Source of the DNA: an uncultured Erysipelotrichaceae bacterium
Lineage (GTDB): Bacteria > Bacillota_I > Bacilli_A > Erysipelotrichales > Erysipelotrichaceae
Length of the DNA: 64,000 bases
Direction: 5' to 3'
Assembly: GCA_942493105.1 (NCBI GenBank)
Contig: OW818668.1
Location: forward strand, 894,106 to 958,105
In this document: positions 1 through 64,000 of the stretch, one piece after another
Position numbering within the stretch: position 1 is the first letter of the stretch
Layout: every line of letters begins with the position of its first letter
Made by a program: the position numbers and the translations under genes
The notes under the pieces: model-generated
Databases searched by the model: none
What the model saw: the letters and a program-made list of their open reading frames with translations, nothing else
Told to the model about the DNA's origin: nothing

Positions 1-997
1 GTATATAGCAGATAAAACACATAAATACTGGATGATGACGATCATCGGCTATTCCATTAATTTACTTGCGATTCCTGCTTTAGCACTGGTTCCAGAAAAT
101 GGATGGATATTGGCCTGTGCTTTAATATTCATTGAAAGAATTGGTAGAGCCATACGTAAGCCATCAAAAAGCACCATGGTTTCATTTGCCTCTAAGCAAC
201 TTGGTGAAGGTAAAACATTTGCGATCTTAGAGTTCATGGATCAAATAGGAGCTTTCTTAGGTCCAGTCATGTTGTTTTTTGTTTTGATGATCAAAGGTGA
301 AAGCAATGTTTTAAGTGCTTATCATCTAGCCTTTTTGATCCTTGGAATTCCTGCCATAGCGACGCTGATTGTGTTGTTGATTGCACGAAGGAAATTTCCA
401 GATCCATCACAATTTGAAAAAGAAAGTATTGTAAAAGAGCCGCTTAAAATAAAAGTTAGTTTCATTTTGTATTTGGCTGCGATTTCACTCTTCGCGTTTG
501 GATTTATCGACTTTCCTATGATTACAATGCATATCTCAAGACAAGGTCTTGTATCAAATAATATTTTGCCTTTATTGTATGCAGGCGCCATGATCGTAGA
601 TGCCTTTGCGGCTTTATTCTTTGGATGGTTCTATGACAAATATGGATTAAGGGTATTGATGTTGTCGACACTGGTTTCCGCAACTTTCTCTCTGTTCATC
701 TTTTATATCGGTTCACTTGAAGGAATGGTTATTGGGATCATCATGTGGGGGATTGGGATGGGAGCTCAGGAAACGATTCTTAAAGCGGCTGTTGCGACTT
801 TGGTTCCTAAAAAAAGCCGTTCGATCGGCTTTGGAGTCTTTGAATTAACTTTCGGATTTTCATGGTTTTTAGGAAGCTGGTTTTTAGGTTATCTCTATGA
901 TATCGACATCAATCTCATGATCATGATTTCAATCGGAGTTCAACTTTTAGCCATCCCTGTTTTCTATGGAACGTATCGAACGAGTAAGCAAGCTTAA
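1..997 (+). CDS. MFS-type membrane transporter, 5' end outside window
   Basis: ORF 32..997 is open in frame back to base 2, so the N-terminus lies outside the window. Multi-TM hydrophobic protein with the typical C-terminal half of an MFS permease. Confidence 0.5.
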   Translation, partial: YIADKTHKYWMMTIIGYSINLLAIPALALVPENGWILACALIFIERIGRAIRKPSKSTMVSFASKQLGEGKTFAILEFMDQIGAFLGPVMLFFVLMIKGESNVLSAYHLAFLILGIPAIATLIVLLIARRKFPDPSQFEKESIVKEPLKIKVSFILYLAAISLFAFGFIDFPMITMHISRQGLVSNNILPLLYAGAMIVDAFAALFFGWFYDKYGLRVLMLSTLVSATFSLFIFYIGSLEGMVIGIIMWGIGMGAQETILKAAVATLVPKKSRSIGFGVFELTFGFSWFLGSWFLGYLYDIDINLMIMISIGVQLLAIPVFYGTYRTSKQA

Positions 998-1012
998 AAA
1001 TTCATTTTGTTA

Positions 1013-1525
1013 TTATTGTGATCTGTGTCGTTTGACTTGAACTTCAGTAACATTAAGTCGATAAACTGTGACTTGATCTATTGCAGCATCTGAATATGTA
1101 AAGTCAGTTGATCCACTTTGATGTTTCATTAAAATATCTAAAGCATTTATTTTTTCTAATCGATCTTCAATGAATTCAATCACACCTGTTCCTATGACAC
1201 TCACAAAATCAAAGGTATAATCACACGCAAGTTCACCAGATATCAGTTGGTGTTCATCATCCATCTCAAAACAAACCTTTGGATTTGCTTTTAATAGATC
1301 CATTTTTCTTCCACTATGAGCAGAGTGAAAGTATAAAGTATCCAGTTGATCACTGAAAGTATAACCAAAATTTAAAGGTACGATATAGGCTGTATCTTCA
1401 TCTACAAGTCCTAAACGACATACCTTTATTTTAGAGATGATATCTAAGATTTCTACAGGATCTATGACAGCTCTATCTTTTCTTCGCATAAGGACTCCTC
1501 TTAAGTTAGATTTATTATATCGCAA
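1013..1525 (-). CDS. pyridoxamine 5'-phosphate oxidase-like FMN-binding protein (NimA-like split-barrel)
   Basis: 170 aa with a general family resemblance to PNPOx-like flavin-binding proteins; no strong motif. Confidence 0.5.
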   Translation of the reverse strand: MRYNKSNLRGVLMRRKDRAVIDPVEILDIISKIKVCRLGLVDEDTAYIVPLNFGYTFSDQLDTLYFHSAHSGRKMDLLKANPKVCFEMDDEHQLISGELACDYTFDFVSVIGTGVIEFIEDRLEKINALDILMKHQSGSTDFTYSDAAIDQVTVYRLNVTEVQVKRHRSQ

Positions 1526-1661
1526 ATATCATTGGATCATAACTAGGGTTAGATAATGAAAATTGAAAGCGCTTAAGTCATATTAGGTGCAAAAATGTGA
1601 TTAAAGTCACATCATAATGTTGAAGAGCATGATAATATAATTTAGCACTCAGGAGGCACAT

Positions 1662-3887
1662 ATGCACAAAACATGGGATTCATTCAAATCAGGTGTATGG
1701 CAACATGAAATCAATGTTGAAGATTTCATTAACCAGAACTTTAGCACGTATGTTGGTGATGATCAGTTTCTATCACCAATATCAGACAATACAAAAGCAG
1801 TTTGGGAAAAATGTGTAGAACTGCTTAAACAGGAACAGAAACTTGGAGTTTTAGATATTGAGATGGATGCTGTATCCGGTGTCAATAATTTTAAACCTGG
1901 GTATATTTTAAAAGATAAAGAATCGATTGTAGGACTTCAAACAGATGCCCCATTAAAGCGCATCATCAATCCTTATGGAGGCATTAAACTTGCTTCAAAA
2001 ATACTAGAAGTCTACGGACGTAAAATGAAACCAGAATTTGAAAAGTTCTTTAATGATTATTCAAAGACCCATAACCAAGGTGTTTTTGATGCCTATACAC
2101 CAGAAATGAAGAAAGCTCGACACACCGGATTGTTGACGGGTTTGCCGGATGCTTATGGGCGAGGAAGAATCATTGGGGATTATCGCAGAGTGGCTTTATA
2201 TGGAATAGATGCTTTAATTGAAGCCAAGAAAATTGACTTCAATCAAATCACAGAAATCAATGATTCAACGATTCAACTCAGAGAAGAAGTCAGCGATCAA
2301 ATTAGAGCTTTAAAAGACATGATCAAAATGGCTTCATCCTATGGCTTTGATATCTCAAAACCTGCTACAAATGCTCAAGAAGCCGTACAATGGCTTTATT
2401 TTGCTTATTTGGCAGCTGTTAAAGAAAACAATGGAGCAGCCATGTCTTTAGGACGTACTTCATCTTTCCTTGATATCTATATTGAAAGAGATCTTAAAGA
2501 AGGCTTGATCACAGAAATGCAGGCTCAAGATTTGATCGATCAGTTCATCATCAAATTACGTTTGGTACGTCATTTACGTTCACCTGAATACGATGAATTA
2601 TTTGCGGGTGATCCAACATGGGTGACTGAATCCATCGGTGGTATTGCCTCTAATGGGAAACCTTTGGTGACCAAGACATCATTTAGATATCTGCATTCAT
2701 TAACCAACATTGGACCTGCACCTGAACCCAATATGACCATACTTTGGTCTGAAAAACTACCTGAAGCATTCAAACAATACTGCGCAAAAATGTCCATAGA
2801 GACAGGTGCCATTCAATATGAAAATGATGATTTGATGTCTCCTTTATATCGCAATGATTATGCGATCGCTTGCTGTGTTTCGGCTATGGAAGTTGGTAAA
2901 CAGATCCAATACTTTGGCGCAAGAACCAATTTAGCCAAGGCACTGCTCTATGCGATCAATGGTGGTTATGATGAAATCTACCAAGAAAAGATCATTGATG
3001 GGATCCCATCGATCACAGATGAAGTTCTAGATTTTGATAAAGTCATGGATCTGTATACTTTGACTCTGAAGAAAGTTTCAGCTCTATATGTCGATACCAT
3101 GAACATCATCCACTACATGCACGATAAATATGCCTATGAAAAAAGCATGTTTGCCTTACATGATACACATGTCACACGTTTGATGGCTTTTGGGGCAGCA
3201 GGATTATCGGTTGTAGCAGATTCATTGTCTGCGATAAAGTATGCGAAAGTAAGACCAATTCGAAATGAGCTAGGTATTGCGATCGATTTTAAAATTGAAG
3301 GTGATTATCCTAAATTTGGAAATGATGATGATCGTGTAGATGACATCGCTGTAGATGTCGTCACCATGTTTTCAAACATGTTGAAAGAACATCCTTTACA
3401 TCGCAATGCAGTTCATACATTATCGATCTTAACCATCACATCCAATGTTGTATATGGACTTAAAACAGGCAACACACCAGATGGACGTCAAAAAGGTGAA
3501 CCTTTTGCCCCGGGTGCAAACCCAATGCATGGTCGTGATCAAAGCGGTGCTTTAGCTTCTCTCAACTCTGTCGCAAAGATTCCTTATGGGGATATCTGCC
3601 AAGACGGGGTGTCTAATACATTCTCGATCCTGCCAGAAACTTTAGGCAAGACTCAACACGAACGCATCTTAAATACGGTATCAATCCTAGAAGGTTACTT
3701 TAAACAAAAAGCACATCACTTAAATGTGAATGTTTATTCTAGAGAAGTCTTACAGAAAGCCATGGATCATCCTGAGCTTTATCCTAATCTTACCATTCGT
3801 GTTTCTGGTTATGCAGTTCACTTCCATCGCTTAACCAGAGCTCAACAGTTGGAAGTACTTAATAGGACCTTCCATGAATCCATCTAG
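1662..3887 (+). CDS. pflB: pyruvate formate-lyase (formate C-acetyltransferase)
   Basis: 741 aa; C-terminal glycyl-radical motif RVSGYAV; GGAGG RBS 6 nt upstream. Confidence 0.92.
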
Positions 3888-4617
3888 ACTCGGCTATATC
3901 AGTAAAATAGAACCCTTTGGGACCTTTGATGGGCCAGGGATTCGATCGATCATCTTTCTTTCAGGATGTCCTTTAAGATGTGTATATTGTCATAATCCAG
4001 AGACTTGGCAAGCCCAAATCGGAAATCGATTGAGTGCCCAAGAAATCACAGAGTTGGCACTAAGAAATAAACCTTACTATGGTCAACATGGTGGCGTCAC
4101 CTTTAGCGGTGGAGAACCTTTGAATCAGCCAGAATTTCTTTTAGAGTGCTTATTGGCTTTAAAAGAAGCAGGCATTCATACTGCACTAGATACTTCAGGC
4201 TTTTCATTATCACCTTTATTACCAGAAATCATCAAAGCAACTGACTTAATTATCTATGACTTAAAAGCAGCTGAAGCAGATCTATATAAGAAAATCACTT
4301 CTCAAAAAATGGAAGTGACCGAACGTTTTCTAGAGTTGGCTCAAAGCATAGGAACCCCATTATGGATCAGACAAGTCTTAGTTCCAGGACTCAATGACAA
4401 TCAGGTCAATCTGCTCGCAACAGCTCAACGTATCGCAAAACTTAAGCATGTCGAAAAAATTGAGATCTTGCCTTATCATACCTTAGGAAAGTCTAAATAT
4501 GAACTTATGGAGATTGAATATCCTTTAGGTGAAACTCCAGCCATGTCTCTAACCAAAGGACTACAGTGGCAAACACAACTCATAGAACTCGTCAACAAGC
4601 TAAAGCCATCTGAATAA
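3874..4617 (+). CDS. pflA: pyruvate formate-lyase activating enzyme (radical SAM)
   Basis: [10 protein letters not shown] (CxxxCxxC) radical-SAM cluster motif; overlaps pflB stop; terminator follows. Confidence 0.9.
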
Positions 4618-4633
4618 TCAGATGGCTTTTATT
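4605..4633 (+). terminator. rho-independent terminator after pflA
   Basis: gccatctga / tcagatggc 9-bp stem with the stop codon in the loop, followed by a T-run. Confidence 0.7.
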
Positions 4634-4731
4634 AAGATATATTTTCTTGATGATGTATGGAATATTCTTTGAGAGTTCAATAACCATACAAATAACGATT
4701 TTTAGTGAGCTAGTGAAATCCTATCTCTATA

Positions 4732-5931
4732 CTAGTCTTCTAATGAATTGTTGTAGGTCTTGAGTTCATCAAATAATTGTTTAAAAACCACTTCCAACCG
4801 ATCTTCGTTTTCTTGATCGTCTTGCATAGCATATATGGTTTGTCTAACACGGATGTTCATCATTTTTCGAAGTAAAAGAGTTTTGTAATCTTCATCATTA
4901 ACATCATATACCTGTTCCAATACCACAAGCAAATATGGTAGTACCGTTTTATACTCAGGACGATAGAGTTGATAATTGGCTGCAAACAAATAATAGAAAT
5001 CAATTTCTCCGTATTGAACAGTATTTGTTAGCATCAAGTTCAAAAACTCTTGATTTCTACCTAACAATAGATAAGCATTTAAGTATTGTGTCATGACCAA
5101 AGCTTTAGCATCTTCAGGATCTCTGATTGATGAAAGATTCGCAAAAGATTCCATCCCATATAAATCTGCTCGTCCACTATCTTCACGAAGTTCATAAATT
5201 AGTTTGAGTACTTCATCATCTTTCAAAGCAAGGGGCAAATAGGTAATTCTTTCTTCATAACTTCGATAATTTATAAGGTCTATTGTTAATTTAGCTAAAT
5301 TTTCAGAACTGGGTTCCTCATTATAAGAGTATATTTCATAACGAATACGCCATTCAGAGCTGAAGATTAAAACTACTGCAAATCCAACAAATGGAAGGAT
5401 AAACATTAGAAAAGAAATGGTGCTGATCTTGAAAGTTCGTCTTAGGAATTTAATTGTTCTTGGAAAACGCAACTTTTTAGATGCTTGATAAGAAAGTTCA
5501 TGGTTTTCTTTAGAGATGATCCAATGATTGTATATTAAGACCGTCACATGAATGGCGAAGGTATAGATGAGAATGTTAAATAATAAGAACCTAATCAAAA
5601 CAGGTAAATTATAGTTATGTTGTCTAAATAAAAAGGATGTTGGTAACAAGCCAATATAAACAAGTGGGGGCATGAAAATATATAGAACCTTATTCTTAAT
5701 TATGTTTAGTTTCTTGTTGGTCATTACGATGACCGTTATCATATAGGAAAACATCCCAATTAAGATAGTAAATAAATAATCAAATGGAATCATCCTTGGC
5801 CAAAGGGCTTCTTTAAAAGTCAAAAAAATTACCGCTGCGGGTCCACCAACCACATAAAGCCAGAATAATATTTTCTTGAGCATAAAAAACCTCTCTGATA
5901 TCATTCTACTCAAATATAAGAACCTTTTCAA
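4732..5931 (-). CDS. hypothetical polytopic membrane protein with C-terminal helical soluble domain
   Basis: N-terminal ~190 aa carries multiple TM segments and the C-terminal ~200 aa is hydrophilic; 4-nt overlap with the upstream HD gene suggests an operon. Confidence 0.4.
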   Translation of the reverse strand: MKRFLYLSRMISERFFMLKKILFWLYVVGGPAAVIFLTFKEALWPRMIPFDYLFTILIGMFSYMITVIVMTNKKLNIIKNKVLYIFMPPLVYIGLLPTSFLFRQHNYNLPVLIRFLLFNILIYTFAIHVTVLIYNHWIISKENHELSYQASKKLRFPRTIKFLRRTFKISTISFLMFILPFVGFAVVLIFSSEWRIRYEIYSYNEEPSSENLAKLTIDLINYRSYEERITYLPLALKDDEVLKLIYELREDSGRADLYGMESFANLSSIRDPEDAKALVMTQYLNAYLLLGRNQEFLNLMLTNTVQYGEIDFYYLFAANYQLYRPEYKTVLPYLLVVLEQVYDVNDEDYKTLLLRKMMNIRVRQTIYAMQDDQENEDRLEVVFKQLFDELKTYNNSLED

Positions 5932-6626
5932 TCTGCTTTACTAAAGTTTGGTGATTCGTAAAGTATTGTATTGGTTGCATTACATTCCTTCAATAATTCT
6001 TCCACATAATTGATCATGAATAAATATCTTTGATGACCAATTTGATTGGCTAAAGATGTGTTATAGTGTCCATCAAGTTTAAATAGCTTTTCATAAAAAT
6101 GATTGAGGCTGGTTGTATGCAGAGCTTTGTTTTTGTAATTTTCAGAACTTAGATTTTTTCGATAAGGGATTTCAGGGTTAAAGATCTCGCGACCATGGGC
6201 ACCACCAAACGCAAAAGCACGGGCTATTCCAATGGCCCCAACCGCATCTAAACGATCCGCATCTTGAACGATCTGTCCTTCTATGGTAGACATTGGACGA
6301 AGAACCTGACCTTTAAATGACATTGTTTCGATGATTTCAACCACGTGCTGAATCAATTTATTATCTACACCACAAGAAATCAACCAATCCTTTGCAGCTT
6401 TTGGACCCTTGATTTCATCATTTGATGATTTATAGTCATAAATATCATGTAAGGTAGAAGCTAATATTACCACTTCCATATTCACTTCTTGTGTTTCTGA
6501 TTGTGCTAAGCGAATAGCCATATCGATGACTCTTTGCGTATGCCACCAATCATGACCAGTGGCTTCTTTCTCAAGCAACCTCCTAGCATAACTCATTGTC
6601 TTCTCGATGATTGTTTCCATAGTCAC
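5928..6626 (-). CDS. HD-domain phosphohydrolase (YedJ-like)
   Basis: H..HT..V plus LHDI motifs typical of the HD superfamily. Confidence 0.7.
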   Translation of the reverse strand: MTMETIIEKTMSYARRLLEKEATGHDWWHTQRVIDMAIRLAQSETQEVNMEVVILASTLHDIYDYKSSNDEIKGPKAAKDWLISCGVDNKLIQHVVEIIETMSFKGQVLRPMSTIEGQIVQDADRLDAVGAIGIARAFAFGGAHGREIFNPEIPYRKNLSSENYKNKALHTTSLNHFYEKLFKLDGHYNTSLANQIGHQRYLFMINYVEELLKECNATNTILYESPNFSKAD

Positions 6627-6842
6627 CTCAATACTTCTATTATAGGCTATGTAACTACCACAATGAACTGAACTTCATGTTTCATCAAACCCATCAATAT
6701 TCACCAAAATTTTAAATTTTAGGTCAAAATTTTAATTATGGTAAATTTGTGGGATTATCACTGTCTGAACACTGTAGGGGGTGGATTTGTTATAATGAAA
6801 ACAGAAAATCTATCGTGGTATAGATTTGCGAGAGGACCTCAT

Positions 6843-7721
6843 ATGAAAAATATAGCGACTTTCTCCATCGTAGCCAGAGACCCTGAAACAGGTGAAATCG
6901 GGATTGCTGTTCAATCTAAATTTTTGGCTGTAGGATCTGCTGTTCCTTGGGCAAAAGCCAACGTTGGTGGAATCGCGACTCAGGCCATGGCTAACCTTGA
7001 GTTTGGGACAGTTGGACTGGATTTGCTTGAGAAAGGTTACACTGCTCAAAAAGTATTGGAATCACTAAAAGCCAGGGATAACCATATCGAAGATCGGCAA
7101 TTTGGGATCGTAGATTCCAAAGGTGGAGCTGTTACTTTTACAGGTAAAAATTGCTTCGATTATGCAGGAGGTATCGCTCAAGAAAATCTAGCGTGTCAAG
7201 GCAACATATTGGTTTCTGCTGAAACGATTGAAGCCATGGTTAAGACCTACAGATTGACCCAGGGGACCTTAGCGAATCGCTTGGTCAAAGCCCTGGATGC
7301 TGGTCAAAACGCTGGTGGTGACCGCAGAGGTCGCCAATCTGCTGCTTTATTGATTGTTAAACAAGGGGGCAGTTATGGTGGGTATAATGATCGATACATG
7401 GATCTTAGAGTAGATGATGATCCTCAACCCATTAAGAAACTAATGAAGCTTGTTAAACTTCATGAGATCTATTTTAATAAAACAAGAGAAGAAGATAAAG
7501 TCGTGGTTGATTCTAAAGGTGCAGATCAGATTCAAAAGGCACTCAAGAAATGTGGATACTATAAAGGTCCTTTTACTCAAGAATTTGATACAGAAACCAT
7601 AAAGGCATATAATGATTTTTGTGGTTGGGAGAACTTTGAAGAACGCATCAACGAAGGTAATATTGTCGATAAAAATGTTTTAAAATTCTTGTTGAGAAAA
7701 GCCAAGCGAATCATCGAATAA
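6843..7721 (+). CDS. DUF1028 (Ntn-hydrolase fold) protein with C-terminal peptidoglycan-binding-like domain
   Basis: ATFSIVARDPETGEIGIAVQS is a typical DUF1028 N-terminus and the C-terminus resembles a PG_binding_1 repeat. The track ORF begins at 6738; ATG 6843 or 6795 is a more plausible start. Confidence 0.55.
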   Translation: MKNIATFSIVARDPETGEIGIAVQSKFLAVGSAVPWAKANVGGIATQAMANLEFGTVGLDLLEKGYTAQKVLESLKARDNHIEDRQFGIVDSKGGAVTFTGKNCFDYAGGIAQENLACQGNILVSAETIEAMVKTYRLTQGTLANRLVKALDAGQNAGGDRRGRQSAALLIVKQGGSYGGYNDRYMDLRVDDDPQPIKKLMKLVKLHEIYFNKTREEDKVVVDSKGADQIQKALKKCGYYKGPFTQEFDTETIKAYNDFCGWENFEERINEGNIVDKNVLKFLLRKAKRIIE

Positions 7722-7746
7722 TTGTTTTTCTAAAAAGGAGATGTTT

Positions 7747-8352
7747 ATGTTGATAATTGAGGGTGTAGTAGGAGTCGGTAAAACTACTTTGATGAATCAT
7801 CTTGTCAAAGAAGGGTACATTGCTTTTCCTGAACCTGTTTTAAATAACCCAATATTGGATAAGTTTTATCAAGATCGTAAGCGATATGCATTTCCACTTC
7901 AGATATATTTCTTGACCAAGCGTTTTGAGCATCTCAAATCAGCTGCATTGATCCCTAATTCTGTGATGGATCGCAGTATTTATGGTGATGGGCTCTTTGC
8001 GGCCATGCATGCAGAAGACAAAACAATGGAAGCGGAAGAATATAATATCTATGATCAATTATTTGATGTGATGATCCAAGAAGTCAAGAAACCAGACTTG
8101 TTGGTTTATCTTCAAGTCAGTGTCGAAGTTGCGATTAAGCGAATCAAAAAAAGAGGTCGTGACTTTGAACAAAGCGTAGAAAGATCCTATTGGGAAAGAT
8201 TGAATGAAAAATACGAGTCTTACTTTTCAAGATATGATCATTCACCAATCCTAGTCATTAATGTGGATCACTTAGATTTTGAAGCATCTGAAGATGATTT
8301 AGCGTACGTTATTCTTAGAATCAAAGAAACTTTAGAACAACTTAGCTCATAA
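7747..8352 (+). CDS. deoxynucleoside kinase (dAK/dGK family)
   Basis: P-loop GVVGVGKTT plus dNK family layout. ATG 7747 is preferred over 7741 because the AAGGAG RBS abuts 7741. Confidence 0.8.
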   Translation: MLIIEGVVGVGKTTLMNHLVKEGYIAFPEPVLNNPILDKFYQDRKRYAFPLQIYFLTKRFEHLKSAALIPNSVMDRSIYGDGLFAAMHAEDKTMEAEEYNIYDQLFDVMIQEVKKPDLLVYLQVSVEVAIKRIKKRGRDFEQSVERSYWERLNEKYESYFSRYDHSPILVINVDHLDFEASEDDLAYVILRIKETLEQLSS

Positions 8353-8426
8353 ACTCTTATAATAGACTTAGATTAAGTTTAACAATCATTGGACTTTATG
8401 AATAAACAAACAGAAAAGGAAACTTT

Positions 8427-8723
8427 ATGAAAAACAGAAAACTTGCATGGGTATTGATCAGTATTTTAATTCTCATCGCTTTGACAGGTTGTATCCCAGG
8501 AGATGGCACAGCCTCTTCAACCAACACAGCAGGATTCTTTTGGGGAATTTGGCATGGATGGTTGGCACCCCTGTCTTTGATCTTGAGTATATTTGATAAA
8601 AATATCCGGATCTATGAAGTGATGAATAGTGGATTCTGGTATGATTTTGGATATTATATGGCCATCATATCTGGTTTTGGAGGACTGTCCTTATATAGAA
8701 GGAAAGCTCGCCGTCGCCATTAA
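8427..8723 (+). CDS. small membrane protein / putative lipoprotein
   Basis: Signal peptide with LTGC lipobox-like sequence plus a second TM segment; good RBS. Confidence 0.4.
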   Translation: MKNRKLAWVLISILILIALTGCIPGDGTASSTNTAGFFWGIWHGWLAPLSLILSIFDKNIRIYEVMNSGFWYDFGYYMAIISGFGGLSLYRRKARRRH

Positions 8724-8726
8724 GAT

Positions 8727-9755
8727 ATGCAACACGAAATATTAACTTCTGCACCATTGCTGGATAAACATGGAAATATTGCAGAACCTGGTTATGCAAA
8801 AAGTTTATTGCCAATATATAACCGAAAGGATATAAAAGCACCAGGTTTTAGAATCAAAGAATGGGATTATTACTATGTCGGTAATGATCATTTTGGTCTT
8901 GCTTTGACTGTTGCAGATAATTCATATATGGGCTTAGATTCAATAACTTTCTTTAATTTTGATGAGGTTTATGAGATTACAGCGAGCTTCATGTCATTCT
9001 TCACATTTGGAAAGAAGAATCACCCTTCTAGTTCACTAAAAGGAAATATCCGTATCGTTAAAAAGAATTATATTATCGAGTTTACTCACAAAGATCAACA
9101 AAGAATCCTTGATTTTAAAGTTGAACATTTTAGTCAAGGACAACCTTTAGTAGGACGGCTTATTTTAAGCAGTATCCCTAAAGAAAGCATGGTCATTGCG
9201 ACCCCGTTTGATCGACCTAAGCATTTCTACTTCAATCAGAAAATCAATTGTATGCGAGCTGAAGGCAGTGTTACGATTGCGGGCAAAGCATATCAGTTTA
9301 GGCCAGAATCGTCATTCGCGGTCTTAGATTGGGGAAGAGGAGTTTGGACGTATAAGAACACTTGGTATTGGGGAAGTGCTTCTGGTGTCGTAGATGGGAT
9401 CTCTTTTGGGTTCAACATCGGTTATGGATTTGGGAATACCAAAGCAGCTACCGAAAATATGTTGATTTATAATGGTAAAGCTCATAAGCTATCCGAAGTT
9501 ACTTTTGATATCCCAATGAAAGATGGACATGAAGATTACCTAAAGCCATGGAAGTTCACAAGCGATGATGGACGTTTTGAGATGGATTTTGTACCAATAT
9601 TAGATCGTTCATCTAAAACATCCCTCTTGATTCTAGAATCAGATCAGCATCAAGTTTTTGGACGTTTCAGTGGTTCAGTTCAACTTGATGATGGGAAGAT
9701 CATCCATATCAAAGACTTTATGGGTTTCGCTGAAAAGGTAGCTAATAAGTGGTAA
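8727..9755 (+). CDS. DUF2804-like hypothetical protein
   Basis: 342 aa soluble protein; resemblance to DUF2804 from memory only. Confidence 0.4.
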   Translation: MQHEILTSAPLLDKHGNIAEPGYAKSLLPIYNRKDIKAPGFRIKEWDYYYVGNDHFGLALTVADNSYMGLDSITFFNFDEVYEITASFMSFFTFGKKNHPSSSLKGNIRIVKKNYIIEFTHKDQQRILDFKVEHFSQGQPLVGRLILSSIPKESMVIATPFDRPKHFYFNQKINCMRAEGSVTIAGKAYQFRPESSFAVLDWGRGVWTYKNTWYWGSASGVVDGISFGFNIGYGFGNTKAATENMLIYNGKAHKLSEVTFDIPMKDGHEDYLKPWKFTSDDGRFEMDFVPILDRSSKTSLLILESDQHQVFGRFSGSVQLDDGKIIHIKDFMGFAEKVANKW

Positions 9756-9838
9756 TCATACATTCTAATTTAATTGTGAAATAAACTTTCATTTGCACAT
9801 GAGTATCAAAATTCTGATATTTATGTTATAAATTGGGT

Positions 9839-9967
9839 ATGAACAACAAGACAAATAGATCAATCCCTAAAGCCGTGCTGTTTATCCTTGGTGCATTTGG
9901 TTTAACTAAGATTCTGATTAGTTATCATATCTTCAGTAACTTCTTTGAATTGCTCAGATTATCATAA
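9839..9967 (+). CDS. putative 42-aa single-TM peptide (possibly leaderless)
   Basis: MNNKTNRSIPKAVLFILGAFGLTKILISYHIFSNFFELLRLS. An extended -10 (TGtTATAAA, 9824-9832) ends ~7 nt before the ATG; a terminator lies 18 nt after the stop; there is no SD. Confidence 0.3.
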   Translation: MNNKTNRSIPKAVLFILGAFGLTKILISYHIFSNFFELLRLS

Positions 9968-9984
9968 GTAAGATATTAAATCTT

Positions 9985-10008
9985 AACAGCACAAAGTGCT
10001 GTTTTTTT
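9985..10008 (+). terminator. rho-independent terminator
   Basis: aacagcac / gtgctgtt stem followed by T7. Confidence 0.65.
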
Positions 10009-10014
10009 ATGCAA

Positions 10015-10038
10015 TAAAAAAGTGTCCTAAGACACTTT
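10015..10038 (-). terminator. rho-independent terminator for degV (minus strand)
   Basis: On the minus strand: agtgtc-ttag-gacact followed by TTTTTT. Confidence 0.65.
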
Positions 10039-10040
10039 GA

Positions 10041-10892
10041 TCAATTTTCGATTTGTACAGCGATTCCTATTAATCCAGGACCAGTATGAACACCCAATGC
10101 AGGAGAAACAGGTCCAACATAGATATCTTTAACATTCTGGACTCTTGATAAAACATCTTCCTTTATTCTGGTGATTTCTTCAAGTGCATTTCCATGCGCA
10201 AAGGCGATGTTGACTCTTTTTCCATCTTGAGCATAAGCACAAGCGATTTCTTTGATTCTGGTCAATGATCCTTTTCTGCCTCTGACTTTTGCGATGGTGG
10301 TATAGATTCCTTCATCATTACATGTTATGACTGGTTTTAAATCTAGTGTTTGTCCAACAAATGCTGACACTTTACCGATACGTCCACCTTTTTGAAGATA
10401 TTCTAAGGTATTGAGGACGAAATAAACTTTGGTTTGTAGGATGACTTGCTGAACTTTATCAATCAAATCATTGAATAAAAAGCCGTCTTTTGCCCATTGA
10501 GCAGCTTTAATGACACTAAGACCGCTTCCAATACCAATATTTTTTGTATCAATGACTTTCATTGGTAACTTGGAATGATCTGCCATCAATTGGATCATAT
10601 TGTGTGTCCCAGAAAGACCAGAAGACAATACGACAGCTAGGATATGGGTATATCCACTCTGTTCAATTTTTTTAAGGGTATCCGCAACGATTTGGCCGGT
10701 TGGTAAAGAGGTCGTTGGGACTTCTTTCGTTAAATTTTCATAGACTGTTTGAGCATCGATATCGACCCCATCTGAATAACTGCGGTTTTTGTAGTTGACT
10801 TGAAGTGGTAAAACAAAGATTCCCATTTCTTTAACAATTTCAGCGGGCACGTCACTGCCAGAATCAGTTAAGATCGCTATTTTTTGAATCAT
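10041..10892 (-). CDS. DegV family fatty-acid-binding protein
   Basis: IAILTDSGSD N-terminus and the overall DegV layout. Confidence 0.85.
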   Translation of the reverse strand: MIQKIAILTDSGSDVPAEIVKEMGIFVLPLQVNYKNRSYSDGVDIDAQTVYENLTKEVPTTSLPTGQIVADTLKKIEQSGYTHILAVVLSSGLSGTHNMIQLMADHSKLPMKVIDTKNIGIGSGLSVIKAAQWAKDGFLFNDLIDKVQQVILQTKVYFVLNTLEYLQKGGRIGKVSAFVGQTLDLKPVITCNDEGIYTTIAKVRGRKGSLTRIKEIACAYAQDGKRVNIAFAHGNALEEITRIKEDVLSRVQNVKDIYVGPVSPALGVHTGPGLIGIAVQIEN

Positions 10893-11400
10893 TTTTTTCT
10901 CCTTGTGATTCGATCAGAATCAAATTCTTAACGACTCTTTGAGCCGCAAAGGTCAATGCTGCAAGCTTTAGGATGCGGTTTTCTACAGTGATCTCACCTT
11001 CCAGTAAGGTCATAGGTTCTTTCTTTTCCCCCTGAGTTTCAATCAACCGAACCGCATTTTCAACGTCGCTTACAAATAAATTATAAGCCTGTTTGAGTCC
11101 AAGTGTTTGAGTTTCGATAAGAATGCCTTCTTTGATTTGCATGATTTCAAATACATCTTTTAAGATGGCTATCGCAAAGATAAATGCGACATGAACACGT
11201 GTGTACTTCTTTTGAATTGGTGCCGGCAACAATTTAAGTTTGACATAATTGTTGATCATGGCTGCAGTGACGGGCTTGATCCCAAGCGAACTTAAATGTT
11301 TCTCGGTCAACTTGATGACCTGATCCATATAAAGATCAAGGTCTGGTAAGTCTTCCCATCGCGGTAATTTGAAAGGATGCAATTCCTTTTCAGTGTTCAT
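10864..11400 (-). CDS. DUF1836 domain protein
   Basis: Small protein in the known pairing upstream of and overlapping degV. Confidence 0.55.
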   Translation of the reverse strand: MNTEKELHPFKLPRWEDLPDLDLYMDQVIKLTEKHLSSLGIKPVTAAMINNYVKLKLLPAPIQKKYTRVHVAFIFAIAILKDVFEIMQIKEGILIETQTLGLKQAYNLFVSDVENAVRLIETQGEKKEPMTLLEGEITVENRILKLAALTFAAQRVVKNLILIESQGEKNDSKNSDLN

Positions 11401-11558
11401 AAATAAAGTATAAAATAATAATCATAATTAGTCAACATAGTTATCATAATAAGATAGAATTTGAGATCATTTTTCTTAAGTTTCTAAGCGACAGAACCTC
11501 CAGAAAAAAGTTATAATAAACATGTGAAGAATAATAGTGTGAAGGATTGGAGGGAAAC

Positions 11559-12356
11559 ATGATCAAGTTGATTGCTTTAGATATAGATGGTACTTTATAT
11601 AATCAACATGATGAAATCATGCCTTTGACAAGATCCGCTTTATTAAGAGCACACAAGAATGGAATTATCCTTGTGTTGGCTTCGGGTAGATCTTTACATG
11701 GATTAAGAAACCTTGTTCTTAAACAACAAATCCCTTTAGAAAAAACTGTCTTGCTGTGTTATAACGGCGGTGTTATTGCAGATGCTCAAAGTAATGAAAT
11801 CTTATTTGAGGAAGTATTTAGTGAAAATTTATACAGACGAATCATCAAACATGCACAGCAGTTTCCACTCACGTTGATGGTTCCTTATAAACATGAATTA
11901 TGGGTTCAAGATCCTAATGGAACCAATGTTGAGTATGCAGCTCGTTCTGAGAATCATGAAGTCAAAGTTCTCTCAGATCTTAGTTTGATTGATTTTTGTC
12001 CAAATAAAATTATGATCAGTGCTGATCCTCTAGTCATCGATAAGTTCATGGATGATTTGATTGCGCCTTTTGATAATGAAGTCCATTTCTTAAAATCACG
12101 GCCAGATTTTATTGAAATCAATCCAAATGGTGTAGATAAAGGCAGTGCATTAGAGAAGTATTGTGATCTAAAGAAAATTGGAGCCAGCGAAGTTTTGGCT
12201 TTTGGCGATAATTATAACGATCTGACAATGATCAAATATGCCGGGATCGGTGTTGCGATGGATAATGCTGTCGATGAAGTCAAAGCCATCGCAGATGCGA
12301 TTACCTTATCCAACAATGAAGATGGTATAGGTCATTTCCTAAATGACTATTTCTAG
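11559..12356 (+). CDS. Cof-type HAD-IIB phosphatase
   Basis: IALDIDGTL motif I with a C-terminal GDNYNDLTM motif; GGAGGG RBS before ATG 11559. Confidence 0.8.
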   Translation: MIKLIALDIDGTLYNQHDEIMPLTRSALLRAHKNGIILVLASGRSLHGLRNLVLKQQIPLEKTVLLCYNGGVIADAQSNEILFEEVFSENLYRRIIKHAQQFPLTLMVPYKHELWVQDPNGTNVEYAARSENHEVKVLSDLSLIDFCPNKIMISADPLVIDKFMDDLIAPFDNEVHFLKSRPDFIEINPNGVDKGSALEKYCDLKKIGASEVLAFGDNYNDLTMIKYAGIGVAMDNAVDEVKAIADAITLSNNEDGIGHFLNDYF

Positions 12357-12478
12357 ACAATAGCTTCGACTTTCTAAATTGTATCTAGCTATTATTCTTT
12401 AAGCGAAAATTCTTCGATTTATGCGATAGTGTTAAGCTCACCACAATCCCTGAGACAACACAAATATATTTTACTTAT

Positions 12479-12508
12479 AAAAAAGATGATCATTAAATCA
12501 TCTTTTTA
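12479..12508. terminator. bidirectional terminator between convergent genes
   Basis: aagatgat / atcatctt stem flanked by an A-run and a T-run. Confidence 0.6.
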
Positions 12509-14062
12509 TACGATTTTTGTCGTCCAAGTCTCACAATTCCAGACTTCACTGACGATATCTTGATAAAATTCGGGTTCATGGCAAACCAGTAAGATCGTCC
12601 CTTTATAGGCAATCAAGGCTCTTTTTAGTTCCTCTTTTGCGTCAATATCCAAATGATTGGTTGGTTCATCCAAAACCAAGACATTAGAAGGGGTATGCAG
12701 TATTTTGCATAAACGTACTTTGGCTTGTTCGCCACCGCTCAGAACACTTACTTTAGACTCTAATTGCTGACGAGTTAAGCCAACTTTGGCCAATGCATTA
12801 CGAATTTCAAGTTGATTAAATGAAGGGAAAGCTTGCCACACATCTTCTATACAGGTCAAGTTAGAATTCTTTTTTTGTTCTTGCTCGAAGTAACCGATGA
12901 ATAAATATTCACCAGTTTCAATCTTTCCAGAAATAGGTTCAATCATACCTAAGAGACTTTTTAACAGAGTTGATTTTCCTAAACCATTGGCTCCGGTTAA
13001 TGCGATTTTCTGTCCACGTTCAAGTGTAAACTTTAATGGTTTAGATAATGGCGAATCATAACCGATGACCAAATCATTGGCTTCAACGATCAGTTTACCA
13101 GATGTCCGTGACATCTTAAAATTAAAGACTGGTTGAGGCTTTTCAGGTGCTAATTCAATACGCTCCATCTTATCCAGTTTCTTTTGTCTGGATTTAGCCA
13201 TATTGGACGTTGCGACATTGGCTTTATTGCGTGCAACAAAATCCTCAAGTCTTGCTATTTCAGACTGTTGTCTTCCATAAGCTGATTCCAGTAAGCGTTT
13301 GTTTTGCTCATAGACTCTGACAAACTCATCATAGTTCCCTACATAGCGTGTTAGCTTTCTATTTTCAACATGATAAATCAAGTTAACAACATCATTTAAG
13401 AAAGGCATATCATGAGAAATCAAAATAAAAGCATTCTCATACGACAGTAAATAACGTTTAAGCCAAACAATATGTTCTTCATCAAGATAGTTAGTGGGTT
13501 CATCAAGCAGTAAGATGTCTGGTTTTTCAAGTAAGAGTTTCGTTAATAATACCTTGGTTCTTTGTCCACCCGACAATAAATCGACATCTTTCTCTAAACC
13601 GATTGCACTTAATCCCAAAGCTGATGCAACTTCATCGATCTTCTTATCGATGATGTAGAAATCATGATGATCTAGGGTATCTTGTAATATGCCGATCCGC
13701 TCAAGTGTTTCATCCATATCTAAGTCAGGATCATTGGCCATTGCGTCATAAAGCTTAAGCATCTCAGCCTCATCATCAAATAAATATTGATAAGCTTTCT
13801 GTAGGACTTGGCGAATCGTAAGACCTTTCTCAAGCACAGTATGTTGATCTAAATAACCAACCCTTACTTTAGACGACCAAATGACTCGTCCTTCTTCAGG
13901 GGTCAATTTACTGGTCAGGATACTCATGAATGTTGATTTACCTTCACCATTGGCTCCAATTAAGCCAACATGTTCACCTTTAAGCAAACGAAAAGAAACA
14001 TCGTCAAAAATACCTCGATCTCCAAATCCGTGACTTAAATGTTCAACTGTACAAATACTCAT
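12506..14062 (-). CDS. ABC-F family ATPase (two ABC domains, no TMD)
   Basis: Two Walker A sites (GANGEGKST, GANGLGKST) and two LSGG signatures. Confidence 0.85.
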   Translation of the reverse strand: MSICTVEHLSHGFGDRGIFDDVSFRLLKGEHVGLIGANGEGKSTFMSILTSKLTPEEGRVIWSSKVRVGYLDQHTVLEKGLTIRQVLQKAYQYLFDDEAEMLKLYDAMANDPDLDMDETLERIGILQDTLDHHDFYIIDKKIDEVASALGLSAIGLEKDVDLLSGGQRTKVLLTKLLLEKPDILLLDEPTNYLDEEHIVWLKRYLLSYENAFILISHDMPFLNDVVNLIYHVENRKLTRYVGNYDEFVRVYEQNKRLLESAYGRQQSEIARLEDFVARNKANVATSNMAKSRQKKLDKMERIELAPEKPQPVFNFKMSRTSGKLIVEANDLVIGYDSPLSKPLKFTLERGQKIALTGANGLGKSTLLKSLLGMIEPISGKIETGEYLFIGYFEQEQKKNSNLTCIEDVWQAFPSFNQLEIRNALAKVGLTRQQLESKVSVLSGGEQAKVRLCKILHTPSNVLVLDEPTNHLDIDAKEELKRALIAYKGTILLVCHEPEFYQDIVSEVWNCETWTTKIV

Positions 14063-14216
14063 AGCTATCCTCCAAATAAATGTCCAAAAAGAATCATACC
14101 CTACATCGACTCTATATGCAATCTTAAGCTTAGAACTTGCTTATAAAATGGTTGTTTTTTACTTAACTTATCCATTTAATATGGCTCATCAACAACGATA
14201 AGTCTATAATAAAATC

Positions 14217-14885
14217 ATGGAACCAAGGACCATCATATCACTAGCTTATATCGTCAGTGTAACGATCTTTTTAGTGTTCTTGGTTAAACTAACACTAGAA
14301 GACAACCATGGCTTACGTTTATTCATTAAAATGATCGTCTGTCTTCACTTTATGACAGTGGCACTATTGGCACTATACTTTAATAAGATTGAAACAAATG
14401 AGATTTTTTTATTCCTTGGATTAGGATCATCATTGTGTGGTGATCTTGCCTTAGGATTAAAATATAAACATCGTTCCTATTTGTTTTTGGGAACAGTGTT
14501 TTTTCTGATAGGTCATGGATTTTATATCGTATTCTTTGGGATCAACAGTACATCGCTTTGGTTATCTCTACCACTGCTATTTATGGCTTTGATGTTTGGA
14601 TATTCAACACGTAAAAATAAAGAGTATGATTTTAAAGGAATGGGTTGGGCTATCAATATCTACGTTATCGCGTTGATTCTAATGGTGAGTACTGCTTTGG
14701 CATCTTGGGTTCTTCATCCGACGCAACTCTCTTCAATGCGAGTTATTGGGGCTGTGTTCTTCTTCTTTTCTGACTTCATCCTCTTACATCTTTATTTCTC
14801 CAAGAATAGAAACAACAGTTCTGTTGTTTTGTACCTTATCTTATATCATATAGGTCAGGGTTTGATTGCTTGGAGCTTATGGTAA
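14217..14885 (+). CDS. YhhN-like (lysoplasmalogenase family) membrane protein
   Basis: Polytopic membrane protein with a C-terminal FFFFSDFILL motif resembling YhhN. Confidence 0.45.
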   Translation: MEPRTIISLAYIVSVTIFLVFLVKLTLEDNHGLRLFIKMIVCLHFMTVALLALYFNKIETNEIFLFLGLGSSLCGDLALGLKYKHRSYLFLGTVFFLIGHGFYIVFFGINSTSLWLSLPLLFMALMFGYSTRKNKEYDFKGMGWAINIYVIALILMVSTALASWVLHPTQLSSMRVIGAVFFFFSDFILLHLYFSKNRNNSSVVLYLILYHIGQGLIAWSLW

Positions 14886-14914
14886 ACAGAGCGACTCTAC
14901 TTGAGTCGCTTTAA

Positions 14915-15751
14915 TTATTCATAGTCATCTTTTAGAATATACTGTACCGCAACACAACCAGGTCCACCCAGTGCCATTAATACAGGTGAGAAATTTAAGT
15001 ATTCGATGTCAAGGTTACCAAATCTTTGACGTATTTTCTCCTCTAATAGTTTAGCTGTCTCAAGATTCATCGCATGAACGATATAGATCTTATGCTGAAT
15101 ACTGACCGCATTATCTGCCATCTTTTTGATGATATGATCAAAAGCTTGGATCCAAGTTCGACCTACTCCAAATTTATCCAAACGCTCCATACCTGGTGTA
15201 AATGTCAGGATCGGTTTGATACCCATCATACCCGCAAAGGTCGCAGCTAAAGGTGAAATACGTCCAGATCGTTTCAAAAAATTGAAATCAACCGGAATAA
15301 GAAATGATTGGCACTCTGATAAACACTTATCCATTCTTAGGATAATTTCATCAATACTATGTTTATGTGATAATCGTTGTGCCAATTGAACCAAATAACG
15401 TTGAGTCCCAACCAAAGCTTTACTGTTGTATAGGACAACATTTGAATTCAACTCTTTTAATGCGGATGCTGCCACATCATAGGTTGAACTTAATCCTTTG
15501 GCGACACAAATATGGAGTCCTTCTTTATATTGATCATAGATTTGCATTAATTGTCCTATTGAAGGTAATGAGGTCAATGCTCGATTTGTTTTTGTCAGTT
15601 CAACGAATTTCTCAGAACTGATGTCTAGGTAATCACGATAGTTCATTCCAGCTACCACAACTTGTAAAGGTATGAGTTCAATGTCAAGTTCTTGTGCTTC
15701 TTCTACACCAATCAAACTGCCAGTATCAGTCATGATTTTCATAAGTTTCAC
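14915..15751 (-). CDS. DegV family protein (second paralog)
   Basis: MKIMTDTGS N-terminus and DegV layout. Confidence 0.85.
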   Translation of the reverse strand: MKLMKIMTDTGSLIGVEEAQELDIELIPLQVVVAGMNYRDYLDISSEKFVELTKTNRALTSLPSIGQLMQIYDQYKEGLHICVAKGLSSTYDVAASALKELNSNVVLYNSKALVGTQRYLVQLAQRLSHKHSIDEIILRMDKCLSECQSFLIPVDFNFLKRSGRISPLAATFAGMMGIKPILTFTPGMERLDKFGVGRTWIQAFDHIIKKMADNAVSIQHKIYIVHAMNLETAKLLEEKIRQRFGNLDIEYLNFSPVLMALGGPGCVAVQYILKDDYE

Positions 15752-16034
15752 CTTTGAATATATTATACATAAATAGGAGTTTTTTTAGAAACGTTGATTT
15801 CCAATAGATAACTTTATTCATAAATCATGTCTCAGTATGAATAAAAAATGTGGTGAAATTTGCGTGCATGAGTCTTACAGGTCTGTTTTTTTTAGAGGAC
15901 TTGTGATAGAGTATAGGCATGTTACGGAGGTGGCTATGAACTTAAATTTGAATGATCTGACCCATGACGTAACAAACATCTTTATAGCATAAGCCTTACT
16001 GCGCTTGTGTTTTTTATTTTATGACAACTGAATA

Positions 16035-16103
16035 TTTTGTATAACTGCAGAAATACGGTCTGCAAGTCTCTACCCTGACACCATAAACGTTGGGACTACA
16101 AAA
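16035..16103 (+). promoter_or_regulatory. purine (guanine-type) riboswitch aptamer
   Basis: P1 ttttgta / tacaaaa; conserved J2-3 tctctacc; P3 region ccataaacgttgggac; C at the specificity position (gggaCtac). Confidence 0.8.
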
Positions 16104-16139
16104 TCAAAATGAGCTGCCAAGCTGTTTTTTGGTTTTTAT

Positions 16140-16167
16140 GAGACATCCAACCGGGTGTCTTTTTGTA
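16140..16167 (+). terminator. riboswitch expression-platform terminator
   Basis: agacatcc-aacc-gggtgtct hairpin followed by TTTTT immediately before the purE RBS. Confidence 0.7.
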
Positions 16168-16181
16168 TTCAAGGAGGAAAT

Positions 16182-16667
16182 ATGGATCAAGTTAAAGTAT
16201 CTGTTGTGATGGGTTCTATCAGTGATTATGAAACCGTTGTTGAAACCATCAATATTCTGGAGGCTTTTAATGTTGGTTATGAAAAAAAGGTGGTTAGTGC
16301 TCACAGAACACCTGAAGATATGGTCAACTATGCGAAAGAAGCGGCACATCGCGGTATAGAAGTCATCATTGCAGCAGCTGGAGGTGCAGCTCATTTACCC
16401 GGCATGATTGCATCATTGACGCATTTACCTGTCATCGGCATTCCCATTAAAACAACAGCTCTAGATGGCTTAGATAGTCTTTTATCGATCAATCAGATGC
16501 CTGCTGGTATTCCTGTCTTAACGACGGCCATCGGAGTTGCCGGAGCTAAGAATGCAGCATTGGCAGCCATTCGTATCTTAGCGATCCATGATGATGTTTT
16601 AGTACAAAAGCTTAAAGATCATCAATTTGAAATGGCGGAAACTGTAAGAGCCAGTACTTTTAAATGA
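16182..16667 (+). CDS. purE: N5-CAIR mutase
   Basis: [11 protein letters not shown] plus GGAAHLPGM motifs; AAGGAGG RBS. Confidence 0.9.
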
Positions 16668-17770
16668 ACCAACAACTTATTCCACCAGCTCATATTGGGA
16701 TCATTGGTGGGGGACAATTAGGCCAGATGATGGCATTATCAGCCATTCAACAAGGTTATAAAATCAATGTGCTCGATCCAGATCCTGATTGTCCTTGTGC
16801 ATCATTGGCAGAACTGTTTATCCAAGCCGATTTTAATGATGTGTTGGCTTTGGCACGACTGGTTGAATATAGTGATGTAGTAACTTATGAATTTGAAAAT
16901 GCGGATAGTGCTTTGATTGATGGGTTCAATCTTAAAGGTAAGATCCCACAAGGATCACTGGCCTTGACTCTGTCTCAACATCGGATAAAAGAAAAAGAGT
17001 TCGCGAAATTTTTAGAAATCCCATGCCCAAAAACATTTCCAATTTATAAACCAGAAGATCTTAATCAACTTCATGATTATCCCTATGTCATAAAGCGTTG
17101 CCGCTATGGATATGATGGAAAAGGACAAGCAATGATCAAGAATCAAAATGACCGTGATCAGTTAAAACTAACTTTTCCCGATGAATATATTGCAGAACAA
17201 TTCATCCATTTTGAAAAGGAAATATCAGTGGTCTGTGCATGTTTCAAAGATGGGATCAGTTTCTTTGAACCCTTTGAGAATGTGCATGTAAACGGGATAT
17301 TGAGCACTTCTTATCAACCTGCCCAAATCAGTGAACAAATCAAACAACAAGCACTTGAATACACTCTAAGAATTGCCAAATCTCTGAATTATATAGGAGT
17401 ATTGGCCGTGGAATATTTTGTGACCAAAGAGGGCATTTTGTTTAATGAAATGGCTCCTCGTCCACACAACTCAGCTCATGGGACGATTGAAGGGTGTACC
17501 TTTAGTCAATTTGACTTACATATCGCAGCCATCACAGGTTCAAAACAGATACAAACTCAAACTGTTTTACCTACGCTTATGATAAATATCTTAGGACAAG
17601 ATTTACAAAATGCTCTTCAGAAATTCACCATGATGAATCCAGATCATGCTCATTTTCATTATTATGGAAAAAAAGAAGTTCGTCATAATCGTAAAGTGGG
17701 ACACATCACATTGTGCACATCCGATGACAATGAGATTCAACATAAGTTACAAGAATGGAGGAAGATTTAA
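16664..17770 (+). CDS. purK: N5-CAIR synthetase (ATP-grasp)
   Basis: ATP-grasp protein overlapping purE; position in the pur operon. Confidence 0.85.
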
Positions 17771-20700
17771 TGAAACGCCTTTTTATAAAGAAACGTACTG
17801 GGTTTGATCTGACTTCACTACCGCTAAGTAACTTGATCAAAAATCAACTTCTTATTGATGCTGAAGTAACTTATATGATTGGGTATGACATTGATGAGAT
17901 CGATGAAGCCATTTATCATATCGCTATTGGCCAAGTCTTTTCCGAACCCATGTGTGATGAAGTTATGACCCAATTACCAGAACTCAAAGGAACAATAATC
18001 CTCAAAGAACCTTTACCTGGTCAATATGATCAACGAGCTGATGCCGCAATGCAATGTCTTCGCTTATTGGATCAAAATACGCAAGCAAGTGTAAAAACTT
18101 TTGAATTGGTAATTTTCAATCGAGCATTGACATCTGTAGAAAAAGATCGCTTTATTCATTACTGGATCAATCCGATTGAAATGCGTGAAAAATCGTTGAC
18201 CCAAGAAGTTGAAGTATCAGAAATGATCAGTGATGAAGGTTCGATCGACCACTTCACAGATTTTTCTATAAACCAAGCTCAACAGTTTCTAACCGACAAT
18301 AAAGCTGCGATGAGTTGTGCTGATCTACAACTGATTCAAAACTTTTTTAAGACCCATGAACATCGTCAACCAACGATGACAGAGTTTAAAGTATTGGATA
18401 CCTATTGGAGCGATCATTGTCGTCACACGACTTTTGAAACTCAACTCAAATCAATTACGATACCTCATGGTCCTTATGAAAAAGAACTAAAAGATATGTT
18501 GGATCTTTGTCATGCCTATCGTGCTCAACCAAAACGGTCATTTAAACCTTTGACTTTGATGGAGATGGCCACCATCGCAGCCAAAGTCATTGATGATCCA
18601 CGAGTTGAACATAGTGAAGAAATCAATGCTTGTTCTGTAAAAATCAAAGTTAAACAAAACGGGTCTCCCCAAGATTGGTTACTTCAGTTTAAAAATGAAA
18701 CGCATAATCATCCTACTGAAATTGAACCCTTCGGAGGAGCATCTACCTGTATTGGAGGAGCCATTCGTGATCCCTTAAGTGGCAGAGCTTATGTGTATCA
18801 AGCAATGCGAATCAGTGGCTGTGGGAATGTTAAAGAAGCCATCAGTGATACCATTGCGGATAAATTACCGCAACGAGTCATTGCCCAAAGAGCAACACAA
18901 GGCAACAGTGCTTATGGAAATCAAATAGGCGTTGCGACAACCTATGTGAAAGAAATCTATCATCCCAAGTACACAGCCAAGCATTTTGAATGTGGTGCTG
19001 TTGTTGGGGCCGTTAGAGCAGATGCAGTTAGAAGAGAAAGCCCTAAGGATAAAGATGTAATCGTTTTACTAGGGGGAAGAACTGGTCGAGATGGAATCGG
19101 TGGTGCTACAGGATCATCATTAGCCCATACTCAAACATCTTTGACACAATGTGCAAGTGAAGTTCAAAAAGGCAATGCTCCTGAAGAACGAAAACTGCAA
19201 AGGCTTTTTAGAAATCCAAAAGCGTCACTTCTAATTAAGAAATGTAATGATTTTGGGGCAGGTGGTATCAGTGTTGCTATAGGAGAATTAGCGGAAGGTT
19301 TAATTGTAGATCTTGATAAAATCCCCACAAAATACAATGGACTTAATGCTACAGAATTAGCCATCAGTGAAAGTCAAGAACGAATGGCGGTAGTTTTAGA
19401 TTCAAAGGATGTTGAAACTTTTATCGATTTAGCTCATCAAGAAAATCTGGAAGCGACAATAGTTGCCCATGTCACCCAAACAAAGCGATTACAGATGATC
19501 TATAAAGGACTCAAAGTTGTTGACTTGGATCGTGCTTTAATCGATACCAATGGTGTCAGACAAAGTACAGAAGCAGTTCTTCATCAAAATCCGATCATCG
19601 AAAAAGAAGCATTAGAATTCAATGAAGACAATGCGCTTAATCACTTATCCTCTTTAAATGTCTGTCTTCAAAAAGGTTTGATTGAACAATTTGATGGCAG
19701 TATAGGATCCAGTACTGTGCTTTATCCTTTAGGAGGCAAGAATCAGTTGACTCCAACTCAAGGATCAGTCCAGAAAATTTATACTGATTCAGAAGATGTC
19801 TCAACAGTATCCATTCTAACGCATGGTTTTATCCCTGATCTCAGCGACATCAATCCTTTCTTAAGTGCTCAGGCAGCAGTCCTTGAATCGATCGCAAAGA
19901 CCATTGCCTTAGGTGGCAAAATTGAAAATATCTTTTTCTCATTCCAAGAATACTTTCCACGGCTTAACCAAGATGAGAAAAAATGGGGCAATGTTGTCCA
20001 AGCTTTACTTGGGGCATTAAGTGTTCAAGCTGCTTTTAAGCGTCCTGCGATTGGTGGAAAGGACAGTATGTCTGGAACCTTCAAACACATAGATGTTTTA
20101 GATACTTTAGTATCTTTTGCTTGTAGTGTTGCGGAAGTAGATGACATACGTTCTCAACAAGCAAAATCTACTTTTGATCATTTATATTTGGTTAAAGCAA
20201 AACGTAAACCCAATGGGCTGTTTGATTTGGATGACATCGTTAAGACTTACACTAAAGTTCAATTGATGGCTCAATCCAATAAAGTCAGTGCGGTACGAGT
20301 TGTTGAACAAGGTCTCTTCGCCAGTGTTTGTGCTTTGGTATTTGGCAATGATTTTAAAGTAAAAATCAAAACTGAAGAAGATCTTTTTCAAAATCATCCA
20401 GCCTCTTTCTTGGTTGCAACTCCTAGTACAGATGTCCCCAAAGAATGGCTCAAAATCGGTAAGGTTTCAACAAGCCAATTTACGTTTAACGGAATCAATA
20501 TCGATTATGAAAAGGCAAAAGCTGCTTATACCTACGGACTCGATTTTCTTTACCCTGTTAAATCATCATCAGAAGCCATTGAACTTAAAATTCAAGATAC
20601 TGATCGAATCATGCCTAAGTATCCTGGTGATCCTGTAGATGAAGTCAAGGTGGTCATTCCGTTTTTTCCGGGAACCAACTGTGAAACGGATACAGCCAAA

Positions 20701-21441
20701 GCCTTTAGGAAAGCAGGCGGTCATCCTGTCATTATTGGAATTCGCAATACAACCAAAGAGGATCTTGAGGCATCGCTTAGTGCTTTCGCAGATAAAATTG
20801 ATTCAGCCCATATCTTGGCTCTTCCTGGAGGTTTCTCTAGTGGAGATGAACCTGATGGCAGCGCAAAGTTCATCGTCAATGTCTTAAATCAAACCAAAGT
20901 TAAAAAAGCGATTGAAAGATTACTTGATCGAAAAGGTCTCATCATTGGGATCTGTAATGGATTTCAAGCCCTAATAAAAACTGGTTTGTTGCCTTATGGT
21001 GAATATCGTCAACTCACCAAACATGATGCGACTTTAACCAACAATGTGATCCATCGACATATTTCAGCCATTGTCACAACGCGATTAAGTTCTAATGCTT
21101 CGCCTTGGTTAACCAACTGCGTTCCTGGTGAACTCACAAAAGTTCCAATCAGCCATGGGGAGGGCCGTTTGAAAGTCGATCCGAAACAAGCTGCTGAGTG
21201 GTTCAAGAATGGCCAAGTCGTCTTCCAATATTGTGATCCAAAAGGACAACCGACCATGGATCCCATCTACAATCTCAACGGTTCAGATCAAGCCATTGAA
21301 GGCCTCATATCACCTAATGGTCAGATCTTAGGTAAGATGGGTCATACAGAACGCATCAGACAGGATCTCTATAAAAATATCCCCGGTATGGCAGAACATA
21401 AGCTCTTCCAAAACGGAATCGAATATTTCAAAAAGCGCTAA
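17770..21441 (+). CDS. purL: FGAM synthase, single-chain large type with C-terminal glutamine amidotransferase
   Basis: ~1220 aa with a C-terminal class-I GATase motif GICNGFQAL. ATG 17770 is preceded by GGAGG. Confidence 0.9.
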   Translation: MKRLFIKKRTGFDLTSLPLSNLIKNQLLIDAEVTYMIGYDIDEIDEAIYHIAIGQVFSEPMCDEVMTQLPELKGTIILKEPLPGQYDQRADAAMQCLRLLDQNTQASVKTFELVIFNRALTSVEKDRFIHYWINPIEMREKSLTQEVEVSEMISDEGSIDHFTDFSINQAQQFLTDNKAAMSCADLQLIQNFFKTHEHRQPTMTEFKVLDTYWSDHCRHTTFETQLKSITIPHGPYEKELKDMLDLCHAYRAQPKRSFKPLTLMEMATIAAKVIDDPRVEHSEEINACSVKIKVKQNGSPQDWLLQFKNETHNHPTEIEPFGGASTCIGGAIRDPLSGRAYVYQAMRISGCGNVKEAISDTIADKLPQRVIAQRATQGNSAYGNQIGVATTYVKEIYHPKYTAKHFECGAVVGAVRADAVRRESPKDKDVIVLLGGRTGRDGIGGATGSSLAHTQTSLTQCASEVQKGNAPEERKLQRLFRNPKASLLIKKCNDFGAGGISVAIGELAEGLIVDLDKIPTKYNGLNATELAISESQERMAVVLDSKDVETFIDLAHQENLEATIVAHVTQTKRLQMIYKGLKVVDLDRALIDTNGVRQSTEAVLHQNPIIEKEALEFNEDNALNHLSSLNVCLQKGLIEQFDGSIGSSTVLYPLGGKNQLTPTQGSVQKIYTDSEDVSTVSILTHGFIPDLSDINPFLSAQAAVLESIAKTIALGGKIENIFFSFQEYFPRLNQDEKKWGNVVQALLGALSVQAAFKRPAIGGKDSMSGTFKHIDVLDTLVSFACSVAEVDDIRSQQAKSTFDHLYLVKAKRKPNGLFDLDDIVKTYTKVQLMAQSNKVSAVRVVEQGLFASVCALVFGNDFKVKIKTEEDLFQNHPASFLVATPSTDVPKEWLKIGKVSTSQFTFNGINIDYEKAKAAYTYGLDFLYPVKSSSEAIELKIQDTDRIMPKYPGDPVDEVKVVIPFFPGTNCETDTAKAFRKAGGHPVIIGIRNTTKEDLEASLSAFADKIDSAHILALPGGFSSGDEPDGSAKFIVNVLNQTKVKKAIERLLDRKGLIIGICNGFQALIKTGLLPYGEYRQLTKHDATLTNNVIHRHISAIVTTRLSSNASPWLTNCVPGELTKVPISHGEGRLKVDPKQAAEWFKNGQVVFQYCDPKGQPTMDPIYNLNGSDQAIEGLISPNGQILGKMGHTERIRQDLYKNIPGMAEHKLFQNGIEYFKKR

Positions 21442-21452
21442 AGGAGCACACT

Positions 21453-22172
21453 ATGAAAAAACTAAACATGATTTATGAAGGCAAAGCCAAACAGCTTTAT
21501 ACCTGTGAAAGAGAAGATGCCTTGATCATTCATTATAAGGATGATGCGACAGCCTTCAATGGGGCAAAGAAAGCTCAAATTGAACACAAAGGCATGCTAA
21601 ACAATGCCATCTCAACCATTATCTTCAAGGAGATGGCCAAAGCAGGAATCCCAACTCATTATCTGGAAACCCTTAATGATCGTGATCAACTCTGTAAGAA
21701 AGTCCACATCATCCCACTAGAAGTCATCGTTAGAAACATCATTGCGGGAGGCATGTCCAAACGGCTCAACATCCCAGAAGGTACACCTTCCCCAAAACCA
21801 ATTTATGAGCTGTGCTACAAGAATGATGAGTTAGGTGATCCTTTGATCAATGAAGACCATGCCCTTGCGTTATGTGTCGTTACCCAAGCAGAACTAGTCA
21901 TCATTAAGAATTTGACTTTACAGATCAATGAAGTCCTCAAGAAATTATTTGATCAAGTGGGTATCTTGTTGGTTGATTTTAAAATTGAATTTGGTAAGAC
22001 TCTTGATGGAAATATCGTTTTAGCAGATGAGATCTCACCGGATACTTGTCGTTTTTGGGATAAAGAAACCAAAATGAAGTTAGATAAAGATCGTTTCAGA
22101 AGAGACTTGGGACAAGTAGAAGATGCTTACCAGGAAATTCTGAGACGTCTAGAATTGATCAAAACAGTATGA
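21453..22172 (+). CDS. purC: SAICAR synthetase
   Basis: LYEGKAK N-terminus. Confidence 0.9.
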   Translation: MKKLNMIYEGKAKQLYTCEREDALIIHYKDDATAFNGAKKAQIEHKGMLNNAISTIIFKEMAKAGIPTHYLETLNDRDQLCKKVHIIPLEVIVRNIIAGGMSKRLNIPEGTPSPKPIYELCYKNDELGDPLINEDHALALCVVTQAELVIIKNLTLQINEVLKKLFDQVGILLVDFKIEFGKTLDGNIVLADEISPDTCRFWDKETKMKLDKDRFRRDLGQVEDAYQEILRRLELIKTV

Positions 22173-23581
22173 GCGAAATCGATTTGATTTATGAAAGGGA
22201 ACTTCATGAAGAATGTGGGGTATTTGGTGTTTATAATTGCCCCAAAGCTTCTGAACTGACCTATTATGGACTACATGCGCTCCAACACAGAGGCCAAGAA
22301 GGAGCAGGCATCGTTGTTTCAGACAATGAGAAATTAACCAGTGTAAAAAATGAAGGCAATGTTCGTTATGTTTTTCCTGAGTCCGTGCTTAAAAAATTGA
22401 TTGGGATGCATGCGATTGGTCATGTTCGATACTCTACCACAGGTGGTGGTGGAATCCTTAATGTTCAGCCATTTTTGTTTAGACATGGAGGTGGCGATTT
22501 TGCCTTGTGTCATAATGGAAATATCGTAAATTCTCAGATCTTAAGACAAAATCTTGAACGTAAAGGATCTATCTTTCAAAGTTCCTCTGATTCAGAAATC
22601 TTAGCTCACTTGATTTATCAGGATTCTCGTGTCAAACGTATCGCAGCCATCAAAGAAGCTTTGATCTATCTAGAAGGAGCTTTTGCCTTTTTAATTTTAA
22701 CCAAAGATCGTTTATATGCCATGCGTGATCGTCATGGATTACGTCCTTTATCGATTGGAACTTTGGATGATGGTTATGTGGTGGCCAGTGAAACCTGTGC
22801 TCTTGATGCGGTAGGGGCTACTTTCTTACGCGATATTTTACCTGGTGAAATCGTAACCATTGATAAAGATGGCATACAAAGCGATTTTTATTCTAAAGAT
22901 ACACAGTCAAAAATTTGTGCAATGGAGTACATTTATTTCTCACGTCCGGATAGTGATATCTTAGGTCTTAACGTTCATCGTTCACGTAAAGAAGCGGGAC
23001 GGATCTTAGCCAAAGAAAGTCCAGTCGATGCGGATATCGTCATAGGGGTACCAGATTCATCATTATCTGCAGCCTATGGTTATGCGGAAGCCAGCGGAAT
23101 TCCTTATGAAATGGGTCTCATTAAGAATCGATATGTGGGCCGTACCTTTATTGAACCTTCGCCAGCCTTACGAGAAAAAGGTGTCAAAATGAAACTGTCA
23201 CCTTTAAGATCGATCATTGCAGGAAAAAGAGTTGTGTTGATTGATGATTCAATCGTGCGTGGTACAACTTCCATGAAGATCGTTGAATTGCTTAGACAAT
23301 GCGGAGCTACGGAAATCCATATGCGGATCGCATCACCAGCCATCATTGCGCCTTGTTTTTATGGTGTTGACACATCAACGTATGAAGAACTCATCAGTGC
23401 ATTTAATGATGTTGAAGCAGTCAGACAATTGATTAAAGCAGATTCACTAAAATTCCTATCCATGGATGGTTTAAAACAAGCCTTAGGAAACAGAGATTTC
23501 TGTCATGCCTGTTTTACGAAAAATTATCCAACACATTTATATGAACACATTGAAAACGCCAATAAAGACGGCAAATTCTAA
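22169..23581 (+). CDS. purF: amidophosphoribosyltransferase
   Basis: N-terminal CGVFGV nucleophile Cys and a PRTase motif. Confidence 0.9.
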   Translation: MSEIDLIYERELHEECGVFGVYNCPKASELTYYGLHALQHRGQEGAGIVVSDNEKLTSVKNEGNVRYVFPESVLKKLIGMHAIGHVRYSTTGGGGILNVQPFLFRHGGGDFALCHNGNIVNSQILRQNLERKGSIFQSSSDSEILAHLIYQDSRVKRIAAIKEALIYLEGAFAFLILTKDRLYAMRDRHGLRPLSIGTLDDGYVVASETCALDAVGATFLRDILPGEIVTIDKDGIQSDFYSKDTQSKICAMEYIYFSRPDSDILGLNVHRSRKEAGRILAKESPVDADIVIGVPDSSLSAAYGYAEASGIPYEMGLIKNRYVGRTFIEPSPALREKGVKMKLSPLRSIIAGKRVVLIDDSIVRGTTSMKIVELLRQCGATEIHMRIASPAIIAPCFYGVDTSTYEELISAFNDVEAVRQLIKADSLKFLSMDGLKQALGNRDFCHACFTKNYPTHLYEHIENANKDGKF

Positions 23582-23590
23582 AGGAGCAAT

Positions 23591-24609
23591 ATGAGTCAAC
23601 ATTATACAGAGGCTGGTGTCAACCTAGAAGCCGGCTATGAATCCGTAAGACGAATTAAAACTCATATTGAAAGAACACGTAACTTAGGAATGATGTCCAA
23701 CATCGGTTCATTTGGAGGTCTTTTCGATTTGTCACTTTATAAGATCAAAGAGCCGATATTGGTCAGTGGAACAGATGGGGTAGGTACTAAACTCAAGATT
23801 GCATTCATGATGGATAAGCATGATACGGTAGGGATCGATGCGGTGGCCATGTGTGTCAATGATATCTTAGCGCAAGGTGCTTTACCGCTTTATTTTTTGG
23901 ATTATATTGCGATTGGAAAGAATAAACCTGAGGTTGTTGAAGCTTTGGTTAAAGGGGTCGCAGATGGTTGTGAATTAGCTGGATGTGCTCTTATTGGCGG
24001 AGAAACAGCTGAAATGCCAGATATGTATCAAGATGGTGAATATGACATCGCTGGGTTTTCAGTGGGTGTCGCAGAGAAATCACAACTCATCTCAACTCAA
24101 AATGTTAAAGCAGGGCAAGTTGTCATTGGATTATCTTCCAGCGGAATCCATTCAAATGGTTTTTCTTTGGTCAGAAAGATTCTTTTAAGGATAACAAACT
24201 CTCTCTTGATGAACCTTTTGAAGGTTCTACGATAGGGGAAACCATCTTAACGCCAACTAAGATCTATGTTAAATCTGTTATGGCTGTACTAAAAGAAATC
24301 AAAGTATCAGGCATTGCACATATAACAGGTGGTGGATTTATCGAAAATATGCCTCGTTGTCTACAAGAAACCCAGGGTTTATTGATTAAAAAGGGTTCAT
24401 GGACGATTCCTTTGATCTTTAAGAAACTTCAAGATTTAGGACAAATCGAAGAATCGGAAATGTTTAACATCTTTAATATGGGGATTGGAATGATTTTGAT
24501 CGTTGATCAAAAAGATGTTGACCAAGCACTTTTGATTTTAAAGTCTCATGGCGAAACTGCTCAAGTGATCGGTGAAGTGACCAACAACCCAGGAATTATA
24601 TTGGTATGA
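23591..24609 (+). pseudogene. purM: AIR synthetase interrupted by a +1/-1 frameshift
   Basis: The N-part (23591..24235) and C-part (in frame from ~24187..24609) are both PurM-like. The frame changes inside ttttaagg at 24183-24190. Confidence 0.8.
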
Positions 24610-25178
24610 AACGACTTGTGATTTTCGCTTCAGGTAGTGGCACTAATTTCGAAGCCATCGTTGAAGCTAAAAACAAAGGTCACTTGGATGCAGAAATCAT
24701 AGGATTGATTTGCGACCATGCGGATGCAGGATGTTTGTCTAGAGCAGATCGTCACCACATCCCCAGTGCTATTTTCCTTAGATCACAATATCCTTCAAAG
24801 CAAGCCATGGATGAAGCCATCCTAAAACAAGTCCAATTATGGAAAGCAGATTGGCTCATCTTAGCTGGATATATGCGCTTATTAAGCCCAATCATCATCC
24901 ATGCTTACCCTAAACATATTTTAAATATTCATCCTTCATTGTTGCCTAAATACAAAGGAAAAGATGCCTTAGGTCAAGCTTTAGCAGCACATGAAACGAC
25001 CTTAGGGGTCAGCATCCATTATGTAGATGAAGGCATGGATACAGGTGAAATCATCAAACAAGTATCTTTTCAAATCAAAGAAGGAGATGACAGGACAGAA
25101 GCAGAAATTCTGTTACATCAACTTGAACATCAGTTATACCCACAAATCATTCAGCAATTACTCAAGGAGAACCTATGA
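24606..25178 (+). CDS. purN: GAR transformylase
   Basis: VIFASGSGTN N-terminus. Confidence 0.85.
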   Translation: MKRLVIFASGSGTNFEAIVEAKNKGHLDAEIIGLICDHADAGCLSRADRHHIPSAIFLRSQYPSKQAMDEAILKQVQLWKADWLILAGYMRLLSPIIIHAYPKHILNIHPSLLPKYKGKDALGQALAAHETTLGVSIHYVDEGMDTGEIIKQVSFQIKEGDDRTEAEILLHQLEHQLYPQIIQQLLKENL

Positions 25179-26710
25179 AAAAAAGAGCATTATTAAGTGT
25201 TAGTGATAAGACAGGTCTGGTTGAATTGGCCCAAGTCTTGGTTGATCACGGGATTGAATTGATCTCAACAGGGGGTACTAAGAAAACCCTTCAAGAAGCG
25301 GGTTTGCTTGTATTGGGTATCGAAGAAGTCACAGGTTTTCCTGAAATGTTGGATGGCAGAGTCAAAACACTGCATCCATTGGTTCATGGGGGACTTTTAT
25401 TCAAGCGCCATGATCCTTCACATCTTCAGCAAATACAAAGTGCTCATATTCAACCCATCGATTTTGTCATCGTCAATCTGTATCCTTTTCAAAAAACCAT
25501 TGAAAAAGCAGATTGTACGATTGAAGAAGCCATTGAAAATATCGATATCGGTGGACCTTCGATGTTAAGAAGTGCGGCTAAGAATCATCAAGATGTGACT
25601 GTCATTTGTGATCCAAAAGATTATGCAAGTTTGATTTCTCAACTGAGTGAAAAAGGAGAGACTGACTTTACTTTTAGACAAGCCATGGCAGCGAAAGTTT
25701 ATCGGTCCACAGCTGCATATGATGCCCTGATTGCCCAATATATGAATGCGTTGGTCAACATTGAATTTCCTGAACGTTTAACTGAAACCTATGTCTTGAA
25801 CCAAACTTTAAGATATGGTGAGAATCCTCATCAAAAAGCAGCTTTTTATGTGACACCTTTTGAAGAAAGAGATTCATTATCAGCGGCAATTCAACTTCAT
25901 GGTAAGGAACTTTCTTATAATAATATCCAAGATGGGGCTGCAGCTTTACAACTGCTTAGTGAGTTTGATCAGCCTGCTGTGATCGCACTTAAACATACCA
26001 ACCCTTGTGGTGTAGGGATATCTTCTGATTTGTATCACTCCTGGAGAAAAGCTTTTGAAGCCGATACCACCAGTATCTTTGGAGGTGTAGTGGCCTTTAA
26101 TCGTGAAGTTGATGGACAAATCGCCAAAGAACTCTCTGAAATCTTTTTAGAGATCATATTGGCACCTTCTTATACTGATGAAGCACTCAATATTTTAACT
26201 CAAAAGAAAAATATTCGTGTAATGAAAACATCAGATCAGAATTCTAGACCTTATCTAAAAACAAGTGTTAGAGTTGCGGGTGGTTTATTAACTCAAGACA
26301 CAGATAAACATTCTAGTTCTGAAACCCAACTTAAAACAGTCACGATCAAACATCCAAGTTCTTCTGAAATAAGTGATGCATTGTTTGGAGAGAAAGTTGT
26401 TAAGCATGTTAAATCCAATGCGATCGTTATCGTTAAGGATGGACAGACTTTAGGCATCGGTGCAGGTCAGATGAATCGTGTCGGTGCAGCTGAAATTGCA
26501 CTAAAACAAGCCGGTGAAAAAGCCATAGGGGCAACTTTAGCATCAGATGCTTTCTTTCCTATGAATGATACAGTGGCCTTAGCTGCTCAATACGGGATCA
26601 CATGTATCATTCAACCAGGAGGCTCCATTAAAGATCAGGACTCTATTACAGCCTGTGATGAAGCCAATATCGCCATGATTTTTACCGGTGAAAGGCATTT
26701 TAAACACTAA
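25175..26710 (+). CDS. purH: AICAR transformylase / IMP cyclohydrolase
   Basis: RALLSVSDKTG N-terminus; 511 aa. Confidence 0.9.
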   Translation: MKKRALLSVSDKTGLVELAQVLVDHGIELISTGGTKKTLQEAGLLVLGIEEVTGFPEMLDGRVKTLHPLVHGGLLFKRHDPSHLQQIQSAHIQPIDFVIVNLYPFQKTIEKADCTIEEAIENIDIGGPSMLRSAAKNHQDVTVICDPKDYASLISQLSEKGETDFTFRQAMAAKVYRSTAAYDALIAQYMNALVNIEFPERLTETYVLNQTLRYGENPHQKAAFYVTPFEERDSLSAAIQLHGKELSYNNIQDGAAALQLLSEFDQPAVIALKHTNPCGVGISSDLYHSWRKAFEADTTSIFGGVVAFNREVDGQIAKELSEIFLEIILAPSYTDEALNILTQKKNIRVMKTSDQNSRPYLKTSVRVAGGLLTQDTDKHSSSETQLKTVTIKHPSSSEISDALFGEKVVKHVKSNAIVIVKDGQTLGIGAGQMNRVGAAEIALKQAGEKAIGATLASDAFFPMNDTVALAAQYGITCIIQPGGSIKDQDSITACDEANIAMIFTGERHFKH

Positions 26711-27945
26711 TGAACCGTATCTTGATCATTGGATCTGGAGGTCGTGAGCATGCTTTAGCGGCTTGTTTCAAGAAGAGCCCAACTGTTGAGAAAGTTTTTG
26801 TCGCCCCAGGAAATCCAGGAATGTGTGATGTTGCAGAAATCGTACCCATCTTAGCAGATGATTTTGAAGCACTGATTGAATTCTCAAAAGCCAATCAGAT
26901 CTCATTGGTATTTGTTGGCCCAGAGGCCCCCTTATCCAAAGGCATCGTCGATGTTTTATCAGCGCAAAATATACCGATCTATGGACCAACAGCCAATGCT
27001 GCTCGTTTAGAGTCCAGTAAATCTTATGCCAAATCCATTATGAATAAATATGGAATCCCAACTGCCAAACATGTGACTGTACATACCTTGGCAGAAGCTC
27101 TTCAATATCTTTCTTTAAATGCAGCCCCTATTGTCATCAAAGCCGATGGTTTGATGGCAGGCAAAGGAGTTACAGTTGCGATGAAGGATGAAGAAGCCAT
27201 TGAAGCCATTCATGAGATCTATCATCATGAATCTATCGTTTCACCTGTTGTGATTGAAGAGTATCTTGAAGGCGAAGAATTTTCCTTGATGGCCTTTGTG
27301 AAGGGAAAAACAGTTGTCGCTATTGACATAGCCCGCGACCATAAACGAGCCTATGACTTTGATCAAGGTCCAAATACAGGTGGTATGGGTGCTTACTCAC
27401 CTGTCCCTCAGATTTCTCAAGCTCAAATTGATGAAGCTATGGAAAAGATCATGCGTCCCATTGCCCAGGCAATGGTTCTAGAAGGAAATCCATTTGAAGG
27501 TGTCTTATATGGCGGCTTAATGGCAACCAAAGACGGCATCAAAACCATTGAATTCAATGTTAGATTTGGAGATCCTGAAACCGAAGTGTTATTACCTCGT
27601 CTACTCAATCCGCTGGATCAAGTCATCTTTGATATGATCAATGATCAAGAAGTTCACTTAAAGTTTGATCCAAATTTTGCCTTAGGGGTAGTTTTAGCTT
27701 CGAAAGGGTATCCAAAAAACTTTGAGAAAGGCCATTTGATTTTAGGTTTAGAAAACGTTGAGGCACAGGTTTATCATATGGGGACTTCTTATCAAGATGG
27801 ATATAGAAATGCTTCTGGCAGAGTATTGTGTGTTGTAGAAATGGCTTCTACCCTACAAGAAGCAGCCCTTAAAGTCTATAAGGAAATCTTAAAGATCGAC
27901 GCACCTCAGTTGTTTTATCGACACGATATTGGGATAAAAATCTAA
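26710..27945 (+). CDS. purD: GAR synthetase
   Basis: ILIIGSGGREHAL N-terminus. Confidence 0.9.
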   Translation: MNRILIIGSGGREHALAACFKKSPTVEKVFVAPGNPGMCDVAEIVPILADDFEALIEFSKANQISLVFVGPEAPLSKGIVDVLSAQNIPIYGPTANAARLESSKSYAKSIMNKYGIPTAKHVTVHTLAEALQYLSLNAAPIVIKADGLMAGKGVTVAMKDEEAIEAIHEIYHHESIVSPVVIEEYLEGEEFSLMAFVKGKTVVAIDIARDHKRAYDFDQGPNTGGMGAYSPVPQISQAQIDEAMEKIMRPIAQAMVLEGNPFEGVLYGGLMATKDGIKTIEFNVRFGDPETEVLLPRLLNPLDQVIFDMINDQEVHLKFDPNFALGVVLASKGYPKNFEKGHLILGLENVEAQVYHMGTSYQDGYRNASGRVLCVVEMASTLQEAALKVYKEILKIDAPQLFYRHDIGIKI

Positions 27946-27994
27946 TCTAACCAATAGAATAAACTGATGAAGTTCTCTGGTGTATACTTATTGT

Positions 27995-28456
27995 ATGGAA
28001 GACAAAGTAAAAAAACCTCGCTTTGATTTAGAAACACAATCAATTCTTGATGAATTATTGGCTCTTGATAAAAGAGATGCTTTAAGATGGGCACTTGATG
28101 TAGCTGAGCACACACTGGATCGTTTTGAAATCATTGCCCCCAAAGATTCCAGACCCAAAACATGCATTACTTTAGGTAGGCAATGGTTAAAAGAATCAGT
28201 GCCTTTTAAACTAATTAGGGCTAGTGCTTTAGCAGCCCATGCGGCAGCACGATCAATAGAAGATCCATATGCCATTGCGGCTGCCAGGGCTTGTGGTCAT
28301 GCGATCGCAACGATCCATGTTCAGACACACAGTATTGGAGCAGCCATCTATGGATTAAAGGCTTGTCGAAGTGAAAGCGAACGTTTAAGTGAAAGAGCCT
28401 GGCAGATTCAACATCTAAACGACATCAAGGAAAGCAGGGGTCATCATGAGAACTGA
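27995..28456 (+). CDS. conserved hypothetical protein, overlaps ANT(6) start by 11 nt
   Basis: ~154 aa alanine-rich helical protein; likely co-transcribed with the downstream gene. Confidence 0.4.
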   Translation: MEDKVKKPRFDLETQSILDELLALDKRDALRWALDVAEHTLDRFEIIAPKDSRPKTCITLGRQWLKESVPFKLIRASALAAHAAARSIEDPYAIAAARACGHAIATIHVQTHSIGAAIYGLKACRSESERLSERAWQIQHLNDIKESRGHHEN

Positions 28457-29315
28457 GCAAGAAATGATGGAATTGATACTTAACTTCACAACTCATGATG
28501 ATAATATTCGAGCTGCTTATATGAATGGATCTCGAGCAAATCCAATGATCCCCAAAGATGAATACCAAGATTATGATGTGGTATTTGCTTGTCATGATAT
28601 CCAAAGGTATTTGGATGATCATTCCTGGATCGATACTTTTGGAAAAGTCGCCATCCTGCAAGAAGCCGATAAGTCAGATACACAACTGTATGCAACATCA
28701 CCACGTATAGAATCTTACATATTTCTCGTCTTGTATCAAGATGATGTCAGAACAGATCTGTGTTTTAAAACCATTAAGCAAGCCCTCATAGAATATGGTA
28801 CAGATAGTTCAACCATATTATTGCTGGACAAAGACCATCGTTTCAAGACCTTAGAACCTGCTTCAGACAAGGATTATCATATTCAAAGACCAAGTTCATT
28901 TACAGTGGAATGTTCAATCAATGAGTTCTACTGGTGTCTTCAAAATGTTGCTAAAAGCTGTGCACGTGATCAAGTACCTTATGCCCTTTGGATGATGAAT
29001 GGACCCATCAGAGAAATGCTGCATCGAATGATCGAGTGGAAGATTGGTATTGATTATAACTTTACTGTTTCAACGGGCAAGTGTGGAAAAGGTTTCAAAC
29101 AGTTTCTGTCTGCTGATCTTTATCAACGCTGGGAAGCCACTGTCAGCGATGCCTCGATTGATCATATTTGGGATAGTGCTTTTAACAGCATCACTCTATT
29201 CTCAGAAATTGCTCAAGAAGTGTGTCACGCACTAGATATCCCTTATCATTATGATGAAGAGCGCGAAATCACAGCTCATCTTAAACGAATACACATGAAA
29301 ACAAGGCCTCAATAA
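28446..29315 (+). CDS. aminoglycoside 6-nucleotidyltransferase ANT(6) (streptomycin adenylyltransferase family, AadK/AadE-like)
   Basis: ELILNFTTHDDNIRAAYMNGSRANPMIPKDEYQDYDVVF and WKIGI closely parallel the AadE/AadK sequences recalled from memory. Confidence 0.8.
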   Translation: MRTEQEMMELILNFTTHDDNIRAAYMNGSRANPMIPKDEYQDYDVVFACHDIQRYLDDHSWIDTFGKVAILQEADKSDTQLYATSPRIESYIFLVLYQDDVRTDLCFKTIKQALIEYGTDSSTILLLDKDHRFKTLEPASDKDYHIQRPSSFTVECSINEFYWCLQNVAKSCARDQVPYALWMMNGPIREMLHRMIEWKIGIDYNFTVSTGKCGKGFKQFLSADLYQRWEATVSDASIDHIWDSAFNSITLFSEIAQEVCHALDIPYHYDEEREITAHLKRIHMKTRPQ

Positions 29316-29436
29316 AGGGTCTTGTATTGTAATTGTTTCTTTAGCCATATTATCAAGACCATTTAGGATGTTATAATTGAGTTAGAAGATGATTCCTATG
29401 TGTTAACTTATTTTCAAAAGAAAGAAGGAAGCAAGA

Positions 29437-29979
29437 ATGGGAAAAGCGACAGATGATTTAAGGCATGAGCATGAAGTGATCCTCAGTGTTTTAGACATCG
29501 CAGATGACATCATGAATTCTACAAAAGAAGATGAGGTAAAACTCAAATACTGCAATGAAGTGCTTTATTTCTTATCGACTTTTACCGATAAGTGTCATCA
29601 TGGTAAAGAAGATGCGTATCTGTTTCCTACCTTGGTTTTAAAAGGGGTTCCAGATAATGATGGTGTCATTGCGATGTTGATGCATGAACATGTGCTTGGT
29701 CGTGCCATGGTTCAAACCATGAGAGAAGACATTGATAAAAAAGACTTGAATACTCTGAAAGATCACTTCAAAGAGTACAGTATCTTTGTCCGTAAACACC
29801 TCAGTAAAGAAAACAACATCCTATTTCCATTATCGGATAAGTTACTTAAACAAGAAGATCAAGATGAATTGATAGAAGACTATGAGATCCATGAGGAAAG
29901 TATTGTAGGTCATGGGATACATGATCAAATCGTCAATATGATCGATAAATGGTTGATCGAATTTGAAATCAAAGTTTAA
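29437..29979 (+). CDS. hemerythrin-like (HHE cation-binding) domain protein
   Basis: LRHEHEVI and MHEHVLGR His/Glu motifs. Confidence 0.7.
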   Translation: MGKATDDLRHEHEVILSVLDIADDIMNSTKEDEVKLKYCNEVLYFLSTFTDKCHHGKEDAYLFPTLVLKGVPDNDGVIAMLMHEHVLGRAMVQTMREDIDKKDLNTLKDHFKEYSIFVRKHLSKENNILFPLSDKLLKQEDQDELIEDYEIHEESIVGHGIHDQIVNMIDKWLIEFEIKV

Positions 29980-29997
29980 AAAAATGAGGTAAGTCTT

Positions 29998-30933
29998 ATG
30001 GATGAAAAGACCCTATCGTGGTTGGATAATTCTGATCCGGTTATTCGTTTTCGTTTGCATCGAGATCTTTTAAAAAGTGACCATGAGAAAATTCAATCAA
30101 TTCAAGAAGAGATAGAAAAAACAGGTTGGGGATCTGCCTTTTTAAGTTGTCAAAATCCCGATGGACATTGGGGTCTCGCCTATTACTTACCCAAGTTCAC
30201 ATCGACCCATTACACCTTACTGATGCTAAGGATGATTTGGTTTCCAAGTTCAAATCCCACAATAAAGAAAACTGTAGAAATGGTCCTTGATCAAAACATA
30301 GCCCAAGACGGAGGTCTTGCGCATCGTATGGGATATCCTAACAGTGATGTCTGCATTGTTGGGATGTTTTTGAATTTTGCTTGTTACTTCAAGGCTTCTG
30401 AAGAGAAATTAAAAACTCTGATTGATTTTTTCATTAAAGTTCAACTTAAAGACGGTGGCTTCAACTGTCAATATAAGAAAAAATACACGCATCACAGTTC
30501 TGTTCACACCACCTTATCGGTTGCGGAAGGACTATGGGAGTATGAACGAAATGGATACACATATAAACTTGGTGAAGTTAAAAGAATGCGTCATGAAGCC
30601 AATGAATTCTTACTGATGCATCATTTATATAAGAGTGATAAAGATGGACATATTATGGATGAACACTTCTTATCGATGCATTGGCCTTATCATTGGCACT
30701 ATGATCTTTTAAGGGCTTTAGAATACTTTGCCTTTTCTGATACACCATATGATAAACGCATGCAAGATGCTCTAGATTGGCTGATCAGTAAAGAAAAAAA
30801 TGGTGTTTGGCCACTGAGTCCACGTTATGCAGGACAGTACTTTTTTACCATGGAAAAAGTCAGTCAAAAAAGTAAAATAAACACAATTCGAGCTATGTTT
30901 GTCTTAACTCACTATTGTAATCAAAGATATTGA
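29998..30933 (+). CDS. prenyltransferase/squalene-cyclase-repeat (alpha-alpha toroid) protein
   Basis: Repeated QxxDGxW / DGGF-like motifs: QNPDGHWG, QDGGLAH, QLKDGGFNCQ, KEKNGVWP. Confidence 0.5.
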   Translation: MDEKTLSWLDNSDPVIRFRLHRDLLKSDHEKIQSIQEEIEKTGWGSAFLSCQNPDGHWGLAYYLPKFTSTHYTLLMLRMIWFPSSNPTIKKTVEMVLDQNIAQDGGLAHRMGYPNSDVCIVGMFLNFACYFKASEEKLKTLIDFFIKVQLKDGGFNCQYKKKYTHHSSVHTTLSVAEGLWEYERNGYTYKLGEVKRMRHEANEFLLMHHLYKSDKDGHIMDEHFLSMHWPYHWHYDLLRALEYFAFSDTPYDKRMQDALDWLISKEKNGVWPLSPRYAGQYFFTMEKVSQKSKINTIRAMFVLTHYCNQRY

Positions 30934-31017
30934 TCATATTTCTAAGCGATATAATATTGCTTTAAATAGTTAAGCGTATAATGTGTTTAGGCACGTCTTG
31001 AACGGCGGAGGTAAAGA

Positions 31018-32983
31018 CTTGACAGACTATGTCCCATTGATCATTTATAGTGTATTAGGTTTGATTTTTATCTATTTGTTTATCTTTCAGTTTCTTGGCT
31101 TACGCGTTATAAATTCCAATGAAGTGGCTGTTGTAGAAAAGTGGTGGAGCTTAAAAGGTTCCTTGAAAGATGCCATTATTGCCTTAGGTGGAGAAGCAGG
31201 TTATTCTCCAGATCTATTGCGTGGAGGCATTCATTTTAAGTCTGTATTTATGTATAAGATTCATCGTTATCCTTTGATTACGATTCCTCAAGGACAAATT
31301 GCATATATTTTCGCAAGAGATGGGCAGCCTTTGCCACCTACTCAAACTTTGGGCAGAATTATAAAAGAAGCCAATAACTTCCAAAATGTCAGAGGATTCT
31401 TACAAAATGGAGGACAAAGAGGACCACAACGCGGTATTTTACGTGAAGGGACTTATGCCATCAACTTAGCGCAGTTTATTGTTATCACACCAACTGAACT
31501 CAAGATGATTGATTCTACTCGTCGTCAAGAGCGTCAAGAGTTACAAAGTATGCAGAATACTTTACGTGAACGCGGTGCATTTGGACCGGTTGTCATCATG
31601 GCCGAAAGAGACCAATTGGCAGATTTGATGGGTATCGTAACAGTTCATGATGGTTTGCCACTACAGTCTGGCGAAATCATTGCACCAAGTGTTGGTGAAG
31701 GTCATTCATCCTATCAAGATCCAGAAAAATTCCTTGAATTAGGTGGTCGTAGAGGGAAACAGATCCAGGTCTTGACCGATGGTACCTATTACATTAACCG
31801 ACTTTTTGCTACCGTCGAATTTAAACCAAAAACTGTTGTTCCAATTGGTTTTGTTGGAGTTGTCGTTTCATTCTTTGGAATAGAAGGTAAAGATATTACT
31901 GGAGAAGATTACCGACATGGTGAATTGGTTGCTGAAGGAAGCAAAGGGGTACTAGAAAAACCTTTGATGCCAGGCAAATATGCCTTTAATACGGATGCTG
32001 GAAAAGTTGTTTTGGTTCCAACGACCAATATCATTCTTAAGTGGAATAAAGCAGAAACCGGTGATCATAAGTATGATGAAAACCTGACAGAAGTTGATAT
32101 CATCACAAAAGATGCTTTTGAACCTGCTTTACCATTATCAGTTGTTATGCACATTGATTACAGACAAGCACCTTGGGTCATCCAACGTTTTGGTGACATC
32201 AGTATGTTGGTCAATCAATCATTAGATCCACTTGTATCCGCATATTTTAAAGATGTAGCCCAAACAAAAACTTTGATTGAGCTCATCCAAGAACGTTCAG
32301 AAATCAGAGAACGTGCAGTTATGGAGATGAGAGCGAAGTTTATGAAATATAACCTTCAACTTGAAGAAGTGTTGATTGGGACCCCTCGTTCACTCATCAA
32401 CGATCCTATGATTGAAAATATTCTGACTCAGTTACGTGAACGTCAGATTGCTGAAGAAAAGAAAGTCACGTATGGAAAACAGCAACAAGCAGCTGAAAGC
32501 GAAAAATCCCTAAGAGAAGCACAAGCTACTGCTGAACAACAAGGTCTGTTGACGAAGTCTAAGATTCAGATTGAAGTTGAACGCAACAGTGGAGCTGCGA
32601 TGGCCTCTAAAGCTGAACAAGAAGCCAATCAGATCGTAGCTTTGGCCAAAGCCAATGCGACTAAAGTAAGAGTCGAAGGGGAAGCTGAAGCCTCTAAAGA
32701 ATCCAATGTAGGGTTAGCTAAAGCTCAAGCCATCGATGCTCAAGTTAAAGCGTATGGTGGTGCTGAGTATCGCGTTATGCAGGAAATTGCAGATAAACTT
32801 GCGGATGCGATCAAGAATGCTAAGGTAAATGTTGTTCCAAGTACTGTTGTCAATATGGGTTCACAAAATGGATCGGACAGTGAAAACATTGTAGAAGCAT
32901 TATTAAAGCTGCTTACAATGAAACAACTCGGTGTTGAATTACCCAAGGCAACAGAAAAGAATCCTGAATCGATCATTAAATAA
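31018..32983 (+). CDS. flotillin-like SPFH/band-7 protein (FloT/YuaG-like)
   Basis: N-terminal TM, an SPFH domain and a long E/A/K/Q-rich C-terminal coiled coil. TTG 31018 is preceded by GGCGGAGGT, and a TATAAT box sits at 30976. Confidence 0.75.
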
Positions 32984-32988
32984 GCTAT

Positions 32989-33019
32989 AAGAGTGCTCAT
33001 TGAAAGAGCACTCTTTTTA
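32989..33019 (+). terminator. rho-independent terminator after flotillin gene
   Basis: Perfect 10-bp stem aagagtgctc / gagcactctt followed by T5. Confidence 0.8.
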
Positions 33020-33137
33020 TCTTTAATCGAACTGTTTCAGATTCTCATAGAATTAAGTGTTAAATGTCCTTCACATAAAGGAAAAGACAGAAGCACTCAT
33101 GCAGGTGTATAATTAATCATAATGAAAGGCAGAGACT

Positions 33138-34559
33138 ATGAACGTAAAACCATCAACTTATTTAACAAGAATACATGATGATTTAAAGATCATCATCGAC
33201 GAATTAAGCATTCATTTTGATTACATATCCGTTTTAGCGACAGACTCCAAAGGAAAAGCTTATGGGGTCAGGACCCGTAGTATGGACATCCGAGATTTTA
33301 TGGGTGAACGAGGTATGGTTTTTAGAGCTGTTTGTCAAGGCAGAGTCGCTGAAGTATCCATCAATGATCTGAAGTTGGATGTCCCATTGGACGCCAGTCA
33401 GAAAATCATCGATCTTTTTAAGTCTCAGTTTGATCAACAAGCTCACTTTGATTCTGTATTGGTTGATTTGTCTACTGAAGAAAAAACCACACTAGACATT
33501 TGTAAATCATATGAGATTCCTTTTGACACTAAGACTCCTGAAGAGAAGCTTAATCTTTTATCTGGGATCGTCAAAGAAGTTGGAGCTAAAGATGAACGAA
33601 TCGTCAATGCGGTGGTTCAGTATACGGAAGTCGTTGTTTCCAAATTGTTCATCTCCACTAAAAAAGACATGATGCAGACCTATCCTTGGTCTCAAGGTGC
33701 TATAGCAGCTTTAGGTAAAGGTGACAATGGTATCAAATTAGCCTATAAATCAGTCAGCGGAATGAAAGGACTTGAGCTTTTAGATGAACTGAGAGGCATC
33801 ATCGATGAGGCTGTCAAGAACTTAGATGACACCTTAAAAGCTGGTACGATCATCCCTGGTGAATATGAAATCATTTGTACACCAGACATCACAGGACTAA
33901 TTGCTCATGAAGCTTTTGGACATGGGGTAGAAATGGACATGTTTGTTAAAAACAGAGCTCAAGCACCTCAATTCATCAATAAAGCTGTTGCATCGCCTTT
34001 AGTAGGCATGCATGATGGAGCTTTGGGTTATGAACAAGTATCTTCATATGCTTTTGATGATGAAGGCACCTTGGCTCATGACACAGTCATCATCGAAAAT
34101 GGCATCTTGAAACAAGGCATCTGTGATGCGTTAAGTGCATCTCGTTTACACACGCTTCCTACCGGTAATGGTAAGCGTGAATCGTTTGAACGTAAAGCAT
34201 ATACAAGAATGACTTCAACTTATTTTACTGCTGGAAATGATAAGTTAGACGATATGATTGCTTCAGTTAAGAAAGGGTATTTGTTGGATGGGATGGAAAG
34301 CGGAATGGAAGATCCAAAGAACTGGGGAATCCAATGTGTATTATCCAGAGGCTATGAAATCATCGATGGGAAGTTCACTGGAAAAATCGTAGGTCCTATC
34401 ATTTTAACCGGATATGTGATCGATCTATTAAAATCGATCTCTATGGTTTCTGAAAATGTTGAATTGATGGGATCTGGTTTTTGCGGTAAAGGTCATAAAG
34501 AATGGGTTAAGACAGCCAATGGTGGTGCTCATATTAAAGCTACAGCGAGGTTAGGTTAA
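33138..34559 (+). CDS. tldD: TldD family metalloprotease
   Basis: HEAFGHGVE zinc motif; 473 aa. Confidence 0.8.
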   Translation: MNVKPSTYLTRIHDDLKIIIDELSIHFDYISVLATDSKGKAYGVRTRSMDIRDFMGERGMVFRAVCQGRVAEVSINDLKLDVPLDASQKIIDLFKSQFDQQAHFDSVLVDLSTEEKTTLDICKSYEIPFDTKTPEEKLNLLSGIVKEVGAKDERIVNAVVQYTEVVVSKLFISTKKDMMQTYPWSQGAIAALGKGDNGIKLAYKSVSGMKGLELLDELRGIIDEAVKNLDDTLKAGTIIPGEYEIICTPDITGLIAHEAFGHGVEMDMFVKNRAQAPQFINKAVASPLVGMHDGALGYEQVSSYAFDDEGTLAHDTVIIENGILKQGICDALSASRLHTLPTGNGKRESFERKAYTRMTSTYFTAGNDKLDDMIASVKKGYLLDGMESGMEDPKNWGIQCVLSRGYEIIDGKFTGKIVGPIILTGYVIDLLKSISMVSENVELMGSGFCGKGHKEWVKTANGGAHIKATARLG

Positions 34560-35839
34560 TGAAACATCTAGAAAAAATCCTATTAGAATATCCTGAAATC
34601 AATGATTATGTCATCATCTCTAAACAAACAAAGAGTGCCGAATGGTTCTTTATCAAAGATAAACTGGATCAGTCTCGTCTTAAAGAAGTAACTTATACAT
34701 CGATCAAGCTTTTCGTAGATGATCTGACAGGTAAAACCAGAGGTCATGCGGAAGTTCTCATTTACCCGACCCATACGCAAGATGAGATCAAAACCATGCT
34801 TCATGAGGCTGTAATCGGGGCTAAACTAATCAAAAATCAAGGCTATGCTTTGCCTGTAGAAAAAGATTTAGAATACAAACAACATGTTAAAGAAAATATC
34901 GTAGAAACAGGACTTGAAATCATTGACTTTATTTTTGATACTGCCAGGAAAGCTCAAGGTGATCTCAACAGTTTCGAAGTTTTTGTAAATCACAATACCA
35001 TTGAGTTCCTCAATAAGAATGGACTTCATTTAAACTATTCAACTCAAGATTGTTATTTAGAAGTCATCGTCAATGCGAAAACTCCAACTCAAGAAATTGA
35101 GCTTTATAAGGAATATCGCTTTGGAGCTCTGAATAAAGCAAGTTTAGCCAATCAGTTCAATGCCTTGTTTACAGAAGCCAAAGACAGAGCCAATGCTTTG
35201 CCTACCCCAAAACTTGAAAAGGCAGATTTGATCTTGTCTAATGATAACGTTGAAAGTTTACTTGGTGTTTATGAAGGATCAACCAATGCGGCAGCTTTAT
35301 ATAACCACATGAGTAATTTCACCATGGGTCAGAATCTTCAAGAAAATGCCCAAGGTGATAAGATCGAACTAACAATGCTGAGTGCTTTAGAAGGCTCAAT
35401 CTACAATGCGCCTATTGATGGCGATGGAGTCATCTTAAAATCAACCAAAGTTATTGAGAAAGGTATCTTCACGAAAGCTTGGGGAGATGCTAGACATTCT
35501 TACTATATGGATCTACAGCCTTCTGGTCAGCTTAGAAATGCCAGTTTTAAAGGTGGATCAAAAACCATCAAAGAACTTGAAAGTGAAGATGCTTTAGAAG
35601 TCTTAGACTTCTCTAGTTTTATCGTTGATGATTCTACTGGAGACTTCAGCGGTGAGATCCGTTTAGGTTATACCATTAAGAATGGTCAAAAAACAGCCAT
35701 CAGCGGAGGATCCATTTCCGGTAATCTGTTAGCACTTCATCATCAGTTATATTTGTCTAAAGAAACTCAGCGTGCTAATCGTTTTGAAGGTCCAGTCAAA
35801 CTCAGACTTAATGGCGTCAGTGTCGCGGGCATACAATAA
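34559..35839 (+). CDS. TldE/PmbA family protein
   Basis: 426 aa TldD/PmbA-fold partner sharing its boundary with tldD. Confidence 0.75.
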   Translation: MKHLEKILLEYPEINDYVIISKQTKSAEWFFIKDKLDQSRLKEVTYTSIKLFVDDLTGKTRGHAEVLIYPTHTQDEIKTMLHEAVIGAKLIKNQGYALPVEKDLEYKQHVKENIVETGLEIIDFIFDTARKAQGDLNSFEVFVNHNTIEFLNKNGLHLNYSTQDCYLEVIVNAKTPTQEIELYKEYRFGALNKASLANQFNALFTEAKDRANALPTPKLEKADLILSNDNVESLLGVYEGSTNAAALYNHMSNFTMGQNLQENAQGDKIELTMLSALEGSIYNAPIDGDGVILKSTKVIEKGIFTKAWGDARHSYYMDLQPSGQLRNASFKGGSKTIKELESEDALEVLDFSSFIVDDSTGDFSGEIRLGYTIKNGQKTAISGGSISGNLLALHHQLYLSKETQRANRFEGPVKLRLNGVSVAGIQ

Positions 35840-35842
35840 ATA

Positions 35843-35867
35843 GACGTCCCTTAAAGGACGTTTTTTA
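35843..35867 (+). terminator. rho-independent terminator
   Basis: acgtcc-cttaaag-ggacgt stem followed by T6. Confidence 0.7.
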
Positions 35868-35917
35868 TCAAGATTGATAAGCAACACAAGATCGAAAGAT
35901 CATAAGCAAGGAGCTCT

Positions 35918-37261
35918 ATGTTTGATTTAAATTTCAATATCGATGCCTGGGTCAACCATGTCAAAGATCAGTTAAAACTCAATGCTACAGAACGGCATTT
36001 GTTGGAAGAACAGATTAGACAAAGAACCAAGGATCTATCACAGCAATGGTTAAGTGAAGAAGAAGCCTTCTTGATTGCAGTAAAGCGTGTTTCACTTGAG
36101 CGAGGCTATCATCTTATGGTTGATGAGTCCTTGATTTGGAAGCAAGTCAGTATAAAACCCATGGAAAGACCTCTTGAATCAAATTCTTTGAGATCGATTC
36201 TTATGGTGGTTTTCTTTTCGCTTATTGCGGGAACCATGAGTAAATTACCCAGTTGGATTTGGTATGATTATCAAGGATTTGCTTATGAAATGATGGTGTT
36301 TAAGAACACAAGTTTATTTATCTTGCCTTTGGTTGCTTTGTATTTACTGATTCAACATAAAACCAGTCGAAAGATGCTGTTGACGATTTTAGGAATCTTT
36401 GCGATGACGATCCTTTTGATCAATATCTATCCTTATACAGGACAGCGTCATACTGAAATCTTAACTGGACTACATGTTCCTTTATTAATGTGGTTGATCA
36501 TAGGCGTAGCATATTTAGGCAATGAATTCAAGAATACGAAACGAAGAATGGACTTTATTCGTTTCTCAGGAGAAGCCTTTATTTATGGTGTTTTGATTTT
36601 CTGTGGTTTGATGGTTCTGTCTTTGTTTATCCTGCTCATCTTCTCATCCATTCAAGTCGATGTATCCAATTTTGTAACAGAATATCTGATCGTTTATGGT
36701 TCGTGTGCAGTTGTATTGGTAACGGTATATCAGGTTGAAAAGAAAAATCTCATGGAGAATTTCGCACCGATCTTGGCGAGAATCTTTAGTCCTTTGTTTT
36801 TGGTTTCTATGGTTTTGTTTCTGGTAACAATTCTACTTACAGGTCGTAATCCTTTGGTAGATCGAAATTATCTGATTGCTTTTGATGCGATGCTGGTCCT
36901 TGTGTTGGCACTGGTCCTCTATGTGATATCTGCTCGCAAAGAAAATGACAAGATTGGCACTTTTGATTATTTAAATATTGGACTCATCAGTGCTGCTTTG
37001 ATCATTGATGGGATTGCGTTAGTTGAGATCATCATTCGATTGTCGACCATGGGCATCACTCCAAATAAAATGGCTGCCTTAGGTGAAAACATCGTGGTGT
37101 TTATCAATTTGGCAGGTTTGATTTTTGCTTATTATAAAATCATCAAACACAAAAACACCTTTGAGCAACTCGAGCGTTTTCAAACCAACTATTTAAATAT
37201 TTATGCGGGCTGGCTTGCCTGTGTTGTGTTTATATTTCCACTGATCTTTGGATTCAACTAA
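35918..37261 (+). CDS. hypothetical polytopic membrane protein
   Basis: ~100 aa soluble N-terminus followed by ~10 TM segments. Confidence 0.4.
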   Translation: MFDLNFNIDAWVNHVKDQLKLNATERHLLEEQIRQRTKDLSQQWLSEEEAFLIAVKRVSLERGYHLMVDESLIWKQVSIKPMERPLESNSLRSILMVVFFSLIAGTMSKLPSWIWYDYQGFAYEMMVFKNTSLFILPLVALYLLIQHKTSRKMLLTILGIFAMTILLINIYPYTGQRHTEILTGLHVPLLMWLIIGVAYLGNEFKNTKRRMDFIRFSGEAFIYGVLIFCGLMVLSLFILLIFSSIQVDVSNFVTEYLIVYGSCAVVLVTVYQVEKKNLMENFAPILARIFSPLFLVSMVLFLVTILLTGRNPLVDRNYLIAFDAMLVLVLALVLYVISARKENDKIGTFDYLNIGLISAALIIDGIALVEIIIRLSTMGITPNKMAALGENIVVFINLAGLIFAYYKIIKHKNTFEQLERFQTNYLNIYAGWLACVVFIFPLIFGFN

Positions 37262-37283
37262 AAAACCACGACGTGGTTTTTTT
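37261..37283. terminator. bidirectional terminator
   Basis: aaaaaccacg-acgtggttttttt. Confidence 0.6.
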
Positions 37284-39036
37284 AGTTATTGGTGGTAGAT
37301 TGACGTAATACTTTTTCTATGAACAAATCAGCCAAATGTGGATCAAATTGTGTTCCCATATTACGTTTAATTTCTTCTATGGCTTCTTCTCGTGACTTAC
37401 GAGGCTTATATGAACTTTGAGTAATCATCGTATCATAACTATCTGCGATCGCAATGATACGGGCTGCGGTTGGGATTTCTTCCCATGTGATCCCTGAGGG
37501 ATAACCAGAACCGTCATATCGTTCATGATGATATAGGATTGCTTTCCCAACATCATTCATGGCATCTGTATTGCCTACGACTTTGGCTCCGATTTCGGTG
37601 TGTGATTTGACTTGTTCCCATTCATCAATGGTCAATGGGGTTTTCTTTTGAAGGATATCGGTACTGATCGCAATCTTACCTATGTCGTGAAGCAAACCAG
37701 CTAAAGTTAATTTTTGAATATCATCTTTATTCAACTTTAAGGCATGTCCCATTTCTTGACACAAGAAACTTACACGCTTGGCATGTTGTTCTTCATAGGG
37801 GATCTTACTAAATAGAGTGGCCGCAATTACATCGATGATGTCTTTACGGCTTCTTTCGCCTTCTTTCGCCTTTGCCTTATACATTGCATCTTCAGCCAAT
37901 CGCATTTGTTCATTCATAGATTCATTGAGGAATGACTTTGTGGAAAGACCAAAAGCAATACTGACACTAATGGAGTTGACACTTTTTTGAGCACAAATCG
38001 CGTGAATTCGATCAACGATTTTTTGAGCATCCCCAAAGTTTGTTTTAGGTAAAAAGATCATGAATTCATCTCCACCCCAACGTGCAATCAAATCTTCAGG
38101 TCGACAACTGTTTTTAATGGACTCTGCGGCTTTGATGATCAGTTCATCACCTTTTTCATGACCAAAGGCATCATTGACAAGCTTAAGCCGATTTACATCA
38201 CCCATGATGATGCTTAAAGGTAAATTACGCGGAACATCCAAACGCTTGATTTCTTCTTCAAGAAAGCGACGATTGTATAAACCAGTCAACATATCATGGA
38301 AGCTTAAGTATTCAATTTGGGCCTCTTTTAGGTTACGTTCAGTGATGTCTCGAGCTACTGCATACACTTTTTGGCCATCACTTTGAGCATCCCACTCCAT
38401 CACACGAAAGGTTCCATCTTTATGTCGATATCGATTGACGAAACTGATGACCTGCTGATTGTTCTCTAATTGTCTAAGAATGGACTTATTGTTGGTTAAG
38501 TCATCGGGATGTAGAAATTGCCAACTGTATTTGCGCTCAACTTCATTGGGCTCATAACCCAACACTTTTTTCCAAGCTGGGTTTACTTTTAAATAGAGTC
38601 CATCTGTATGGGATATGCTTAATAAATCGGGACTAATTCTAAAGAAGACATCCATATCACTTAGGTTTTTAACCGAAGCTGTAATATCTGTATAAAAGAG
38701 ATAAATAAAGTTGGCTTCTGGTGAATAAACACTGACTTTATAATGAGACTCACTTTTTGAGACATACACATTAAAAAGCTCAGTACCACCATTTAGCGCA
38801 ACATTGACCACGCGTTCAAAGAAACCATTCTCTTCTAAATTAAAACCTGGATTGATCACACTCAATCTTTTACCTAGGACTTGATCTCGCTTAAGAATGA
38901 TCATATCTTCATAGGCACCATTGATTTGTACATACTCAAAATCACAAGGAATTCCTTGATCATTAAACATCAAATGGAGATATGAAAAACCAATGGGAAA
39001 CTGTTCAATGATGGATTCACAGAAATGGACAGACAT
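37282..39036 (-). CDS. PAS-GGDEF-HD-GYP signalling protein (c-di-GMP cyclase/phosphodiesterase)
   Basis: GGDEF active-site sequence RWGGDEF plus an HD-GYP domain (LLHDIGK ... HHERYDGSGYP). The track ORF extends to 39069 from a TTG; ATG 39036 has an AAAGGGG RBS. Confidence 0.8.
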   Translation of the reverse strand: MSVHFCESIIEQFPIGFSYLHLMFNDQGIPCDFEYVQINGAYEDMIILKRDQVLGKRLSVINPGFNLEENGFFERVVNVALNGGTELFNVYVSKSESHYKVSVYSPEANFIYLFYTDITASVKNLSDMDVFFRISPDLLSISHTDGLYLKVNPAWKKVLGYEPNEVERKYSWQFLHPDDLTNNKSILRQLENNQQVISFVNRYRHKDGTFRVMEWDAQSDGQKVYAVARDITERNLKEAQIEYLSFHDMLTGLYNRRFLEEEIKRLDVPRNLPLSIIMGDVNRLKLVNDAFGHEKGDELIIKAAESIKNSCRPEDLIARWGGDEFMIFLPKTNFGDAQKIVDRIHAICAQKSVNSISVSIAFGLSTKSFLNESMNEQMRLAEDAMYKAKAKEGERSRKDIIDVIAATLFSKIPYEEQHAKRVSFLCQEMGHALKLNKDDIQKLTLAGLLHDIGKIAISTDILQKKTPLTIDEWEQVKSHTEIGAKVVGNTDAMNDVGKAILYHHERYDGSGYPSGITWEEIPTAARIIAIADSYDTMITQSSYKPRKSREEAIEEIKRNMGTQFDPHLADLFIEKVLRQSTTNN

Positions 39037-39353
39037 TAGGGTCCCCTTTACTTGTGTCATAAAGAACAACTCATAGTTAAATTTAGTTTAGCACGCTTAT
39101 AATAAAACATCAAACAGCTCATTGAAAGATTAAGAGCGTCGATAATAATGTACTCCCTTCTTATATGAACGGGCAAGAGATGGACAACTTTTTGGACAGT
39201 ACGCATCAATAGAAGATGATTTCAAGACTGCAATCAATGATTATCCTCAGTCATTTAAATTAACATCGCTATAACCAATGAAGGGGGATAGAATTCGGCA
39301 GATTGATTTTCAATTAAACAAGGTTATAATAAAAACAAAAGGATAGGCACCCC

Positions 39354-40283
39354 ATGAAACTCTTTAAAATAGGTCTGTGTTGTTTGATTTTAAGTATTTT
39401 GATCAGTGGATGTGGAACTTCGGATACAAAGAAGTGGGTCCCTTCGGAAATGGCAGGATTGGCTAATCCTGGTTTCACTTTGACTTCAAAAACTGTTTCA
39501 AATTCAGAAGTAAGATACAACTTTTCAAACATCAGTGAACAAAAGGCAAGTGATTTCTTAAGTGTTTTATATCAGTCATCCTTCATAACAAGTCAAAATT
39601 ACATCGCTGAAACAAACTATATCAGTTATGCAGCCTTTAATACATCGGGTGAAAGTCTCCATTTTGTATATACTCCAAGTGATAAGACCGGTGTTTTGAT
39701 TTATGGGAAAGCCAGCTCTAATCGCTTTGTTCCTGGAGCTAGAGATGTGGGCTATTTCATTGAATCAAACTTTGAATATGAGTCTAATGCGGAGGCAACA
39801 AAATACAATGCGACTTTGTGGTATTCAGTAAGTCTCAATGTGAAATTAAGCGACTATTTAGAAACTGTAGATTCATGTAAGATCAGCAGTTTTACAGTCA
39901 AAACCAAATCTAGAGTTGGAACATTGAGTTTTGGCAATGATGCATGGTCAAGCAGTTCTGCGAATTTTAGTAAAACATGCAGTGGTTTAAGCGGGCTAAG
40001 TTTTGTGGTTCGTCAAAGAAACATTGGTTCTTATCCTGTAACCATGGCTTTCAGTCAAGACAAAAAACCTTATTTTGAAGCCATGGGATTATCTCAAGCA
40101 GATTTGAATTTCACGATCACCTTTAAGGTCACTGTCACGACAGATAAACACACCTATATAAAAAACTATGAACTTCAGATCCTGCCTTCAGGGTTTGATA
40201 CCACCAAGATGAATAAACAAACCTACAGCGCTGATCAACTCATAACCGACTTTACTCTTGGGATTCCTTTTATGAAAGAATGA
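39354..40283 (+). CDS. hypothetical lipoprotein
   Basis: Signal peptide with ISGCG lipobox; S/T/N-rich beta-type protein. Confidence 0.5.
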   Translation: MKLFKIGLCCLILSILISGCGTSDTKKWVPSEMAGLANPGFTLTSKTVSNSEVRYNFSNISEQKASDFLSVLYQSSFITSQNYIAETNYISYAAFNTSGESLHFVYTPSDKTGVLIYGKASSNRFVPGARDVGYFIESNFEYESNAEATKYNATLWYSVSLNVKLSDYLETVDSCKISSFTVKTKSRVGTLSFGNDAWSSSSANFSKTCSGLSGLSFVVRQRNIGSYPVTMAFSQDKKPYFEAMGLSQADLNFTITFKVTVTTDKHTYIKNYELQILPSGFDTTKMNKQTYSADQLITDFTLGIPFMKE

Positions 40284-40306
40284 AAACCGCAAACGCGGTT
40301 TTTTTG
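40284..40306. terminator. bidirectional terminator
   Basis: aaaaccgc-aaac-gcggttttttt. Confidence 0.7.
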
Positions 40307-40319
40307 AGTCGATGATTCT

Positions 40320-41039
40320 TTAAATCGAAGTACGATAGGCAGCTTGTGTGATACTGAAACGATCTGGTCTATAATAGGTTGACGTAAATTCAAAGGCAAC
40401 CCCATTTTTTAAATATGAGATATTTGTGATCTTAAGTAAAGGTTTACCTTCGTTAACATGAAGTAATTTTGCGATCTCACGGGATGCTTCTACAGCTTCG
40501 ATTTCTTGATTGGAGTAGGTGATGACTAAGCCTACCTTTTTCTCTAGGTGTTGATAGATGGATCCGTTTAAGATGTCTAGGTTACAATCCCCAAAGACGG
40601 AGGCCAAATAGTATGAGTCTTCAAAGGCATATGGCTCATTGTCTACATTTCTTACCCTTTGGATTTTCCATACTTGTTTATTGACGTTGACTCCTAATTT
40701 CATAGCGACCATGGCACTGGCCTTTTCTTTCTTGAAGTCAATGATGGTATTGGTTACCGTTAATCCACGGCGTGTTGCTTCTTCAGTAAAACATAAGTAA
40801 CTTTGCAGATCTTTGAAGTGTGGACGTTGGGATACGAAAGAACCTTTTCCGTGATAGCGATGAAGTAAACCCAATACGACCAACTCATCGATGACTTTAC
40901 GGGCTGTCATACGGGAAACTTCAAATCGTTTTGCTAATTCATTTTCGGATTCGATGGGTTCATCCGGCAGGATTTCTTTTCGATTGATTCGACCTACGAT
41001 ATATTCTTTGATTTCTTCATGTTTATTGATTCTGGCCAT
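40320..41039 (-). CDS. GntR/HutC-family transcriptional regulator (UTRA effector domain)
   Basis: N-terminal winged HTH (ELAKRFEVSRMTARKVIDEL) plus a UTRA-like C-terminus. Confidence 0.85.
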   Translation of the reverse strand: MARINKHEEIKEYIVGRINRKEILPDEPIESENELAKRFEVSRMTARKVIDELVVLGLLHRYHGKGSFVSQRPHFKDLQSYLCFTEEATRRGLTVTNTIIDFKKEKASAMVAMKLGVNVNKQVWKIQRVRNVDNEPYAFEDSYYLASVFGDCNLDILNGSIYQHLEKKVGLVITYSNQEIEAVEASREIAKLLHVNEGKPLLKITNISYLKNGVAFEFTSTYYRPDRFSITQAAYRTSI

Positions 41040-41374
41040 GAGTGCTCACTTTCCTTCTGCCATGCATATTCTATTTACATTGATATATTATATCATATCG
41101 ATACCATGGCATTTTGCTCATTAAGTAACGCTAAAACTCTAAATATGAAGTTGAAATGATGGGACTTTATGACATATATGATTCTTATAAAAAAGTTAAG
41201 GTTAAGATTGAAACCAGCCAAAACAGTTGTATACTTAAGTTGTGGTTATATATACAACTTGGTTTGTTAAATCAATACAAGACAGAATTGGAGGGCACTT
41301 TATCGAAGAATAACTCAAACAAACCCTTACCTATGAATCGTATTTTATGAACAGATGCTTGATTAAGAGTATCT

Positions 41375-42688
41375 GTGAGAAAGGAACTCAAACTCATTAT
41401 GTTAAAAGGATCAAGTAAGAAAGTAAACATCACTCCCCCAATCGGTTTAAGAATGGCGGGCTATGGCGCAAGAAAACATGCTAATGAAGGCATCTTAAAT
41501 CAACTGTATGCGAATATTTTGGTTTTAGATGATGAAAACACAAAGGTTGCTTTTGTGACCTTAGATTTGATTGGAGTCGATAAAGCATTGGCTCATGAAG
41601 TAAGAACGATCGTCAGTGAAAAAACAGATATTCCATATCATTCGATCATGTTGGTTGGATCTCATACGCATTCAGGACCTGAAGCTGCTCGTTTTGGAGA
41701 CATGGGTAGATTATCACGTCGTATTGAACCAACACCAATTGATTCAGCTTATAATACCTTGCTTCCGCAATTGATAGCCAATGGGGTTGTTTGGGCCAAT
41801 GCGCACTTAGAACCTGTAACCTTCGGGGTTGTTCAAAGTCAGTTACAAGGCTTAGGAAGCAATCGAATCGATCCATCAAGATATGTTGATAATACAGTCA
41901 CCGTATTTAGATTTGATCGTTTAAATGCTGAACCCTTATGTATCATGACTCAATATACCTGTCATCCAACGGTTTTAAATGCTGACAGTTATCTATATTC
42001 CGGAGACTTTGTATCTTTCTACCAAGAAACGGTTGAGAAAGTATATCAAGGATCTGTTGCAATGTTTATTCAAGGTTGTGCAGGGGATGTCAGTACACGT
42101 CACAATCGCAAATTTATCAATGTCCCTGAAGTAACACGTATGGGCAGAATGTTGGCTGGCGAAGTCATTAAAGATGTCACTTGGATCGATACAGTGGCCG
42201 ATGTTAAGATAAGTGCTGCCATAGAACCTTTAAGATTGGATGTTCGTAAGTTTGCCTCTGATGAAGACTGTGAGTCTAGAATCAATGCTGCACAAGCAGA
42301 ATGTGATCGTTTAGTTGCTGAAAATGCACCTGAGCCTTTACAAAGAACAGCCTTTGTAAGCTTAGATGGAGCAAAACGCTATTTAGCCTTTAAGAAATCC
42401 ATCGATATCGATCATATTGATATTGAAATGCAAAGAATCAGTATTGGGGATTGGAACATCATCACAACGCCTGGTGAAACCTTTGGTGAAATCGGTCAAC
42501 GTATCCGTGAACTAGATCCTCATCGCAAGACTGTCGTTACAGGCTATTCAAATGGTTATGTCGGCTATATCCCAACCAAGGTCACTTATGAAGATCCGAT
42601 GGGTTATGAGATTGCCAGTGCCATCGTCGATGAGCATTCTGAAGACAATATGGTAGAAGCTGCCAAGAAACTGTTGGCCAGTAAATAA
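41375..42688 (+). CDS. neutral/alkaline ceramidase-like hydrolase (N-terminal domain family)
   Basis: MAGYG ... THTHSGP motif arrangement typical of the neutral ceramidase N-domain. Confidence 0.55.
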   Translation: MRKELKLIMLKGSSKKVNITPPIGLRMAGYGARKHANEGILNQLYANILVLDDENTKVAFVTLDLIGVDKALAHEVRTIVSEKTDIPYHSIMLVGSHTHSGPEAARFGDMGRLSRRIEPTPIDSAYNTLLPQLIANGVVWANAHLEPVTFGVVQSQLQGLGSNRIDPSRYVDNTVTVFRFDRLNAEPLCIMTQYTCHPTVLNADSYLYSGDFVSFYQETVEKVYQGSVAMFIQGCAGDVSTRHNRKFINVPEVTRMGRMLAGEVIKDVTWIDTVADVKISAAIEPLRLDVRKFASDEDCESRINAAQAECDRLVAENAPEPLQRTAFVSLDGAKRYLAFKKSIDIDHIDIEMQRISIGDWNIITTPGETFGEIGQRIRELDPHRKTVVTGYSNGYVGYIPTKVTYEDPMGYEIASAIVDEHSEDNMVEAAKKLLASK

Positions 42689-42736
42689 CTAAAAAAAGTG
42701 TTCACCTTAGAAGCGAACACTTTTATTTACATGAGA

Positions 42737-43975
42737 TTAACCGTGTTTGATTGGTTTAGGTAATTTAGGTAGGATGAGTGACATCAATGAAGCATATAGA
42801 GACATGACTGCGGCAACTGAGAAGACCACATTCCAACCATAAGTATTGGCCAAATAAGCACCTAAACCTCCGCCTAAGATGGCAGCAAATCCTTTTGAAC
42901 TATTAAGGAAACCATTGTTGGCAGCTGAGAAAGTAGAACCAAAAAGGTCAGCATTAAGCGAAGGGAATAAACTGAATAGTTGACCCCATGTAAACATGAC
43001 CAACATTAAAGCTAATACATAAAGAACCTCACCTTGCGCTCCAACGATCGGTAAGATAAACAAGAATATCGCATTGAGTCCAAAGGATATAAACATGGTT
43101 TTTGAACGACCTAAACGATCAGAGACCCAACCCCAAAATACACGTCCTATCCCATTGGCAAGACTGGTCATCATGACCGCCAAGACGATGGTTGCGGGTG
43201 AAATCAGCAAACTTTTCCCAAATGCTTTTGAGTTTGCGGTAATGATCAAACCACCGACGTTGACCGCAAAAGCCATGGTCCATATGAGCCAAAAATGAGG
43301 AGTCCTCAACATCTGTAAAGGATTGAAACTAGGCTTGGCTTGTTTTTGATCCTTTTTCTCATCACCTTTTTTAACAACTGCATTCACAGGATTACGTAAG
43401 ATAAAAGCTGCAAAGATAATAACGATGGCTTGTAGTAATCCGATGATCCCAAAGGCATTGGTTACCCCACTGGTATAAATGATCTTATCGATCAAAGGTA
43501 CGAAAGGCATGGATCCTAATCCAAAAGCCCCCGCAATGATCCCTGTCGCCAATCCTCTTTTATCAGGAAACCATTTGATCGATATCCCAACACAACCACT
43601 GTAGATCACAGCTGCACCAACTCCAGACATTGAATAAAAGAAATATAGGGCTTGTAGCGTTGTCACTCGTCCCATCATGGCCCATCCGATACTGACCAAT
43701 AAACCTGATATCGTAAAGACCAATTTTGATCCGAAACGATCAAAAAGATAGCCTCCAGCAGGCTGTATAAAGGTCTGAAACATCACAAATAAGGTAAAGG
43801 CATATTGGATTGCCACAAGGTTAGAATCAAGTTTATCGACCAAAGGTGTGGTGAAAAGGGTCCACGAATACTGCAGATTTGAAATCATCATCATTGCTGC
43901 AGAAGCAACGATCAACTGTAGCCAACGATTGGTTAAGTTTCTTTCTAGCCAGGATTTGTTTGTGTTGTTTTCCAT
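42737..43975 (-). CDS. MFS transporter (oxalate/formate antiporter-like family)
   Basis: 12-TM MFS protein. ATG 43975 has a GGAGA RBS; the track ORF starts from an upstream alternative start. Confidence 0.7.
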   Translation of the reverse strand: MENNTNKSWLERNLTNRWLQLIVASAAMMMISNLQYSWTLFTTPLVDKLDSNLVAIQYAFTLFVMFQTFIQPAGGYLFDRFGSKLVFTISGLLVSIGWAMMGRVTTLQALYFFYSMSGVGAAVIYSGCVGISIKWFPDKRGLATGIIAGAFGLGSMPFVPLIDKIIYTSGVTNAFGIIGLLQAIVIIFAAFILRNPVNAVVKKGDEKKDQKQAKPSFNPLQMLRTPHFWLIWTMAFAVNVGGLIITANSKAFGKSLLISPATIVLAVMMTSLANGIGRVFWGWVSDRLGRSKTMFISFGLNAIFLFILPIVGAQGEVLYVLALMLVMFTWGQLFSLFPSLNADLFGSTFSAANNGFLNSSKGFAAILGGGLGAYLANTYGWNVVFSVAAVMSLYASLMSLILPKLPKPIKHG

Positions 43976-44206
43976 CTTAATGTCTCCAAGGGTTATGTTA
44001 TTCATATTGATATGTAAGCCTATAACGATAAAATTATACCTTATTATCAGTCCTAAAGAACATTTTTCAAGCTTATAAATTTATCCTGAATTATTTTACC
44101 ATATCTATACAAGATTGTATTGTAAAAACAATACAAGAGGTATAAAATATAGGTAATCGCAAATGCGACCATCACTTTAAAAAGTGAAAAGAAAGGGGAG
44201 AATAGA

Positions 44207-44980
44207 ATGATTGAAGGCTGGCAAATTTTTCTAATTACGCTATATGCTTTTATTCAGCCAACGGACCAAAGCTCATTTAATTTAGGTATGAGTATGCCTA
44301 TATTTGCGGGTTGGTTCACAGGTATGGTGTTAGGGAACCCAGAGACTGGTTTGTTTATTGGGGGATCGTTGACACTGATGACTTTGGGTGTTGCTACTTA
44401 TGGAGGAACCTCGATTCCTGATACAGTTGTCGGGGCTATCGTAGGGACATCATTGGCCTTGAATACGACACCTGAATTAGCGCTGTCTATCGCTATTCCA
44501 GTTGCCTTGTTCATGATTCAGTTGGATATCTTACGCAGATACGTTACGATTTATTATCAACACAGAGCTGATAAATATGTCGCTGAGAGAAAATATGACT
44601 TGGCGATGAGACAAAATATTTGGGGTATCTTCCCTAAAGCATTGTCTCGTGCTATTCCTGTTCTGTTGGTCTTGTGGTTAGGCCCACAGTTTATTGATCA
44701 AGTCATGGCGGCAGTTCCGGCCTGGTTGGTTAATGGACTTAAAGTTTCTGGCGGTATCATTCCTGTCGTCGGGATCGGGATCTTATTAAGTTACTTGCCT
44801 ACAGCTCAAAAATACATGTTCTTGGTTTTGGGCTTCTTGTTGGTTGCTTACTTGAAACTGCCAATGTTGGCTGTTGCAGGTATCGGTGTGGTCGTTGCTG
44901 GTGCTGACTACATGTATGCTGTACGTCTTGATCAAAAGTTAGGTGTCGCTAGAAATGTAGGAGGAGACGTCGATGAGTAA
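44207..44980 (+). CDS. PTS mannose/fructose/sorbose-family IIC
   Basis: Hydrophobic IIC-Man layout; operon with IID. Confidence 0.85.
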   Translation: MIEGWQIFLITLYAFIQPTDQSSFNLGMSMPIFAGWFTGMVLGNPETGLFIGGSLTLMTLGVATYGGTSIPDTVVGAIVGTSLALNTTPELALSIAIPVALFMIQLDILRRYVTIYYQHRADKYVAERKYDLAMRQNIWGIFPKALSRAIPVLLVLWLGPQFIDQVMAAVPAWLVNGLKVSGGIIPVVGIGILLSYLPTAQKYMFLVLGFLLVAYLKLPMLAVAGIGVVVAGADYMYAVRLDQKLGVARNVGGDVDE

Positions 44981-45770
44981 CTCAATTTTTACTAAAAGAG
45001 AACTAAGAATGATTAATATACGTCATATTTGGGGTCTGCAATTAGGCTGGAACTATGAACGTATGCAAGCATTGGGTTATTTATATGCAATTTATCCTGC
45101 TTTAAAGAAAATCTATAAGAATGATCCAGAAGCATTACAGAAATCATGCGAAACGCATTTACAATTCTATAATACAAATCCTTCAATGTCAGAAATCATC
45201 ATTGGGATGGATATTGCTATTGAAGAAAGAGAAGGCGCTAATTCAATCGATACAGTTGCTCCTTTGAAAGTTGCTTTGATGGGCCCATTCGCCGGTATCG
45301 GTGACACCATCTTTGCTTTGATCGCTGCGACTATTTTCGGTGCTATTGCTGGGAATATGGCTGTTGAAGGCAATCCAGCTGGGATGTGGATGTGGATCGC
45401 TTGGAACTTTGTTGTTATCTTCATTAGAACAAGATTGTTCGATTTAGGTTACAGCTCAGGTATTCGTATTGTTACTGATTTGAAAGATCAATTTGCTTAT
45501 ATCACCAATGCAGCATCCATTTTGGGTCTTGTCGTTGTTGGTGGTTTGATCCCTACCGTTGTTAAATTCAAGATTCCTTACGTATTCGTATCCGGTGAAG
45601 TCAAACTGTCTGTCCAAGACAACTTGGATAAAATCATGCCTTTCCTTCCTCAGGTCATCCTTATGGTTGGTGTCTATTGGTTGGTTAAACGCAAGATGAG
45701 TATCAGTAAACTGATCGGTATCGTTATGTTAGGTGCCATCGTATTGACTTACTTTAAAGTTATTGCTTAA
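44973..45770 (+). CDS. PTS mannose-family IID
   Basis: IID-Man hallmark N-terminus (RHIWGLQLGWNYERMQALG). Confidence 0.85.
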   Translation: MSNSIFTKRELRMINIRHIWGLQLGWNYERMQALGYLYAIYPALKKIYKNDPEALQKSCETHLQFYNTNPSMSEIIIGMDIAIEEREGANSIDTVAPLKVALMGPFAGIGDTIFALIAATIFGAIAGNMAVEGNPAGMWMWIAWNFVVIFIRTRLFDLGYSSGIRIVTDLKDQFAYITNAASILGLVVVGGLIPTVVKFKIPYVFVSGEVKLSVQDNLDKIMPFLPQVILMVGVYWLVKRKMSISKLIGIVMLGAIVLTYFKVIA

Positions 45771-45790
45771 TTGAAAGGAATGGTACCCCA

Positions 45791-46495
45791 TTGAAAGACA
45801 GATATTTTAAATTTATCGTTGATATGCTGACCAAAATGGAAGCAGATCAATCGGAGAATATCGCAAAGGCAGCTGAATTGATCGCAGATTCGATCATGAA
45901 AGGTGGAATCATCCAATCTTTCGGTAGTGGGCATTCATATGCCGCCGCCATAGAAGTTGCCAATCGTGCCGGTGGATTGTTTGCTGCCAAATTGATCAGA
46001 GACCCTGCGATGGGGCTTTATGAGTCATTAGAAGGAACTGGCGACATTCTGTTAAGAAAAGTCGAGATCCTGCCTGAAGACTGTGTCATTATCATTTCGA
46101 ATTCTGGTAGAAATCCACTGACCATTGAGATGGCCATGAAGATCAAAAAGATTGGTGCTAAACTGATCGTTGTGACTTCAACAGCTGCGTCGAAAAATTT
46201 GAAGTCTCGCCACAGCAGCGGTAAGCTCTTATATGAGTTTGCGGATGTGATTTTAGATAATCATTCTGTTGATGGAGATGCTGCTATTGAAGTTAAGGGA
46301 CTTGATGCTAAGGTATGTGGAACTTCCTCAATTGGTTCAGCCGCTTTGCTTCAAGCAACCATTTTAAGTGCCATAGAGCTGATGATTTCCAGAGGATTTA
46401 ATCCTCCGGTAAGAATCAGTGCGAATGTAGATGGTGGTACTGAACGCAGTCTCGAAATCGAAAAGAAGTATACTCATAGAATTAATCATCTATAA
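45791..46495 (+). CDS. SIS-domain sugar-phosphate isomerase-like protein
   Basis: SFGSGHS plus IIISNSGRNP SIS motifs. Confidence 0.6.
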   Translation: MKDRYFKFIVDMLTKMEADQSENIAKAAELIADSIMKGGIIQSFGSGHSYAAAIEVANRAGGLFAAKLIRDPAMGLYESLEGTGDILLRKVEILPEDCVIIISNSGRNPLTIEMAMKIKKIGAKLIVVTSTAASKNLKSRHSSGKLLYEFADVILDNHSVDGDAAIEVKGLDAKVCGTSSIGSAALLQATILSAIELMISRGFNPPVRISANVDGGTERSLEIEKKYTHRINHL

Positions 46496-46520
46496 GCAAA
46501 AATAGATCATATCTCCTAAA

Positions 46521-46577
46521 AGCACATAAGGTATCTCTGTATTCTCGATGTTGAGCTATGGAGCTACCTTATGTGCT
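46521..46577. repeat. 13-bp perfect inverted repeat (17/18 extended) with 31-nt spacer
   Basis: agcacataaggta ... taccttatgtgct, lying between the SIS and IIB genes. Confidence 0.6.
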
Positions 46578-46702
46578 AAAGGGAGAGTTTAGTTGGAGTT
46601 TCGCCTATTCAAAATGATGAACATTTGATAAATGATTTTGGGAAGTGTTAAAATGGGGTTAAGGTGAATTCTCAGTAACCCATAACCAATGAAGGAGAAA
46701 AA

Positions 46703-47188
46703 ATGCAAACAATAGTAAATATTAGAATTGATGAACGTCTAATTCATGGACAGGTAGCTTCAGCATGGACCAATACACTTAAAGCAAATCGTATCATGGT
46801 GGTCGATGATCTTGCAAGCCAAGATGAAATCCAAAAGGTTGCGCTTAAAATGGCTTGTCCTTCAAGTTGCAAACTGTCGATCTTGCCAATTGCACGTGCT
46901 GTAGAAAACTTATTGGCTCAGAAATATGATGGAGATCGTATCTTCATGGTATGTAAAGGTCCGGAAGTTTTGGTTAAAATACTGGAACTTGGTTTTAAAT
47001 TTGATGAAATCAATGTTGGAAATATGTCCAGTGCACCTGGAACAAAGCAAATCAAACGTTCGGTCAGTGTGTCTGTAGAGGATGTTGCTAATTTTAGAAA
47101 ATTGCAGAGCTTGGGCATTAAAATGCATGCGCAAATGGTACCAAGCGAAAGCGATATTGACTTTATGACACTCATCGATAAGATGTAA
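46703..47188 (+). CDS. PTS mannose-family IIB
   Basis: INIRIDERLIHGQV N-terminus carrying the phospho-His. Confidence 0.8.
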   Translation: MQTIVNIRIDERLIHGQVASAWTNTLKANRIMVVDDLASQDEIQKVALKMACPSSCKLSILPIARAVENLLAQKYDGDRIFMVCKGPEVLVKILELGFKFDEINVGNMSSAPGTKQIKRSVSVSVEDVANFRKLQSLGIKMHAQMVPSESDIDFMTLIDKM

Positions 47189-47268
47189 GAGTTTTATAAA
47201 CTAAATAAAATAATCATTATATCTTTTCAAAGCCATGATTCAGTTGTGGCTCTTTCCAAGGAGGAAAA

Positions 47269-48456
47269 GTGAAATACACCTTAAAATCGACTCAAATCAT
47301 GACTCCAAATGGATTTGTAGATGGCTATTTGACCATTGAAGATGGAAAAATAGTACGTTTATCCCCATTATGCAATGAACCTTTTGAGTCCGTAAAAGAT
47401 TTAGGAAATCAAAAGATCCTACCAGGAATCATTGACATACACAATCATGGATATGGAGGTTGGTCAATGACAGATCCTGCTACCATCAATGATGTTAAAG
47501 GTTATTTAAAGGCTTTGGTATCAATTGGGGTCACAGGTATCTTACCGACAGCCCGTGAAGAAGCTTTTGAAGCCATTGCCGATACGATGGATTTTGAGAA
47601 TGATGGTGCCAGAATCTTTGGGATCCATAGTGAAGGACCTTTCTGGGCTCGTGGTGGAGAGAATTCTGTTGATGAACATTATCCCTTACCCAGCATAGAA
47701 GAGACGCACCGCTACTTAACAAAAGCTAAAAACAAAATTGTATTGATGGCCATAGCTCCAGAACTTCCAAAAGCCTATGACGTCATTTCTTACTTACACG
47801 ATCAACATGTGTTGGTTTCTTTGTGTCATACTGCAGCTTATGCAAAAGATATTTATCAAGCCATTAATGAAGTTGGGATCGATTTGGTGACCCATACTGG
47901 AAACGGAATGCGCGGTATTCATCACAGAGATGTCGGTGTTTTAGGGGCTGCTCTATTATCAGAAGGTTTGACTTATGAAATCATTACCGATTTGAATCAT
48001 ATCTGTGCAGATATGTTGAAGATCATGTTTAAACTGCAGCCTTATGAAAAATTCGTGCTCATATCAGATTCTAATTATATGGCAGGTTTACCTACAGGAC
48101 GCTATATGCGTTATGGCAGAGCCATGAATTCGTATGAGACAGGTTTGATCAAAGATGATCATGGAAGAATCATGGGCAGCGGTAAATATGTCTTATTCAA
48201 CATGAAACAATTGGTTGAAAAAGTAGGTGTCAACATCATCGAAGTCTCAAAGATGGCTTCATTGAATCCAGCCCGTTTCTTAAAAATAGATTCATTTACT
48301 GGATCTCTTGAAGTCGGCAAAGATGCAGACTTTATGGTCATCAATGATGCCTTTGAATGTCAATTGACCTACGTCAAAGGAAAACTTATGTTTGATTTTG
48401 AGACAGACAAAGCTTTCTTGAACCTTGAAGCTTTAAACCGCAGGATATCTGATTAA
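47269..48456 (+). CDS. N-acetylhexosamine-6-phosphate deacetylase-like amidohydrolase (NagA/AgaA family)
   Basis: GIIDIHNHGYGG metal-binding motif. Confidence 0.7.
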   Translation: MKYTLKSTQIMTPNGFVDGYLTIEDGKIVRLSPLCNEPFESVKDLGNQKILPGIIDIHNHGYGGWSMTDPATINDVKGYLKALVSIGVTGILPTAREEAFEAIADTMDFENDGARIFGIHSEGPFWARGGENSVDEHYPLPSIEETHRYLTKAKNKIVLMAIAPELPKAYDVISYLHDQHVLVSLCHTAAYAKDIYQAINEVGIDLVTHTGNGMRGIHHRDVGVLGAALLSEGLTYEIITDLNHICADMLKIMFKLQPYEKFVLISDSNYMAGLPTGRYMRYGRAMNSYETGLIKDDHGRIMGSGKYVLFNMKQLVEKVGVNIIEVSKMASLNPARFLKIDSFTGSLEVGKDADFMVINDAFECQLTYVKGKLMFDFETDKAFLNLEALNRRISD

Positions 48457-48523
48457 CTTGAGTTGGTGACTTTGTTAAATAGATAAAGAAGTAGCATAAC
48501 CAACCAAGAACAGGAACCCATGA

Positions 48524-49342
48524 ATGAATGACATTAGATTAGTAATGTGTGATCTTGACGACACACTTAAAAGTAAAGACGGTGGTCTTAGTGATTTTAC
48601 AAAAAGAGCGATTGTTGCCTTAAGAAACAAAGGCATCTTTTTTGGGATCGCAACCGGTAGATCATCAAACTCGGTCAGACGTACTCTAAAAGAAATCCAT
48701 CTTTTAGAGTTATGTGATGTGATCATAACGATGAACGGTGCCCAGGAATATGATATGAAGTTTGATCGAAAACATAGTTTTTATCCACTAGATAAAAAGA
48801 CATTGATTGACTTAGGCAAGATCTTAGAACCGCTAGATTTGAACTATTGTTTGTATGACAATGATTATCAATATGCAAAACGGGATGATCATGCGATCCA
48901 AAGAATCGGTAGGAATAATCTTTCGACTCCAACTTTCTATGAATTAAAAGATTTACCTGACATTCTTTATTCAAAAATAATGTTTCTTGCACCATCAGAA
49001 AAAAAAGAAACTGCCATGGCTTTATTCAATCAACATAAACCAGCTCATGTGCGCGGCTTCTTCTCTGATCCAGACTTAATTGAGATTGTGGATAGTAGGG
49101 TATCAAAATCTTATGCGATAGAACAATTTTGTATTCAACATGGATTTACAATTGCCAATGTAATGGCTTTTGGCGATCATAATAATGACATAGAAATGTT
49201 AAAAGATTGTGGTATCGGTGTTTGTGTAAGCAATGGTAATCCAGAAGCCAAAGCAGCTGCGGATTATATAGCGTTATCTTGTGAGGAAAATGGGGTAGCC
49301 CACTTCCTAAATGATTATTTAAAGCTTGAGCTTACTCATTAA
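48524..49342 (+). CDS. Cof-type HAD-IIB phosphatase
   Basis: VMCDLDDTL plus a C-terminal GDHNNDIEM motif. Confidence 0.8.
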   Translation: MNDIRLVMCDLDDTLKSKDGGLSDFTKRAIVALRNKGIFFGIATGRSSNSVRRTLKEIHLLELCDVIITMNGAQEYDMKFDRKHSFYPLDKKTLIDLGKILEPLDLNYCLYDNDYQYAKRDDHAIQRIGRNNLSTPTFYELKDLPDILYSKIMFLAPSEKKETAMALFNQHKPAHVRGFFSDPDLIEIVDSRVSKSYAIEQFCIQHGFTIANVMAFGDHNNDIEMLKDCGIGVCVSNGNPEAKAAADYIALSCEENGVAHFLNDYLKLELTH

Positions 49343-50051
49343 GATTTCTGATCAATGACAGTTTAACTCGATCTGTTCTGTGATAACTGAATGAGATCTC
49401 AAACGCAATATGATCAGTATCCATGATGATCATGGTGGATCTTAATAAAGGAAAACCCACCTGAACTTCTAATTCTTTAGCTAATTCTTCATCCGCAACG
49501 ACCGCATCTAAATCTTGTTTTGCTTCCTTAGGATTTATGCCTAAAGTCTTGATGTAAGTAAACATAGAGCCTTCGGCAATCTTATAAGTAATGGGTGTGA
49601 CTAACTTGCTGACCCAAAAAGATTCTTCAAAAATCAGTGGGAAACCATTGGTATAACGGACTCGTTTGATCTGCCACACCTTATCGCTGAAGTCGATGTT
49701 GAGCACTTTCGCAATATAGACTGAAGGCTCTATGAGTTGGACTAAGATGACTCTGGTTGAAGGTTGTTCATTCCTCAGTAAAGATGCTTTTGTAAAACTA
49801 ACCACTTCATTAAGTTTCTTATCTACGATCTGGTTGCTTATGATGGTACTTCTGCCTTGAGATTTTGTGATGATCCTAGATAAAACCAATTCACTCAGTG
49901 CTTTACGTACGGTTATTCGAGATACATTATAAATCTCTGATAAGTCATTCTCAGAGGGCAATTGTTGATTAGGTTTGAGTCTTCCTGATTCGATGTCTGC
50001 AGTAATTCCGTTGATGACTTTCTGATACTTCTTGATTTTTCTTGTATCCAA
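49332..50051 (-). CDS. GntR/HutC-family transcriptional regulator
   Basis: wHTH (LSEIYNVSRITVRKAL) plus UTRA domain. Confidence 0.8.
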   Translation of the reverse strand: MDTRKIKKYQKVINGITADIESGRLKPNQQLPSENDLSEIYNVSRITVRKALSELVLSRIITKSQGRSTIISNQIVDKKLNEVVSFTKASLLRNEQPSTRVILVQLIEPSVYIAKVLNIDFSDKVWQIKRVRYTNGFPLIFEESFWVSKLVTPITYKIAEGSMFTYIKTLGINPKEAKQDLDAVVADEELAKELEVQVGFPLLRSTMIIMDTDHIAFEISFSYHRTDRVKLSLIRNLNE

Positions 50052-50214
50052 TAGTTAAGACCCCCTAACATGTATATTTTAACATAACAAGTACCACATA
50101 AAAGCAAACAAGATTAGATATTTAAGTGTATGAAGGACTTAAGTAATCATACAAGTGGAAACTTAGAAACAAAGGAAACTAGACCCTATTAGAGTCTAGG
50201 TGAAGGAGAAAGAA

Positions 50215-51225
50215 ATGAAAGTTAGAAGTGTGATCGTCCATGGTGTAAAAGATGTAAGTGTCGTAGAAGAAGATTTAAATATAGATGAGTTGAAACCAAC
50301 AGAGTGCCTTATCGAAAACACAGTATCTTTTATTAGTCCAGGCACGGAGCTTTCACGTGTCTTTGGTTTAAAAGTTGGGGCAACTTATCCGGTAAGACCT
50401 GGTTATTGTTCATTAGGCACAGTCATAAAAAAAGGGGATAAGATCAAGCATGTAGAAATTGGAGACAAGGTCATCCATTCTGGACATCATTCAAGTGTTT
50501 ATCTTTATGACCAAGCCAGCTCTGAAAGCGGAAACCTTTATAAAATGGACCCTCGTTTAAATGATCGCGAAGGGGCAGTCCTCAAAATGTGTTGGATCTC
50601 CATGAATGGCATCTTAAGTGTCGACGTGAAGATCTTTGATACGGTTGTCATCTTCGGTTTAGGGATCTTAGGTCAAGTTTTAGCACTGTTGTATAAACAG
50701 ATGGGTGTAAAAATCATCGTTGTCGATCCGGTTCAATCTCGTTGCGAACAAGCCAAAGATCTAGGATTAACAAACATCATCAATTGTCCTGTTGATGAAC
50801 AAATCAAAGCTGTGATGAATTTAACCAAAAACAAAGGGGCTAATATCGTAGTTGATGCGACAGGTATCAGTGCTGCCATTGACACCGCCATTCAATGTGC
50901 CGCGAAAAATGCTCAAGTGGTTTTACTGGGCTCACCGCGCGTTGATTATGTCACCAACATTACTCCAATGCTCAATGCGATCCATATGAAAAACATCAGA
51001 GTCATCGGGGCTTTAAATAGACTTTATCCTTTTGAAGAGAAAGAAGGATCCAGTTTAAGTGTCAAAAGAGGCTTAGATTATCTCTCTGAACTCATGATCA
51101 ATAAGACCATTGACGTAGAGAAATTTATCACCCATACGATCAAACCAGAAGACATCATGCAAGCCTATGAAGGCTTAATGAACAACAAAGAAGTGTATCG
51201 TGGTGTTATTATTAATTGGAAGTAG
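50215..51225 (+). CDS. zinc-dependent MDR alcohol/polyol dehydrogenase
   Basis: GTE...GH zinc ligands and a Rossmann GLGILG motif. ATG 50215 is preceded by GAAGGAG. Confidence 0.8.
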   Translation: MKVRSVIVHGVKDVSVVEEDLNIDELKPTECLIENTVSFISPGTELSRVFGLKVGATYPVRPGYCSLGTVIKKGDKIKHVEIGDKVIHSGHHSSVYLYDQASSESGNLYKMDPRLNDREGAVLKMCWISMNGILSVDVKIFDTVVIFGLGILGQVLALLYKQMGVKIIVVDPVQSRCEQAKDLGLTNIINCPVDEQIKAVMNLTKNKGANIVVDATGISAAIDTAIQCAAKNAQVVLLGSPRVDYVTNITPMLNAIHMKNIRVIGALNRLYPFEEKEGSSLSVKRGLDYLSELMINKTIDVEKFITHTIKPEDIMQAYEGLMNNKEVYRGVIINWK

Positions 51226-51264
51226 TTTGTTATATCACTGAAATGTCAAGAAAAGGAGACCATC

Positions 51265-51996
51265 ATGATAGATTCACATTGCCATGTCTTATTTGGAGTA
51301 GACGATGGCCCAAAAATAATTGAGGATTCAATCACGATGCTCAAAGATGCTGCTGCAGACGGCATAAAAAAAGTTATATGTACCAGTCATTGTGTACCTG
51401 GAATTAAATTTGAGAATGATTATGCCATATTGAAACCTGTTTATGATCAACTTGTAGAAGAATTGAAACATCAAAATATTGACATAGAACTCTATTTAGC
51501 CTGTGAGTTAATGGCAACCCCTTTATCCCTAGAATGGTTAAAGGAAAACAGGATTGCCTCCTATAATCAAACCAAATGGCTTTTAGTTGAGATCCCTTAT
51601 TTAAGCGATGTGCAGTTTGAAATAAATGTGGAAGATACTTTTAAAACTTTGCTTTCAATGGGCTATAAAATATTGATTGCCCATCCTGAACGCTACAAAC
51701 AGATTCAAAACGATTATAGTTTGATGGCCGTTTGGAGATCCATCGGGTGTAAGTTTCAAATCAACCGAACCAGTTTATTGGATACTGCCAGAGAAGTTGA
51801 AAGAAATCTGTCCTGGAAATTCATTGAGGATGATTATTGCGATGTCATCGCAACTGATGCGCATCGAACCAGTGTCAGAAACATCAAATTGAGTGATGCT
51901 TATGCGATGGTAGAAGCAAGATTTGGAAGTGAAAAAGCAAAGCGTTTGTTTAATGATAATCCACAACGTTTGATCGATGGACTCGATCTCTTATAA
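51265..51996 (+). CDS. PHP-family Mn-dependent protein-tyrosine phosphatase (CpsB/YwqE-like)
   Basis: MIDSHCHVLFGVDDGP N-terminus. Confidence 0.6.
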   Translation: MIDSHCHVLFGVDDGPKIIEDSITMLKDAAADGIKKVICTSHCVPGIKFENDYAILKPVYDQLVEELKHQNIDIELYLACELMATPLSLEWLKENRIASYNQTKWLLVEIPYLSDVQFEINVEDTFKTLLSMGYKILIAHPERYKQIQNDYSLMAVWRSIGCKFQINRTSLLDTAREVERNLSWKFIEDDYCDVIATDAHRTSVRNIKLSDAYAMVEARFGSEKAKRLFNDNPQRLIDGLDLL

Positions 51997-52034
51997 AACA
52001 TCTGACTTTTGAGTCAGAGAAAGCGAGGGTGTTT

Positions 52035-53012
52035 ATGCTTAATGTTGGTATCGTAGGAACAGGTATGATCAGTGAATCGTTTGTTAAGGCAGCCCATCAA
52101 CTCAGTGAAGTCAAAGTCATCGCGATTCAAAGTCGCACAATGGAATCTGCTTTAGAGTTTGCTAAACAACATCAAATTGAAAAGGCATATGACAGTTACG
52201 AATTGATGTTGAAAGATGAAGAAATTGATACGATCTACATTGGTTTACCAAACAGTCTACATTTCGACTATGGGATCAAAGCTTTAAAAGCCCATAAGAC
52301 CACCATCTTAGAAAAACCTTTCTTATCCAATATGAAAGAATATGATGCTTTGATGGCTGTCTCACGTGAATTCAAAACCCGTGTCTTTGAGATGAACCGT
52401 GTCCTTCAACTCCCAAATTTTAAAGTCATCCAAGACCATTTAAAAGACATCGAACCTGTTAGTATGATCACCATGAACTTCAGTCAATACTCTCGCAAAT
52501 ATAATGATTATTTGGCTGGCAGGATCCTTAATGTCTTCTCAGATGAATATTCTGGAGGTGCTTTAGTAGATTTAGGGGTCTATGCGGTTCACTTCCTGGT
52601 GGGCTTATTTGGGTCTCCTAAAGAGCTGACTTATATTGCCTCACTACTGCCCAATACGATCGATGTGGGAGGTAACTTGATCTTAAAATACGATGGCTTT
52701 ATCGCCAGTGTCGTACAAAGTAAGAACTCTAAATGTGATAATCGTATTTGTATCCAAGGAGAAAAAGGAACGATCTATGCCTCTCCTACAGCCTCAGCTT
52801 TACGTAAAGTAGAACTGGATACCACAGAAAAGAAAGACATCACTTTACCTCATGACCTAGAAGGTATGGCATATACTTTAAAAGATATCAACGACATCGT
52901 TGAAACAAACAACGAAGCATTATATCAAATCCGAGTTGAACAATCGCTTAAAGTCATGGAAGTTTTAGTTAAAGCAAGACAAAGTGCAGGAATCGTTTTC
53001 AAAGCTGATTAG
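52035..53012 (+). CDS. Gfo/Idh/MocA-family NAD(P) oxidoreductase
   Basis: VGIVGTGMI Rossmann N-terminus. Confidence 0.8.
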   Translation: MLNVGIVGTGMISESFVKAAHQLSEVKVIAIQSRTMESALEFAKQHQIEKAYDSYELMLKDEEIDTIYIGLPNSLHFDYGIKALKAHKTTILEKPFLSNMKEYDALMAVSREFKTRVFEMNRVLQLPNFKVIQDHLKDIEPVSMITMNFSQYSRKYNDYLAGRILNVFSDEYSGGALVDLGVYAVHFLVGLFGSPKELTYIASLLPNTIDVGGNLILKYDGFIASVVQSKNSKCDNRICIQGEKGTIYASPTASALRKVELDTTEKKDITLPHDLEGMAYTLKDINDIVETNNEALYQIRVEQSLKVMEVLVKARQSAGIVFKAD

Positions 53013-53027
53013 TAGATCCATGATATA

Positions 53028-53060
53028 TAAAAAACGGAATCTTAATAGATTCCGTTTTTA
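53028..53060. terminator. bidirectional terminator
   Basis: aaaaaacggaatc-ttaata-gattccgttttt. Confidence 0.8.
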
Positions 53061-53066
53061 GTACGA

Positions 53067-53333
53067 TTATTTAGTCACAGGTCTTTTAAAGATGTATTCA
53101 TCTCCGACATTATATCGATCATACTCTGTCTGATTTTTAACTTTGATGGTAGCCTCAAAGTCTCCATCCATCCCTGTAATTTTGTATGTCACATAAAAAT
53201 AATATTGATTGGAACTAACAACTTCCTTATTGACGATGATGCTTTTTGTATCCACAGTTTTAGGACTACCAGAACACCCACCAATCAATAAAACACCTAT
53301 AACCAATACAGAAATCAAGATGAGCTTTTTCAA
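53067..53333 (-). CDS. small lipoprotein
   Basis: Signal peptide with LIGGCSGS lipobox. Confidence 0.45.
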   Translation of the reverse strand: MKKLILISVLVIGVLLIGGCSGSPKTVDTKSIIVNKEVVSSNQYYFYVTYKITGMDGDFEATIKVKNQTEYDRYNVGDEYIFKRPVTK

Positions 53334-53464
53334 AGGTTTATTCCTTTCGTTAATCTAATAATAGCACCATCATCATGAAAAACTACGAAAAATAGTGATG
53401 ATTTTTTAAAGTAAAAAGGATTGTTTTTCTCAACAAACTTGTACCTTTTCACTAGATGTTTACT

Positions 53465-53956
53465 CTATTTATTCTTGAATATTTGAATATAACCTCTAAA
53501 TAAAATCACAATAGCGGCCAGTATATACAGATAGCGATCATTGGAATATGCATATTGAGTAAAACTCAAATAAACAACAACACCTGCCAATAACACATAG
53601 AAAGCACCATTAAAGATCTTACTGTTGAGACTGGTGGGTACTTTGAGCTTCACATCAGCCACTTTATAGTTTTTTAGCTTCGTTAATTTATTGATGAAAA
53701 TAAATCGATAATATAATTCTACGATGATGGTCAATCCAACTAGGAAGACAGCATCATAGATCAAATCAAAACCCAAGGCATAAAAGAAAACCGAGGCTAC
53801 CAAGACAATAGTGTAGCGATTTCTAAAAAAGAACAAGCTTGTCATTTGATCTAAAGGAATCACATAGGCTGCATTTTCTTTTGGGATAGGTAAGATATAT
53901 CTTCCGTTTTTTTCTTTTATAACGCCCATCGATTCTATTGTTTTAGTGGATATCAT
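53465..53956 (-). CDS. hypothetical membrane protein
   Basis: Three to four TM helices; no recognisable family. Confidence 0.35.
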   Translation of the reverse strand: MISTKTIESMGVIKEKNGRYILPIPKENAAYVIPLDQMTSLFFFRNRYTIVLVASVFFYALGFDLIYDAVFLVGLTIIVELYYRFIFINKLTKLKNYKVADVKLKVPTSLNSKIFNGAFYVLLAGVVVYLSFTQYAYSNDRYLYILAAIVILFRGYIQIFKNK

Positions 53957-54143
53957 AACTCACCTCAGCATTCATTATATCTTAAATATAACCTTAATTC
54001 TATGCATATATATACAAGCGGTGAACTTGATTTTAGTGCTATAATGAGTTCAAAAGAGGATAGTGGGAACAATCATACTTTTAAGCATTTATGATCGATC
54101 ATGATTCAAGTTTTTAAACAATCATGATCAGAAAGGTATTAAA

Positions 54144-54794
54144 ATGCCCCAACCTCTGAATACAAAAAATGTTAATATTGAAGAACCTTTGACGATTCAT
54201 TTTGAATGCGAAAATTGCGGTCATGAGTTTACGCGAGAAGGAAAGATCACTTGTAGTGGAAAAGCACAAAGCAATATTGATGATCAAAATGATCCTTCTC
54301 AACAAGCCCACAATTATGCCTTAGGCAGATTAAGCTTAGCCCATGATCTTTTAGATTCAATGATCTCTGAAGGTATTGTACAAACCAACACAGATGAGAA
54401 AGACATCACCATCACCATCCATGGAAACAATAAATGTCCCAACTGTGGTTACACTCAAAGAATCATCCCTAAAAAAGTTAATCAAAAGAAAAAGAAAAAA
54501 TTTACGACTCAAAGAATGCTGATGTGGACGTGGGGAACCATCTTGCTTACCATGTTTATCTTTACGTATGTTTTCTATACTTACGCTCAACTTAGAACTT
54601 TTTTAAATACCTTTAAACTGGTACCTTTACTTGTTGGGTTACTCTTAGTATTGGTTCCAATTACCTTACTGATGATCAACTACTATTTTAAAGATCGAAA
54701 GCAAAATAAAAGAGCTAAGAATAGACTTAAAGAGGAAGCTTTACCTACCCCAAAGATGCCTGCAGTAACATTTGGTCAGCAAAAGACATTCTAG
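54144..54794 (+). CDS. zinc-ribbon protein with C-terminal TM anchors
   Basis: CENCGH ... CPNCGY CxxC pairs followed by two TM helices. Confidence 0.4.
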   Translation: MPQPLNTKNVNIEEPLTIHFECENCGHEFTREGKITCSGKAQSNIDDQNDPSQQAHNYALGRLSLAHDLLDSMISEGIVQTNTDEKDITITIHGNNKCPNCGYTQRIIPKKVNQKKKKKFTTQRMLMWTWGTILLTMFIFTYVFYTYAQLRTFLNTFKLVPLLVGLLLVLVPITLLMINYYFKDRKQNKRAKNRLKEEALPTPKMPAVTFGQQKTF

Positions 54795-54823
54795 CTAATT
54801 AGCTAATCACGATTATAGAAACG

Positions 54824-54851
54824 TAACTCAAGATCGAGTTATGTTTTTTTT
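54824..54851 (+). terminator. rho-independent terminator
   Basis: taactc-aagatc-gagtta stem followed by T8. Confidence 0.65.
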
Positions 54852-54968
54852 GTGATATAGGAATATCTGGTAGTAATTTCTTGTATAGAATCCGCATAAG
54901 ATATTTTAACAAATGATACCATATGTAGTATCATATAAGTATGTCAACTATAAATAAAGGAGAAGAAA

Positions 54969-55316
54969 ATGAACAAATATAAGATGATCGTTTATACAAT
55001 GAAACAAGGTGACTCCGAGGAATATGTTGCGGAGTATCCTGCTTTAAAAGGGGTTGCTGGAGTTGGATCAAGTCCATTTGAAGCAATCGAAAATTTAATG
55101 GAAAGTGCTGAGGTCAATGTTGCAGCGCTAATTGAAGCAGGTCTTCTTGTTCCAGAAAGTGATTCACAAACAAGAAATGAATACAGCGGCAAACTATCTG
55201 TACGATTATCAAGTAAGTTACATAGGATGGTTGCGGAGCTTTCGAAACAAGAAGGTGTTAGTATCAATCAATGTATTGTTGAAGCTGTTTCAATGTATGT
55301 AGGCAAGGTATATTAG
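54969..55316 (+). CDS. HicB-family antitoxin-like protein (RNase-H-like N-domain + RHH DNA-binding C-domain), no HicA partner seen
   Basis: YVAEYPALKGVAGVGSSPFEAIENL is typical of HicB, and the C-terminus SGKLSVRLSSKLHRMVAELSKQEGVSINQ is RHH-like. Confidence 0.6.
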   Translation: MNKYKMIVYTMKQGDSEEYVAEYPALKGVAGVGSSPFEAIENLMESAEVNVAALIEAGLLVPESDSQTRNEYSGKLSVRLSSKLHRMVAELSKQEGVSINQCIVEAVSMYVGKVY

Positions 55317-55321
55317 TAGAA

Positions 55322-56206
55322 CTAAATTCCCAACTCATTGAATGTTAAAGACTCTGATATGCGGGTATAGATCCTTTTTTCATGAGTAGATTCATGAGAA
55401 CTGAACTCATAGATGCCGATGAAACGGTATAACCTTCTCCCCAAAACATCTTTACTTCGTGCAAAGGTGATTCGCAAATAATTATCTTGTCTTTCAAGCC
55501 CTTCCATTTCATTTGGATCCAGGCGATACTCTAAGATTTTGTTTCGATTATCAGCTAAAACATTAAGCCAACCATGGCTACCCTGTGATCGCAACTCACC
55601 TTCTACAGTAGTTGCTAAATTTGGACACCAAATCCAATATTTTCCATTTAATTTGAAATATCCAGATTGTCTTTTAAAACGTACAAGACCAAATCCATTC
55701 GCAATCTCTTCGATGCGTCTAAAACGAATCTCATCTGAAACAGATAAATTTCTCTTCGTTTGTAATAATGTCGATGGGTTTTGATCAAAGTTCCATGCTG
55801 GAACTTTTGACAGTTGAATAATTGCTTTTAGTTCCGAAACAACAGAATTGATCTGCTGATCTACGTTTTCAAAACTTTGATCCAAATCAATTCTTCTTAA
55901 TATAAATTGTTTGGGTTCATCAAGGATTTCGATACTGGTTTGTATATCAAGCTGTCGGATCATATCCAAAGTGATTGTTGTCTTGTGATGAGGTTCATCG
56001 ACTTCTAACCCAAAATTGATTTGAGGAAAATACATATCTAGGAGTGCGTAACTACCATTGGTGCGCTTGATGTATTGTTGAGTAACAGGCTTGATATCTA
56101 GGTTTCCTAATCTCTGCCAAATCGCATTGACGACATAATTCTCATAGTCTTTCTTTTTAGTTCTAGATAACGTTTTGATTAAGTAGTCGAGTTTTAGATC
56201 AATCAT
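55322..56206 (-). CDS. Vsr/DUF559-like endonuclease-fold N-domain fused to an uncharacterised ~150-aa C-domain
   Basis: AIWQRL ... TQQYIKRTNGSYALLDMYFPQINFGLEVDEPHH follows the DUF559 consensus (W.aL ... RQ ... DFY.P ... IEvDG..H); 29 nt downstream of tnaA on the same strand. Confidence 0.5.
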   Translation of the reverse strand: MIDLKLDYLIKTLSRTKKKDYENYVVNAIWQRLGNLDIKPVTQQYIKRTNGSYALLDMYFPQINFGLEVDEPHHKTTITLDMIRQLDIQTSIEILDEPKQFILRRIDLDQSFENVDQQINSVVSELKAIIQLSKVPAWNFDQNPSTLLQTKRNLSVSDEIRFRRIEEIANGFGLVRFKRQSGYFKLNGKYWIWCPNLATTVEGELRSQGSHGWLNVLADNRNKILEYRLDPNEMEGLERQDNYLRITFARSKDVLGRRLYRFIGIYEFSSHESTHEKRIYTRISESLTFNELGI

Positions 56207-56235
56207 GGGTGTTTATCATAATTTCGTTTGTTTCA

Positions 56236-57621
56236 TTATAGTAATTCAAACCCTGCAGTAAAGTGTCTTAAGGATTGTATAGGTCCTTCATAGGTCAGCT
56301 TAAGACCCTTATAGGAGTCTCTGTTGGCGTAAATATCTCTTAAGGCATTGGCAATACAATCCATATGGTTATTGGTGTATACGCGTCTGGAAATGGCGAT
56401 ACGCATGGTTTCTAGTTCTGGCCAAACAGCTTCACCTGTCACAGGATCTTTGGATCCAAAAGCACAGGCACCTAACTCTACACAACGAATTCCAGCGAGT
56501 TCATATAAGGCAACAACCAATCTTTGAGAAGGGAATTCACTTTGTGGAATATGTGGGAAGAAACGTCTTCCATCGACATAAACTCCGTGTCCTCCAGTAG
56601 GTTCAATAATGGGGACACCCGCTTCTTTAAGTTTATTTCCCAGGTATTCAACTTGTTTGATTCGATACTCAAGATAATCATAATCACAGACTTCTTTTAA
56701 ACCAACCGCCAATGCATCTAAGTCTCTGCCAGCCAAGCCGCCATAGGTAATGAAGCCTTCATGGACGATGGCAAGCTGATTGGCCATTTGAAAGATGTTG
56801 AGTTTACGGGTTAAGAATAAACCACCTATATTGACTAAACCATCTTTCTTCGCACTCATCACGGCTGTTTCACAGTAAGATAAGGTTTCTAGAATAATGC
56901 TTTGAATAGAAGCATCCTTGAACTCTGCTTCTCTGGTTTTGATGAAGTAAGCATTCTCTGCGATACGAGCAATATCCATACACATTGGGATCTCATATTT
57001 TTGTGCCAAGGCTGCTGTTTCACGAATGTTTTTCATGGATACAGGTTGACCGCCATTGTTGTTGCAAGTGATTGTCAGCATGATCAAGCCAATGTTTTCT
57101 TTACCTTTGTCTAGAATAAAAGCTTCACAAGCTTTGATGTCTAGGTTACCTTTAAAGGCTTGTGGAGCACTGGAAGCATCTTTACCTGCTTCTATGACTA
57201 AATCTGCTACTTGTGCACCTAAGACTTCCGCATTGCCTCTAAAGGTATCAAAATGCATATTGCCTATGGCAATCTGTCCAGGTTTACAATAGATCTTCGC
57301 AATCAAATAATCGGCAGCTCTGCCTTGATGAACCGGTTGAACATAAGGCATATCAAAGACTTCATGAACACTCTTCTCAAGTCTGAAGTAACTGTCACAA
57401 CTGGCATAGGATTCATCACCCATCATCAAGGCTGCCCATTGATTCTTACTCATGGCGGAAGTACCGCTGTCGGTCAAGCAATCAATATAGACATTTTCAG
57501 CTTTGACTTTAAAGACATTGTATCCGGCTTCTTTAAGCCAGGCTCGTCTTTGATCAATGGTTGTCTTTTTGACGTGTTCAATCATTTTTATACGGAATGG
57601 TTCTGCGGTTTGATAGTTCAT
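56236..57621 (-). CDS. tnaA: tryptophanase / beta-eliminating lyase
   Basis: PLP-dependent tryptophanase family. ATG 57621 (MNYQTAEPFRIK) has a GGAG RBS; the track ORF is extended to 57639. Confidence 0.85.
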   Translation of the reverse strand: MNYQTAEPFRIKMIEHVKKTTIDQRRAWLKEAGYNVFKVKAENVYIDCLTDSGTSAMSKNQWAALMMGDESYASCDSYFRLEKSVHEVFDMPYVQPVHQGRAADYLIAKIYCKPGQIAIGNMHFDTFRGNAEVLGAQVADLVIEAGKDASSAPQAFKGNLDIKACEAFILDKGKENIGLIMLTITCNNNGGQPVSMKNIRETAALAQKYEIPMCMDIARIAENAYFIKTREAEFKDASIQSIILETLSYCETAVMSAKKDGLVNIGGLFLTRKLNIFQMANQLAIVHEGFITYGGLAGRDLDALAVGLKEVCDYDYLEYRIKQVEYLGNKLKEAGVPIIEPTGGHGVYVDGRRFFPHIPQSEFPSQRLVVALYELAGIRCVELGACAFGSKDPVTGEAVWPELETMRIAISRRVYTNNHMDCIANALRDIYANRDSYKGLKLTYEGPIQSLRHFTAGFELL

Positions 57622-57881
57622 ATGTGCTCCAGGGGTCAACTTAAGACCTGTTTACTTCCAATATTTAAGTACTATGCTACTAAGTTATGACAATAAATGA
57701 AGTTGGGCTGAAGTAGTTTAATAAGTTATAGCCTTTTACTTTATCTTAGAGTGATAATAAACCAAGTTCTTTAAGTGCTCCTTCTAAAACGATCATGGTG
57801 AATTTTGTTGGAAGTCAGTTCATTTCAATCATTTCAAATCAACTTGAGGATGTCCAGCAAAAAAACCACTGGGATTCAAAT

Positions 57882-58042
57882 ATACTTTATCTACTATAAA
57901 AGCATCGACTCGTGTTGAACATTGTGTAAAGAGTCTAGCTAAAGTATCTTGCATAGCGAGCGGTTGCCATACAGTACGGGTTCTTACTCATAAGAGCTTC
58001 CTCTCCAACTTTGGAGATCCTTGTTGATTTTATTATAACTGA
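57882..58042 (-). repeat. direct repeat copy 1 (~160 nt): -10-like box, palindromic 5' UTR, RBS and degraded short ORF
   Basis: Aligns by eye to 61594..61757. The minus strand reads TATAAT ... ggatctccaaagttggagaggaagctctt-ATG with an 18-codon ORF (MSKNPYCMATARYARYFS). Confidence 0.7.
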
Positions 58043-58164
58043 TAGGGTTAGTAGTTCTAACATTGTTTAATATAAACAAGGAATAATAATGAATTTAAGT
58101 GAAGATTCATGAGGATTTGAAATGGTGTTTTAAGTGGTTTCTTTGAAGACTAAGCATTGATTGT

Positions 58165-58192
58165 AAAAAAGGACTGTTACACGTAACAGTCC
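58165..58192 (-). terminator. minus-strand rho-independent terminator with no annotated upstream gene
   Basis: ggactgtta-cacg-taacagtcc 9-bp stem; A6 on plus equals T6 on minus. Confidence 0.6.
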
Positions 58193-58712
58193 GGATTATA
58201 GTAGTCTTTCACATTAAGTACTTACCTGGATTTGATGGCTCTTTTGTGGAAATTATAACGATATACATACTACCCCAGTGTCACTTTGACTGAGATATCC
58301 TTTTTAACAAGTTTATCGACATAGGTTTATAAGAATCACAACGAAGTTTAAAAGATGTTCTATAGCGATTTTGGGATAAGGATGGAACTTGGCTATAGGA
58401 GATGTTGTCCCATGTACTGGCACATTTAGCAGGTCATATCAATGTCAATTCAGCCTCTACAAATAGACCATTACGATTGTATAAAAACCTTGACTCTATA
58501 ATATAGAAGACTTAGAATTAAAGACAGGCGAAAGCTATATTTCTATACCAATAATGGTTTGTTACTCATTGGTTAGGTGGCTTCAATTGGAATTTTTAGA
58601 TTTTGATAATTTTGCGTTCATGAGTGATTTTGGTTTTGGTTTTAAAACGCATATATTTAGAAAATATACATGAGTCGGTAACTATGTTTAACAACTAAAA
58701 AGGGTGGGAAAA

Positions 58713-59498
58713 ATGCCATATTGTCAAAATTGTGGAAAGTCAGTATCAGGAAACGCAAAGTTTTGCATTGATTGTGGTGTCACTTTAAACCTAACAGAAG
58801 ATAACGCAACTAGAAAACAAGAATTTGTGGGAAAAATATCAAAATGTCCTTCTTGTGGTGCGGGAATACCAAGTTTTACAGCGATGTGTCCGGTCTGTGG
58901 ACATGAGATCAATTCTGCTCGTGTAACATCATCTATTAAGGATTTTGCAGAAAAGATGATTCAATGTGACTTAGAAATTGCTAATAGCCCTGTCAAACTT
59001 AAAAAAGGATGGAGCTCGTGGGGAAAATGGGGAAAAATCGGATGGGTTTTTCTTAACATTTCCACATTTGGAGGACCTGTAATTATTCCTTACATATTCA
59101 AATCATTTGGTGTTGGTGGGATTCCTACATTGACTGCAGCAGAAATGAAAAAGCTTACAATGATAGATAACTTTGCTTTCCCAAATGATCGAGAGAGTAT
59201 TCTTGAAGCGCTTTTATTTATCAAATCTCAAGTATCATCACTTTCGTCTGGAAAAGTTGATCGAAGTACACAACGATGGATAGGAATCTGGAAAAACAAA
59301 GCAGACCAGCTTTTTCAAAAAGCAGACATCATGTTTAAGGGTGACAAGATTGCTATAGATGCATATGATGTCATTGTTGAAATAGAGAAGAAAGTTAAAA
59401 AATCGCTTGGCAAAAAAAGAATTATAGGAATTGTCCTAATAATTATATTCGTCATTATAATACTTTCATACTATGCTACAAGAGAACCTTCAGTTTAA
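58713..59498 (+). CDS. double zinc-ribbon protein with C-terminal TM anchor (YdjG-like)
   Basis: CQNCG ... CIDCG and CPSCG ... CPVCGH; C-terminal TM IIGIVLIIIFVIIIL. ATG 58713 has an AAGGGTGGG RBS. Confidence 0.5.
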   Translation: MPYCQNCGKSVSGNAKFCIDCGVTLNLTEDNATRKQEFVGKISKCPSCGAGIPSFTAMCPVCGHEINSARVTSSIKDFAEKMIQCDLEIANSPVKLKKGWSSWGKWGKIGWVFLNISTFGGPVIIPYIFKSFGVGGIPTLTAAEMKKLTMIDNFAFPNDRESILEALLFIKSQVSSLSSGKVDRSTQRWIGIWKNKADQLFQKADIMFKGDKIAIDAYDVIVEIEKKVKKSLGKKRIIGIVLIIIFVIIILSYYATREPSV

Positions 59499-59626
59499 TT
59501 CACATCAACAAACGATTGAAATCCATCATTGATGTGAGGCTTGAATAAGGTTAAAAAGCTGAACTTATTTTTGGGACAACATAAGTTTTAACAGGTAGAA
59601 ATACCAGTGAAAAGGGAGGTCTAAAT

Positions 59627-60991
59627 ATGGGATTATTTGGTAAACAGAAGGCAGGTGGATTTATGGATGAAATTCGATGTGATGAACCCTCATACTTGAT
59701 TTGGAAATGGCATCCAACCGGTTCTCAACAAGGATCAAATAATAGAGAGAATGCAATAAGGTGGGGTTCTAGTCTACGTGTAAAAGATGGAGAAGCGGCT
59801 GTGTTTGTATATAATCAGAAAGATGATACGATGCAAGATTTCATCGTAGGTCCGCATGATCAGATACTGAAGACAGACAATCTACCGATCTTGGCCAGTA
59901 TTGTAGGGTTGGCTTATAAGGGCGGTACTCCGTTTCAAGCTGAAGTCTATTTCATTAACTTAGCAAAAGTGATTCAAGTTCCGTTTGCGGTTCCTTTCTT
60001 TGATTTATATGACCCAAGATTCTTGGACTTTGGAATACCAACCGCTGTAAGAGGAAGAATAACATTTAATATTGCAAACTACAGAGAATTTATTAAACTA
60101 CACAGACTTTCCAATTTTGACTTAAATTCATTCCAGATTCAAATACGTGATGCTGTCGCAAGATATGTTAAGGGCATTGTTACAAATGCACCATCAGAAA
60201 ACAATATTCCCGTTGTACAGATCGAGCGTGAAATTCTAAAAATTAATGAGTTAGTTGAAGAAAATATTAAAGAACGATTTGAAAGAGACTTTGGTGTGAA
60301 TATTACTTCTGTGGATATTACCGCTATTGAAGTAGATAAATCTAGTGTTGGTTATCATCAGTTAAAGAGTGTGACACAAGATGTTGCCTCAGCAACTGTA
60401 AAAGCCCAAGCAGAAGTAAACATTAAGAATCTGCACGATACACAAAGAATTAATGCCGTGAATTTAGAAGAAACGATGCGTATTCAAAGAGAAGAAGCAC
60501 AATATGCTCAAAGAAAGCAGTCAGAAACCTCCAATTTTGCAGCTTATCAACTTGAAAAACAAGTAGAGTTTGGTATTGCTGGTGCGGATGCATTGGGTCA
60601 GATGGGCGCAAATGGTGCCACTGAAATATCTGGCGGTGGAGGAATGAACCCGGTAGGTTTGATGACTGGAATGGCAATGGGCGGAGCTATAGGTCAAAAT
60701 ATGGCAGGTATGATGAATAATATGATGGGCGGAGCAAAACAAGCAGATCCTGAACTGACACCACCTCCTGTTATTGCTTCTGTGTATTATGTCGCTGTTA
60801 ATGGTCAAGCAACCGGTCCATATGATATCCGTACGTTAGCTCAGATGGCAACAGTCGGGACATTTTTAAAGACAAGTTTGGTATGGAAACAAGGAATGAC
60901 AAATTGGATTTCTGCAGACACTGTCCAAGAGTTGCAATTGGTCTTTGGCAGTGAACCTTCCTCTATACCTCCAGTTCCACCAACGATTTAA
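59627..60991 (+). CDS. SPFH/Band7_1-family protein (YdjI / 'virion core protein'-like) with Gly/Met-rich linker and C-terminal DUF4339 (GYF-like) domain
   Basis: MGLFGK N-terminus typical of this family; C-terminus YYVAVNGQATGPYDIRTLAQM ... WKQGMTNW. Confidence 0.55.
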   Translation: MGLFGKQKAGGFMDEIRCDEPSYLIWKWHPTGSQQGSNNRENAIRWGSSLRVKDGEAAVFVYNQKDDTMQDFIVGPHDQILKTDNLPILASIVGLAYKGGTPFQAEVYFINLAKVIQVPFAVPFFDLYDPRFLDFGIPTAVRGRITFNIANYREFIKLHRLSNFDLNSFQIQIRDAVARYVKGIVTNAPSENNIPVVQIEREILKINELVEENIKERFERDFGVNITSVDITAIEVDKSSVGYHQLKSVTQDVASATVKAQAEVNIKNLHDTQRINAVNLEETMRIQREEAQYAQRKQSETSNFAAYQLEKQVEFGIAGADALGQMGANGATEISGGGGMNPVGLMTGMAMGGAIGQNMAGMMNNMMGGAKQADPELTPPPVIASVYYVAVNGQATGPYDIRTLAQMATVGTFLKTSLVWKQGMTNWISADTVQELQLVFGSEPSSIPPVPPTI

Positions 60992-61004
60992 AGGAGTCGT
61001 TACA

Positions 61005-61355
61005 ATGAGCGATAATAATTTCTACTCAATGGATAAACTTATTGAATTTGGTATGAGTATTTCGATTGCCAGCCAAATGGCACAGTCAATGAATCGAACG
61101 ATAAACCAAATGACTATTCCAGGCTCATCTAATGCTATGCTTACTCAAATAGAAACAGTTTATTATGCTGTGATAAATGGTAAGCAAGCAGGACCTTATT
61201 CATTAACTGAGTTGTCAAGATTGATTAAAGATAAGATCATTTTAAAGGAAACTTATATCTGGAAACCTGGCATGGTTCAATGGGATCTTGTAGAAAATGT
61301 TGATGTGTTATTAAGACTTGTGGCAGTAACTCCACCACCGATACCTAACCTTTAG
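61005..61355 (+). CDS. DUF4339 (GYF-like) domain protein
   Basis: YYAVINGKQAGPYSLTEL ... WKPGMVQW. ATG 61005 is preceded by AAGGAG; the track ORF 60945 is an extended alternative. Confidence 0.5.
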   Translation: MSDNNFYSMDKLIEFGMSISIASQMAQSMNRTINQMTIPGSSNAMLTQIETVYYAVINGKQAGPYSLTELSRLIKDKIILKETYIWKPGMVQWDLVENVDVLLRLVAVTPPPIPNL

Positions 61356-61368
61356 TAGGTGTTTGAAA

Positions 61369-61399
61369 CAACCTGCAACACTTTATTGCAGGTTTTTTG
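61369..61399 (+). terminator. rho-independent terminator
   Basis: aacctgcaa-cactttat-tgcaggtt followed by T6. Confidence 0.75.
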
Positions 61400-61593
61400 T
61401 AGTCGCAATCAAGCATTTCTGTCTAAAAATAAACTAAAAACGATAAATTTACTGAGAAGTTTGCATAACGTTATATTTCATCAAATCATTTTTAATGAAT
61501 TTTCTCGATGATACCCACATTTGAATAGGTCGACTTTTTTATCGTCACAATGTGAAAGTTGTATGTGTAAAAATAAAAGACTATTCCACCTAA

Positions 61594-61757
61594 TACACTT
61601 TATCTACGACAAAAGCAACGACCTCGATTTGATCATTGTGTAAAGAGTCCAGATAAAGCATCTTGCATAGCGAGCGGTTGCCATACAGTACGGTTTTCTT
61701 ACTCATAAGAGCTTCCTCTCCAACTTTGGAGATCCTTGTTGATTTTATTTTAACTGA
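61594..61757 (-). repeat. direct repeat copy 2 (~164 nt) with a 38-aa ORF (61590..61706, minus)
   Basis: MSKKTVLYGNRSLCKMLYLDSLHNDQIEVVAFVVDKVY preceded by GGAGAGGAAG. This N-terminus resembles NeuD/PglD-type sugar acetyltransferase starts, but the ORF stops after 38 codons. Confidence 0.6.
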
Positions 61758-62101
61758 AAGACTAAAGGAAACTCAAAAACCCATTCTCAAAAATGCATGA
61801 TTATATTTTTGGTTTCATGTAATAAAAAATCGTAACTGAATAAATATCTATAAAGCGTGGTTAATAAGCGAAGTATTGCATTATACGTTAATGTTTAAAA
61901 ATTCTGCAGATGTATCTAAACTCAACCAAAAACTTGATTAAGTATGCTTTTTACTGATATCATAAATATACGAGAATTGTTTAATTTAAATGACTGAATA
62001 CTATCTTATGTAGATCAAAAAACTCGTATCTATACAATCAATGCTTATTAAATTGAGAAAATTGTATACATTCAGTTTGTTAAATATTGTGGGGTAATAC
62101 A

Positions 62102-64000
62102 ATGGTTAGGAAAGAGCCGATTTATTATCATTTGATCTTTGGGTCACTTCAGTGTAAAGAGACTTTTGGGGTTGATCTTTTATATGGTGACTACGAGTAT
62201 ATTATCAACCTCAATTCATCACTAATTAGTAAACTTTATTTTGAGAATTACAGTGAAGTAAAAACATATTATTGCAGTGAACTAATCAATAAATCAGAAT
62301 ATGAAGAACTAACACTTCTGGAATACACATTTCATAATAAAAAAGCTTTTGATTTATTACACAATCTAGCAGAAAGGCTACTTTTTCGTAATGAGGTTCA
62401 ATATCTGTTTCTATGTATCGATTGCTTGTGGGTTATTGATAAATTACTAGGTTTTTATGATTTAGTTGATGAGTCTGTGTACTTAACTGTCAACTCTCGT
62501 TTAAAAAATGAGTATGATGTAGATCTTAGGTTCCACTATGCACTAACTTTTACAAGATATAAATATTTAAACGAAATGATTGCGATCGAAACAAGAAAAA
62601 AATTCAAAATTGAAAAGCTTATTCGTACTGCAATTACCACCATCGCTATCGCACATTCAATAGCAGAAGCGTTTAGACCGAATTTATACAAAATTGGGTT
62701 TCGTATTCTTGAACAAATCGATACAATTGAACTTCAAAAAATAGTTAATGAGGATAATCTGAAAACGATTATTAACGAAATATTACAATCTACTGTTTCG
62801 ATCAATGAAGATGCTTTAAATTTTTATGTAACAAGACGGCTAAGTTTGAAACTAGATATGACGTTAGGTAAAAACCTCCCAAACAAAATCAAGATTAACT
62901 ACATTCAAGATAACTTAGATTTTGTATCAGCTTTAATTAAAGGCAAGATTCCTCAATCTTTTATTGCATTACAAAAAATCCTTGAAATTCTTGAAAATGA
63001 CAGAATTGAGGACTTAGGTGAGAAATATAAATATCATAATTTTAATATAGGATCTTTGGTAATATATTTATTAAAGATTGATAATAGTTACACCATTATA
63101 AGACTCTTTACAGTTCTTAAAATAATTGAGTTTGACCAGATGTATAAAGTCTGGGATCAATCAATAGGGTCAAATTATCTTGATCTATGTTATAACTATT
63201 TAATATACAAATCAAAGACCGAAAAACACTTTAAATTAAGTAAGAATGATAAAACGTGGTTGCTATGCCTTTTAAAAGCGTTAAGGAGCGAAAATGATTT
63301 GACTCAACCAGTTGATAGAATAGTTTTTTTGTTTAATAATATTGACTTCCTTTCCATTGATATGGAGACCATTATAGAAATATGCAAACATATTTATGAC
63401 ACTGAAAAATATAAATCAACACACGATAGTATTCAATTGGCGCTAGAAGCTAGACAGTATGAACTTGTCAAATACCTAGATGCAAATAGGGAAGTAATTG
63501 ATTTACTTGTTTCTAAATTCAATATTGAAAAACTTAATAAAACCAAACGATTTGTGATTATGAGACAACTTGAAAAGAATTGTGAGAGATACTTTTCTCA
63601 AATTCAAGATAGTCCTTTGGGCTATAAGATAATTGTTGCTCGAAATGCGAATGATATTCAAAAACATCAGCGTACATGTTTGTATATTGATCAGATAAAA
63701 TACATGATGAGAGAGCTAAAGGTTAGAAATATCACAGATCTTTTCCATTTCACACCAATTGATAATCTTGCGAGTATTCTTGAAAAAGGAATTATACCCA
63801 GAAGTTATCACAGACAACTAAAAGTTCGGTCTATTTGTACAGATTCTGAACGTTATGATCATAGATTGGAATACACTAGTTTATCAATAATGAGGCCGAA
63901 TAGTAGAATGCTTTACTATAAGAGGGCTGAAAAGATTATAGTGATTTTAAGGATTGATGCTCAGATTTTGCTTAATGTAACGAACCATCCGTTATTCTTT
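62102..64000 (+). CDS. large hypothetical protein (>633 aa, 3' end outside window) with C-terminal DarT-like DUF4433 ADP-ribosyltransferase domain
   Basis: Open frame 62102 to window end, absent from the ORF track because no stop lies in the window. The C-terminus LFHFTPIDNLASILEKGII ... RPNSRMLYY parallels the DarT hFThi.NL.sIL..G ... RsPMLYai motifs; AT-rich codon usage. Confidence 0.6.
   Translation, partial: MVRKEPIYYHLIFGSLQCKETFGVDLLYGDYEYIINLNSSLISKLYFENYSEVKTYYCSELINKSEYEELTLLEYTFHNKKAFDLLHNLAERLLFRNEVQYLFLCIDCLWVIDKLLGFYDLVDESVYLTVNSRLKNEYDVDLRFHYALTFTRYKYLNEMIAIETRKKFKIEKLIRTAITTIAIAHSIAEAFRPNLYKIGFRILEQIDTIELQKIVNEDNLKTIINEILQSTVSINEDALNFYVTRRLSLKLDMTLGKNLPNKIKINYIQDNLDFVSALIKGKIPQSFIALQKILEILENDRIEDLGEKYKYHNFNIGSLVIYLLKIDNSYTIIRLFTVLKIIEFDQMYKVWDQSIGSNYLDLCYNYLIYKSKTEKHFKLSKNDKTWLLCLLKALRSENDLTQPVDRIVFLFNNIDFLSIDMETIIEICKHIYDTEKYKSTHDSIQLALEARQYELVKYLDANREVIDLLVSKFNIEKLNKTKRFVIMRQLEKNCERYFSQIQDSPLGYKIIVARNANDIQKHQRTCLYIDQIKYMMRELKVRNITDLFHFTPIDNLASILEKGIIPRSYHRQLKVRSICTDSERYDHRLEYTSLSIMRPNSRMLYYKRAEKIIVILRIDAQILLNVTNHPLFF

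Follow-up and report, generated by a model that had tools for sequence, protein, structure and literature searches.

A divergent member of the PvuRts1I/AbaSI family of restriction endonucleases that depend on DNA modification, encoded by a one-gene cassette downstream of tryptophanase in an uncultured Erysipelotrichaceae bacterium

Introduction

Restriction endonucleases of the PvuRts1I/AbaSI family are classed as Type IIM enzymes by REBASE and PADLOC, and are treated as type-IV-like in many papers. Crystal structures are available for PvuRts1I, encoded on plasmid Rts1 of Proteus vulgaris (PDB entries 4OQ2 and 4OKY), and for AbaSI of Acinetobacter baumannii (4PAR, 4PBA and 4PBB). The roles of the domains are known from the structures of AbaSI (PMC4081097) and PvuRts1I (PMC4027163): a Vsr-like nuclease domain is combined with an SRA-like reader domain, and the N-terminal helices form the dimer interface in AbaSI. 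When AbaSI was superposed on Vsr, its residues D61, E26 and V73 coincided with D51, E25 and T63 of the latter, respectively (PMC4081097). AbaSI's catalytic site is composed of K23, E26, D61, E72, the main-chain carbonyl of V73, D74, E75, H77 and H78 (PMC4081097), and that of PvuRts1I of K17, E20, D57, E68, D70 and E71 (PMC4027163). Activity is lost in alanine mutants of the catalytic residues of both enzymes, and is abolished by mutation of K23, D61, E75 or H78 in AbaSI and of E20, D57 or E71 in PvuRts1I (PMC4081097, PMC4027163). The modified base is accommodated in a pocket, which in AbaSI comprises W224, P226, W234, N236, E247, R269 and W304, with Q209 acting from the minor groove. BbiDI, BmeDI and other homologues belong to the same family, and about 20 of these proteins, including those of Gram-positive bacteria, are all dimeric and selective for 5-hydroxymethylcytosine (5hmC) or its glucosylated form (ghmC) (Borgaro and Zhu 2013, PMC3627594). 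Published work on about 20 homologues describes Mg2+-dependent cleavage of DNA with 5hmC or ghmC, and not of DNA with C or 5mC, approximately N11-13/N9-10 being the usual distance in the family.

Two further groups of enzymes need to be considered as relatives in architecture or fold. MspJI, LpnPI and AspBHI, as well as the SRA-HNH enzymes TagI and ScoA3IV, combine an SRA-like base-flipping reader with a non-specific nuclease of fixed cutting distance, as is predicted for the protein described below. Nevertheless, MspJI and LpnPI have their domains in the opposite order, the nuclease of TagI is of the HNH type, and in these enzymes Asp takes the place of the pocket Asn and the target is 5-methylcytosine (5mC) in a sequence context. 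Vsr and DUF559 proteins, on the other hand, appear to have the catalytic fold and the D...E-x-D...H register in common with the PvuRts1I/AbaSI family, but they lack the SRA domain, and Vsr nicks T:G mismatches.

Here we analyse a gene found in a stretch of 64,000 nucleotides (hereafter, the window) from the genome assembly of an uncultured Erysipelotrichaceae bacterium. A first-pass annotation, made from the sequence alone, had proposed that the gene encodes a Vsr/DUF559-like endonuclease domain fused to an unknown C-terminal domain, in an odd pairing with the gene for tryptophanase. We conclude that the product is very probably a stand-alone, modification-dependent endonuclease of the PvuRts1I/AbaSI family, acting as the characterised members do. 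The protein is accordingly of a kind already known, from a family that has been both characterised and crystallised, and is a fairly divergent new member of it.

Results and Discussion

Gene, domains and predicted structure

The gene extends from position 55322 to 56206 on the reverse strand of the window. According to the list of open reading frames (ORFs) and a check of the sequence, it is an intact ORF of 294 amino acids starting with ATG, and all peptide strings quoted in the first-pass annotation were recovered in its translation. In Pfam searches, residues 6-125 (55832..56191, reverse strand) matched PvuRts1I-like_N (PF21598) at 1.4e-38 (132.5 bits; cutoff, 27), and residues 149-288 (55343..55762, reverse strand) matched SRA (PF18491) at 2.5e-24 (86.3 bits; cutoff, 30.2); both matches exceed the gathering scores of the respective families. 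Together with the helices of the structural model, the former match delimits a Vsr-like cleavage domain at the N-terminus, of the atypical PD-(D/E)XK type. The latter, in line with weak Foldseek matches to SRA domains, marks a C-terminal domain predicted to be SRA-like and to bind modified cytosine. The C-terminal half is hence a Pfam SRA domain, not a domain of an unknown kind as had been supposed. The nuclease precedes the SRA domain, and the total of 294 residues lies within the length typical of the family (approximately 290-320 amino acids). The proposal that a Vsr-like nuclease and an SRA-like reader make up a modification-dependent restriction enzyme agrees with the architecture published for PvuRts1I and AbaSI.

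Searches with the full-length protein led to the same family. The PADLOC model mREase_II ('Type II methyl-directed restriction enzyme') matched at 1.6e-57, aligning residues 4-290 of the protein with positions 3-287 of the 294 in the profile. Phmmer against PDB sequences detected AbaSI (4PAR, 1.7e-28), which is the best match, and PvuRts1I (4OQ2 and 4OKY, 1.3e-23) in end-to-end alignments, and no other proteins. No model was matched in an NCBIfam search of the protein. Relatives are named 'AbaSI family restriction endonuclease' by NCBI, which uses this name for the prototype gene of plasmid Rts1 (NC_003905) as well, and 'very-short-patch-repair endonuclease' by the automatic annotation of JGI. 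The protein is approximately 25-32% identical to the two crystallised enzymes (about 26-32% to AbaSI and 25-30% to PvuRts1I), and differs from AbaSI in a longer hairpin, which is described below, and a shorter linker region. The gene is chromosomal and lies in a low-GC genome, whereas that of PvuRts1I is carried by a conjugative enterobacterial plasmid.

The first-pass annotation had recommended both profile searches of the two halves, the outcome of which is given above, and a search with a predicted structure. An AlphaFold2 model calculated from 72 relatives reached a mean pLDDT of 86.9 and a pTM of 0.82. The best five Foldseek matches of this model in the PDB were chains of PvuRts1I and AbaSI (4OQ2, 4OKY and 4PAR), aligned over the full length with E values of around 1e-22 and TM scores of 0.71-0.76 (0.73-0.76 for PvuRts1I), and the next match had an E value of 6e-3 only. 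The weaker matches included the SRA domains of LpnPI, KRYPTONITE and SUVH9, as well as the DUF559-like structure 3HRL at E 0.21. Two N-terminal helices (residues 4-13 and 20-33) are present in the model.

The family is large. A word-indexed search yielded 248 homologues at E<=1e-5; among the 120 matches listed, all carry the N-terminal domain and all but one, a truncated entry of 178 amino acids, carry both domains. An exhaustive search yielded 711 representatives of 50%-identity clusters at E<=1e-3, 485 of which at E<=1e-10. The nearest relative, on a single metagenomic contig (L015), is 69% identical, and the next ones among the matches listed are at most 49% identical; the best relative in the genome collection, from a metagenome-assembled genome of Erysipelotrichia, shares 45% identity. 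Other members reside on conjugative enterobacterial plasmids, on plasmids of Paenibacillus and Priestia, and in phages of Streptococcus suis.

Catalytic site and base pocket

All residues validated in the characterised enzymes are conserved in the protein. The catalytic core, D57 ... E68-V69-D70-E71-P-H73-H74, is encoded at 55985..56038, and K19 and E22, which complete the catalytic site by alignment to AbaSI K23 and E26, at 56141-56152 (both on the reverse strand). K19, E22, D57, E68, V69, D70, E71, H73 and H74 occupy the catalytic positions of AbaSI and PvuRts1I; for the latter, the catalytic K, E, D, ExDE and HH all have equivalents. The base-pocket residues W193, P195, W213, N215 and E226 are encoded at 55529..55630 on the reverse strand, and R245, Y280 and Q180 (the minor-groove Gln) fall outside this span. 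The eight residues W193, P195, W213, N215, E226, R245, Y280 and Q180 were aligned to AbaSI W224, P226, W234, N236, E247, R269, W304 and Q209, respectively, and the PvuRts1I counterparts of its pocket W, P, W, N, E and R in the alignment are W205, P207, W215, N217, E228 and R244. Identical counterparts were found for AbaSI K23, E26, D61, E72, D74, E75, H77, H78, W224, W234, N236, E247, R269 and Q209. Two tryptophans of the '4W' pocket of AbaSI are not kept: W262 corresponds to E238, or to a gap region, and W304 to Y280, which is also the situation in most relatives. W262, in helix alpha-G of AbaSI, has no conserved equivalent in the protein, and its position is variable family-wide. The pocket thus has the Asn, not the Asp, together with the two Trp, the Glu, the Arg and the minor-groove Gln by which the family is recognised.

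These residues are also preserved among relatives. K19, E22, D57, E68, E71 and H74 are invariant across 72 to 116 relatives, and Q43, W138, W193, P195 and N215 are likewise invariant in the alignment of 72 relatives, in which conservation is 90% or higher at D70, W213, E226, R245, Y260 and Y280. All residues supported by mutation are kept, and there is no sign of an inactivated copy.

A longer hairpin between the pocket tryptophans

The sole distinctive feature of the protein is a hairpin approximately 10 residues longer than its counterpart in the crystallised enzymes. The longer W193-W213 connection (residues 196-212; 55571..55621, reverse strand), identified by the alignment and the model, is modelled as a beta-hairpin with putative strands at residues 199-201 and 204-206, in a block of lower confidence (pLDDT ~75). 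The segment from W193 to W213 consists of 21 amino acids in the protein, compared with 11 in AbaSI, PvuRts1I and a homologue on a Priestia megaterium plasmid. It is 20-22 amino acids long in 84 of the 116 sequences compared, making the long connection the majority state among the sampled relatives, and 16 amino acids long in another 24, a class that includes members from Bifidobacterium and Adlercreutzia.

The slot downstream of tnaA

Upstream, in the same orientation, lies a gene that can be read at 56236..57639 from a TTG, and more likely starts at 57621 from the first ATG. It matched Beta_elim_lyase in Pfam at 8.6e-71, and its named relatives at approximately 70-72% identity are nearly all tryptophanases; we refer to it as tnaA. 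On the other side, a convergent gene at 54969..55316 (forward strand) encodes a HicB-like protein (PF05534, 7.4e-10 in Pfam). This HicB is an orphan, as had been noted previously, since the ORF list contains no ORF of at least 40 amino acids beside 54969-55316 that could be HicA.

Comparison with syntenic relatives demonstrated that the endonuclease gene is a one-gene cassette. Two relatives, L016 and L017, carry a 96%-identical tnaA, the GFO/CpsB/ADH/GntR/HAD/amidohydrolase block, the 216-amino-acid gene and HicB of the window, and both lack the endonuclease gene. In blastn between the window and L016, homology covers 57630-56230 (90%) and 55306-54036 (79%), and the 923 bp between the two blocks (55307..56229) are replaced by 690 bp with an unrelated ORF of 146 amino acids on the other strand. 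Since L016 retains HicB while lacking the endonuclease gene, the two genes are independent of each other. In L015, where the endonuclease gene does follow tnaA, the DNA of the tnaA end shares 83-92% identity with the window (96% for the protein), compared with approximately 73% (69% for the protein) in the case of the endonuclease gene; homology to the window stops at the stop codon of the latter, and an AbiEi-like gene stands in place of HicB. Close relatives of tnaA (84-90%) are followed by Abi_2, by AbiEii and DUF6577, by Nramp, or by unrelated genes, and are preceded by AbiEi/AbiEii pairs, an IS30-like transposase, or PLD-DUF3427, NUDIX, SLFN-helicase and MazG genes.

Family members elsewhere keep different company. 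Neither tnaA nor HicB lies near a family member in any of the eight genomes compared, and three further homologues were found in a prophage next to MmeI and a ParB-methyltransferase, next to a type I restriction-modification system, and in a defence island holding HNH, PLD-DUF3427 and reverse transcriptase genes. The GC content of the endonuclease gene (0.36) is close to the window mean (0.375), with no clear compositional mark of a recent transfer. The endonuclease gene is a cassette in a fast-turning variable slot downstream of tnaA, a site at which defence genes are swapped.

Transcription of the endonuclease gene

The gap of 29 nucleotides between the tnaA stop codon and the ATG of the endonuclease gene (56207..56235, reverse strand) was confirmed. 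Inspection of this gap revealed no evident Shine-Dalgarno sequence before the ATG, and a promoter/terminator scan of 54.8-58.7 kb no terminator-like site in it. The RNA fold of the junction was unremarkable against shuffled sequences (z-score -0.38), giving no stable hairpin. In L015, the only in-frame ATG of the endonuclease gene overlaps the tnaA stop codon (TAATG). The absent terminator, the unremarkable fold and this overlap favour read-through, and transcription of the endonuclease gene from tnaA is therefore plausible. We also considered a TTTACT-16-TATAAT match that ends at 56235 and overlaps the tnaA stop codon as a promoter of the gene itself, and rejected it, as such sites are no commoner in the 54.8-58.7 kb region than in shuffled sequences. 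In the 1-kb region upstream of tnaA, Rfam returned sub-threshold noise only. Across the whole window, the sole Rfam match was a purine riboswitch.

Alternative interpretations

As relatives bear the name 'very-short-patch-repair endonuclease' in JGI, the gene might be regarded as one for a repair nickase of the Vsr/DUF559 type. The N-terminal domain is indeed probably Vsr-like in fold, and hhalign of the family profile with the DUF559 protein YcjD of E. coli paired D57, E68, D70 and H74 with the D/E/D/H motif of the latter, the acidic residues included, albeit at a non-significant E of 0.17. Nevertheless, the same comparison with E. coli Vsr found nothing relevant (E 0.31, on an unrelated region), and the N-terminal domain alone, searched against Pfam at E<=10, matched only PF21598 and neither DUF559 (PF04480) nor Vsr (PF03852). 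The likeness to Vsr is structural: the earlier label 'Vsr/DUF559-like' appears to hold for the motif register and the superfamily, and not for membership in either Pfam family, the domain having a family of its own in PF21598. With a full SRA reader domain, an end-to-end match to restriction endonucleases, and no Dcm-type methyltransferase among the neighbouring genes examined, we see virtually no chance that the protein is a repair nickase. A less radical alternative retains the family and the mechanism and changes the target, to 5mC or another glycosylated or hypermodified hmC, or the cut distance, as in BmeDI. The 21-residue W193-W213 connection would fit such a change, as would N196 at the position of AbaSI R227, and family members are known to differ strongly in their preference for alpha- or beta-glucosyl groups, with BmeDI cutting at N2-3/N0-1 (PMC3627594). 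This variation, together with the close-cutting outlier, makes a variant in specificity or geometry possible, though unsupported. R227 of AbaSI, however, works through its main chain only, and the hairpin is neither Loop-F8 nor Loop-12G, the loops described as contacting DNA in AbaSI. Moreover, conservation of N215, E226, W193, W213, R245 and Q180 argues for the same read-out of the cytosine edge and a large pocket. We regard a changed target or cut distance as unlikely, and prefer an endonuclease acting as the characterised members do.

The remaining alternatives concern the context of the gene. The first-pass annotation had pointed to the odd pairing with tryptophanase, and the endonuclease could be its functional partner in an operon with a shared role, for instance, in an indole-linked regulation of restriction. 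The two genes are on the same strand with the short gap and no terminator between them, and their adjacency recurs in L015, the nearest relative. In L016, however, with its 96%-identical tnaA and a matching set of flanking genes, the slot is filled by the unrelated 146-amino-acid gene, and next to other close relatives of tnaA it is taken by Abi_2, AbiEii, Nramp or further genes. tnaA was found near a family member in none of eight genomes and none of three metagenome contigs, and even in L015 the endonuclease gene is less similar to that of the window than is the tnaA end. We thus rejected a functional operon, with eight genomes with family members, three homologue contexts and six sets of contexts of tnaA relatives against it. 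Such a partnership is exceedingly improbable, and the pairing seems, judging from the gene contexts, to have no evident physiological meaning; its oddity results from the entry of a one-gene cassette into a variable slot. Alternatively, the gene might be a silent or decaying relic, neither expressed nor active. Its expression may be low given that no Shine-Dalgarno sequence was recognised, the convergent HicB gene ends 5 nucleotides from the stop codon of the endonuclease gene with no terminator between the two, and the slot turns over rapidly. Against this, the ORF is intact and of a length typical of the family, all invariant family residues are kept, and the structure was modelled with confidence. 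A relic is very unlikely on these grounds, and we continue with an intact, modification-dependent endonuclease carried as a cassette.

Proposed mechanism

We infer the activity of the endonuclease, its preference among substrates (hmC or the alpha- or beta-glucosylated forms of it) and its cut distance by analogy with the characterised members. The protein would form a homodimer held together by the two N-terminal helices. Each SRA-like domain would enter the DNA from the minor groove via Q180, and 5hmC or glucosyl-5hmC would be flipped into the pocket. There, the base would be stacked by W193 and W213, its cytosine Watson-Crick edge read by N215 and E226, and its 5-substituent faced by R245 and Y280. 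D57, E71 and the carbonyl of V69 are the putative ligands of Mg2+, with E68 and D70, plus K19 and H74, as probable helpers. The paired Vsr-like domains would cut both strands approximately 11-13/9-10 nucleotides 3' of the modified base, and cutting would be best between two cytosines spaced by approximately 21-22 bp.

The predicted targets are invading phage DNAs with hydroxymethylated or glycosylated cytosines. No partner methyltransferase would be needed in this case, because the host DNA lacks 5hmC. The neighbours scanned between 47 and 64 kb encode metabolic and membrane proteins, HicB, tryptophanase, and Zn-ribbon, SPFH/GYF and DarT-like proteins, and no methyltransferase was matched among them. 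Among these neighbours, PADLOC recognised DarT only, in an AT-rich ORF at 62.1 kb.

Implications

It may be attractive to speculate that the long-hairpin proteins make up a large and apparently uncharacterised group within the family, in which the hairpin could retune the recognition of hypermodified cytosine or the geometry of cleavage, and that the 3' flank of tnaA in this lineage is a dedicated hot spot for the exchange of single defence genes (alleles of the endonuclease gene, AbiE, Abi_2 and unknown ORFs). We consider this combination rather improbable. If it is true, the target might, for instance, be a glycosyl-hmC of a non-T4 type, carried by phages that infect low-GC anaerobes.

The gene as such carries little fundamental weight, as the literature already covers the family together with its fold, the residues of its catalytic site and pocket, and its biology, and annotation pipelines already name the relatives. 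PvuRts1I-family enzymes are in use as reagents for mapping 5hmC (Aba-seq), and members vary in their selectivity for hmC, alpha-ghmC and beta-ghmC; a divergent member with a long hairpin could therefore have a useful selectivity. The locus also illustrates how the turnover of cassettes at a defence hot spot can bring about an odd pairing of genes. We know of no phage with hmC-containing DNA for the low-GC host, and the presence of this gene hints at encounters of the host lineage with phages whose cytosine is hydroxymethylated or glycosylated.

Variable segments beside the restriction enzyme gene

The segment between tnaA (tryptophanase gene) and HicB, which holds the PvuRts1I/AbaSI-family restriction enzyme gene in the window, is filled in L016, a syntenic relative without the enzyme, by an unannotated 146-aa ORF that has no Pfam or PADLOC match. 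In L016 (8479-9420 of that locus) this ORF comes after HicB, on the HicB strand. The homology between the window and L016 breaks within the final codons of HicB (54969-55316, plus strand), and the C-terminus of the protein is therefore unlike between the two loci. We found no HicA partner beside the window HicB. The region of 53000-54035 (GC ~0.32), with one lipoprotein-like ORF (88 aa) and one membrane ORF (163 aa), is absent from L016, which has ~92 bp in its place; it is a second indel in this neighbourhood.

Upstream of tnaA, we noticed a direct repeat of ~170 nt, the two copies of which (57879-58045 and 61592-61760) are 87-97% identical and lie 3714 nt apart. The copies enclose three genes, encoding a Zn-ribbon membrane protein, an SPFH+GYF_2 protein and a GYF_2 protein, and each copy, read on the minus strand, looks like a Shine-Dalgarno sequence with an 'MSK...' gene stub. 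The repeat may be a scar of rearrangement or integration just upstream of tnaA.

Far from this region, a purine riboswitch was detected at 16017-16118 on the plus strand (Rfam RF00167, 72 bits). The run of plus-strand ORFs starting at 16155, directly downstream, is, at a guess, a purine-biosynthesis operon.

Defence-type genes and the setting of tryptophanase

A large ORF of at least 632 aa (62102-64000, plus strand) lies in a markedly AT-rich region (GC 0.27-0.31) and runs off the window end. Its C-terminal part matches DarT, a toxin that ADP-ribosylates thymidine in single-stranded DNA, in Pfam at 1.9e-5 (24.9 bits, which exceeds the cutoff) and in PADLOC at 8e-5; its N-terminal 547 residues matched nothing. 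With the restriction enzyme gene 6 kb away, this is the second gene of defence type here.

The MAG contig DAINAU010000054.1 (locus L005) has two PvuRts1I-family paralogues in tandem, at 4892-5785 and 6001-6855, which share 33% and 35% identity with the window enzyme. As a pair, they could complement each other in alpha- and beta-glucosyl specificity.

In the loci of tnaA relatives (L016-L024), the genes around tnaA include AbiEi/AbiEii pairs, Abi_2, an IS30-like transposase, PLD-DUF3427, and SLFN-like or DUF2726 helicases. Given these variable, defence-rich surroundings, tryptophanase may be part of an accessory island in this lineage.

Follow-up and report, generated by a model that had tools for sequence, protein, structure and literature searches.

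A long-form DarT1 toxin gene with an orphan N-terminal region, most likely of the DarT1-NADAR type, in an uncultured Erysipelotrichaceae bacterium

Background

The stretch of DNA analysed here (64,000 nucleotides, in the following called the window) ends within a large AT-rich open reading frame. This raises the question of what the frame encodes, whether it belongs to a described toxin-antitoxin or phage-defence system and which role its long N-terminal part might have. An earlier note on the same stretch had described a large protein with a C-terminal DarT-like domain and regarded it as not a described system. In the searchable literature, DarT toxins appear as small enzymes of a single domain (PMC11543638), and nucleotide-modifying ADP-ribosyltransferases have been called "mostly single-domain" (PMC12945103). 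One group of them belongs to DarT1-NADAR (DarTG1), a toxin-antitoxin and phage-defence system with E. coli C7 DarT1 (PDB 8BAQ) as an example (PMC11543638, PMC11825919).

The open reading frame and the full-length protein

Direct translation confirmed an uninterrupted frame-2 ORF which is opened by the ATG at 62102 and runs over 633 codons to base 64000. The nearest in-frame stop 5' of it is a TAA at 62081-62083. The translation starts with MVRKEP, and the peptide ITDLFHFTPIDNLASILEKG was found from residue 544 on. With a stop probability of 0.085 per codon, derived from the base composition of the segment, the chance of 633 stop-free codons is about 10^-24.5. As noted before, the frame is missing from the ORF lists, because it runs off the end of the window and the tool omits such ORFs.

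The full ORF was obtained from a protein collection, where an identical protein of 723 aa, here named P0001, originates from an NCBI genome contig. Accordingly, the end of the gene is expected at the window-equivalent position 64273, with the predicted stop codon at 64271-64273 past the window. P0001 is a singleton among ~15 billion proteins. The features of the gene and of its upstream flank are listed in Table 1.

Table 1. Coordinates, strand and basis of the features in and upstream of the toxin gene (window positions)
Feature	Position	Strand	Basis or remark
Intrinsic-terminator-like hairpin 3' of the upstream GYF gene	61370..61394	+	3 such sites vs 0.5 expected
Direct repeat of ~170 nt, second copy	61592..61760	.	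First copy at 57879-58045
Promoter-like candidate, TTGATT-18-TATCAT, extended -10 TG	61934..61963	+	Count of such sites not above shuffle expectation
Putative Shine-Dalgarno-like GGGGT, weak, 7 nt 5' of ATG 62102	62091..62095	+	Read from the sequence, inference only
Toxin gene, first 633 of 723 codons	62102..64000	+	Translation; full protein is P0001
N-terminal orphan region, residues 1 to ~530	62102..63691	+	No family match; homologue P0003 only
DarT1 ADP-ribosyltransferase domain, in-window part, residues ~531-633	63692..64000	+	Pfam, PDB and clade alignments
H549-F550-T551	63746-63754	+	Toxin domain alignment
D581	63842-63844	+	Toxin domain alignment
R584	63851-63853	+	Residue role from PMC11543638
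D586	63857-63859	+	Residue role from PMC11543638
P599-N600	63896-63901	+	Toxin domain alignment
M603	63908-63910	+	Residue role from PMC11543638

Identity and active site of the C-terminal domain

The C-terminus of P0001 (residues ~530-715, ~190 aa) is a complete DarT-family ADP-ribosyltransferase domain. Pfam PF14487 matched residues 548-711 of the full-length protein with 58.4 bits (cutoff 22.5, E 1.1e-15) and was covered from position 1 to 190 of its 201 positions. The 633 residues encoded within the window were already significant when searched alone (25.2 bits, cutoff 22.5, E 1.6e-5, residues 548-625). The DarT-like (DUF4433) domain named in the earlier note was therefore correctly recognised.

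The resemblance to the Thermus and Mycobacterium enzymes, which had been put forward in addition, was not borne out. The sole PDB match of the P0001 single sequence was E. coli C7 DarT1 (8BAQ, E 1e-9). A clade profile scored 205.7 bits with the same E. coli C7 DarT1, 46.5 bits with the DarT2-DarG fusion 7OMU and 13.7 bits (not significant) with Thermus DarT2 (7OMV). The residue coordinating the base is Asn in DarT1 (N104) and His in DarT2 (H119) (PMC11543638); the corresponding position of P0001 is Asn (N636). By these comparisons the toxin domain falls in the DarT1 (guanine-specific) clade and not in the Thermus/Mycobacterium DarT2 clade.

The residues R52, M71, N104 and E152 as well as D54 are essential in DarT1 according to mutagenesis (PMC11543638). 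They align to R584, M603, N636, E674 and D586 of P0001, respectively, and all of them are conserved. Furthermore, every clade-invariant column of the clade alignment is retained, including H549-F550-T551 and Q672-A673-E674; in the alignment the latter stands opposite the QAA of the DarT1 crystal construct E152A. N636 and E674 fall past the end of the window and are visible solely in P0001. There, the NAA-like motif reads N636-A637-S638 and the catalytic E674, which the earlier note had expected in the missing C-terminus, is located within QAEIL.

P0001 differs from many clade members by the lack of a C-terminal aromatic tail (YFxPRxDYxxW), and the segment that precedes its QAE motif is short. 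On account of these two features the activity of the toxin may be reduced. However, the active E. coli C7 enzyme likewise stops shortly past the equivalent point.

The N-terminal region

The N-terminal 540 residues are rich in Leu (13.5%), Ile (11.1%), Lys (9.1%), Glu (7.4%), Tyr (7.0%) and Asn (6.7%). The region was predicted with low confidence to be mostly alpha-helical following a short beta-hairpin. AlphaFold2 models reached a pLDDT of 35.5 with the full-length alignment and of 40.5 with the N-terminal alignment, a confidence too low for a fold search. Neither a transmembrane segment nor a signal peptide was found, and the maximal Kyte-Doolittle value over 19 aa was 1.47, which is under the transmembrane range.

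Searches of Pfam, NCBIfam, PADLOC and PDB gave no family or structure match for this region, even at E<=10, so that the earlier description of a C-terminal DarT domain on a large protein with a nameless front of ~540 aa remained valid. A PDB profile search with the region returned an insignificant match to IL-34 and nothing else. In an exhaustive phmmer search of 1.84 billion representatives a single homologue, P0003, was detected. A word-indexed profile search found nothing beyond the query, a scan of viral contigs gave no match and in the metagenome scan relatives were matched over the DarT domain alone.

Two other readings of the region were considered and rejected. It is not a fused NADAR or macrodomain antitoxin, since a six-frame search with the NADAR HMM gave nothing at E<=10 and Pfam found no macro match. 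An internal start producing a stand-alone DarT1 was dismissed as well, since no Shine-Dalgarno-like motif is located 5' of Met535/536 and the fusion is kept in P0003.

N-terminal extensions among the relatives

P0003 (758 aa) is derived from an independent SRA assembly and is the only homologue that is co-linear with P0001 from end to end. The identity is 35% in the DarT module and 21% in the N-terminus. The local alignment of the two N-termini had a z of 7.5 against shuffled sequences, with 0 of 300 shuffles reaching the observed score, whereas the other long extensions remained below a z of 2. The fused architecture is thus not an artefact but is conserved in a second organism.

Many proteins of the DarT1 clade carry N-terminal extensions, and these differ strongly from one another. 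An extension of at least 80 aa was present in 84 of the 149 nearest DarT-domain representatives. These 84 and the extension of P0001 itself, 85 sequences in total, separated into 56 unrelated BLAST groups, while the partner stays NADAR. Extended proteins of the clade from metagenomes are P0019 (688 aa), P0128 (640 aa), P0092 (584 aa, with Sel1 repeats) and P0002 (354 aa). Their extensions are unrelated to the one of P0001 according to hhalign, which gave probabilities of <1% against the other long extensions, and to BLAST clustering; only P0003 shares its N-terminal family. We found no discussion of N-terminal extensions of DarT1 in the searchable literature.

The expected partner gene

Because the domain belongs to the DarT1 clade, the expected partner is a NADAR hydrolase and not a macrodomain DarG. 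In the locus of P0003, the toxin gene is followed after 1 nt by the gene of a 227-aa Pfam NADAR-DarT1 protein, which matches the structure of G. lovleyi NADAR (8BAT, E 2.6e-38). In total, a NADAR-DarT1 (PF22397) gene adjoined the toxin gene in all 10 distinct relative systems with readable flanks, downstream in nine and upstream in one (loci L002, L003/L004, L019 with the upstream gene, L020 and L021-L027). The partner in these readable relatives was always NADAR and never a macrodomain. The ten include P0003 and four other relatives with extensions of ~410-560 aa. Since relatives with long N-termini still carry NADAR, the long N-termini do not replace the antitoxin.

Within the 64-kb window no NADAR was detected by the HMM in six frames (E<=10). 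The downstream side of the toxin gene lies past the window edge, and any partner must therefore sit just past the window end. No macrodomain was present among the eight upstream ORFs scanned, which agrees with the earlier note. This absence is no evidence for a system without antitoxin, since the antitoxin class is NADAR and was found adjacent in 10 of 10 related systems with readable flanks.

An alternative which does without a partner is a self-contained sensor-effector, in which the N-terminus would autoinhibit the ADP-ribosyltransferase until a phage cue is met. It would account for a large N-terminal domain to which no other role is assigned, and is in line with the lack of an antitoxin-like gene upstream or elsewhere in the window. 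Additionally, one long relative (L018) has no NADAR upstream, with its contig ending 189 bp past the gene. However, it is precisely the downstream side of the toxin gene that falls outside the window, and NADAR adjoins every relative with readable flanks, P0003 and the four others with extensions of ~410-560 aa included. We therefore consider such a partner-free system unlikely.

Rather, the gene probably encodes the long-form DarT1 toxin in a DarT1-NADAR pair of genes, a toxin-antitoxin and phage-defence module of the DarTG1 type. As a homologue of E. coli C7 DarT1, the DarT1 domain would use NAD+ to ADP-ribosylate guanine at N2 in single-stranded DNA, and this modification would keep either the host or an infecting phage from replicating. 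The gene of the predicted NADAR glycohydrolase would begin within a few dozen bases of the toxin stop, just past the window end, and its product would strip the adduct and so act as a type IV antitoxin.

Genomic context and origin

The toxin gene is strain-specific and located in a variable, defence-rich region of the Erysipelotrichaceae genome. Neither the GTDB species representatives nor 13 related loci of Erysipelotrichaceae contain it. Among the genes around it are those of a type IV restriction enzyme (PvuRts1I-like/SRA), of a HicB and of a 454-aa SPFH protein, and relatives adjoin type I restriction-modification genes.

The GC content of the toxin segment was 0.297 compared with 0.378 for bases 1-61000, and none of the 47 stop-to-stop ORFs with a length of 200 aa or more in the window had a lower value than the toxin ORF. 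Both the AT-richness and the horizontal origin suggested before are in agreement with these data: being lowest in GC and absent from the species representatives and the 13 related loci, the gene looks horizontally acquired. A phage or plasmid origin was examined and rejected, since tblastn gave no phage match and plasmids matched the DarT domain alone (29-38% identity). Rfam contained no match to a structured RNA within 52000-64000.

In the upstream flank, the second copy of the direct repeat, which lies 342 bp before the toxin start and bears a truncated 5' gene remnant on the minus strand, marks the scar of a recombination or insertion. The terminator-like hairpin sets the toxin gene apart as its own transcription unit.

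Truncated gene remnants alongside the gene could also mean that a horizontally acquired toxin gene is in decay or inactive here, a relic which is tolerated since its activity was lost. The status of P0001 as a singleton and the missing tail motif of many relatives would fit with this. On the other hand, the frame of 723 codons is intact at 30% GC, with the low chance value given above referring to its visible part alone, and all invariant and catalytic positions are kept, which makes a relic highly improbable.

Also highly improbable is a secreted or polymorphic interbacterial toxin, with the helical N-terminus used for trafficking (e.g. type VII), DarT as the warhead and NADAR as the immunity protein. 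The arrangement is like that of polymorphic toxins of Firmicutes, as the toxin domain follows a long helical N-terminus and a small neutralising gene is adjacent in relatives. In one relative, P0019, the start resembles a signal peptide and a hydrophobic segment is present. P0001 itself possesses no signal peptide or transmembrane segment, and no LXG, WXG, RHS or other trafficking domain was detected by Pfam in residues 1-540 at E<=10. Furthermore, a conserved toxin domain combined with hypervariable N-termini is the reverse of the arrangement in polymorphic toxins, and the restriction enzymes, type I near the relatives and type IV here, fit intracellular defence islands.

Comparison with known systems

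P0001 resembles the toxin of DarTG1 in a catalytic domain that is homologous throughout its length, in the matched essential residues and in the defence-island-like context, and its closest relatives adjoin a NADAR-DarT1 gene. In contrast, the characterised DarT1 is a single domain of ~208 aa and P0001 is a protein of 723 aa with an N-terminal extension of ~530 aa. P0001 is only modestly identical to 8BAQ (E 1e-9 with the single sequence), and the NADAR partner is a predicted one here. The system is therefore an unusual form of a toxin-antitoxin/phage-defence system that is already known, with an unrecognisable front end of 530 residues. To call it not a described system was an overstatement, since DarT1-NADAR (DarTG1) has been described and only the long N-terminal domain has not.

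With DarT2 of DarTG2 (Thermus aquaticus, M. tuberculosis; PDB 7OMV; PMC5179494) the protein shares PF14487, the ART fold class, the HFT/NAA/QAE pattern and the membership in a family of toxins that ADP-ribosylate bases of ssDNA and are paired with a hydrolase antitoxin. Unlike P0001, DarT2 has a base-coordinating His, a thymidine specificity at TNTC motifs and a toxin-binding macrodomain DarG. That P0001 is itself a thymidine-specific DarT2-type toxin with a DarG partner is barely credible, even though the Pfam family is named "ssDNA thymidine ADP-ribosyltransferase" and the HFT, NAA and QAE motifs are common to both clades, because the PDB match and the clade profile point to DarT1, Asn636 stands in place of the DarT2 His and the partners of the relatives are all NADAR without any macrodomain.

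CapRel is a fused toxin-antitoxin defence toxin whose extra domain is itself the antitoxin. The long-form DarT1 is similar in concept, as a toxin domain is joined to a variable domain that possibly gates its activity on a phage cue. There is no sequence relationship between the two, and the relatives of P0001 keep a separate enzymatic antitoxin.

In the proposed DarT1-NADAR module, the N-terminal ~530 aa would represent a fast-evolving, probably all-helical accessory domain which, by analogy, would regulate or target the toxin, for instance by autoinhibition or trigger sensing, and would not take part in catalysis. A role as sensor is plausible on this analogy. More specifically, the orphan N-terminus might be a phage-cue sensor or an autoinhibitory gate on DarT1, and the 56 groups among the 85 extensions might form an unrecognised, rapidly diversifying repertoire of sensors; we put this forward as a tentative idea that is rather doubtful at present. 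A large share of the DarT1-clade proteins carries long, mutually unrelated N-termini while the NADAR partner persists. If these N-termini control when and where the toxin acts, they would help to find out how DarTG systems are triggered, and the modular pattern of a variable sensor plus a conserved effector would extend to DNA ADP-ribosylating toxins. Such a sensor repertoire would account for the activation of DarTG1-type systems and for the phages that bring it about.

PADLOC 2.0 detected the P0001 toxin weakly (20.8 bits), and no PADLOC model matched the NADAR partner of a relative. Surveys of defence systems may therefore overlook some of the long-form systems.

Toxin gene and full-length protein

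Translation confirmed that the toxin ORF opens at an ATG (MVRKEP...) shortly behind a TAA stop and remains open to the end of the window over 633 codons, and the peptide quoted in the earlier note was found from residue 544 onward. At the GC content of the ORF (0.297), stops are expected at 8.5% of codons, and the chance of an open run of this length is ~10^-24.5. The ORF was indeed missing from the ORF lists, solely because its frame exits the window end. A hairpin resembling a terminator ends the preceding gene, which would make the toxin ORF the first in its own transcription unit.

When 5.8 billion protein clusters were searched with a word index, the single match was an identical protein of 723 aa (here named P0001), which forms a singleton cluster and is encoded on a 2,032,407-bp contig of an NCBI genome. 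Based on this length the end of the toxin gene is expected at window-equivalent position 64273.

Features of the toxin gene and its upstream region (window positions)
Feature	Position	Strand	Remarks
HicB-family antitoxin-like ORF	54969-55316	+	adjoins the PvuRts1I-like/SRA gene
PvuRts1I-like N-terminal + SRA protein	55322-56206	-	modified-cytosine-dependent type IV restriction endonuclease; 132.5 and 86.3 bits
Interval between lyase and Zn-ribbon gene	57640-58703		about 1 kb, GC ~0.34
Direct repeat (~170 nt), copy 1	57879-58045		flanks the cassette
Zn-ribbon/SPFH-GYF/GYF three-gene cassette	58704-61355	+	followed by the hairpin
Terminator-like hairpin	61370-61394		after small GYF_2 gene, preceding toxin ORF
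Direct repeat (~170 nt), copy 2	61592-61760		3,714 bp from copy 1
Stop bounding the toxin ORF	62081-62083		TAA
Weak GGGGT	7 nt upstream of ATG 62102	+	
Toxin ORF, part in window	62102-64000	+	open to base 64000

Assignment of the C-terminal domain to the DarT1 clade

The proposed DarT-like domain was recovered by Pfam DarT (PF14487) with the in-window part alone (25.2 bits, cutoff 22.5) and with full-length P0001 (58.4 bits, E 1.1e-15, residues 548-711, profile positions 1-190 of 201). The PADLOC DarT model matched the toxin weakly (20.8 bits), and a search of NCBIfam gave no match. Among PDB sequences the sole match of P0001 was DarT1 of E. coli C7 (8BAQ, E 1e-9). A profile constructed from the 23 nearest DarT domains (A3) scored 205.7 bits against 8BAQ (E 4.8e-60), compared with 46.5 bits against the Thermosipho DarT2-DarG fusion (7OMU) and a non-significant 13.7 bits against Thermus DarT2 (7OMV).

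Schuller et al. 2023 (PMC11543638) showed that the target of DarT1 is guanine in ssDNA, which receives ADP-ribose at its N2. The essential residues of DarT1 are R52, M71, N104 and E152, of which N104 stands in place of His119 of DarT2 (PMC11543638). Residues R584, D586, M603, N636 and E674 of P0001 align with R52, D54, M71, N104 and E152, respectively, so that the catalytic Glu is present in the C-terminus; the QAE of A3 falls on the QAA of the E152A mutant that was crystallised (8BAQ). Based on the PDB match, the profile scores and these residues the domain is DarT1 and not the thymidine-specific DarT2. The assignment to the DarT family and the DarT1 clade, made from sequence comparison, is close to certain. 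The earlier note had compared the domain to the Thermus and Mycobacterium enzymes, which are of the DarT2 type; this likeness did not hold, since the domain is closer to 8BAQ and carries Asn at the N104 site. A DarT2/DarG system is therefore a less likely explanation.

All clade-invariant columns are kept in P0001 (H549, F550, N555, I559, G563, D581, R584, P599, N600, N636, A637, F660, Q672 and E674). P0001 is devoid of the aromatic C-terminal tail that many clade members have; the active E. coli DarT1 likewise stops soon past the equivalent point. That the gene is an inactive relic is less likely.

The N-terminal region

An exhaustive phmmer search with P0001 in 1.84 billion representatives gave 1,127 matches. 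The best 150 of these all align via residues ~530-715, and among them only one protein of 758 aa (P0003) shows additional N-terminal similarity. Both proteins are co-linear, with 35% identity in the DarT module and 21% in the N-terminus. The N-termini reached a local alignment score of 154 versus 68.8 +/- 11.4 for shuffled sequences (z 7.5; 6.4 when shuffling preserved windows), and 0 of 300 shuffles attained the real score. Six other long extensions compared with the P0001 N-terminus gave z below 2. The similarity between P0001 and P0003 is real. Since P0003 stems from a second, independent assembly, the fused architecture is conserved and not an assembly or frameshift artefact. Additionally, no Shine-Dalgarno-like motif was found upstream of the internal Met535/536.

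As far as sequence searches go, the N-terminus is an orphan apart from P0003. In agreement with the earlier note, which could name no family for it, nothing meaningful was found in Pfam or PADLOC (both at E<=10) or in a PDB profile search. A profile of the region (A1) recovered P0001 alone, and hhalign probabilities against the other long extensions were below 1%. AlphaFold2 models were unusable (pLDDT 35.5 for the full length, 40.5 for the N-terminus) and concur solely in placing a short beta-hairpin ahead of about 28 helices. No transmembrane segment was found in the N-terminus, and a secreted polymorphic toxin is a less likely reading of the protein.

N-terminal extensions among DarT1 relatives

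Published descriptions give DarT1 one domain and a length of about 208 aa, and call nucleotide-modifying ARTs 'mostly single-domain' (PMC11543638; PMC12945103; PMC9503650); no discussion of extended DarT1 forms was found in the searchable papers. Extensions of at least 80 aa were present in more than half (84/149) of the nearest DarT-domain representatives, taken from the best 150 of the 1,127 matches, and measured at least 150 aa in 42, at least 300 aa in 14 and at least 450 aa in 4 of them. The 85 extension sequences (these 84 and that of P0001) fell into 56 unrelated BLAST groups. Sel1 repeats were found in P0092 and P0051, a weak PcrA/UvrD Tudor-like match below cutoff (E 0.0013) in P0013 and a signal-peptide/TM-like start in P0019. 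Type I restriction-modification genes adjoin two of the relatives' loci (L003 and L019).

In the PLSDB plasmid collection, a tblastn search with the DarT domain matched best in NZ_CP154629.1 (Acetoanaerobium noterae, 845860-846396; 32.8% identity, E 6e-13). This 'plasmid' is of chromosome size (2.63 Mb), and the incomplete gene table of PLSDB lists no feature at the site.

The predicted NADAR partner

DarT1 is counteracted by a NADAR glycohydrolase serving as type IV antitoxin and not by a macrodomain protein (PMC11543638; PMC11825919). An HMM from 120 DarT1-associated NADARs detected none in any frame of the 64 kb. Eight upstream ORFs that were scanned contained no macrodomain, as the earlier note had observed, and likewise no NADAR; a partner gene, if one exists, is located downstream of the window.

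In the relatives, NADAR adjoins the DarT1 toxin in 10 of 10 distinct informative systems. It begins 1 nt past the toxin stop of P0003 (L001:2351-3031) and is found downstream of P0002 (354 aa, L002), P0019 (688 aa, L003/L004), P0092 (584 aa, L020) and the toxins of seven metagenome loci (L021-L027), and directly upstream of P0128 (640 aa, L019). The locus of P0145 (770 aa, L018) was left out as uninformative, the contig stopping 189 bp past the gene. The NADAR of P0003 matched the G. lovleyi NADAR structure 8BAT with E 2.6e-38. Judged by these relatives, a NADAR gene probably lies downstream of the window toxin, and a sensor-effector acting without antitoxin is less likely.

The protein is best explained as the long-form DarT1 toxin in a DarT1-NADAR module, in which guanine in ssDNA would be ADP-ribosylated by the C-terminal domain and freed of this modification by the predicted NADAR just beyond the window. 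The orphan helical N-terminus would be an accessory domain, probably regulatory or targeting. The sensor role previously suggested for this region is speculative. The finding of the toxin is real. Instead of 'not a described system', it is an architectural variant of the known DarT1-NADAR system: what is new is the architecture.

No model of PADLOC-DB 2.0 matched the NADAR of P0003, even at E<=10. Systems like that of P0003 or the window toxin may escape this database.

Genomic setting

Of the 47 long ORFs in the window, none is as poor in GC as the toxin ORF, consistent with the AT-richness noted earlier. The flanking beta-eliminating lyase shares 91% identity with a lyase from an Erysipelotrichaceae MAG and 77-90% with others. 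In 13 of 13 related Erysipelotrichaceae loci, the toxin, NADAR and the neighbour genes of the window were absent within 10 kb of the lyase, and no GTDB species representative carried the toxin gene. The PvuRts1I-like/SRA and HicB genes are further defence or toxin-antitoxin genes less than 7 kb from the toxin.

The three proteins of the cassette are a double zinc-ribbon protein whose C-terminus is hydrophobic, an SPFH/Band-7 protein ending in a GYF_2 domain and a small GYF_2 protein. Blocks of the flanking repeat are 87-97% identical, and its two copies share a core 29-mer without mismatch (0 expected by chance). Both copies contain, on the minus strand, the 5' remnant of a truncated gene (RBS, ATG and about 38 codons), which in copy 1 is frameshifted through a 1-nt deletion. 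Copy 2 stops 342 bp short of the toxin ATG, and the repeat resembles a scar left by repeated insertion of cassettes or by recombination. Together, the loci comparison, the neighbours, the repeat and the low GC content point to a region that is variable, rich in defence genes and supplied horizontally, in line with the horizontal origin proposed earlier. The interval between lyase and Zn-ribbon gene has no ORF of at least 50 aa wholly inside and no Rfam match; it holds only repeat copy 1 and short ORF fragments.
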